Virus record (IMG/VR): IMGVR_UViG_3300046779_000163
Span: 1 to 32,448 of that record
Reading direction: 5' to 3' (one strand)
Origin: a virus
Lineage: Duplodnaviria > Caudoviricetes
Length of the DNA: 32,448 nucleotides
Shown one piece after another: positions 1 to 32,448 of the stretch. Position 1 is the first letter of the stretch. Each line of letters begins with the position of its first letter. Under the pieces are notes generated by a model that worked only from the letters and a program-made list of their open reading frames with translations, searched no databases and had not been told where the DNA came from. Made by a program: the position numbers and the translations under genes.

Positions 1-127
1 GTTGTTATTGGCAGTTAAAGCAAAGGTTGAAATATCCAAATACAAGAGGCTTGATAGGTCGTGCAGTCCTAAAGACACTTAAAGAAACTACATTGGTTTC
101 GTTCTTTCAAGTAGCTAAGTTACAAGG
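1..127. repeat. Terminal direct repeat, copy 1 (circular assembly overlap)
   Basis: 1-127 is identical to 32322-32448. It lies inside terL, and 127 nt is a typical assembler k-mer, so it most likely marks circularity. Confidence 0.95.
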
Positions 128-1208
128 ATTAGAAGCTGGTAAGCATTACAAGTACAACGGACAAATGAGCCAAATAGAATTATTTAACGGCTCAGTTATT
201 CTACTCAAAGACCTTTACGCTTACCCAAGCGACCCAAACTTTGATGAATTAGGTTCGTTAGAGATAACTGATGCATTTATAGATGAAGCTAACCAGATAG
301 AAGATAAAGCACGAAATATTATCAAGTCAAGGATTAGATACCAGCTTGATGAAAACGAATTAATACCTAAAGTTCTTTACACTTGTAACCCAGCTAAGAA
401 CTGGACCTATTCGGAGTTTTATAAACCACAAGTAGATAACACAATTGCACCTAATAAACGATTTGTAGCCTCACTAATTGATGACAATCCATTTATCTCT
501 AAACACTACAAGGAAAACCTTTTAACATTGGACACAGTTTCAAAGGAGCGTTTGCTTTTTGGTAACTGGGAATATTCAAACGACCCATCAACATTAATAG
601 ATTATGATAAAATTCTTGATGCTTTTAATAGCAGCTATATTCCTACTGGTTCACGATATATTAGTTGTGATGTTGCTCGTTTTGGGTCTGATTCTACTGT
701 CATTGGTATTTGGGATGGTTATCGTGTTAAGTTGCATCAGTATCAAGGCAAATCAGTTGTTGAAGTGGCTGAAATCATAAAACAATACCAAGCAGAGTTT
801 CAGATACCTAATTCTCAAGTAGTGGTGGATTCTGACGGTGTTGGAGGTGGAGTAGCAGATATGATACAAGGTTGTAAGAACTTTGTAAATAATAGTTCTC
901 CATTAGAAAACCCAATAACAAGACAAAAAGAAAACTTTGATAATCTAAAGTCTCAATGCTATTACAAGTTAGCAGAGTACATAAACGATAACAAGATATT
1001 TATAAACGCAACTGGTACAATCAAAGAAAAGATTATCCAAGAGTTAGAGCAAGTAAAACAAAAAGCAGTAGATAACGATGGTAAAAAAGGAATAATACCT
1101 AAAGACAAAGTCAAAGCATTGATAGGTCGTTCTCCAGACTTTAGCGACTGCCTTGCTATGAGAATGGTTTTTGAATACACTCCTAAATTTCAAGTAAGCG
1201 TATTCTAA
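1..1208 (+). CDS. terL: Terminase large subunit, 3' part (full gene joins 32216..32321 + 1..1208, 437 aa)
   Basis: Walker B-like FIDEANQ, coupling motif TCNP, nuclease motifs CDVARFGSD and SPDFSD. In frame with the Walker A segment at the window end. Confidence 0.95.
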   Translation, partial: CYWQLKQRLKYPNTRGLIGRAVLKTLKETTLVSFFQVAKLQGLEAGKHYKYNGQMSQIELFNGSVILLKDLYAYPSDPNFDELGSLEITDAFIDEANQIEDKARNIIKSRIRYQLDENELIPKVLYTCNPAKNWTYSEFYKPQVDNTIAPNKRFVASLIDDNPFISKHYKENLLTLDTVSKERLLFGNWEYSNDPSTLIDYDKILDAFNSSYIPTGSRYISCDVARFGSDSTVIGIWDGYRVKLHQYQGKSVVEVAEIIKQYQAEFQIPNSQVVVDSDGVGGGVADMIQGCKNFVNNSSPLENPITRQKENFDNLKSQCYYKLAEYINDNKIFINATGTIKEKIIQELEQVKQKAVDNDGKKGIIPKDKVKALIGRSPDFSDCLAMRMVFEYTPKFQVSVF

Positions 1209-1219
1209 TATAAAATCTT

Positions 1220-1227
1220 TAACTTTG
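1220..1227 (+). promoter_or_regulatory. Bacteroidota-type -7 promoter box (TAACTTTG)
   Basis: TAnnTTTG consensus in the gap before the portal gene. Confidence 0.6.
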
Positions 1228-1243
1228 ACTAAAATATACACAA

Positions 1244-2620
1244 ATGGGATTATTTGACTTCTTGAAAAAAAGACAGAAGCTAAACACTATTTTACCTAAC
1301 ATACCTTTTAACGGACAAGTAGCAATACAACAAGGCATTGTAACTTGGCAAGGTGGAGATAATATTAGTTTTGTTAAGGAAGGCTATCAAGCTAATGATA
1401 TTGTCTATTCAATTGTAAAGCTAATTACTGATAAAGTAAAGATTGCCCCTTGGCATGTTTACAAAGTAGTAGATGAAGTTTCAGCTAAGAAGTACAAGGC
1501 TTTAATGAGTCAACCAGATAAAATTGAAAACTGGAAAGAAGTTCATAAGCTGCATAAAAAAGCATTTGAGATTTACGATGGTGATTCAAGATTAAATGAA
1601 TTGCTTAAATACCCAAACCAAGAGGACACATGGGGTGATTTAATTGAGGCATGGGCTGGTTTTAAATTAGTTACTGGTAATTCTTTTGTGTATGCTAAAA
1701 TGATTGAAGGCGGAGCAAATACTGGCAAACCTTATGAATTGTTTGTATTGCCGTCTCAGTATATGTATATCATAGCTAATACAATGGAGTTCCCTCCAAC
1801 GATAGCTGGTTATCAATTAAATTATGGTCCTTTATGGGATTTTAGCAAACAAGAAATATTACAAGATAAATACTTTAACCCACAATGGAATACTACTGGA
1901 AATCAATTGTATGGTCAATCTCCGTTAATGGCTGCTGCGAAAAACTTGACTCGTTCGAACGAAGCCAAGACTGCGGCGGTTGCATCTTTCCAGAATGGCG
2001 GTCCAGCTGGAGTTCTTTTTATGAACGATGATAGATTCGACCCAATAAGCGGAAATCAACAAGCACAAGCATTAAAGAGAGCAGTAAGTGAGAAAGGTGG
2101 AGCAACTAACTTTAATTCAATTGCAGTTAGTGGTTATAAAGTAGATTGGAAACAAATAGGATTAAGTCCGGTAGAACTTGACATTATTGAAAGTGAAAAG
2201 TGGGATATGAAAGCACTTTGCAATATTTACGGAGTACCGGCACAATTATTAAACGATAGCGAGAATAAGACATACAATAACCAACGAGAGGGCGAAAAGG
2301 CTTTAACTCTTAGATGTGCTTTGCCTTTATTAACTGGAATGAGAGATAACATTAACAGAAAGTTACACTCTGACTGGGGTTATAAAGGAACTAATATTTA
2401 TGTTGATTATGACGCATCTATTTACGGAGAACTTGAGGCTAACAAGAACGAGCAAGTAGAATGGTTAGATAAAGCGTGGTGGATTGCTCCTAAGCAAAAG
2501 ATGGACATAATGGGATTGGAAATACCAGACTACATAAAAGAAGAGGAAATGGAGAAACTTTATATTCCAAGTTCTTTACAACCAGTAGATGATTTCCAAC
2601 CATTACAAATACCAGAGTAA
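1244..2620 (+). CDS. Portal protein (HK97-like)
   Basis: Follows terL; 458 aa; motifs LVTGNSF, YGQSPL, FQNGGPAG, CNIYGVP, KTYNN. Confidence 0.93.
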   Translation: MGLFDFLKKRQKLNTILPNIPFNGQVAIQQGIVTWQGGDNISFVKEGYQANDIVYSIVKLITDKVKIAPWHVYKVVDEVSAKKYKALMSQPDKIENWKEVHKLHKKAFEIYDGDSRLNELLKYPNQEDTWGDLIEAWAGFKLVTGNSFVYAKMIEGGANTGKPYELFVLPSQYMYIIANTMEFPPTIAGYQLNYGPLWDFSKQEILQDKYFNPQWNTTGNQLYGQSPLMAAAKNLTRSNEAKTAAVASFQNGGPAGVLFMNDDRFDPISGNQQAQALKRAVSEKGGATNFNSIAVSGYKVDWKQIGLSPVELDIIESEKWDMKALCNIYGVPAQLLNDSENKTYNNQREGEKALTLRCALPLLTGMRDNINRKLHSDWGYKGTNIYVDYDASIYGELEANKNEQVEWLDKAWWIAPKQKMDIMGLEIPDYIKEEEMEKLYIPSSLQPVDDFQPLQIPE

Positions 2621-3495
2621 TGATTTGGCAAGATTATCGTAAACTTTATGCAAACGCATTAAAGACCTACTCGCCTAAGTTCAAAAAAGAACTACAAAAG
2701 CAAGTAGATACTTATTGCCGTACTCAAGATTACGATGCCATAAGTGATAAAGCCTTAAAAAAGACCATTAAGCAACTCCATGTGTCATTAGGTACTAAGA
2801 TGGCACTAATAGCAGAGAAAGATGTTAAAAAGCTATCTAAAGGGCATATAGGTCCATTTGAGGGCAAGTCAGCAAAGACTGATTTATTTTCTTATGTTAT
2901 TTTACAATACTTAGAAAGACAAGGCTTAGATAAATTAGCAGCAGATATTACTGATACTACAAAAGAACAAATTAGGAGGTATCTTATGCAAGGTGCGGAC
3001 AAAGGTCTAAGCTATGCTGAAATGATACCCTTACTAAGACAAGCTGGGATTACTGATTACAGAGCAGAACTAATAGCAAGAACTGAAACATCAAGAGCAG
3101 CCAATGCTGGGTCAATGGTAGGTGCTTTATCTACTGGCTTAGTTACTGTTAAAGAATGGATAGCAACAAAAGACAATAGGACTCGTAGATTTCCAAGAGA
3201 TAGTGCGGACCATTTACACATGGATGGAGTACAAGTTCCAATAGATACAAAGTTTCAAGTAGACGGTAAAGGATTTATAGATTTTATGTTACATCCCGGA
3301 GATTCAACGGCACATGCAGCAAATGTTTGTAATTGTAGATGCACATTAGGATATGAGGCAGTAAGAGGGGCAGATGGGCAATTATTAAAACTACAAAATA
3401 ACCCACCAAAAGGTGATGCTGGAGTTATTTGGGGTTTGCTTGGAAATGTATTAGGAATGACAATTGGTAATCTTGTAGCCGAAGCGTTGCAATAA
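2620..3495 (+). CDS. Minor head protein, MuF / SPP1 gp7-like
   Basis: RAELIARTETSRA, KEWIATKDNRTR, H..MDG, and HPGD...NCRC motifs; located between portal and protease. Confidence 0.88.
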   Translation: MIWQDYRKLYANALKTYSPKFKKELQKQVDTYCRTQDYDAISDKALKKTIKQLHVSLGTKMALIAEKDVKKLSKGHIGPFEGKSAKTDLFSYVILQYLERQGLDKLAADITDTTKEQIRRYLMQGADKGLSYAEMIPLLRQAGITDYRAELIARTETSRAANAGSMVGALSTGLVTVKEWIATKDNRTRRFPRDSADHLHMDGVQVPIDTKFQVDGKGFIDFMLHPGDSTAHAANVCNCRCTLGYEAVRGADGQLLKLQNNPPKGDAGVIWGLLGNVLGMTIGNLVAEALQ

Positions 3496-3507
3496 TAAAA
3501 AATATAA

Positions 3508-3515
3508 TAACTTTG
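3508..3515 (+). promoter_or_regulatory. -7 promoter box TAACTTTG, 4 nt before the ATG (possible leaderless transcript)
   Basis: TAACTTTG-tttt-ATG(3520). Confidence 0.6.
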
Positions 3516-3519
3516 TTTT

Positions 3520-4266
3520 ATGAGTAAAATTGAACAAAAGGGATATGATGAAATGTTATTAGACATTGTCCCAGAAACAAGAACAGTTAAAGCGTGTTGG
3601 TCTCGTTTAGGTAATGTAGATTTAGACGGTGATATTATCGTTGCTGAAGCGTTTACTAAAACAATTAAAGAAAGAGGACCAGCGGGAAAAAATATGATTT
3701 GGTCATTAGTTGACCACAAAGCAGATATGGCACATACTTTAGGTAAGCCTAAAGAATTGTATATTGAAGGCGACATGCTTGTAGCAGTTACAGATTTAAT
3801 TGAGACTGAGTGTGGCGAAGATGCAATCAAATTGTATGAAGCTGGTTTAATCAATCAACACTCAATTGGTTTTACTACATTAAAAAGCACAGTTGACCAA
3901 AAGACTGGAGTAAGAACAATTACAGAATTAAAACTGTATGAAGGTTCAGCGGTTCTATGGGGTGCTAATCCAGAAACTCCAACTTTAGGTTTCAAAGGTG
4001 AATTCAAGGAGAACAAAGAAACATTATCTTTGCGTTTAGAAAACTTGATTAAGGCATTTAGAGGTGGCACATTTACTGATGACACTTTTGCTTTAATGGA
4101 GATTCAAATAAAACAAATACAAACTGCATTATTAGAACTTGAAATTGTAGAAACTATCACTCAACCCGAGCCATCAGTTGAGCCGACCGAAACAGTAGTA
4201 GAGGAGAAAAGTAATGAGGAAGTATTGAAAGCAATCAAACAATTTAACAATCTATTTAAAAAGTAA
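3520..4266 (+). CDS. Prohead maturation protease (HK97/S78-like)
   Basis: GNVDLDGDII..AF, DH, SIGF, LYEGSAVLWGANP; directly upstream of the capsid gene. Confidence 0.92.
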   Translation: MSKIEQKGYDEMLLDIVPETRTVKACWSRLGNVDLDGDIIVAEAFTKTIKERGPAGKNMIWSLVDHKADMAHTLGKPKELYIEGDMLVAVTDLIETECGEDAIKLYEAGLINQHSIGFTTLKSTVDQKTGVRTITELKLYEGSAVLWGANPETPTLGFKGEFKENKETLSLRLENLIKAFRGGTFTDDTFALMEIQIKQIQTALLELEIVETITQPEPSVEPTETVVEEKSNEEVLKAIKQFNNLFKK

Positions 4267-4268
4267 AA

Positions 4269-5363
4269 ATGGAAAATTTAATCAACGAAATGGCAGAGAA
4301 CCTTAAAGGTTTTCAAGCTAATGCAGAAGCTCAAATTAAAGAAGTAGCTGCATCTGTAACTGTTGTAAAAGATGAGTTACAAAAACAAATCGATTCTCAA
4401 TTAGCTGCTCAAAAGAAAGCTGCTAAGAAAGAAGTAAAGCACATTGACGAAGTTATCATGGAGAAATTAGACGGTAATTTCGATGCAATGGAAAAATCTT
4501 TGAAGTCTAACGGTAAATATCGTTTAGATTTATCTGATGTTAAGACAATGACTTTAAGTGGTAACTTAACTGGTGATGCTCAAGCATCTTATGCTCCAAA
4601 CCCAGCTATTCAACCAGCACAAAGCATCAACTTTAGAGATTTAATCCCTACTGTTAGAAGCGAAAGCGGTTTGTATGTTTACTATCGTGAGAATAGCGGT
4701 TTGACTAACAACATTGCTAACCAAACTGAAGGTGCTGATAAAGGTGAGAACAATTACTCTTTAACTGAAGTTAAAGTTGTAAACGACTACTTAGCTGGTT
4801 TCTCAACTTTCTCTAAGCAAATGTTAAAGTCTTTACCTTTCATGACTCAAACATTGCCAAGAATGTTACAAAGAGATTTCTTTAAGGCAGAGAACGCTGC
4901 ATTTTTCTCTACTGTATCTGGTGCTGCAACTGGTTCTACTACAACTGCAGAAACTAACGACTTGTTACAATTGATTGATTACATCGGTAACCAAAAGACT
5001 GCAAACTTCGTACCTTCTTATGCTTTAGTATCTCAAACTCAAATGGGTAGATTATTGAAAGCTACTGTTGCTGCTGGTTACTATGCTGGTAACGGTTCTG
5101 TAATCGTTTCTCCTAACGGTGGCATCACTATCTGGGGTGTTCCAGTAGTATCTGCATCTTGGGTAACTGATGACAAAGTATTAATCTTCGATTCAAGCTA
5201 CTTAGAGCGTGTAGAAGTTGAAGGTTTAGCTATCGAGTTCTCTTATGAGAATGGCGAGAACTTCCAAAAGAACTTAGTAACTGCTCGTATTGAGTGTTAC
5301 GAAGACATCAACTTAATGTTGACTACTTCAGCTATCTATGCTGACATGGGTAATGTTTCTTAA
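4269..5363 (+). CDS. Major capsid protein (HK97 fold)
   Basis: N-terminal coiled-coil delta-like domain, EGADK, IWGVPVV, FQKNLVTARIE; strong codon bias; followed by a terminator. Confidence 0.93.
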   Translation: MENLINEMAENLKGFQANAEAQIKEVAASVTVVKDELQKQIDSQLAAQKKAAKKEVKHIDEVIMEKLDGNFDAMEKSLKSNGKYRLDLSDVKTMTLSGNLTGDAQASYAPNPAIQPAQSINFRDLIPTVRSESGLYVYYRENSGLTNNIANQTEGADKGENNYSLTEVKVVNDYLAGFSTFSKQMLKSLPFMTQTLPRMLQRDFFKAENAAFFSTVSGAATGSTTTAETNDLLQLIDYIGNQKTANFVPSYALVSQTQMGRLLKATVAAGYYAGNGSVIVSPNGGITIWGVPVVSASWVTDDKVLIFDSSYLERVEVEGLAIEFSYENGENFQKNLVTARIECYEDINLMLTTSAIYADMGNVS

Positions 5364-5376
5364 TATTAACCAATCT

Positions 5377-5417
5377 ATAATAAAGACCCCATCTTAACCG
5401 GTGGGGTTTTTTATTAT
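5377..5417 (+). terminator. Rho-independent terminator after the capsid gene
   Basis: Stem GACCCCATC(5385-93)/GGTGGGGTT(5400-08) followed by a T-run; A-rich on the left, so possibly bidirectional. Confidence 0.85.
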
Positions 5418-5425
5418 AATTAATG

Positions 5426-5433
5426 TAAATTTG
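5426..5433 (+). promoter_or_regulatory. -7 promoter box TAAATTTG
   Basis: TAnnTTTG just after the terminator and before the head-tail genes. Confidence 0.6.
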
Positions 5434-5446
5434 TAAAAAATGGGAT

Positions 5447-5974
5447 ATGTACACATTCATAAATGATTATCAATTTTCTAATAATACTCCAGTAACAGAA
5501 CCGGTTACACTTGCAGAGGCTAAATTGTATTGCAGAGTAAGTACAACTACTGAGGATGCATTAATAGAAACAATGATTACTCAAGCAAGAGAGGCTATAG
5601 AATTAGCAACTAACTTAAGTTTGATACCTCGCCAAGTAGAAGTATGGTTTAACAATCAAGGTGGTTTTTTTCAGTTGCCTTTTGGACCAGTAACTTATTT
5701 ACTTGCAGTCTATGATAACAATGGAGATGAAATCACTGGTAATGAATTAAAGGTAGTTGGTGGTGCTTATCCTAAAATCAATTTTCCTACTCAAGCTGAT
5801 ATGAAAGCAGTTTACAACGCTGGGTTTGATTGCCTACCAAAAGACCTTAAAATAGCTATCTTAGACCAAGTAAGCTATGATTACGAGAACAGAGGTTTAG
5901 ATTCAAATTCTGGTATTTGTGAGAAAACATGGAGAGCATGTCAAAGATGGTCTAAAACTTCGCCAATATTATAA
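5447..5974 (+). CDS. Head-tail connector (HK97 gp6 / SPP1 gp15-like)
   Basis: EPVTLAEAKLYCRV...EDALIETMITQARE, P.DLKIAIL....YENRG. Confidence 0.88.
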   Translation: MYTFINDYQFSNNTPVTEPVTLAEAKLYCRVSTTTEDALIETMITQAREAIELATNLSLIPRQVEVWFNNQGGFFQLPFGPVTYLLAVYDNNGDEITGNELKVVGGAYPKINFPTQADMKAVYNAGFDCLPKDLKIAILDQVSYDYENRGLDSNSGICEKTWRACQRWSKTSPIL

Positions 5975-5975
5975 T

Positions 5976-6317
5976 ATGAAATTAGGTAAAGCAAAAACTG
6001 ATTATGTAGATGCTAACTCAATGACACGCCAAGTGTTATTATACGCACCAACTCGCACAAGTGATGGTCAAGGTGGTTATACTACTACATTTGCCCTACA
6101 AAGCACCGTTTGGGGCGATTTAAGACCAGATAATAAAGTAAGAAACTTAGGCGAGTCAGAATTACAGTTTGACCAACGAATGAGCCTTTATATTCGTTAT
6201 GGCGTAACGATTAGCGACACATACGAAGTAGAGATAGAAGGTTCAAGATATACAATACATTCTATTAAGGATGTAGAAAACCAGCATAGATTTTACGAAC
6301 TTGTAATTTACAGATAA
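5976..6317 (+). CDS. Head closure / head-tail joining protein
   Basis: SDGQGG...TVWG, YIRY, YTIHSIKDVENQHRF. ATG at 5976 is preferred over the overlapping start at 5919. Confidence 0.82.
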   Translation: MKLGKAKTDYVDANSMTRQVLLYAPTRTSDGQGGYTTTFALQSTVWGDLRPDNKVRNLGESELQFDQRMSLYIRYGVTISDTYEVEIEGSRYTIHSIKDVENQHRFYELVIYR

Positions 6318-6850
6318 TGGACCAAATTATATTTAGACCAGAAGGATTTGAAAAATTATATGCAAAGTTTAAATCTGTAAATGAAGCGGCAAGAACTGAG
6401 ATAAAAGATGAGTTTAATGCATCAGCTTTAAAAATACAATCTACTGCTAAAAAACTTGCACCAGTTAATTTTGGGCAATTAAGAAATAGTATAGTATTAT
6501 CTGAGGTTGGAGATGAGTCTAATTTTGTGTTTACAGTTAGTGCAAAGGCAAAATATTCACCTTATGTAGAATTTGGAACTGGTCCTAAAGTAAGTGTACC
6601 AGCTAATTATTCAGAATATGCAGCTAAATTTAAAGGCAATAAAGGTGGAACATTTAAAGAGATGGTAGATGCTTTGATTTTATGGGTAAGGAGAAAAGGG
6701 ATAGGTGGAGGTAATGATAAGGCAACGGCTTATGTAATTGCAAGAAGTATTTTAAGAAAAGGATTAAGACCGCAACCTTTTTTAATACCAGCATTTGAGC
6801 AAGAAAAACCAAAATTATTAAAACGAATTAAACAGATATTAAATGCTTAA
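6317..6850 (+). CDS. HK97 gp10-like tail completion protein
   Basis: AKKLAPVNFGQLRNSI, YSPYVEFGTG, RPQPFLIPAF. Confidence 0.88.
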   Translation: MDQIIFRPEGFEKLYAKFKSVNEAARTEIKDEFNASALKIQSTAKKLAPVNFGQLRNSIVLSEVGDESNFVFTVSAKAKYSPYVEFGTGPKVSVPANYSEYAAKFKGNKGGTFKEMVDALILWVRRKGIGGGNDKATAYVIARSILRKGLRPQPFLIPAFEQEKPKLLKRIKQILNA

Positions 6851-7250
6851 TCCTAATATAGAAATAAAGAAATGGTTTTATACTAACTTGACAAGTGCAA
6901 GTGGATTAACCGTTTATGATGGCATTGCCCCAGATGGTGCTGGTAGCGAATATATCGTAATGGAAGGCAGAACATCAAGCCAAGAGCAAGGCAAAAGCGG
7001 ATATACAAACTCTATTAGCATTGATGTAGACATTGTTACAAAAAATGCTAACTTTGGCTATAAACGAGCTGAAGAAATTAGCAATTTGGTTTTAACTGCT
7101 ATTAATTCAGATACTAACATAGTATTGGCAAACGGCTTTTATAGTTCGTCTTTAAGTGTGGGAAGTATCAGAAATTTAGATGGTTTAAACCCTTTAGATA
7201 ATGTATTTAGAACGATTATAACATATAACATAATAATAACTCAAAATTAA
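6843..7250 (+). CDS. Tail terminator (DUF3168-like)
   Basis: Position before the tail tube; VYDGIAPD...YIV pattern; 135 aa. Confidence 0.75.
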   Translation: MLNPNIEIKKWFYTNLTSASGLTVYDGIAPDGAGSEYIVMEGRTSSQEQGKSGYTNSISIDVDIVTKNANFGYKRAEEISNLVLTAINSDTNIVLANGFYSSSLSVGSIRNLDGLNPLDNVFRTIITYNIIITQN

Positions 7251-7256
7251 AATAAA

Positions 7257-7697
7257 ATGGCAGAAACTAAAGTATCAGCAAGGGATTACATCCTATTAGC
7301 AGACATCGATGGAGACTCAACTTATAAACCAGTTGCTTGTCTTACTTCAAACTCTTTAACATCAACTGTAAACACAATTGATGCAACTTCTAAATGTGGA
7401 GACCAATTCCAACCCGGTCCATCTTTTACTCAATCTTTTGAGTGTGAAGGTTTTGCAATTGATGAAACTGGAACTCCAGCTAAAGATAGCTACCAACAGT
7501 TATATGCTGCTCACGCTGCAAGAACTGTATTTTCTATGAAAATGGGTAAAGCTACTCCAGCTGCTGGTGATATCACTTATAGCGGTCAAGTATGGATTTC
7601 TAACTTTGATGTAAACGCAGATGATAAAGATGATGTTAAATTTACTGCAACATTTGTAGTATATGCACCGCCAGTAACACAAAATGAAACTGTATAA
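7257..7697 (+). CDS. Major tail (tube) protein
   Basis: ACLTSNSLT.TVNTIDATSKC, beta-rich sequence, position and size. Confidence 0.85.
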   Translation: MAETKVSARDYILLADIDGDSTYKPVACLTSNSLTSTVNTIDATSKCGDQFQPGPSFTQSFECEGFAIDETGTPAKDSYQQLYAAHAARTVFSMKMGKATPAAGDITYSGQVWISNFDVNADDKDDVKFTATFVVYAPPVTQNETV

Positions 7698-7713
7698 ACA
7701 ATAAAAAACCACT

Positions 7714-8085
7714 ATGTATAAATTAGAACTAAACAACAAAACAATAGATTTAAAATGGGGTACATGGGCAATGCGTGAGGTTTGTAAAGATAAAGGCATA
7801 ACCATAGACCAATATTTTGAATTAATAGGAGCAACAGTTTTAGACTTAGATACTATTATTAAGTTAGTTTATGCTGGTTATAAAGCAGCTTGTAATAGTA
7901 ACAAAACGCCATTAGAATACACTGAAAATGATGTATGCGAGTGGTTAGATGAATTAGGAGGTATATTTAATACAGATGGTCCATTAATGGGGTATTTCAA
8001 ATACATCGTTGAGAATACCATAACTGCGGTAAGTGGTACGCCTAAAGAAGAAAAAAAAAAGTCTAATAAAGCTAAGCTGGGATGA
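7714..8085 (+). CDS. Tail assembly chaperone (lambda G-like)
   Basis: Located between tail tube and tape measure; ends in an A10 run encoding EKKK. Confidence 0.8.
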   Translation: MYKLELNNKTIDLKWGTWAMREVCKDKGITIDQYFELIGATVLDLDTIIKLVYAGYKAACNSNKTPLEYTENDVCEWLDELGGIFNTDGPLMGYFKYIVENTITAVSGTPKEEKKKSNKAKLG

Positions 8086-8383
8086 TATTTTAGTTAAGGC
8101 TGCCGAATGTAATATACGCCCAAGCGAGTTTTGGGAGATGACTTGGAAAGACTTTTCTATTATTGTAATGGGAAAGGAAAAACAAGAGTTAAACGAATGG
8201 GCGAGGACACGAAACCTCGCCTATATTGTATATCTAAGTAGCACTTCAGAAAAAACGCCAAAAAGTTTAAAAGCATTTTGGCACATACCAGAAATTGATG
8301 ACATAAAACCAGCAGAAGAAAAGGTTATGCTAACAAATGAACAATTAGCACGAACTCTAAAAATGTACGGCGTAAATAAATAA
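8051..8383 (+). CDS. Tail assembly chaperone C-terminal extension (T-like), probably expressed by a frame change at the A10 run
   Basis: Overlapping ORF with the motif IRPSEFWEMTWKDF, which begins upstream of its first ATG (8138). Confidence 0.7.
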   Translation, partial: KKKSLIKLSWDDILVKAAECNIRPSEFWEMTWKDFSIIVMGKEKQELNEWARTRNLAYIVYLSSTSEKTPKSLKAFWHIPEIDDIKPAEEKVMLTNEQLARTLKMYGVNK

Positions 8384-8385
8384 AA

Positions 8386-10209
8386 ATGGCAGAAATAATA
8401 GGTTTAGAAGTCTTTTTAGGTATGGATGCAAAGCAGTTACAAGCTGAACTGCAAAAGTCTGAAAATCAATTACGACAATTCCAAACTCAACTTAAGAAAT
8501 CTACTGATACTGCACAAATCGGTAGACTACAACAAAGTATTGGTAATCTAAATGCTACGATAGGGAATATTAATACTGCCATGACTGGTGTTGCTAAAAA
8601 GTCTGGTGATGCTACTCAATCTTTAATTGGCTTATCAAGAGTTGCACAAGATGCTCCTTATGGTTTTATTGGTATTGCCAACAACATTAACCCTTTACTT
8701 GAGTCATTTCAAAGATTACAAAAAGAGACTGGGTCTACTGGTTCTGCAATTAAATCATTAATAGGTGGCTTAACTGGTCCAGCTGGTATTGGTTTAGCAG
8801 TTGGTGTGGTTTCCTCTTTACTTGTTGCGTATTCAAACGAAATAGCTAATTTCTTTGCCAGTCCTACTGAAAAACTAAAGAAGTTTAGAGAGGAACTTAA
8901 TAAGTTAAATCAAGATATATATAAAGTAGTAGGAGAGGCACAAGCAAATAGAGCAATAGGATTAAATCTTGTTAATGTTATTACTGGTGGTGATACTAAA
9001 AAGGCTGAGACTGCTTTAGCTAAATTAAAAGAATTATACAAGGATAATGCTGATATACAAAATGCTAAAATAGGTAATGATAAAAAATTCTATACCCATT
9101 TAGTTAATATGGCTTCATTGCAAGAGGCGGCAGTTGGTAAAGAAAAGAATAGTGCTGACCAATTAAAACTTGCTTATGCAGAATATAAAAAATTAGAAGC
9201 CGAAAGAAACACAAAATTAAAGGCTGCTGAAGGCTTAGGTGCAGTTTTTGGATTTAGTAAAAAAGAAATGGTTGAAACCGAAAAGCAATCAATCAATCTT
9301 AAATACGAAAAATTACTTCAACCAATTAGAGAGCAAATACAAAGAGCAAAAGGATTAAATGCTGAATTTGTAGATGCAGTTACTGATTTTAGAGAGGTTG
9401 ATAAAAAGAAAGGTAAAGGTGGTGATGCTTTTGCTCAAGCAGTAAGAGAGGAAAATAAGCAACTTAGCTTAGAGATGTTTAAGCGTAAGCAAATGCTTGA
9501 TAAGCTAAAAGAGATTTCAGCACCAATATTAATGCAAAAGCCAGAAGACAAGGCTAAAGCTGAAAAACAAAGATTAGCTGGTATCAAGTTATTTGGTGAG
9601 TCTAAAATGACTGGAGATTTAGGTGAGTCATTAAAAGGTAAAACAAGTGCATTTTATGAGGAAACAAAAAAAGACAATGAAGAGAAAGCATTAAATATAC
9701 AGTTAACAAAGCAACAAACTGAAGCTAATTTAGAATTAGCGAGTACATTAACAAACTATGCAGCAAACTCATTTATGAATTTATGGTCATCAATGGAGCA
9801 AGGCATGAGTTTGGGTGAGGCTTTAGGAAATATGTTTATGGACTTAGCTAAACAAATTGCAGCGGCTGCATTAAAGGCTTTAGCCTTCCAAGCAATATTA
9901 TCATTAATTCCGGGTGCGGGTGGAGCAGCAGCTACTACTGGGGGATTTGGAGCATTATTTAAAGGTTTCTTAGGTCTTGCATCTGGTGGTGTTGTAACAA
10001 GACCTACATTAGCAATGGTAGGAGAGGGCAACGAAAGCGAGGCAGTAATGCCATTAAGTAAATTAAGCGGTATGTTACAAACTACTTTTAATGCTGGTAC
10101 AATGGCATCAAGAGGTGGTGGCGGTACTGGAGAGTTTATTTTAAGAGGAAGTGATTTAGTATTGGCAACTCAAAGAGCAAACAATAATTTAAAATATAGA
10201 AGAGGCTAA
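8386..10209 (+). CDS. Tape measure protein
   Basis: Helical Ala/Gly/Leu-rich sequence, QDAPYGFIGIANNI, C-terminal LASGGVV..PTLAMVGE...EAVMPL. Confidence 0.9.
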   Translation: MAEIIGLEVFLGMDAKQLQAELQKSENQLRQFQTQLKKSTDTAQIGRLQQSIGNLNATIGNINTAMTGVAKKSGDATQSLIGLSRVAQDAPYGFIGIANNINPLLESFQRLQKETGSTGSAIKSLIGGLTGPAGIGLAVGVVSSLLVAYSNEIANFFASPTEKLKKFREELNKLNQDIYKVVGEAQANRAIGLNLVNVITGGDTKKAETALAKLKELYKDNADIQNAKIGNDKKFYTHLVNMASLQEAAVGKEKNSADQLKLAYAEYKKLEAERNTKLKAAEGLGAVFGFSKKEMVETEKQSINLKYEKLLQPIREQIQRAKGLNAEFVDAVTDFREVDKKKGKGGDAFAQAVREENKQLSLEMFKRKQMLDKLKEISAPILMQKPEDKAKAEKQRLAGIKLFGESKMTGDLGESLKGKTSAFYEETKKDNEEKALNIQLTKQQTEANLELASTLTNYAANSFMNLWSSMEQGMSLGEALGNMFMDLAKQIAAAALKALAFQAILSLIPGAGGAAATTGGFGALFKGFLGLASGGVVTRPTLAMVGEGNESEAVMPLSKLSGMLQTTFNAGTMASRGGGGTGEFILRGSDLVLATQRANNNLKYRRG

Positions 10210-12149
10210 TGGCATACGGACAAAAATACCAAGCTACATTTGCGACAAGAGCAGATAAAAATATCTTGCTTAAAATATATCAAGATGGGTATGTTGGCTC
10301 TGTAATTACATTACAAGGAGTAGATGTAAGTTTACAATACTTGCCTACTTCCGATGACCCATTTGAGCCTATATTATCAAGTCAATTAAATATATCATTA
10401 GATTTTACAGACCAGTTAAATAATATTATTGATTTTACAAATATCAATGATAGGTACAATTATGTAGAATTATACATAAACAATGTAAAAAACTGGGCAG
10501 GATTTATTATTAGTGATAATGTACAAATATCTTATTCTACCGGAAATAAAATATTATTCTTTAATGCTACCGATGGTTTAGCAATGTTAAAGTATATTCC
10601 TTATGAACCACAAAGTACATGGTCTGGTATAAATGAGGCAGTAGAATTAACAAGACTTATTAGAACATCTTTATTAAAAATTGAGTTAAAAGATAATCTT
10701 AATTATATAACGATGTGTTCATACTATGCTAATGGCATGTCAAATAGAAGCGTAGATAGTTGGAGAGATACATTTGCTCAAACTTATATTAATTACAGAG
10801 CATTCTTAAAAGATGAAAATACATTTATCTCTGCTTATGATGTGTTATATAATATAGCTAAGTCTTTTGGATGTAGAATATTCCAAGCTAAAGGTAAGTG
10901 GTGGATTGTATCAATTAATGAATTTGCAGATACAAACGCATATTATACAGAATATAACGGAACTACTGGATTAAGAGTTAATAATGGAGATGGAAATAGA
11001 ATTAATACATCAAGCATTATAGAGGCTTTTGAAGATAACACAAGCGGGTTATATTTTATCAATAATAGCCAGTTTAAAATATTAAGAAAAGGATTTTATA
11101 AGATTATAGCAGAAGGTGATATTACAGTATCTAAAAATTATATCAGCAATGGTAATTTAGAATTAAACGATGGTACTGATGCTACATTCTGGGTAAGAAA
11201 TGCAAGTGGTGGTTCATCTGTAACATTGCAACAAAATACTACTTATGATTATTACTATTTTGAGTTAGTGCATGTTGCGACTCCGGGTGCGGATTTATGT
11301 TCTGTTGAAATAGCAGATTATTCAAGACCTTATGTGTCTATTTACGATTCATTAAAATTAAGCATATTAATAAATGCTCCATCTACAACTGCAATTATAG
11401 GGAATATAGAAATTAGCATAGTAGGTGATAGTTCAACATATTATTTGAATAGTAGCAAAGAATGGGTTACGACTGCCTCAAGTTATGCAGTTTACAACCC
11501 AAAAACTACTGGTGCTGCTGAGGCATTTACTTTAGATTTAACTTCTGCTCCATTCCCTATAAATGGTAGAATGAGTTTTAAATATACTTTAGGTGATGGT
11601 GCGGTAGATTTTATTACACTAACAAACTTTGTATTACAAATTAAATCTACTTTATCTGATTATAATTTAACTGGCACAATAACAGAAACAGAGCAATATT
11701 CAAACACGGTAGAATTTCCTATCGGAACTAATGGAAGTGCTGATTACTACCCAAGTGCTAATGGTTCTTTGCTTTTAAGTAATAACACAATTGCTACTGG
11801 TTGGTATAGATATGGTATAGATACTCCTAATGCTTTTGCTACAATGGCTGAATTAATGATACAACAGTATATTAATATTTATGGTCAAAACATAATAAAC
11901 ATTGATTGCGAATTAAGCAGTTTTTATACTGGTAATACAAGTTATCCAACATTTGATGCATCAAAGCTATTATTTGCTGATGATACAGACCCAGCAAGTA
12001 TTAATGTTAGCACAAAGTCTTATATGCTTGGTAATTCTACAATTACATATCCAAGCAACCAGATACAAGCAACTTTATTACAAATTAGCAACGAGGAAAT
12101 AGAATGCACAAGAGTAAATAAATACGGCAACCAATCAAGTAGCTTTTAA
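10209..12149 (+). CDS. Distal tail / hub-like structural protein
   Basis: Follows the tape measure; 646 aa, beta-rich; ATDGLAMLK and FGCRIFQAKGKWWI. Confidence 0.65.
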   Translation: MAYGQKYQATFATRADKNILLKIYQDGYVGSVITLQGVDVSLQYLPTSDDPFEPILSSQLNISLDFTDQLNNIIDFTNINDRYNYVELYINNVKNWAGFIISDNVQISYSTGNKILFFNATDGLAMLKYIPYEPQSTWSGINEAVELTRLIRTSLLKIELKDNLNYITMCSYYANGMSNRSVDSWRDTFAQTYINYRAFLKDENTFISAYDVLYNIAKSFGCRIFQAKGKWWIVSINEFADTNAYYTEYNGTTGLRVNNGDGNRINTSSIIEAFEDNTSGLYFINNSQFKILRKGFYKIIAEGDITVSKNYISNGNLELNDGTDATFWVRNASGGSSVTLQQNTTYDYYYFELVHVATPGADLCSVEIADYSRPYVSIYDSLKLSILINAPSTTAIIGNIEISIVGDSSTYYLNSSKEWVTTASSYAVYNPKTTGAAEAFTLDLTSAPFPINGRMSFKYTLGDGAVDFITLTNFVLQIKSTLSDYNLTGTITETEQYSNTVEFPIGTNGSADYYPSANGSLLLSNNTIATGWYRYGIDTPNAFATMAELMIQQYINIYGQNIINIDCELSSFYTGNTSYPTFDASKLLFADDTDPASINVSTKSYMLGNSTITYPSNQIQATLLQISNEEIECTRVNKYGNQSSSF

Positions 12150-12158
12150 TAAATAAAT

Positions 12159-12166
12159 TAACTTTG
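12159..12166 (+). promoter_or_regulatory. -7 promoter box TAACTTTG, 4 nt before the ATG
   Basis: TAACTTTG-agtt-ATG(12171). Confidence 0.6.
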
Positions 12167-12170
12167 AGTT

Positions 12171-12860
12171 ATGGCAGTAATAGGAAATAATATCATACTT
12201 TATAAAAGAAATACATCGGTTGACCCATATGAGGATATACCGTTTGCATGTTCTACTAATTGTACATTTAGCGTAAATGTTGAGCAATTAGAGGTAACAT
12301 CTCAAAGTTCTGCTTGGTTTAGAGAATATAAAAACGATGTAGCAAGTTGGCAAGTAAGTTGTGAAGGATTAGTAGTTTTGAATAATCAATATAACTATTT
12401 AGCATTATTAGATTTACAATTAGACAGAACTCCTATAATCATTGATTTTGCAATTGATAATGGAGTTGACGGATTAGTAGTTATTAGTGGAACTTGTAAT
12501 CTTACAAGTTTACAATTAAACGCACCTTATAAAGATGTGGCGACATATAGTGTAACACTTCAAGGTAGTGGTGCTTATGGGGTTGCTGGTACACAAATTA
12601 CTCCGGGTGGGATAATCATTAGAGAGGGTCAAGTTTACAATAAACAATATACTGCAACTGGTGGTGAAACAACTATTACTTGGGCAGACATGATTGGCAA
12701 AGAGTGTATTTATGTATCAAGAGGTGGATTAGATGTAAGAAATATTATTACAAGCGGTTCTCCAACAAGTGAACAAGTAAAATTTGATACATTAACTGGA
12801 GTTGTAACATTTGGCAGAGCATTAGAAGCTGATGAATTTGTAAGAGGTTTATTTAATTAA
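12171..12860 (+). CDS. Second tail-tube-like protein with a C-terminal extension
   Basis: FACSTNCTFSVNVEQLEVTS, SWQVSCEGL and YSVTLQGSG resemble the major tail protein pattern. Confidence 0.65.
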   Translation: MAVIGNNIILYKRNTSVDPYEDIPFACSTNCTFSVNVEQLEVTSQSSAWFREYKNDVASWQVSCEGLVVLNNQYNYLALLDLQLDRTPIIIDFAIDNGVDGLVVISGTCNLTSLQLNAPYKDVATYSVTLQGSGAYGVAGTQITPGGIIIREGQVYNKQYTATGGETTITWADMIGKECIYVSRGGLDVRNIITSGSPTSEQVKFDTLTGVVTFGRALEADEFVRGLFN

Positions 12861-12862
12861 TT

Positions 12863-14107
12863 ATGGCACATCAATTACAAGTAACTGGGTCTGCAAGTCT
12901 TGCCTTTATGGGTGGTTCTGGTAATGTAATTACTGGAGCAGATAATTTAGGAGACTTATTTAAAATATCTATTGGAAGCGGGTTAACTTTAACTGGTACA
13001 ACTTTATCTGCATCTGGTGGTACTGCTTTGTCATTAACTACAATTGGTACAAGCGGTGCGGCAACTTATAATAGTACAACCGGAGTTTTAAATATTCCAA
13101 TATATTCAAGTGGGGCTGGTGCAGTTACTTCTGTTTTTGGTCGTACTGGAGCAATCGTTGCAACTGCCGGTGATTATAATACAGATTTAGTTACTGAGGG
13201 TTCAACAAATTTATATTACACAAATGCAAGAGCAAGGGCGGCATTAAGTGCAAATACTGGTTCTGCATTGACATATAATAGTTCAACTGGTAGATTTACT
13301 TTAAACGCTGCTGACGGTGGCGTTCCGGGATATGTTACGACAACTGATTATAACTACTGGGATAGTAAACAAGATTCTTTAGGAACTGGCACAACAAGTC
13401 AATATTTAAGAGGTGATTTAGTTTGGGCAGCACCTCCAGCACCAGATTTAAACGATTTAGGTGATGTAGGTATTACAAGTCCTACTAATGGTCAGTTACT
13501 TAGATACCAATTAGGTACATGGGTTAACTTCACTCCTACTTATGTAGCAGCTGGTTATTTTTCAGCTACTGCTCCTTTATCATATAATAGTGGGACTGGG
13601 GTATTTAGTATTAGCCAAGCTGGAACTGGCTCAAATGGTTATTTATCAAGTACAGATTTTAATACATTTAACGGTAAGCAAAACCAACTAAATGGAACTG
13701 GCTTTGTAAAAGTTAGTGGCACAAGCGTATCATACGACAATAGCACATATTTAACAACTTCATCTGCTGCAAGTACATACTTACCCTTGACTGGTGGTAC
13801 ATTATCTGGTACTTTAACGGCAACTGGCTTCTTTGAGTCATCGGACAAACGCCTTAAAAAACAAATAGAGGCTAATTACGCCCCTCAAAGCGTTCAAGAT
13901 ATACAAACATACCTTTACGAGAAAGACGGCAAAATTGAGGCTGGATATTACGCACAAGAGGTACAAAAGATTATGCCTTATGCAGTAACCGAAGGTAAAG
14001 ACGGTTTTTTAGCGGTTGCATACAATCAAGTTTTAGTATCTAAGGTTCAATATTTAGAAAATGAATTAAAAGCATTAAAGAATGAGTTGGGCAAGTATAG
14101 CAAGTAA
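12863..14107 (+). CDS. Short tail fibre with C-terminal peptidase S74-like chaperone
   Basis: Gly/Thr/Ser-rich repeats; SSDKRLK, GYYAQEV..IMPYAV, terminal coiled coil. Confidence 0.85.
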   Translation: MAHQLQVTGSASLAFMGGSGNVITGADNLGDLFKISIGSGLTLTGTTLSASGGTALSLTTIGTSGAATYNSTTGVLNIPIYSSGAGAVTSVFGRTGAIVATAGDYNTDLVTEGSTNLYYTNARARAALSANTGSALTYNSSTGRFTLNAADGGVPGYVTTTDYNYWDSKQDSLGTGTTSQYLRGDLVWAAPPAPDLNDLGDVGITSPTNGQLLRYQLGTWVNFTPTYVAAGYFSATAPLSYNSGTGVFSISQAGTGSNGYLSSTDFNTFNGKQNQLNGTGFVKVSGTSVSYDNSTYLTTSSAASTYLPLTGGTLSGTLTATGFFESSDKRLKKQIEANYAPQSVQDIQTYLYEKDGKIEAGYYAQEVQKIMPYAVTEGKDGFLAVAYNQVLVSKVQYLENELKALKNELGKYSK

Positions 14108-14573
14108 TCAATGTATTAGCTGGGATAATTTAAAAGATGCAGTAGCTACTGGCGTGTTTATGGGAGCAGAGGCGGCAGTTCCTCCGGGTTCAAAACAGAT
14201 AACAAGAGCCGAAGCAGAGCAATATGCAGTTATTAATCCTATTACTTCTAAAGCATCAAATCAGTTACCAGTTAAATCTGACCTTACTTCATTAAGTGGA
14301 GTTTATAAATGGAACATATCAGACAATGGTGATACATCTACAAATGCTTGTTCATTATATTTAGACCCAAATACAATAGCATGGACAAATGTTGCTACTC
14401 CAGTTGTAGGTACTGTTTTTTATGCTAACTACACACTAACTACAATATTCCCAATGACTTCATATACTGGATTATTTTTACATTATCGAGCTTTCGGTAA
14501 TACTGGAGCTGGATTTAGAGCAAGATTTAACTTAGGTACATCTTCTATAAACGGTTTAATAGTTGCTTGTTAG
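14082..14573 (+). CDS. Hypothetical tail-associated protein
   Basis: Long ORF within the tail module. Confidence 0.6.
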   Translation: MSWASIASNQCISWDNLKDAVATGVFMGAEAAVPPGSKQITRAEAEQYAVINPITSKASNQLPVKSDLTSLSGVYKWNISDNGDTSTNACSLYLDPNTIAWTNVATPVVGTVFYANYTLTTIFPMTSYTGLFLHYRAFGNTGAGFRARFNLGTSSINGLIVAC

Positions 14574-14591
14574 TATATAGACTTAAATTAG

Positions 14592-14599
14592 TAAATTTG
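14592..14599 (+). promoter_or_regulatory. -7 promoter box TAAATTTG
   Basis: Intergenic TAnnTTTG. Confidence 0.55.
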
Positions 14600-14615
14600 T
14601 AAAAATATCTTTTTT

Positions 14616-14981
14616 ATGTCTTGTAATAATAGTGCTGACTTAAGACCAGCAACATATAATATCCAAATCTGGAAAAATGATAACTGGGCTCAAACTTTTG
14701 CTTTAACTGCAAATACTGAGCCTATTGATTTGTCTGGTGCTTATTGTGAAATACAAATCAGACCAAGCATAAAATCTACTACTGTTTCCGCAACTTTAGA
14801 TAGTGATGGCAACGGAATTACAATAGGTGGGATTGATAATAACTTAATCACTATTGATTATCCTATTACAATAGATGCCGGTAATTATGTATATGACATG
14901 ACAGTAGTATTTCCGGGAGACTTTACTAAAACTTACATTTGGGGAACTTTCGTAGTTTATCAAGATATAACACAAATCTAA
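14616..14981 (+). CDS. Small beta-sandwich tail/baseplate adaptor (BppU-N-like)
   Basis: PIDLSGA...QIR and AGNYVYDM....TYIWG; directly precedes the long fibre. Confidence 0.6.
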   Translation: MSCNNSADLRPATYNIQIWKNDNWAQTFALTANTEPIDLSGAYCEIQIRPSIKSTTVSATLDSDGNGITIGGIDNNLITIDYPITIDAGNYVYDMTVVFPGDFTKTYIWGTFVVYQDITQI

Positions 14982-17900
14982 TGAGCACAGAAATAACAAT
15001 AAATCAAGACCGAATAGACATTAATGTAGATACTTCAGTAATTACAATTGAGTCTCCGCAAGGTGGCTATCCTTTACCTAATAATGTTTATTCAGTATTT
15101 GGTAGGGTTGGTAATGTAGTAGCTGAGGAGGGAGATTATGATTTAACACAATTAGGAGATGTTACTATTACTGGTCCTTTAACTGGTCAATCTTTAATCT
15201 ATAATGGAACAAGCTGGGTAAATAGTACAGAGACTTACACTGGTACTGTTACATCGGTAGCTATGACTACTCCAACTGGTTTAACTGTAACTGGTAGTCC
15301 TATTACTACTTCTGGTACTTTAGCTTTAGCTTTAGCAACTGGATATTCAATACCTACAACTGCATCTCAAGCTACTTGGGATTCAGCATATAATGACAAG
15401 ATAAATAGTGCTGCCGTAACTGGAACTACTACTAAGACTTTAACTCTTAACCAACAAGACGGAGGTACAATTACTGCTACATGGTCAGATTATGATACTG
15501 CTCCAGTTACATCGGTTTTCGGTAGAACTGGTGCTATTACTGCTCAAAGTGGAGACTATAATACCTTACAAGTTACAGAGAATACTAACTTATACTTTAC
15601 AGAGCAAAGAGCAAGATATTCTATTAGCGGAGATGCTACTTCTGGAGTGGTATACCAAAATACAACTGGTATTATCGCTTTAGACGATATACCAAATACA
15701 AGTTTATTGCACGATTCAGTTACAATTAATAGTAAAACAGTTGCATTAGGTGCATCTACTACTTTAACTACTACTGACATCGGTGAGGGGACTAATTTAT
15801 ATTTTACGACTGCAAGAGCACAAGCTGCAATAAGTGGCACTGCTCCTATCAGCGTAGCAAGTGGCGTAGTTTCTATTAGTCAATCTGGTCCATCTACAAA
15901 TGGTTATTTAAGTTCGGCTGACTGGAACACATTTAATACAAAGCAATCAGCTTTAACATTAGGAGATTTAACTTCAAGTGATATTACTGTAACTGGTGGA
16001 ACTGGTGCAGTTGTAGGTTCTGGTTCTACATTGACTTTAGCAACGGTTAATAGCAATGTGGGGACTTATGGCTCGTCTATTGCTATTCCAGTAATTACAG
16101 TAAATGCAAAAGGTTTAACTACGGCAGTTTCTACTGTTGCGGTTTCTATTCCTTCGGGTTCTTTAAGTTTTATAGGTGATGTAACTGGTACTGGTAGCAC
16201 TGGTTCAGATACTACTTTAACTTTAGCTACTGTAAACTCTAATATAGGAGAGTTTGGTGATTCGGTTACTGTTCCTACTTTTACTGTAAACGCAAAAGGA
16301 TTAATAACGGCTGCAAGTGAGAATGCTATTCCAACTGCTACATCAAGTGTAACTGGTTTATTGACTTCTACTGATTGGAGTACATTTAATGCAAAACAAG
16401 CACAATTAAACGGAACTGGATTTGTTAAAGTAAGTGGAACGACTGTTTCTTACGATAACTCAACATATTTAACAACTATTGAAGGCATAGCAGCTGGTGG
16501 TGAATTAAGCGGAACTTATGCCTCACCTTCTTTAGTAAACTCTGCCGTAACTGGCAAGGTTTTAACTGGATTAAATGTAACTGGTGGAACAGTTACTGCT
16601 ACTGATTCTATCTTAGATGCATTTGGTAAAGTACAAAACCAAATCAACGGATTAATAGGAGGCTCACAATATCAAGGTACTTGGAATGCATCAACAAACA
16701 CTCCAGCTTTAGCAAGTGGTGTGGGAACTAAAGGTTATTACTACATAGTTAGTGTGGCTGGTTCTACTAACTTAGATGGTATTACTGATTGGAATTTGGG
16801 AGACTGGGCAATCTACGATGGTACGGCTTGGCAACAAGTAGATAACACAGATGCCGTTGTAAGCGTAAACGGATTTACTGGTGCGGTTTCTTTGACTACA
16901 TCAAACATTGCAGAGGGTACAAACGAATACTTCACAACTGCAAGAGCAAGACAAAGTGTAAGTGCTGGAACTGGTATAAGCTATGATAACTCAACTGGAG
17001 TTATTACGAATAGTGCACCAGACCAGACTGTGAGCTTAACTGCATCAACTGGTATTTCTACAAGTGGTTTTTACCCTAACTTTACAATTACTAACACTGC
17101 TCCAGACCAAACAGTAAGTTTAACTGGTGGTACTGGAATTAGTGCAACTGGAACATACCCTAATTTCACAATAACAAATACTGCACCTGACCAGACTGTG
17201 TCTTTAACTGGTGCTGGTGGAACTTCAATAACTGGAACATATCCTAATTTTACTATTACAAGTTCAGTAGGAACTGGAACTGTAACAAGTGTTGGTTTAA
17301 CTAATTCTGGTGATGCTTTAAGTATTACTGGTTCTCCAATTACATCAAGCGGAACATTTAACATAGGATTCTTAGGAACTGGTGCTCAATACATAAAAGG
17401 TGATGGTACATTAGCTGCTTTCCCTACTACAATAGACCAAGCTAAAAAATTAGTTACAGAGGTTTATAATGCTACTGGTGCAACTTTAACAAAGGGTACA
17501 GTAGTTTATATTAATGGAGGTCAAGGTAACTTACCAACTGTTACTAAGGCTTTAGCAAGTGCTGATAATACTTCTGCTCAAACATACGGAGTAGTACAAT
17601 CAGACATTACAAACAATAACAATGGATTTGTAGTAGTAATAGGTTCTTTAAATGATATTGATACATCTGCTTATGCAAGTGGAACTCAATTATATTTAAG
17701 TGGTACAACTGCTGGTGAATGGACTTCTACAAAGCCTTATGCACCTATACATTTAGTGTATGTAGGTATCGTAGTAAGAAGCCATCCAACTCAAGGAGTA
17801 GTTGAGATTAGAATACAAAACGGATATGAGTTAGAAGAGTTACACGATGTATCTGCGCAAAGTCCATCTAACGGTGATATTTTACAATATGTTTCAAGCA

Positions 17901-19546
17901 CAAGTTTATGGACTAAAACTGCTGGTACAACAAGTGCAATAGCAGAAGGTTCTAACTTATACTATACAGATGCTCGTGCAAGAGGTGCAATTAGTTTAAC
18001 GACTACTGGCAATAACGGAGCATCAACATACAATAGCACAACTGGTGTGTTAAATGTGCCTACTTATACTTTAGCTGGTTTAGGGGGTATCAACTTAACA
18101 TCTTTAAGTGCTACAAGTCCTTTATTATACGATAATACAACTGGGGTTTTCTCAATACAACAAGCATCTGGCTCACAAGCTGGTTACTTATCAAGTGCGG
18201 ATTGGACAACATTTAACTCTAAGCAATCGGCTTTAACAAACCCAGTAACTGGAACTGGTACAACAAACTACTTACCTAAATTTACTGGTGCAAGTACAAT
18301 TACAAATAGTATTATTTATGATAATGGAACCTTGATTGGTATTGGAACTTCAACTCCATCTTATAAATTAGATGTTCAAAATAATGTTACTGATTTTGTA
18401 GCAAGAATTTTAAATTTAAATACTACAACAGATAGCGCTGGTTTATTGGTTCAATGTGGTGTTAATGCTGGTAATGAAATTGCTTTATTTAGAAATGCTG
18501 CTGGTACTTCAAGAGTAGGAATTTATGCAAATGGAAATGTTGGGATAGGTGCAACAAATCCAAATTATAGACTTGTTGTAAATAGTGCAATTGATGGAAT
18601 TAGTGCTGGAATATCTGGTACAACATATGGTATTAGGTTTGACAATGGAGGAACATTTAGTTCTGGTATGTCAACAATACATGGTGTAGATTCTACTTTG
18701 ACTGGTAGTTATCAACCAATAATGATAAATGGTTCCGATGTAAGATTTGGCATAAGTGCAACAGAAAAAATGAGACTTAATTCATCTGGGAATTTGGGTA
18801 TTGGTACTAATAGTCCAGCTTTTAGACTTCATGTTGTAGGTCCAACAAATGGTGTAGCTTATGTTTCTGGTTCATCAAACGCTTATAGAGCAGAGTTAGC
18901 ATTAGAAGCAAATGGTCAATTTACTGGTTCATTTGTAGCTAATCCAAGTGCTTCATCTTCATATGGTGGAATTGGTACATCATTAGTAGGTATTACAACT
19001 TCATCAACTGATTTTGTAATAGCTACAAGTAATACAGAAAGATTGCGAGTTAATACAAGTGGTCATGTATTAATAGGTCAAACATCTGCATCTGGTTCAA
19101 CAAATGGAATTTATATGAGACCAGGAGTTGAGAGTGGCTTTATTGTAACAAATGATATAGCATTACAATTAAGTAGATTAAGCAGCACTGGAGATATTCA
19201 ATCATTTTATAGTGGAAATACAAGAGTTGGCACAATTTCAGTTTCTGGCTCAAATACTTCTTATAATACATCGTCAGATTATAGATTAAAAGATGATTTT
19301 AAAGATTTTAATGGAATTGATTTAATTTCTAAAATTAGAACTTATGATTTTAAATGGAAATTAGATGATACAAGAAATTATGGTGTAATTGCTCATGAAA
19401 TTGAAGAAATAATACCTTATGTTGTAATGGGAGAAAAAGATGGAGAATTTTATCAAGGTGTTGATTATTCAAAATTAGTTCCAGTATTAATTAAAGCAAT
19501 TCAAGAACTTTCTGCTAAAGTATCAGCATTAGAGAATAAATCATAA
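14981..19546 (+). CDS. Long tail fibre (about 1521 aa) with C-terminal peptidase S74-like chaperone
   Basis: ATG 14981 overlaps the previous stop (TAATG); modular Thr/Gly repeats; GNVGIG repeats; SSDYRLK, GVIAHEI, VDYSKLVPVLIKAIQEL. Confidence 0.9.
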   Translation: MSTEITINQDRIDINVDTSVITIESPQGGYPLPNNVYSVFGRVGNVVAEEGDYDLTQLGDVTITGPLTGQSLIYNGTSWVNSTETYTGTVTSVAMTTPTGLTVTGSPITTSGTLALALATGYSIPTTASQATWDSAYNDKINSAAVTGTTTKTLTLNQQDGGTITATWSDYDTAPVTSVFGRTGAITAQSGDYNTLQVTENTNLYFTEQRARYSISGDATSGVVYQNTTGIIALDDIPNTSLLHDSVTINSKTVALGASTTLTTTDIGEGTNLYFTTARAQAAISGTAPISVASGVVSISQSGPSTNGYLSSADWNTFNTKQSALTLGDLTSSDITVTGGTGAVVGSGSTLTLATVNSNVGTYGSSIAIPVITVNAKGLTTAVSTVAVSIPSGSLSFIGDVTGTGSTGSDTTLTLATVNSNIGEFGDSVTVPTFTVNAKGLITAASENAIPTATSSVTGLLTSTDWSTFNAKQAQLNGTGFVKVSGTTVSYDNSTYLTTIEGIAAGGELSGTYASPSLVNSAVTGKVLTGLNVTGGTVTATDSILDAFGKVQNQINGLIGGSQYQGTWNASTNTPALASGVGTKGYYYIVSVAGSTNLDGITDWNLGDWAIYDGTAWQQVDNTDAVVSVNGFTGAVSLTTSNIAEGTNEYFTTARARQSVSAGTGISYDNSTGVITNSAPDQTVSLTASTGISTSGFYPNFTITNTAPDQTVSLTGGTGISATGTYPNFTITNTAPDQTVSLTGAGGTSITGTYPNFTITSSVGTGTVTSVGLTNSGDALSITGSPITSSGTFNIGFLGTGAQYIKGDGTLAAFPTTIDQAKKLVTEVYNATGATLTKGTVVYINGGQGNLPTVTKALASADNTSAQTYGVVQSDITNNNNGFVVVIGSLNDIDTSAYASGTQLYLSGTTAGEWTSTKPYAPIHLVYVGIVVRSHPTQGVVEIRIQNGYELEELHDVSAQSPSNGDILQYVSSTSLWTKTAGTTSAIAEGSNLYYTDARARGAISLTTTGNNGASTYNSTTGVLNVPTYTLAGLGGINLTSLSATSPLLYDNTTGVFSIQQASGSQAGYLSSADWTTFNSKQSALTNPVTGTGTTNYLPKFTGASTITNSIIYDNGTLIGIGTSTPSYKLDVQNNVTDFVARILNLNTTTDSAGLLVQCGVNAGNEIALFRNAAGTSRVGIYANGNVGIGATNPNYRLVVNSAIDGISAGISGTTYGIRFDNGGTFSSGMSTIHGVDSTLTGSYQPIMINGSDVRFGISATEKMRLNSSGNLGIGTNSPAFRLHVVGPTNGVAYVSGSSNAYRAELALEANGQFTGSFVANPSASSSYGGIGTSLVGITTSSTDFVIATSNTERLRVNTSGHVLIGQTSASGSTNGIYMRPGVESGFIVTNDIALQLSRLSSTGDIQSFYSGNTRVGTISVSGSNTSYNTSSDYRLKDDFKDFNGIDLISKIRTYDFKWKLDDTRNYGVIAHEIEEIIPYVVMGEKDGEFYQGVDYSKLVPVLIKAIQELSAKVSALENKS
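17008..17260 (+). repeat. Three tandem ~78-nt (26-aa) coding repeats in the long fibre
   Basis: N(S/T)APDQTVSLT.......(S/T)G.YPNFTIT occurs three times. Confidence 0.85.
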
Positions 19547-19551
19547 ATTTG
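19544..19551 (+). promoter_or_regulatory. -7 promoter box TAAATTTG ahead of the lysis module
   Basis: TAnnTTTG overlapping the fibre stop codon. Confidence 0.55.
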
Positions 19552-19565
19552 TAAAAAATAATAAT

Positions 19566-19706
19566 ATGACATTAAGCAACGAACAATTACAACAGTTAGA
19601 AGCTATCTTATTGGAAACTCCATTTAAGTATGCTCAACCTATTTTAAACATTTTAACTAAGGCTGCTCAAGAACAAGCACCTAAAGAAGAAGTAAAAGAA
19701 GATTAA
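19566..19706 (+). CDS. Small hypothetical protein, 46 aa (not in the ORF track)
   Basis: MTLSNEQLQQLEAILLETPFKYAQPILNILTKAAQEQAPKEEVKED; fills the gap after the fibre. Confidence 0.7.
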   Translation: MTLSNEQLQQLEAILLETPFKYAQPILNILTKAAQEQAPKEEVKED

Positions 19707-19707
19707 G

Positions 19708-19875
19708 ATGAATCACCACGACACAAACCAACCGATTTTGAGTGTAATATTAAGCGTTTCTGGAGCTTTAATTAGTATTGGAAATTTTGTACCATTAGTT
19801 CAAATTACGGCAGGATTGGTTGGTATTGCGACTGGTGTGGTGGCTTTGCATAAGCAACTAAAAAAGAAGAAGTAA
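19708..19875 (+). CDS. Holin-like membrane protein, 55 aa (not in the ORF track)
   Basis: MNHHDTNQPILSVILSVSGALISIGNFVPLVQITAGLVGIATGVVALHKQLKKKK: two hydrophobic segments, basic C-terminus, TAATG coupling to the next gene. Confidence 0.65.
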   Translation: MNHHDTNQPILSVILSVSGALISIGNFVPLVQITAGLVGIATGVVALHKQLKKKK

Positions 19876-20417
19876 TGAAATCGGTTATTATCACTTTATT
19901 AATAGCCGTTTTGATATTTTTCATATTTGACAAGTCAAAGTACATAGGCAACGAGCCAATCATAGTAACTAAGGTTGATACTGTTTATAGTAAAGACACA
20001 ATAGTAAAGATTAAGAAGGGTAAAGACATTCCTTTTGAGATTTACCGAGTTTTAGAAGATTCAATCTTTATTCACGACACGATACAAGTTTTAAGCGACT
20101 ACTACGCTACAAGGGTTTATAAGGATACAATTACCCAAGATTCAAGTAAGTTTTATATTCAAGATTCTATTTCCCAGAACAAAATTCTAAATAGAGCATT
20201 TAAGGCACAAATTGCCTATAAAACGATTTACAATACTACAACTATAACTAAAAAGAATAAGAATGCCATTTATTTAGGCTTTTTAACCGATTTAAGGGCA
20301 TTTGACAATAAATTAGGGATAGGAGTTGGCTTAGGCTATTATTCGCCTAAAAAAGGCTTATTTTTGCTAAACGCAACAACAAATCAATATAGTTTAGGTT
20401 TTTATAAAAAATTCTAA
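19875..20417 (+). CDS. Membrane-anchored lysis-module protein, spanin candidate
   Basis: N-terminal transmembrane segment, DT-rich stalk, C-terminal amphipathic beta strands ending in Phe. Confidence 0.55.
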   Translation: MKSVIITLLIAVLIFFIFDKSKYIGNEPIIVTKVDTVYSKDTIVKIKKGKDIPFEIYRVLEDSIFIHDTIQVLSDYYATRVYKDTITQDSSKFYIQDSISQNKILNRAFKAQIAYKTIYNTTTITKKNKNAIYLGFLTDLRAFDNKLGIGVGLGYYSPKKGLFLLNATTNQYSLGFYKKF

Positions 20418-20418
20418 T

Positions 20419-20634
20419 ATGTCAAAATGGATAGCCAACTTACTATCAGACGAGCGAGGAAGTATATCTACAAAGCGAGTTATCGCCTTGTTGAGTGCGT
20501 TCTTTTTATGTGTAACACTTTTGCTTAACGCAATTAAGGGTATTGCACTTTCGGACAATATTGTAAACGCAGTAATGGCTATTTGCGTGGCTGCGATGGG
20601 TTCTACTTCTATTGATAAATTCTCAAACAAATAA
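20419..20634 (+). CDS. Putative holin (2 TM)
   Basis: LLSDERGSISTKRV followed by two hydrophobic helices; upstream of the endolysin. Confidence 0.65.
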   Translation: MSKWIANLLSDERGSISTKRVIALLSAFFLCVTLLLNAIKGIALSDNIVNAVMAICVAAMGSTSIDKFSNK

Positions 20635-20636
20635 CT

Positions 20637-20723
20637 ATGAAAAAAAACGAAAAAGAAGCATTTGCATTTGGTGTTGTACTTTGGATTGTGTTAGTAAGTA
20701 TCTTTGCTAAACATTTGTTATAA
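20637..20723 (+). CDS. Single-TM microprotein, 28 aa (not in the ORF track)
   Basis: MKKNEKEAFAFGVVLWIVLVSIFAKHLL; exactly fills the gap; AACTATG start context. Confidence 0.6.
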   Translation: MKKNEKEAFAFGVVLWIVLVSIFAKHLL

Positions 20724-20726
20724 AAG

Positions 20727-21329
20727 ATGATTTCCAAGCGTTCAATTGACCTTATTATTCAGCATGAAATAGGCGGTCGTGCGGTGTATGAAAAACGCTA
20801 CCAAAAGCCAATATGGGCTGGTGGTGATTCTGGCTGCACTATTGGGATTGGCTACGACTTGGGTTATGTAACCGAAAAGCAGTTTTTTAGCGATTGGCAA
20901 GGTTTAAACCTTAACTTCTTAAACGCACTTAAAAGATTCTGCGGAGTTAAAGGCGAAATAGTTAAGACTATGCTAAGGGGCGAGGTTCTTAATGTAGTTA
21001 TTCCATATAATATGGCATATGATGTTTTCGTTAAGAAATCAATACCTAAGTATTACGCAATGACTAAAAAGATATATCCGCAATTAGATACTTTAAACGA
21101 AGACACAAGAGGTGCGTTAGTTTCTATGGTATATAACAGAGGAGCGAAATTAGACGGAGATTCAAGAAAGGAAATGAAAGCTATCGTGGATTTAGTGGCT
21201 AAACAAGATTACGAGGGAATTGCGGAACAAATTGAAAAGAGTAAAAGATTGTGGGAAGGGCGTGGACTTGATGGGTTGGTAATTAGGAGAGAAGCTGAAG
21301 CGGATTTGATTCGTGAAAGTATGGCATAA
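20727..21329 (+). CDS. Endolysin, lysozyme-like muramidase (pesticin/T4 lysozyme-like)
   Basis: IIQHE, DSGCTIGIGYDLG, ALVSMVYNRG, GLVIRREAEA. Confidence 0.88.
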   Translation: MISKRSIDLIIQHEIGGRAVYEKRYQKPIWAGGDSGCTIGIGYDLGYVTEKQFFSDWQGLNLNFLNALKRFCGVKGEIVKTMLRGEVLNVVIPYNMAYDVFVKKSIPKYYAMTKKIYPQLDTLNEDTRGALVSMVYNRGAKLDGDSRKEMKAIVDLVAKQDYEGIAEQIEKSKRLWEGRGLDGLVIRREAEADLIRESMA

Positions 21330-21346
21330 CCAAAAAACCGAAAATA

Positions 21347-22366
21347 ATGGCTGGAATGAAAACAACAATGAGTGGCAAGATAATCCTTGACTACTTAGAA
21401 AAGTATCCTCAATGGATGCCATCGCATACTTTAGCATCTTTAATCTACAAAGAGAACAAGAACCATTTTGATAACTCCGAGCAAATCCGAGCCTTAATTA
21501 GATATTACAGAGGTAAACTTGGTTCTACTGCTAAGAAACAATTAACCAACACTAAATTCGTTGATGAGTTTACAAGACACTCCGCAAACTTTGTGCAACC
21601 TCCTACATGGGTTGAAGAGAAACAAATTTTTAATTTGCCTATAGGAATAAAGAAAATGGGTTTTATTAGTGATTTGCAAGTTCCATTTCACGATCCAAAA
21701 GCAATAGATATTACATTTGATTATTTAACAAAGGAAGGAATAGACACGCTTTTTATTAATGGCGATTTAGTTGATTTCTACCAGTTAAGCGATTTCCAAA
21801 AGGATCCAAGAGTAAGAAAGTTTGACGAAGAACATGAAGCTATTATTGAGATGTTAGCTTACATAAGAAAGTCGTTCCCAAATATGACTATTTACTACAA
21901 TTTAGATAGCAACCATGAATTTAGGTATGAACGCTATATGCGAACAAAAGCACCAGAATTATTGAGTTTGCAGTTATTTGAGATAGAAGATATTTTACAA
22001 TTAAATACTTTTAACATTAAGCCTTTAAAGAATAACGACCATGTTAAGTTCGGACATCTACCAATAATACACGGAGATACTACATTTAGGCGAGGTTCTG
22101 GAGTAAGTCCTGCTAAAACATTATACGATAGAGTAAAGCAGTCAGCAATTGCATCCCATGTACATAGAACAAGCGAATACACGACTAAAAACCAGTTTGA
22201 CGGAGAAATATTTACTTGTTGGACAACTGGGCATCTAATGCATCCAAATGTTGAATATTGTAAACACACAGACCAGTACAATCAAGGATTCGCAATATTA
22301 GAGAAAGATAAAAGCGGAGAGTTTAGAGTACACAACAAACGAATAATAAAAAACAAAGTATTTTAA
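21347..22366 (+). CDS. Calcineurin-like metallophosphoesterase with an N-terminal extension
   Basis: SDLQVPFHD, NGDLVD, SNHE, IIHG, SHVH motifs. Confidence 0.85.
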   Translation: MAGMKTTMSGKIILDYLEKYPQWMPSHTLASLIYKENKNHFDNSEQIRALIRYYRGKLGSTAKKQLTNTKFVDEFTRHSANFVQPPTWVEEKQIFNLPIGIKKMGFISDLQVPFHDPKAIDITFDYLTKEGIDTLFINGDLVDFYQLSDFQKDPRVRKFDEEHEAIIEMLAYIRKSFPNMTIYYNLDSNHEFRYERYMRTKAPELLSLQLFEIEDILQLNTFNIKPLKNNDHVKFGHLPIIHGDTTFRRGSGVSPAKTLYDRVKQSAIASHVHRTSEYTTKNQFDGEIFTCWTTGHLMHPNVEYCKHTDQYNQGFAILEKDKSGEFRVHNKRIIKNKVF

Positions 22367-22557
22367 TGAGCCAAGTAACCGAACAAGTGATAAACGACAT
22401 CAAAGCAAGAGAAATAAAAGGCTTAGAAACATACGGAGTAACAATGGATCGAACTGATCTAACGCAAGACCAATGGTTACAACACGCTTACGAAGAAAGT
22501 CTTGACTTCTGCATTTATTTAAAAAAATTATTAATTATTAGAAATGGCAACTCTTAA
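22366..22557 (+). CDS. Small helical protein, possibly MazG/all-alpha NTP-pyrophosphatase-like
   Basis: KGLETYG...WLQHAYEESLDFCIYL with an EExxD acidic helix. Confidence 0.45.
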   Translation: MSQVTEQVINDIKAREIKGLETYGVTMDRTDLTQDQWLQHAYEESLDFCIYLKKLLIIRNGNS

Positions 22558-22744
22558 ACTACCTAAAGGATTCAGCAAAATGACATTATTTGAGCAAGAA
22601 AGCATTTTAGTTACCAAACTAAACGAGGTTTACGATTTAGAAAACGAGATTAAAAAAGCGTTAGCAAAAGTTAGAGGTGGATTAAAGTACACTCCTAAGG
22701 AAATTGACAGATTAGATTTGATTGAATTAAAGGATGAAAATTAG
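22544..22744 (+). CDS. Hypothetical protein
   Basis: Coupled ORF, coiled-coil-like. Confidence 0.65.
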   Translation: MATLKLPKGFSKMTLFEQESILVTKLNEVYDLENEIKKALAKVRGGLKYTPKEIDRLDLIELKDEN

Positions 22745-23003
22745 AATTATATATAAGAAACTGGGCAAAGAAAAGGCTCACGGCATCGCTTGTAGTGATG
22801 GCGAAGTTCTTATTGATTCAAGATTAAAGGGTAAAAAGCATTTAGAAATATTGATCCACGAAGTTTTGCATCTTTTAAACCCAGAAGATAGCGAGGAAAA
22901 GATAGTGCGTAAAAGCGTTGCCTTAACCAAGATACTATGGAAAGAGGGGTACAGAAGAGTTGACAACCACGACAAAGACCTGCTTCAAGACGGCTCAAAA
23001 TAG
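22734..23003 (+). CDS. Small HExxH zinc metallopeptidase-like protein
   Basis: AHGIA...IDSRL...ILIHEVLH....SEE. Confidence 0.7.
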   Translation: MKIRIIYKKLGKEKAHGIACSDGEVLIDSRLKGKKHLEILIHEVLHLLNPEDSEEKIVRKSVALTKILWKEGYRRVDNHDKDLLQDGSK

Positions 23004-23009
23004 AAGTCT

Positions 23010-23073
23010 TATCTTTGTAATGTTGTTTTTTCATAGTTCAGGTTTCTCCCAGTGTAAAAAGCTGGGAGTTTTT
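23010..23073 (+). ncRNA. Putative small RNA 1 (promoter box TATCTTTG 23010-17; RNA about 23021-23073)
   Basis: Promoter box, then TGTTGTTTTTTCATAGTTCAGGTTT, then terminator stem CTCCCAG(23046-52)/CTGGGAG(23062-68) plus T5. Confidence 0.6.
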
Positions 23074-23076
23074 ATT

Positions 23077-23151
23077 TATATTTGCTCATTCATATTGCAT
23101 AGTTTAGATTAAGGTTTTACAAGCGAGGGGTGTTTCTACATCCCTTTTTTT
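23077..23151 (+). ncRNA. Putative small RNA 2 (promoter box TATATTTG 23077-84; RNA about 23088-23151)
   Basis: Promoter box, then ATTCATATTGCATAGTTTAGATTAAGGTTTTAC, then terminator stem AGGGGTGT(23126-33)/ACATCCCT(23138-45) plus T-run. Confidence 0.6.
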
Positions 23152-23245
23152 ATGCTAAAATCATTAGCAAAATGATCCGAATAAGCCAGATAATCGGTTC
23201 AAATGTTAAAATTTCCTTAAATAGTAAAAAATAATTGTAGATAAG

Positions 23246-23277
23246 TTTGGTGGATAAGCTATGTGCATATATCTTTA
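23246..23277 (+). promoter_or_regulatory. Putative early promoter (-33 TTTG, 20-nt spacer, -7 TATCTTTA)
   Basis: Near-consensus Bacteroidota sigma-A architecture ahead of the small-gene block. Confidence 0.55.
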
Positions 23278-23301
23278 CTTCATAAACCAAAAAACAACAA
23301 T

Positions 23302-23499
23302 ATGAAAGCAAATTTTGAGATTTTCCCAATTGGAACTAAAGTACAGTCTTATGACAAAGATGGTTATTATGTAATGAACGCTTGTGGATTTATTGAAAAA
23401 CACTTAGGGGATGGACATTGTATTATCAAAGCGTTTAACGGAAAGTATTATTCAACTGTTGGTCAGTACAGAATTGCAGAAGTAGAGCAATTACATTAA
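23302..23499 (+). CDS. Hypothetical early protein (65 aa)
   Basis: ATG 23302 with an A-rich leader; FPIGTKVQ, possibly a small beta-barrel. Confidence 0.7.
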   Translation: MKANFEIFPIGTKVQSYDKDGYYVMNACGFIEKHLGDGHCIIKAFNGKYYSTVGQYRIAEVEQLH

Positions 23500-23557
23500 A
23501 ATAAAAATAGGGGTGCGACTATTCAACGCACAATTTTATAACCTTAAATTAAAAACT

Positions 23558-23755
23558 ATGAACTGGCAAACGACAATCTATTATGCCCAAGACGGCATAG
23601 ACTACCAACAAGTATTAGAAGCACCACACATCCCAAGAGTAGGCGATAGTATTATCGCAAATTTTGGCAAAGGAGTACACAGAATTATGTTCACAGTAGA
23701 AAGCATTACATTTTCTACAATGTCAAACTCAATTATTATCACTTTAAAACCTTAA
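23558..23755 (+). CDS. Hypothetical early protein (65 aa)
   Basis: AAACTATG start at 23558; HIPRVGDSI motif. Confidence 0.7.
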   Translation: MNWQTTIYYAQDGIDYQQVLEAPHIPRVGDSIIANFGKGVHRIMFTVESITFSTMSNSIIITLKP

Positions 23756-23757
23756 AC

Positions 23758-23853
23758 ATGAATCAGTACGAAAAAGACTCAATCAAGCCTATTTATGCCT
23801 TCATTATTTTTATGATTGGCTTAGTATTAACTGCATTAGTAGAAAACCTCTAA
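23758..23853 (+). CDS. Single-TM microprotein, 31 aa (not in the ORF track)
   Basis: MNQYEKDSIKPIYAFIIFMIGLVLTALVENL; fills the gap. Confidence 0.6.
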   Translation: MNQYEKDSIKPIYAFIIFMIGLVLTALVENL

Positions 23854-23863
23854 ACCTAAAAAT

Positions 23864-24163
23864 ATGAATCTAATCTATCAAGGGAAACAACTAAAACTAC
23901 ACAAAAGAGCGGCTTGTTTATTAGAATTGTTAAAGTCTGCACAATCCAGACAAACGCTATTTGAGAAAGATTTGGCAACTTGGCGAAGAGGTACAATGGA
24001 TGACCCAATCCGCTTAATGCAGCGAGAGGAAGACATTCTTATAAAGATTGCCAGAATGAACCAAGTTCAAAAGCGTATTTTAAAATCATACCATTTTTTA
24101 ATATTGGATTTGTACGAAATCACAGAGGATTTTATGCTTCCAATTAACCTTTTACACTTTTAA
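23864..24163 (+). CDS. Hypothetical protein
   Basis: ORF with an A-rich leader. Confidence 0.7.
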   Translation: MNLIYQGKQLKLHKRAACLLELLKSAQSRQTLFEKDLATWRRGTMDDPIRLMQREEDILIKIARMNQVQKRILKSYHFLILDLYEITEDFMLPINLLHF

Positions 24164-24164
24164 T

Positions 24165-24353
24165 ATGAGTTACATAGACAACAAAGCGTATTATATCAAG
24201 ATGGTGCAAATCTTGGAATTAGAAAACGAATTACTTAGAAAACAAATTAAAGAAACAAAACAGAAATTAAATGAGTTACTTAACCCATCCGATAATGAAG
24301 GAAAAATCGGGATTAAAACAACAAATAGAGAAAGCGGATCAAATCATAGCTAA
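24165..24353 (+). CDS. Hypothetical coiled-coil protein
   Basis: LELENELLRKQIKE; starts 1 nt after the previous stop. Confidence 0.55.
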   Translation: MSYIDNKAYYIKMVQILELENELLRKQIKETKQKLNELLNPSDNEGKIGIKTTNRESGSNHS

Positions 24354-24609
24354 AGTTGCAGCTTTTTATGGTATGTCTAATGAAGACATAAGAGGCAAAT
24401 GCCGTAAGAAAGAACTGGTAAAAGCTAGATGGATTGCGATGCACTTTATTAGGCAACAAACTGACTTTACGCTAAATACAATTGGCGATATGTTCGGAAG
24501 GGACCATACAACAGTAATCCACGCTTTACAGACTATTAATGATATTATGGCTTTACACTATGAAACGGACTTCAAAGAAGATTTTATAAAAATTCAAAGA
24601 TTTATTTGA
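24271..24609 (+). CDS. Stand-alone DnaA C-terminal (domain IV) HTH protein
   Basis: IIAKVAAFYG...R.KELVKARWIAM......TLNTIGDMFGRDHTTVIHA is the DnaA domain IV signature. Confidence 0.88.
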   Translation: MSYLTHPIMKEKSGLKQQIEKADQIIAKVAAFYGMSNEDIRGKCRKKELVKARWIAMHFIRQQTDFTLNTIGDMFGRDHTTVIHALQTINDIMALHYETDFKEDFIKIQRFI

Positions 24610-24662
24610 TTATTCACAAAAAAGTCCTAATTTTAATTATCAAATAACCTAAAACACAATCT

Positions 24663-25286
24663 ATGCAAGAATTACAACAAGTCAAGCCGACTTACGAACT
24701 TATCAACAAAGATAGTCTTTTGAGCCTTTCAAATGAGTTGGCAAGTCTTATCAAAGAGAAAAAACTAAGTACTAACATTCAAGGTAAACAATTTGTAAAT
24801 GTTGAAGGCTGGGGTTACGCTGGTGCAGCAATTGGATTAATTCCAATTATTACCGAAGTAAAAGACCTAAGCAAAGAAAACGAAACAAAATACTGGGCAA
24901 CTTGCGAGGTTAGAAATATCGCAACTGGACAAGTAGTATCAATTGGACACGCTATTTGTTCCAACAAAGAAAGAACTAAAAGAACCTTTGACGAGTATGC
25001 TATTTGCTCAATGGCTCAAACAAGAGCCGAAGGAAAGGCTTATAGACTTTTATTAGGTTGGCTTATGAAAGCTGCAGGATTTGAAGCAACTCCAGCTGAA
25101 GAAATGGACTTTAGCAAAGAACAAGCACCTTATGTAAAGAAGCACGAAACTCAAGAGAATTTAGTAGTAGCAATTGATTTTTGCGAAAGTTTGACGGAAT
25201 TAAAGCAACTTTACGAACTAAATATTACTATGATTCAAGAGAACGGATTAAACGAATTATTTACTAACGCTAAAAAGAACTTATAA
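24663..25286 (+). CDS. Putative single-strand annealing / recombination protein
   Basis: IQGKQFVNVEGW...SMAQTRAEGKAYR...TPAEEM; layout resembles Rad52/ERF-like proteins; replication-module context. Confidence 0.5.
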   Translation: MQELQQVKPTYELINKDSLLSLSNELASLIKEKKLSTNIQGKQFVNVEGWGYAGAAIGLIPIITEVKDLSKENETKYWATCEVRNIATGQVVSIGHAICSNKERTKRTFDEYAICSMAQTRAEGKAYRLLLGWLMKAAGFEATPAEEMDFSKEQAPYVKKHETQENLVVAIDFCESLTELKQLYELNITMIQENGLNELFTNAKKNL

Positions 25287-25510
25287 TGAAAACAGCAATG
25301 CAAATAGCAGTAGAAAGTTATAAAAATGACGGAGTATCTTTCACTGATTGGTTTTTGGATAATTATGAAATGCTACTTGAAAAAGAAAAACAAGAAATAA
25401 TTCACGCTTTTAATTGTGGAGAAAGTTTTAGTGTTGATTATTTTAATGCAGAAACACCAGAAGTGGCACCATCAGTTAATTATTACATACAATCTTACAA
25501 AAACAAATAA
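25286..25510 (+). CDS. Hypothetical protein, MKTAMQ family copy 1
   Basis: Shares MKTAMQ, LLEKEK and a ...NK end with 28297..28500. Confidence 0.7.
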   Translation: MKTAMQIAVESYKNDGVSFTDWFLDNYEMLLEKEKQEIIHAFNCGESFSVDYFNAETPEVAPSVNYYIQSYKNK

Positions 25511-25513
25511 CCT

Positions 25514-25759
25514 ATGAGCAAAGAAGTACAACTTGAAAACTTACGAGACAATGTAAGATACTGGGAATACCGATTTAACAATTGTAGTCCACATCAAGCA
25601 CGAGCAATGCAACAAATGGTAATTAAAGCTAAAGAGCAAGTAAAAGAATACAAGAAAAAGTATTTCCCATCTTTATTAGTGCCACCAAATTACTTTAAGT
25701 CAGAGCCTTATGTAAGGATGTCGGATTGGACTGAAAATCTAGAAGAATATTCAAATTAA
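25514..25759 (+). CDS. Hypothetical protein
   Basis: ORF following the junction motif AAACAAATAACCTATG. Confidence 0.7.
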   Translation: MSKEVQLENLRDNVRYWEYRFNNCSPHQARAMQQMVIKAKEQVKEYKKKYFPSLLVPPNYFKSEPYVRMSDWTENLEEYSN

Positions 25760-25763
25760 TATT

Positions 25764-25832
25764 ATGAAATGGATTTGCTTAATTATAATTTTATTGTGTA
25801 TTATGGATGCAATTAATAATATAAAAAAATAA
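25764..25832 (+). CDS. Hydrophobic microprotein, 22 aa (not in the ORF track)
   Basis: MKWICLIIILLCIMDAINNIKK; fills the gap. Confidence 0.4.
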   Translation: MKWICLIIILLCIMDAINNIKK

Positions 25833-25835
25833 ACT

Positions 25836-26024
25836 ATGCCTTATTCAACTTGCTGCGGAGCTTACACCGACATGGGAGAAATTGATATTTGCCCAGAATG
25901 TTTAGAACATTGCGATTTTGAAATAGAAGATGAAGAAGAAGAAGAAGAACTTTTAGAAGACCAAAAGACGGAAGACCAAATAAATGAATGGAAATGGGTA
26001 TTTAATAGTAAAATTAAGAGATAA
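25836..26024 (+). CDS. Small Cys-rich (zinc-binding) acidic protein
   Basis: STCCGA...ICPECLEHC followed by a poly-Glu tract. Confidence 0.7.
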   Translation: MPYSTCCGAYTDMGEIDICPECLEHCDFEIEDEEEEEELLEDQKTEDQINEWKWVFNSKIKR

Positions 26025-26349
26025 TAATAAATCAAAAAATTACAAAGTACATAGAATTGTTGCCAATGTATATTTAGATAATCCAAGTAATTTACCACAA
26101 GTAAATCATAAAGATGGATTTAAATTAAATAATCATTTTGTCAATTTAGAATGGGTTTCTGGTTCTGATAATATGAAACACGCTTATAATAATGGTCTAA
26201 TGAAAAAAAATAGGCAAAAATGTGTTTTAGATAGTCAAACTGGGATTTTCTATGATTCAATAAAAGAAGCATCAATAGCTAAAAATATTAATCACAATAC
26301 AATGAGAGGATTAATATTAAACAACAAAACATCAATTATTCATATTTAA
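25984..26349 (+). CDS. HNH homing-endonuclease-like protein (N-terminally short) with a NUMOD1-like tail
   Basis: VHRIVA...NLPQVNHKDGFKLNN...NLEWVS..NMKHA; YDSIKEAS. Confidence 0.88.
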   Translation: MNGNGYLIVKLRDNNKSKNYKVHRIVANVYLDNPSNLPQVNHKDGFKLNNHFVNLEWVSGSDNMKHAYNNGLMKKNRQKCVLDSQTGIFYDSIKEASIAKNINHNTMRGLILNNKTSIIHI

Positions 26350-26359
26350 AAATTAAAAC

Positions 26360-26641
26360 ATGAAAGTATTAAATGTATGTATGGAAGACATTAAATGGAA
26401 ACCAGTACAAACTAAATCTGGAGTAAAACATTACGCAAATATTGCCGTTGATTACCTAAGAGAGCCAGACGATAAAGGTAACAATCTAACAGTCTGGAAT
26501 AATCAAACGCAAGAGCAAAGAGCGGAGAAAGCTAAAAAGGAATATTGCGGTCGTGGTAAAGAGTACAAGTTTGACGCTAAAAAAGAGTATGCAAATACTA
26601 ATAAGCAGGAAATGGAAGATCAAGATAATATGCCATTTTAA
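26360..26641 (+). CDS. Putative single-stranded DNA-binding protein
   Basis: Small beta-rich protein with an acidic tail ending EDQDNMPF, like an SSB C-terminus. Confidence 0.55.
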   Translation: MKVLNVCMEDIKWKPVQTKSGVKHYANIAVDYLREPDDKGNNLTVWNNQTQEQRAEKAKKEYCGRGKEYKFDAKKEYANTNKQEMEDQDNMPF

Positions 26642-26664
26642 ACATTAACAAAACTTTAACAATT

Positions 26665-26859
26665 ATGAAAACTCAAAAAGAACAAATCAAAAAACACTTA
26701 TTAAGCAGAAAATCAATTACTCCTATTCAAGCATTAAATAAATTTGGTTGCCTTAGACTTGCAGCGGTTATTTATAAGCTAAAGAACGAAGGATTAAAAA
26801 TTATGACTGAAATTGAGTACAATAAGAAGAAACAATTTGCTAAATATAGGTTAGTATAG
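26665..26859 (+). CDS. Winged helix-turn-helix protein
   Basis: QIKKHL....SITPIQALNKFGCLRLAAVIYKLKNEG...YRL. Confidence 0.8.
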   Translation: MKTQKEQIKKHLLSRKSITPIQALNKFGCLRLAAVIYKLKNEGLKIMTEIEYNKKKQFAKYRLV

Positions 26860-26958
26860 TATATTTGTAAAAGGTGTCGGATACCTATTATAAACTTATT
26901 GGCTCAAAGCTGAAGCACCAATCCGACTGGTGTGGAAGCCGAGAGCCTTTTTTATTTT
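26860..26958 (+). promoter_or_regulatory. Promoter box TATATTTG plus structured 5' leader of the replication gene
   Basis: Two hairpins with complementary segments GTCGGAT(26876-82)/ATCCGAC(26921-27); T-run just before the ATG. Confidence 0.6.
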
Positions 26959-27696
26959 ATGGCGAAAAGATTTACAGATACAGAGAAATGGAAAAAACCT
27001 TTTATAAGGTCCTTGAAAGCCCCTTACAAGCTGCTATGGTTATATATTTGCGATGACTGCGACCATTCTGGAATATGGCAAGTTGATTTAGATGTAGCAG
27101 AAATTAGAATTGGAGAAAAATTAAACGAGCAAAAAGCTATTGAATATTTTGCGGAAAAAATAATTTTACTTGATAATGGATCAAAATGGTTTATACCCAG
27201 TTTTGTAGAATTTCAATACCCAAGCGGATTAAGCGAAAATAATAAGGCTCACGCTGGAATTATTAAAAATTTGGATAAGTATAAATACCAAATAGAGAAC
27301 TTTAAGCCCCTTACAAGCCCCTTGCAAGGGGACAAGGATATGGATATGGATAAGGTAATGGATATGGTTAAGGTTAAGGAAAAGGTTATAGTGGAAATTC
27401 TTGATCCAAAATTTGAAGAATGGTGGTTATGGTACGATTATAAAGTTTCTAAAGAAAAGGCAAAAAAGTCTTGGAATAAGCTAAATGAAAATGAAAAAGA
27501 TTTAGCTTTACAATCCGTTCAAGCCTATGTACAATCTACCCCAGATAAAACATATAGAAAACATCCAACAACATATCTAAACCAAAAATGCTTTAACGAT
27601 GAAATCATCAACAGAAATACAACAAGTCAATCAAGGGTTAGCCCAAAAATTACCATTGAACAGTTACACGAAGCACATTCTAAATTCTTTAGCTAA
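26959..27696 (+). CDS. Replication initiator / replisome organizer-like protein
   Basis: MAKRFTDTEKW...KLLWLYICDDCDHSGIW N-domain, low-complexity linker, FEEWW..Y..KVSKEKAKKSW...HPTTYLNQ C-domain; ATG 26959. Confidence 0.75.
   Translation: MAKRFTDTEKWKKPFIRSLKAPYKLLWLYICDDCDHSGIWQVDLDVAEIRIGEKLNEQKAIEYFAEKIILLDNGSKWFIPSFVEFQYPSGLSENNKAHAGIIKNLDKYKYQIENFKPLTSPLQGDKDMDMDKVMDMVKVKEKVIVEILDPKFEEWWLWYDYKVSKEKAKKSWNKLNENEKDLALQSVQAYVQSTPDKTYRKHPTTYLNQKCFNDEIINRNTTSQSRVSPKITIEQLHEAHSKFFS
27304..27389. repeat. Iteron-like repeats, palindrome and hexamer run (putative origin) inside the initiator gene
   Basis: AAGCCCCTT(A/G)CAAG twice, palindrome CCCCTTGCAAGGGG 27318-31, then nine GGWWAW hexamers. 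Confidence 0.55.
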
Positions 27697-28222
27697 AAAT
27701 GATAGAGGTGCAGTTTTTAATGAACTTTGCAGGTTTAAAGACAAAGGCGAAGTTTTGCCAGTAAAAGTAATTCAGTTAGTTCCAGTAAGCGAAAGGCTAC
27801 CAGCTTTAACTAAGATTTATGGAAATGAAAAAATATCTGGTATACTATCAATAGCAATAACTAAGGCTTTAAATAACTTCAATTTGAGGGTTGGAATGAA
27901 TGCAGAGCAAATTATGCAATTGTCTTATTCAATCATTGAAGAGGCTGAAGCGGACCAATTGGCTATTCAAGATGTTCTTTTGTTTTTAGACGGAATGGTT
28001 AAATACAAATACGGCAAAGTTTATGATAGAATGGATATGCCTACATTCTTTGAAATGTTTGAGGTATATCGTCAACAAAGACATGACGAGTTTGTTAATT
28101 TTATGGAAGAACAACACGCTCAAAACAAATCATACGGAGATAGCAACCGAATGTCAACCGATACGGACAAAGAAGCTAATCGTAATGCTATGAATGAATA
28201 TTTAAAAACAATATCAAAATAA
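27599..28222 (+). CDS. Hypothetical replication-associated protein
   Basis: Directly follows and overlaps the initiator; KYGKVYDRMD motif. Confidence 0.6.
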   Translation: MKSSTEIQQVNQGLAQKLPLNSYTKHILNSLAKNDRGAVFNELCRFKDKGEVLPVKVIQLVPVSERLPALTKIYGNEKISGILSIAITKALNNFNLRVGMNAEQIMQLSYSIIEEAEADQLAIQDVLLFLDGMVKYKYGKVYDRMDMPTFFEMFEVYRQQRHDEFVNFMEEQHAQNKSYGDSNRMSTDTDKEANRNAMNEYLKTISK

Positions 28223-28296
28223 TTGCCCCCAAATTTTTAATCATTAACAGAGTGGTGTTTGTTATGTCTAAAATGGGGGCATTAAAACTTTAAACT

Positions 28297-28500
28297 ATGA
28301 AAACAGCAATGCAAGAATTAATTGACTATTTAGATAGTATATGGTCAAACGGAGGATGGGAAGAAACTATTAAAGAAAAAGCAAAAGATTTACTTGAAAA
28401 AGAAAAAGAGCAGATGTTTAATTTGATTCGTTTTATGCGTACTAATGATAAAATGGGTAAAAGCACAGAAGATTTATATAATGAATTTTATAATAAATAA
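28297..28500 (+). CDS. Hypothetical protein, MKTAMQ family copy 2
   Basis: Paralogous motifs with 25286..25510. Confidence 0.7.
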   Translation: MKTAMQELIDYLDSIWSNGGWEETIKEKAKDLLEKEKEQMFNLIRFMRTNDKMGKSTEDLYNEFYNK

Positions 28501-28504
28501 AAAT

Positions 28505-28714
28505 ATGAATCAATTTATAATAGTTTTAACAATAACAATTTATGTATTTATTGGAATATTTATTGGTGCTTTGACAACTGAAAAAGATGATTATGATAGA
28601 GATGATATAATTACAATAAGCGTAATAATTTGGCCTTTTGTTATTATAGCAGTATTATTTATTGGTTTTTATAATTTAGTTATCAAATTAGCAGATTTTT
28701 TAAAAAACAAATAA
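28505..28714 (+). CDS. Two-TM membrane protein
   Basis: ATG 28505; two hydrophobic helices, IWPF motif. Confidence 0.7.
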   Translation: MNQFIIVLTITIYVFIGIFIGALTTEKDDYDRDDIITISVIIWPFVIIAVLFIGFYNLVIKLADFLKNK

Positions 28715-28716
28715 CT

Positions 28717-28920
28717 ATGAACAATTTAAAAAATGGAAAAACAATTGAAATGTTGTTAAACATTGGCAAAGAAGGAACTGAAAAATATTTAACTAAAGGG
28801 ACACAAATAAAAGTAACCGAAGTTGAACATTCTGAATTATTTAATTCAATTTTTATTACATTAGAAAATGGACATTTTTATATGATGACAGAAAATTTAG
28901 ATTATAAAATTTTGAATTAA
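28717..28920 (+). CDS. Hypothetical protein (cassette-like)
   Basis: Bounded by AAACAAATAACTATGA junction repeats. Confidence 0.7.
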   Translation: MNNLKNGKTIEMLLNIGKEGTEKYLTKGTQIKVTEVEHSELFNSIFITLENGHFYMMTENLDYKILN

Positions 28921-29226
28921 CCAAAACAAATAACTATGAATGAATATAGAATTATTGAAGGAGTATATAAAAATGAATACGGCAAAAAAGAACGCATAGC
29001 GTATTACATAAAAGAAAAAAAGAAGTTTCTAGGAATAAACTATTGGAGTTTTGTAAAGCATCTACAATGTGGATATGGCGATTGCTACTATACTAAAACT
29101 GAATTTGATTCACACCACGACGCATATCAATTTGTAAAAAACCACTTATGTGGCAAAGATTTTCAGGAAGGATGGAGTTATAAAGTAATAAACGAATTTA
29201 GTTGTAACCAAAACAAATAACTATGA
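28918..29226 (+). repeat. 22-bp perfect direct repeats TAACCAAAACAAATAACTATGA (28918-39 and 29205-26)
   Basis: Read directly from the sequence; they flank exactly one gene. Confidence 0.9.
28936..29220 (+). CDS. Hypothetical protein (cassette-like)
   Basis: Lies between the 22-bp repeats; its C-terminal NQNK is encoded by the repeat. Confidence 0.75.
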   Translation: MNEYRIIEGVYKNEYGKKERIAYYIKEKKKFLGINYWSFVKHLQCGYGDCYYTKTEFDSHHDAYQFVKNHLCGKDFQEGWSYKVINEFSCNQNK

Positions 29227-29423
29227 CAAGTTATCAAAAACTTAAAAAACAAATAGAGCGATTAAAAGAGCATAAATTAACATTGAAACAAGGTTTGGTA
29301 AGTGTATGTCTTAACCCAAATTCTACAGTAAGTATTAGTATTATAAATCATCACAAGAATAAATATAAAAGTGTTGACGAAGTATCTGAAAAATATCAAA
29401 ATAATAACTATGAAATACATTAA
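29223..29423 (+). CDS. Hypothetical protein
   Basis: Starts within the 22-bp repeat. Confidence 0.6.
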   Translation: MTSYQKLKKQIERLKEHKLTLKQGLVSVCLNPNSTVSISIINHHKNKYKSVDEVSEKYQNNNYEIH

Positions 29424-29508
29424 ATTTTTCTTTATTAGCGTTCCGTTGGCTTTTATACTAATAACAACGGCAAATATTTACTTTGAATTAAAAAGATGGA
29501 TAAAATGA
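29410..29508 (+). CDS. Single-TM microprotein, 32 aa (not in the ORF track)
   Basis: MKYIKFFFISVPLAFILITTANIYFELKRWIK; AATAACTATGA start context. Confidence 0.6.
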   Translation: MKYIKFFFISVPLAFILITTANIYFELKRWIK

Positions 29509-29711
29509 TAGTGAGTGGTGCGGAAAATGCAAGACCAATAAAAATGATAGACATAGAAACAAAAGAAGTAACCATATTTAAAAGCATAGCCTACGCAGTA
29601 AGAACGACTAAAGTTCCAGAATACTCAATTAGGCAAGGTTTAAGTCCTTTAGCTAAAAAGCGATTTGAGGTAAATGGTAGAACTGTTGTTTTTCGCATAC
29701 ATAAACCCTAA
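29496..29711 (+). CDS. Stand-alone NUMOD1-like DNA-binding protein
   Basis: RPIKMIDIETKEVTIFKSIAYAVR...SIRQGL. Confidence 0.55.
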   Translation: MDKMIVSGAENARPIKMIDIETKEVTIFKSIAYAVRTTKVPEYSIRQGLSPLAKKRFEVNGRTVVFRIHKP

Positions 29712-29716
29712 CTTTG
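29709..29716 (+). promoter_or_regulatory. -7 promoter box TAACTTTG, 4 nt before the ATG
   Basis: TAACTTTG-cctt-ATG(29721). Confidence 0.6.
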
Positions 29717-29720
29717 CCTT

Positions 29721-30089
29721 ATGGCATTAACTCCATTACCAAAACTATTAGAAAAGACACAAAAGGTTGTAAACGCTTATGTTCGTAAAAGAGACGAAGG
29801 TTTGCCTTGTATATCTTGCGGAAGTCCTAACGCAAATCAAGCTGGGCATTACTTCCCTCAAAAAGGTTTTTCAGCTTTAAGATTTAATGAGTGGAATATA
29901 AACCTTCAATGTGCGGCTTGTAATTGTTACAAACACGGCAACCAAGCTATGTACAGAATTGGTTTAGTAAATAAGATAGGCGAAGAGGCAGTAAGAGGAT
30001 TAGAAACTATTGCGACTAATTTAAAAGTTTATAAATGGTCCAGAGAAGAGTTAAATAATATAATCAAGACATATGGCGAAGGTAAATAG
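29721..30089 (+). CDS. ninG: NinG/Rap-family recombination endonuclease
   Basis: YVRKRDEGLPCISCG..AGHY....LRFNEWNINLQCAACN..KHGN. Confidence 0.9.
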   Translation: MALTPLPKLLEKTQKVVNAYVRKRDEGLPCISCGSPNANQAGHYFPQKGFSALRFNEWNINLQCAACNCYKHGNQAMYRIGLVNKIGEEAVRGLETIATNLKVYKWSREELNNIIKTYGEGK

Positions 30090-30192
30090 CAGTAATAAAG
30101 TAACATTTGGTAAACGCAAATGCGGTAAGTATAAAAAGACATCTGGTCCTAAGGATAAACCAGTTAAACCTTATCGTAAACAAGGCAGATAG
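30073..30192 (+). CDS. Small basic protein, 39 aa (not in the ORF track)
   Basis: MAKVNSSNKVTFGKRKCGKYKKTSGPKDKPVKPYRKQGR; stop lies 1 nt before the next ATG. Confidence 0.65.
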   Translation: MAKVNSSNKVTFGKRKCGKYKKTSGPKDKPVKPYRKQGR

Positions 30193-30193
30193 T

Positions 30194-30388
30194 ATGAAAG
30201 ACACATTCGCAAAAAGAGAATACAAATGCAAGTGCGGTAGAATAACCGAAGACTATGTATGGCAGTCTTTGTTGGAGTTTCATAAAGTAGCTTGTTTTAA
30301 GTGTGGAAAGGAACTAAGCATTGAAAGCCTAAAAGTCAAAGAAAAAACACAATTGCCATCTATTAGAACTGACACAAAAAACCGATAA
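30194..30388 (+). CDS. Zinc-ribbon protein
   Basis: EYKCKCG...ACFKCG; ATG 30194. Confidence 0.7.
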   Translation: MKDTFAKREYKCKCGRITEDYVWQSLLEFHKVACFKCGKELSIESLKVKEKTQLPSIRTDTKNR

Positions 30389-30389
30389 T

Positions 30390-30587
30390 ATGCGATATTT
30401 AATTAACAAAAGTAAAAATGAAGCTAAGGATGATTTTAGAAATTCAACAGTTTTTGCATTATTACCTAAAAAATGCTTTGATGTAGAAAGTAGATTAGAA
30501 TTTATAGTTTGGCTTGAAACAGTAAAAGTTACATACAGATATGATTGGAATATTAAAAAATGGATAATTGACCATTATTATTTATAA
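30390..30587 (+). CDS. Hypothetical protein
   Basis: Coupled ORF; FALLPKK...VWLETV. Confidence 0.65.
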   Translation: MRYLINKSKNEAKDDFRNSTVFALLPKKCFDVESRLEFIVWLETVKVTYRYDWNIKKWIIDHYYL

Positions 30588-30596
30588 AATGAATCT

Positions 30597-31844
30597 ATGA
30601 AAATAACAGACATTAAACCTAATCCAGAAAACCCAAGAATAATAAAAGACCATAAGTTTAAGCAACTTGTTGAGTCTATTAAGTCCTTCCCCCAAATGCT
30701 GGAACTTAGACCTATCGTAATTGACGAGAATAACATTGTATTGGGAGGTAATATGCGTTTAAAGGCTTGTACGGAAGCAGGACTTACAGATGTGCCAGTT
30801 ATTTACGCAAAAGATTTAACTGAAGAGCAAAAGAAAGAATTTATCATTAAGGATAATGTAGGCTATGGCGAATGGGATTGGGATGCATTAGCAAATCAAT
30901 GGGATTTAGAATTATTGAATGAATGGGGTCTCGATTTGCCAGATTTAGATATTCCAGATTCATTTATTGAAGCTAAAGAAGATGACTACGAAATACCAGA
31001 TACAATAAATACAGATATTGTTGAGGGAGATTTATTTGAAATTGGAGAACATAAACTTTTATGCGGTAGCTCAACTCAAACAGATACATGGGCTAAACTT
31101 TTTAATGAAGAATTAGCAGATATGGTAATGACAGACCCACCATATAATGTAAATTATGAAGGTGGAACTGGTTTAAAGATTATGAATGACGAAATGAGCA
31201 ATGATTCATTTTATCAATTTTTATATGATTTTTATACCGCTTTAGGTTCTTATACAAAAGCTGGAGGAGCTTGGTATGTTTGGCACGCTGATAGCGAGGG
31301 AGCAAATTTTAGACAAGCATTTAAAGATTCTGGATTATTACTAAAACAATGTTTGATTTGGGTAAAAAATGCTTTAGTTATGGGTAGGCAAGATTATCAT
31401 TGGAAACACGAGCCATGTTTATATGGTTGGAAAGAAGGTGCAGCTCATTATTTTACAGAAGACAGAACAAAAACTACTGTAATAGAAGACGAGGTAGATT
31501 ACAAGAAATTATCAAAAAAGGAATTGTTAGATTTAGTAAAAGAAATAACTTCAGATAAACAAAAGACAACAATTATACATTGTGATAAACCATCTAAAAA
31601 TGATGTCCATCCAACAATGAAACCAATAAAATTATTAGCACCATTAATTGAAAATTCATCAAAAGTAGGTCAATTAGTAGCAGATGGATTTCTTGGTTCT
31701 GGTTCAACTATGGTGGCGGCACATCAATTAAAGAGAAAGTGTTATGGCACAGAACTTGACCCCAAATACTGCCAAGTTATAATTGACAGAATGAGAAAAC
31801 TTGACCCAACATTGATTATCAAGAAGAACGGAGTACCTTTGTAA
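30597..31844 (+). CDS. ParB-N domain fused to an N6A/N4C DNA methyltransferase (beta class)
   Basis: KPNPENPR...RPIVID...GNMRLKA; TDPPYN, HPTMKP, DGFLGSGST. Confidence 0.92.
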   Translation: MKITDIKPNPENPRIIKDHKFKQLVESIKSFPQMLELRPIVIDENNIVLGGNMRLKACTEAGLTDVPVIYAKDLTEEQKKEFIIKDNVGYGEWDWDALANQWDLELLNEWGLDLPDLDIPDSFIEAKEDDYEIPDTINTDIVEGDLFEIGEHKLLCGSSTQTDTWAKLFNEELADMVMTDPPYNVNYEGGTGLKIMNDEMSNDSFYQFLYDFYTALGSYTKAGGAWYVWHADSEGANFRQAFKDSGLLLKQCLIWVKNALVMGRQDYHWKHEPCLYGWKEGAAHYFTEDRTKTTVIEDEVDYKKLSKKELLDLVKEITSDKQKTTIIHCDKPSKNDVHPTMKPIKLLAPLIENSSKVGQLVADGFLGSGSTMVAAHQLKRKCYGTELDPKYCQVIIDRMRKLDPTLIIKKNGVPL

Positions 31845-31868
31845 TTGATTAGAAATTGATTAGAGAAA

Positions 31869-32216
31869 ATGGCAAACGAACAAAACTTAATACCAGCTAA
31901 GAAAGGCGAAGTAAGAAATCCCAACGGAAAGCCTAAAGGAGTGCAAAATAGCAAGACAAGACTTTTGCGTTTACTTGAATTAGTAACAAAGGTTAGAAAC
32001 CCAGTTACTGGCGAAGAAGAAGAATTTAGCATAGCAGAACAATTGGATATGCAGATTATAGCTAAGGCAAGAAAGGGAGACCTTAAAGCCTATGAGATAA
32101 TCTTAGACCGATTAGAAGGTAAGCCTAAGCAATCAACAGAGGTAGAGGTAAGCGGTGGAATGAGTATTACTTGGGAAGAGAAAAAAACTTATGTAGGAAA
32201 TACTGGTAGCCTATAA
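31869..32216 (+). CDS. terS: Terminase small subunit
   Basis: NLIPAKKGEVRNPNGKPKG, KARKGDLKAY..ILDRLEGKPKQ; TAATG-coupled to terL. Confidence 0.8.
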   Translation: MANEQNLIPAKKGEVRNPNGKPKGVQNSKTRLLRLLELVTKVRNPVTGEEEEFSIAEQLDMQIIAKARKGDLKAYEIILDRLEGKPKQSTEVEVSGGMSITWEEKKTYVGNTGSL

Positions 32217-32448
32217 TGGAACTTTCTATAAAACAAACCATAGCTTTAGATTTACTTGAAGATAAGACCACAAACGAAATCTTATTTGGTGGTGGTGCTG
32301 GTGGTGGCAAGACTGCATTAGGTTGTTATTGGCAGTTAAAGCAAAGGTTGAAATATCCAAATACAAGAGGCTTGATAGGTCGTGCAGTCCTAAAGACACT
32401 TAAAGAAACTACATTGGTTTCGTTCTTTCAAGTAGCTAAGTTACAAGG
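32216..32448 (+). CDS. terL: Terminase large subunit, 5' part (continues at the window start)
   Basis: MELSIKQTIALDLLEDKTTNEILFGGGAGGGKTALG includes the Walker A motif. Confidence 0.93.
   Translation, partial: MELSIKQTIALDLLEDKTTNEILFGGGAGGGKTALGCYWQLKQRLKYPNTRGLIGRAVLKTLKETTLVSFFQVAKLQ
32322..32448. repeat. Terminal direct repeat, copy 2
   Basis: Identical to 1-127. Confidence 0.95.

Follow-up and report, generated by a model that had tools for sequence, protein, structure and literature searches.

In Bacteroidota, upstream adenines promote translation initiation in place of Shine-Dalgarno sequences (PMC6847099, PMC7366714), and the classical RNA chaperones are reported to be missing from this phylum (PMC11697453). 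Two sRNA systems of these bacteria are closest to the locus described here. FopS RNAs are transcribed from a primary-sigma promoter, expose a single-stranded 5′ seed antisense to the start region of several targets, end in a Rho-independent terminator, and repress host susC/PUL mRNAs (PMC11697453). According to the same source, FopS-10 blocks translation of its target in vitro by a seed similar to those considered below, the protein RbpB binds FopS and AU-rich sequences, and a FopS sequence was noted in a Caudovirales phage. GibS of Bacteroides thetaiotaomicron represses its targets by an unstructured AT-rich 5′ seed that pairs over their start codons (PMC7366714). Phage sRNAs with known targets stem mostly from Proteobacteria and Firmicutes, and the term "Bacteroid" is absent from the accessible text of a 2025 review (PMC12197685). 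Among them, the c4 RNA of P1/P7 acts on an mRNA of the phage itself by blocking its ribosome-binding region, and its sequence specificity underlies heteroimmunity (PMC12197685). VpdS of a Vibrio phage and PreS of lambda are phage-encoded base-pairing sRNAs with multiple targets, which for VpdS include host and phage mRNAs (bioRxiv 10.1101/2024.10.31.621285). In a literature search that left most subscription journals outside its coverage, we found no description of a Bacteroidota phage sRNA directed against the phage's own genes.

The window, that is, the whole stretch of 32,448 bases analysed here, is the virus record IMGVR_UViG_3300046779_000163, a complete genome with direct terminal repeats. 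Almost all genes are located on the + strand; the block from terminase through lysis and accessory genes reaches up to 23003, and small early and replication genes follow from 23302. The host appears to belong to the Bacteroidota, judging from the TAnnTTTG promoter boxes, from the closest capsids of named phages, those of Cellulophaga phi10:1 and of Flavobacterium 11b (31-34%), and from the genome matches, four of five of which are Bacteroidota MAG contigs that may be co-binned phage. A preliminary description of the locus had stated that the phage has no recognisable protein repressor. In a PHROGs search the window genes indeed matched no integrase or CI-type family; the early region nevertheless contains two HTH genes, at 24271 (Bac_DnaA_C) and at 26665 (HTH_39), the latter directly ahead of the replication initiator gene.

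Two tandem units lie at the late/early boundary, each consisting of a −7 box, a U-rich unpaired stretch, a hairpin and a U-tail, and in this anatomy our analysis agrees with the preliminary description in every element. The −7 box of unit 1 (23010..23017, + strand; TAnnTTTG, consensus from PMC6847099) precedes a predicted RNA of about 53 nt (23022..23074, +) with an unpaired seed at 23021-23044, a hairpin at 23046-23068 and a U-tail. For unit 2 the −7 box (23077..23084, +) is followed by a predicted RNA of about 63 nt (23089..23151, +) with the seed at 23088-23119, a hairpin at 23125-23146 and a U-tail; the RNA 5′ ends were placed by setting the G of the −7 box at −5 (PMC6847099). The unit 2 seed is built from a TTCATA block and a GGTTT block, and its hairpin loop is GTTTCTAC. 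The 5′ parts are unpaired in the folds (z −3.1 for unit 1 and −2.1 for unit 2), and the two hairpins are the only terminator-like + strand matches in 20000-32448. No −33 element is present in either unit of the window, and no TTG is found 17-23 nt upstream of the unit 1 −7 box; the −33 element is described as weak in Flavobacterium (PMC6847099). We consider it probable that the units are sRNA genes whose products pair in trans with the start regions of the phage's own early genes and thereby likely block translation initiation.

The surroundings of the units show further sequence features. TAnnTTTG boxes are also found ahead of many late genes (1221, 3509, 5427, 12160, 14593, 19545, 20700, 31835), and a predicted early promoter is located at 23246..23277 (+; TTTG, 20 nt, TATCTTTA), for which relatives often have TATCTTTG. 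The interval between unit 2 and this promoter (23150-23245) is very variable and contains many short inverted and direct repeats, e.g., TGCTAA...TTAGCA; here and in relatives it possibly comprises operators or an origin.

Relatives were gathered by means of the last late-region ORF (22734..23003, +; 89 aa, no family) as anchor gene; 80 of 290 loci were taken in, which together with the window gave 81 sequences, and units were located in them by their terminators, not by the −7 boxes. Both units are present in 61 of the 81 sequences, a single unit in one, and none in 19, whose fetched flanks contain no homologue of the early genes of the two-unit phages. In a tree built from three proteins of 43 loci, six clades (A-F) branch separately, D and E being represented by 1-3 loci each. 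The −7 box of unit 2 was found in 61/61 two-unit sequences and varies only at its two n positions (6 variants). The unit 1 box occurs in clades A and F and is absent in B-E, in which the last late gene has unit 1, without a promoter of its own, as its 3′ UTR. As had been proposed as a check, relatives keep the seeds beyond the hairpins: unit 1 seeds contain TCATA in 61/61 sequences, unit 2 seeds CATA in 60/61 and GGT in 61/61, while 18 distinct hairpins were counted for unit 1 and 30 for unit 2. The CAT core persists even between lineages whose anchor proteins share about 70% identity. Conservation extends to the hairpin loops: that of unit 1 is A-rich, and GTTTCTAC recurs in many copies of unit 2 as well as in unrelated phages. 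A model of the unit 2 stem, based on an alignment that had been fitted to the tested structure, showed two-sided changes at all 8 pairs (122 cells versus 43 shuffled).

Two other arrangements were seen at this site. In L032 units 1 and 2 are separated by an insert that consists of a further −7 box, some 45 nt and a U-tailed hairpin and contains no CATA seed. The unit-less loci L034, L044, L046-L049, L051, L070-L077, L079 and L081 have another conserved structure after the anchor gene, composed of a pair of short repeated blocks and a U-tailed hairpin with a long loop.

The design of the units resembles that of FopS in promoter type, single-stranded 5′ seed antisense to start regions, Rho-independent terminator and number of targets. 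Folds, terminator scan and stem covariation of unit 2 agree with the FopS structure, and the −7 boxes agree by sequence with a primary-sigma promoter, with no −33 element in the window. The two seeds resemble the conserved R1/R1′ seed of FopS without being identical to it: they could be aligned to a true FopS copy in 19/24 and 24/30 columns, with seeds differing between phage clades. An RNA model of unit 2 finds this FopS copy at 39.1 bits. By score the units fall outside the family (RF04319): unit 2 reached 20.3 bits (E 1.9) at a gathering threshold of 56, unit 1 had no FopS match on its own strand in the Rfam scan, and the whole window gave no gathering-level Rfam match. FopS is multicopy on Bacteroidaceae chromosomes, whereas we found two tandem units in a phage; and while FopS represses host susC/PUL mRNAs, the phage seeds vary by clade and track HTH and recombinase starts of the phage. 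The likeness may reflect either homology or convergence. With GibS the units share the AT-rich unstructured 5′ seed over start codons, but GibS is chromosomal and longer, has two seeds and metabolic targets (PMC7366714), and Rfam scans of the window did not match it. As in c4, a phage RNA would act on the phage's own mRNA, but c4 hits the ant mRNA through loops of a structured RNA (PMC12197685), whereas here short linear seeds match many early starts; the window contains no Rfam C4 match, and no antirepressor is among the PHROGs matches listed. VpdS and PreS, likewise encoded by phages and directed at multiple targets, come from Proteobacteria, PreS being among the Hfq-dependent sRNAs with host targets (bioRxiv 10.1101/2024.10.31.621285), and we found no sequence link between them and the units. 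We regard c4, VpdS and PreS as functional analogues in other phyla of what the units are predicted to do.

In order to get an idea of the targets, the start regions of the window were compared to both seeds; a sequence search located every match of the preliminary description. AACTATGAA occurs in 6 copies on the + strand, 0.54 being expected by base composition, and its only copy on the − strand is unit 1 itself. All six copies (at 28297, 23558, 28717, 28936, 29410 and 20637) are indeed located at predicted starts, but 20637 belongs to a 28-codon ORF in the late region. The best predicted partner of unit 1 in the window is the start region of ORF 28297 (28290..28310, +), with −17.6 kcal/mol. 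The start region of the first early ORF, 23302 (23289..23306, +), has an 11-nt match to unit 1 and a 9-nt match to unit 2. The leader of ORF 23558 (23540..23562, +) varies along with unit 2 in clade A, and its two 8-nt blocks complementary to unit 2 (23540-60) were read off the sequence and partly re-shown in later comparisons. The start region of the 31-aa ORF 23758 (23745..23766, +) matches unit 2 over 11 nt, and over 10-13 nt in most clade B loci. The units do not fit a type I antitoxin, for which a single antisense RNA with long complementarity to the mRNA of one small hydrophobic toxin would be expected: this ORF is one target among several, and its matches comprise 9-14 nt in most loci. 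The main covarying target of unit 2 is the start region of the recombinase-slot gene (gene 24663-25286; start region 24650..24671, +), that of unit 1 in relatives the start region of the winged-HTH gene (gene 26665-26859, Pfam HTH_39; start region 26652..26675, +), where the window has 8 perfect bases with unit 1 and a co-folding energy of −12.7 kcal/mol. The tiny ORFs 20637-20723 (28 aa) and 23758-23853 (31 aa) both have hydrophobic C-terminal halves and strong seed matches, and may possibly encode membrane peptides.

Both seeds pair more strongly with early than with late starts. For 27 early versus 28 late starts, p values were 0.0007 (unit 1) and 0.0018 (unit 2) in a duplex test, and 0.003 and 0.0004, respectively, in co-folding. 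When internal ATGs from the early region served as reference, the duplex test (153 ATGs) gave p=0.006 for unit 1 and a weak p=0.07 for unit 2, and co-folding (151 ATGs) gave p<0.0001 for both units. The starts of the window had been hand-picked with the preliminary description already known; those of the relatives were chosen by a seed-blind picker or by homology. A perfect run of at least 9 nt to either seed was present at 11/27 early starts versus 2/28 late starts, and at 12/165, 5/94 and 5/80 starts in three samples of Bacteroidota chromosomes (22/339 in total); the rate at early phage starts is thus about six-fold that on the chromosomes. Enrichment of matches at early starts, for which the preliminary description had suggested a test, thus holds against late starts, internal ATGs and chromosomal starts. 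Its caveat also proved correct: AACTATG or TATGAA is a generic start context in Bacteroidota phages, and in unrelated phages real leaders, read on the reverse strand, fit the seed pattern as well.

With such a shared start context, the RNAs might act mainly on host mRNAs, as FopS acts on susC, e.g., those for MKK-starting exported or outer-membrane proteins and possibly the phage receptor, and the matches within the phage would be a by-product. Between 5 and 7% of the chromosomal starts have a match of at least 9 nt, many of them at MKK starts resembling signal peptides, the unit 1 core is nearly invariant, the seeds resemble FopS, and a chromosomal unit of like design exists (L095, see below). 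We nevertheless consider host mRNAs unlikely as the main targets: the match rate at early phage starts is about six-fold that in the three Bacteroidota chromosome samples, and perfect matches of 16-24 nt to the phage's own HTH start, compensated single changes, or the out-of-sample pairing of unit 1 with HTH and of unit 2 with recombinase starts described below are not expected in this case. Since 22/339 chromosomal starts match, host side-targets are possible in addition to the early phage genes.

To follow the pairing through the family, we compared how well each seed fits the early leaders of its own and of foreign clades. In a cross-clade test with 47 loci, unit 2 seeds fitted their own early leaders best (rank 1/120 by both metrics), and the own-fit of unit 1, with start regions ending at +9, ranked 18 and 31 of 120. 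Extension to six clades, 56 loci and start regions up to +20 led to ranks 3 and 4/720 for unit 1 and 1 and 3/720 for unit 2. The +20 limit and the sixth clade were adopted with the first result for unit 1 already known, and for this reason an out-of-sample test on new loci constitutes the clean test. Within clades, unit 2 covaries with its leaders in A (16/5040) and C (2/720) and not in B (113/120); unit 1 showed no covariation within any clade tested, and in 3 of 11 loci it failed to beat shuffled-seed controls. Gene by gene, unit 2 tracks the recombinase slot and the first early genes. The slot is filled by RecT in clades B and C, by ERF in E and F, and by an unclassified protein in A and D; in the window this protein has 207 aa and no Pfam family, with Sak/Rad52 as a lead at 0.89 only, and likely represents a single-strand annealing protein without an assigned class. 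The tracking has exceptions in L006 and L011, where a CCTTTA leader is present and the matching seed is absent. Unit 1 tracks the start of the winged-HTH gene: in L159 it is perfectly complementary over 24 nt to the start of the phage's own HTH gene, at a distance of 2.9 kb, and in L018 the perfect match to the own HTH start comprises 16 nt.

For the out-of-sample test, the pairing of unit 1 with HTH and of unit 2 with recombinase starts was predicted in writing before 50 loci were fetched, of which 43 were new and 21 of these had both units. HTH starts matched their own unit 1 over 11.9 nt and foreign ones over 10.1 nt (6/20,000 permutations), recombinase starts matched their own unit 2 over 8.5 nt and foreign ones over 6.8 nt (0/20,000), each with 15 distinct pairs. 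Crossed controls were much weaker (1028 and 611 of 20,000). These counts overstate the significance because related phages are not independent. In individual loci, seed and target have changed together: in L295 a one-base loss is compensated, 7 loci combine CATAGC seeds with recombinase starts of the form GCTATG, and 3 loci combine CATAAG seeds with TTATG starts. A test for G-U wobble was mixed, with 37 G-U versus 18 A-C for unit 1 and 8 versus 21 for unit 2. The seeds thus have the property of trans-acting sRNAs, complementarity to distant starts with which they covary, with failures in clade B and in the wobble test. Together with seed retention and enrichment, the covariation, which had been named as a check and was found also in loci fetched after the prediction, supports the earlier reading of multi-target pairing in trans with early starts. 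The winged-HTH gene for unit 1 and the recombinase-slot gene for unit 2, which appear to be the main cognate targets, had escaped the preliminary description, as had the position of unit 1 as 3′ UTR in clades B-E and the FopS-like design.

Part of this pattern could also arise if the units were tandem terminators insulating the early promoter and the U-rich stretches functionless inverted leader copies made by template switching. Such copying also yields an excess of own over foreign matches as well as the 24-nt match of L159; the reverse strand of 23501-23562 (leader and hairpin) scores 32.7 bits as FopS, so that such units arise easily, and the mixed wobble test fits as well. That the units are nothing but terminators is very unlikely in our view, considering that a −7 box between both terminators varies in all 61 sequences at the two free positions alone, that the CAT core is kept despite hairpin turnover, and that the post-capsid terminator in the genomes of these phages has no seed. 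Seeds may arise by inverted copying of leaders and still be functional as anti-start RNAs.

Another explanation is that the RNAs function by a host RNA-binding protein (an RbpB-like RRM protein or ribosomal bS1) instead of pairing, or that unit 1 is a cis-acting 3′ UTR folding back on its own mRNA. The conserved hairpin loops, the position of unit 1 as 3′ UTR in clades B-E, and the reported binding of RbpB to FopS and AU-rich sequences (PMC11697453) would be in agreement with this. We give it a slim chance: protein binding leaves the covariation with distant starts unexplained, late starts including that of the upstream gene match poorly, and unit 2, as well as unit 1 of clades A and F, has its own −7 box. 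It is hardly credible that the motif is a DNA operator bound in both orientations by an HTH protein of the phage, or that the seed CAT is the start of reverse-strand peptides. The phage does encode two HTH proteins, and a 74-codon reverse-strand ORF starts within unit 1 of the window. Both versions were rejected, since the motif is non-palindromic, is inverted only in the units, and otherwise sits at start codons and reaches into coding sequence, and since the lengths of the reverse-strand ORFs scatter from 1 to 74 codons in 67 loci.

If the units are sRNA genes, as we think probable, the primary sigma factor of the host would transcribe them from the −7 boxes, and transcription would end at the hairpins. 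Unit 1 RNA would pair mainly with the mRNA of the winged-HTH regulator and with other AACTATGAA starts, unit 2 RNA mainly with that of the recombinase-slot gene and the first early genes. The duplex would hide the AUG and the upstream adenines and block initiation, so that repression is to be expected, as for FopS-10. Two short contigs of a relative were present in one of four sequencing runs examined, a run that is probably DNA, and none in the other three, which has no bearing on expression. Most likely the RNAs would serve to wind down early functions in the course of infection, since in clades B-E the last late gene ends in unit 1 and the unit of a sister lineage lies among the head genes.

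In this sister lineage, 18 new loci keep the HTH, ERF and mostly also the DnaA-type genes, and the unit pair is absent at the anchor site. Four whole genomes were examined, and each has a unit among the head genes with a seed lacking the GGTTT block; one of them has a second unit, with GGTTT. The seeds of the head-gene units match the phages' own starts, mostly early ones, over 11-14 nt. A reading of the sister lineage as RNA-less was ruled out by these units. AAACC was found in only 6/145 early leaders of the sister lineage versus 66/178, 49/158, 36/144 and 34/92 in clades A, B, C and F (25-37%), and ACTATG at 0/9 HTH starts versus 26/35, while TATGAA is retained at 29/145 starts. The sister phages represent a single lineage, and this evidence therefore counts once.

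Considering these data, the locus represents a compact, testable case of a phage in which an entire class of own genes is apparently repressed at covered start codons, and this in a phylum without Shine-Dalgarno pairing and Hfq. The natural compensatory variants point to the HTH regulator and the recombinase slot as targets and provide ready-made swap pairs. The locus also suggests what the FopS-like sequence noted in a phage might be used for, and the units may offer a minimal scaffold for designed repressors in Bacteroidota.

Similar units were searched in other phages and in chromosomes. A pattern without stem demand beyond the loop-closing bases matched 109 viral loci, 64 with hairpin and U-tail, and 47 of these 64 have no homologues of ten window proteins, although 9 of the 47 span only some 600 bases. 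The units of unrelated phages include sites behind head-protease genes or tRNAs. A search of the unrelated phages with a target pattern matched nothing but the units themselves, and the fetched flanks ended short of the early genes. In 301 Bacteroidota genomes the same unit 2 pattern, a strict one, was found in 2, a search of 151 Bacteroidota genomes with the RNA model gave at least 3 matches (32 candidates scored per genome), and a loose pattern had six matches in three Bacteroidota MAGs, none with a convincing terminator. Further pattern scans revealed no new clade, only known family members, reverse strands of ordinary leaders and chance matches. On a far-reaching reading, which we regard as doubtful, RNA takes the place of a CI-type repressor in these phages: small RNAs made by the host polymerase would silence the first early genes, the recombinase and the HTH regulator not only in the phage itself but also in superinfecting relatives, and immunity groups would be set by the clade-specific seeds, in the manner of c4 in P1/P7 but with many targets. 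Since the arrangement of seed, GGTTT, hairpin and U-tail occurs in unrelated phages, self-directed anti-start-codon RNAs could, on the same reading, be a general layer of control in Bacteroidota phages, renewed by inverted copying of leaders.

Several recurrent arrangements were seen in these searches. Among larger phages or prophage-like regions, TTCATAGGATAAGGTTTA together with a GTTTCTAC hairpin was seen repeatedly (L094 and L149, similar in L175, L132, L133 and L223); this unit follows directly after a tRNA in L094 and lies between tRNAs in L149. In L171, L172, L187, L136, L127 and their kin, which belong to another phage group, a gene resembling those of head-maturation proteases has a seed-plus-terminator unit as its 3′ UTR. 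L095 (G066:C1:3266459-3266527, − strand) is a chromosomal unit with a TTTCATAGG seed and a hairpin and without Rfam family match, and one GTTTCTAC hairpin of L230-L239 is also chromosomal and has a TTTCATAGG seed. These chromosomal units are possibly undescribed FopS-like sRNAs outside the Bacteroidaceae. A GGGGTGCG...CGCAC hairpin is located ahead of an early leader in 15/61 two-unit sequences (23501-23562 in the window; also L042, L019, L023, L028 and L030, among others). In the sister lineage it is found reversed, at the end of minus-strand cassettes, and the hairpin possibly delimits swappable early cassettes at their 3′ end.
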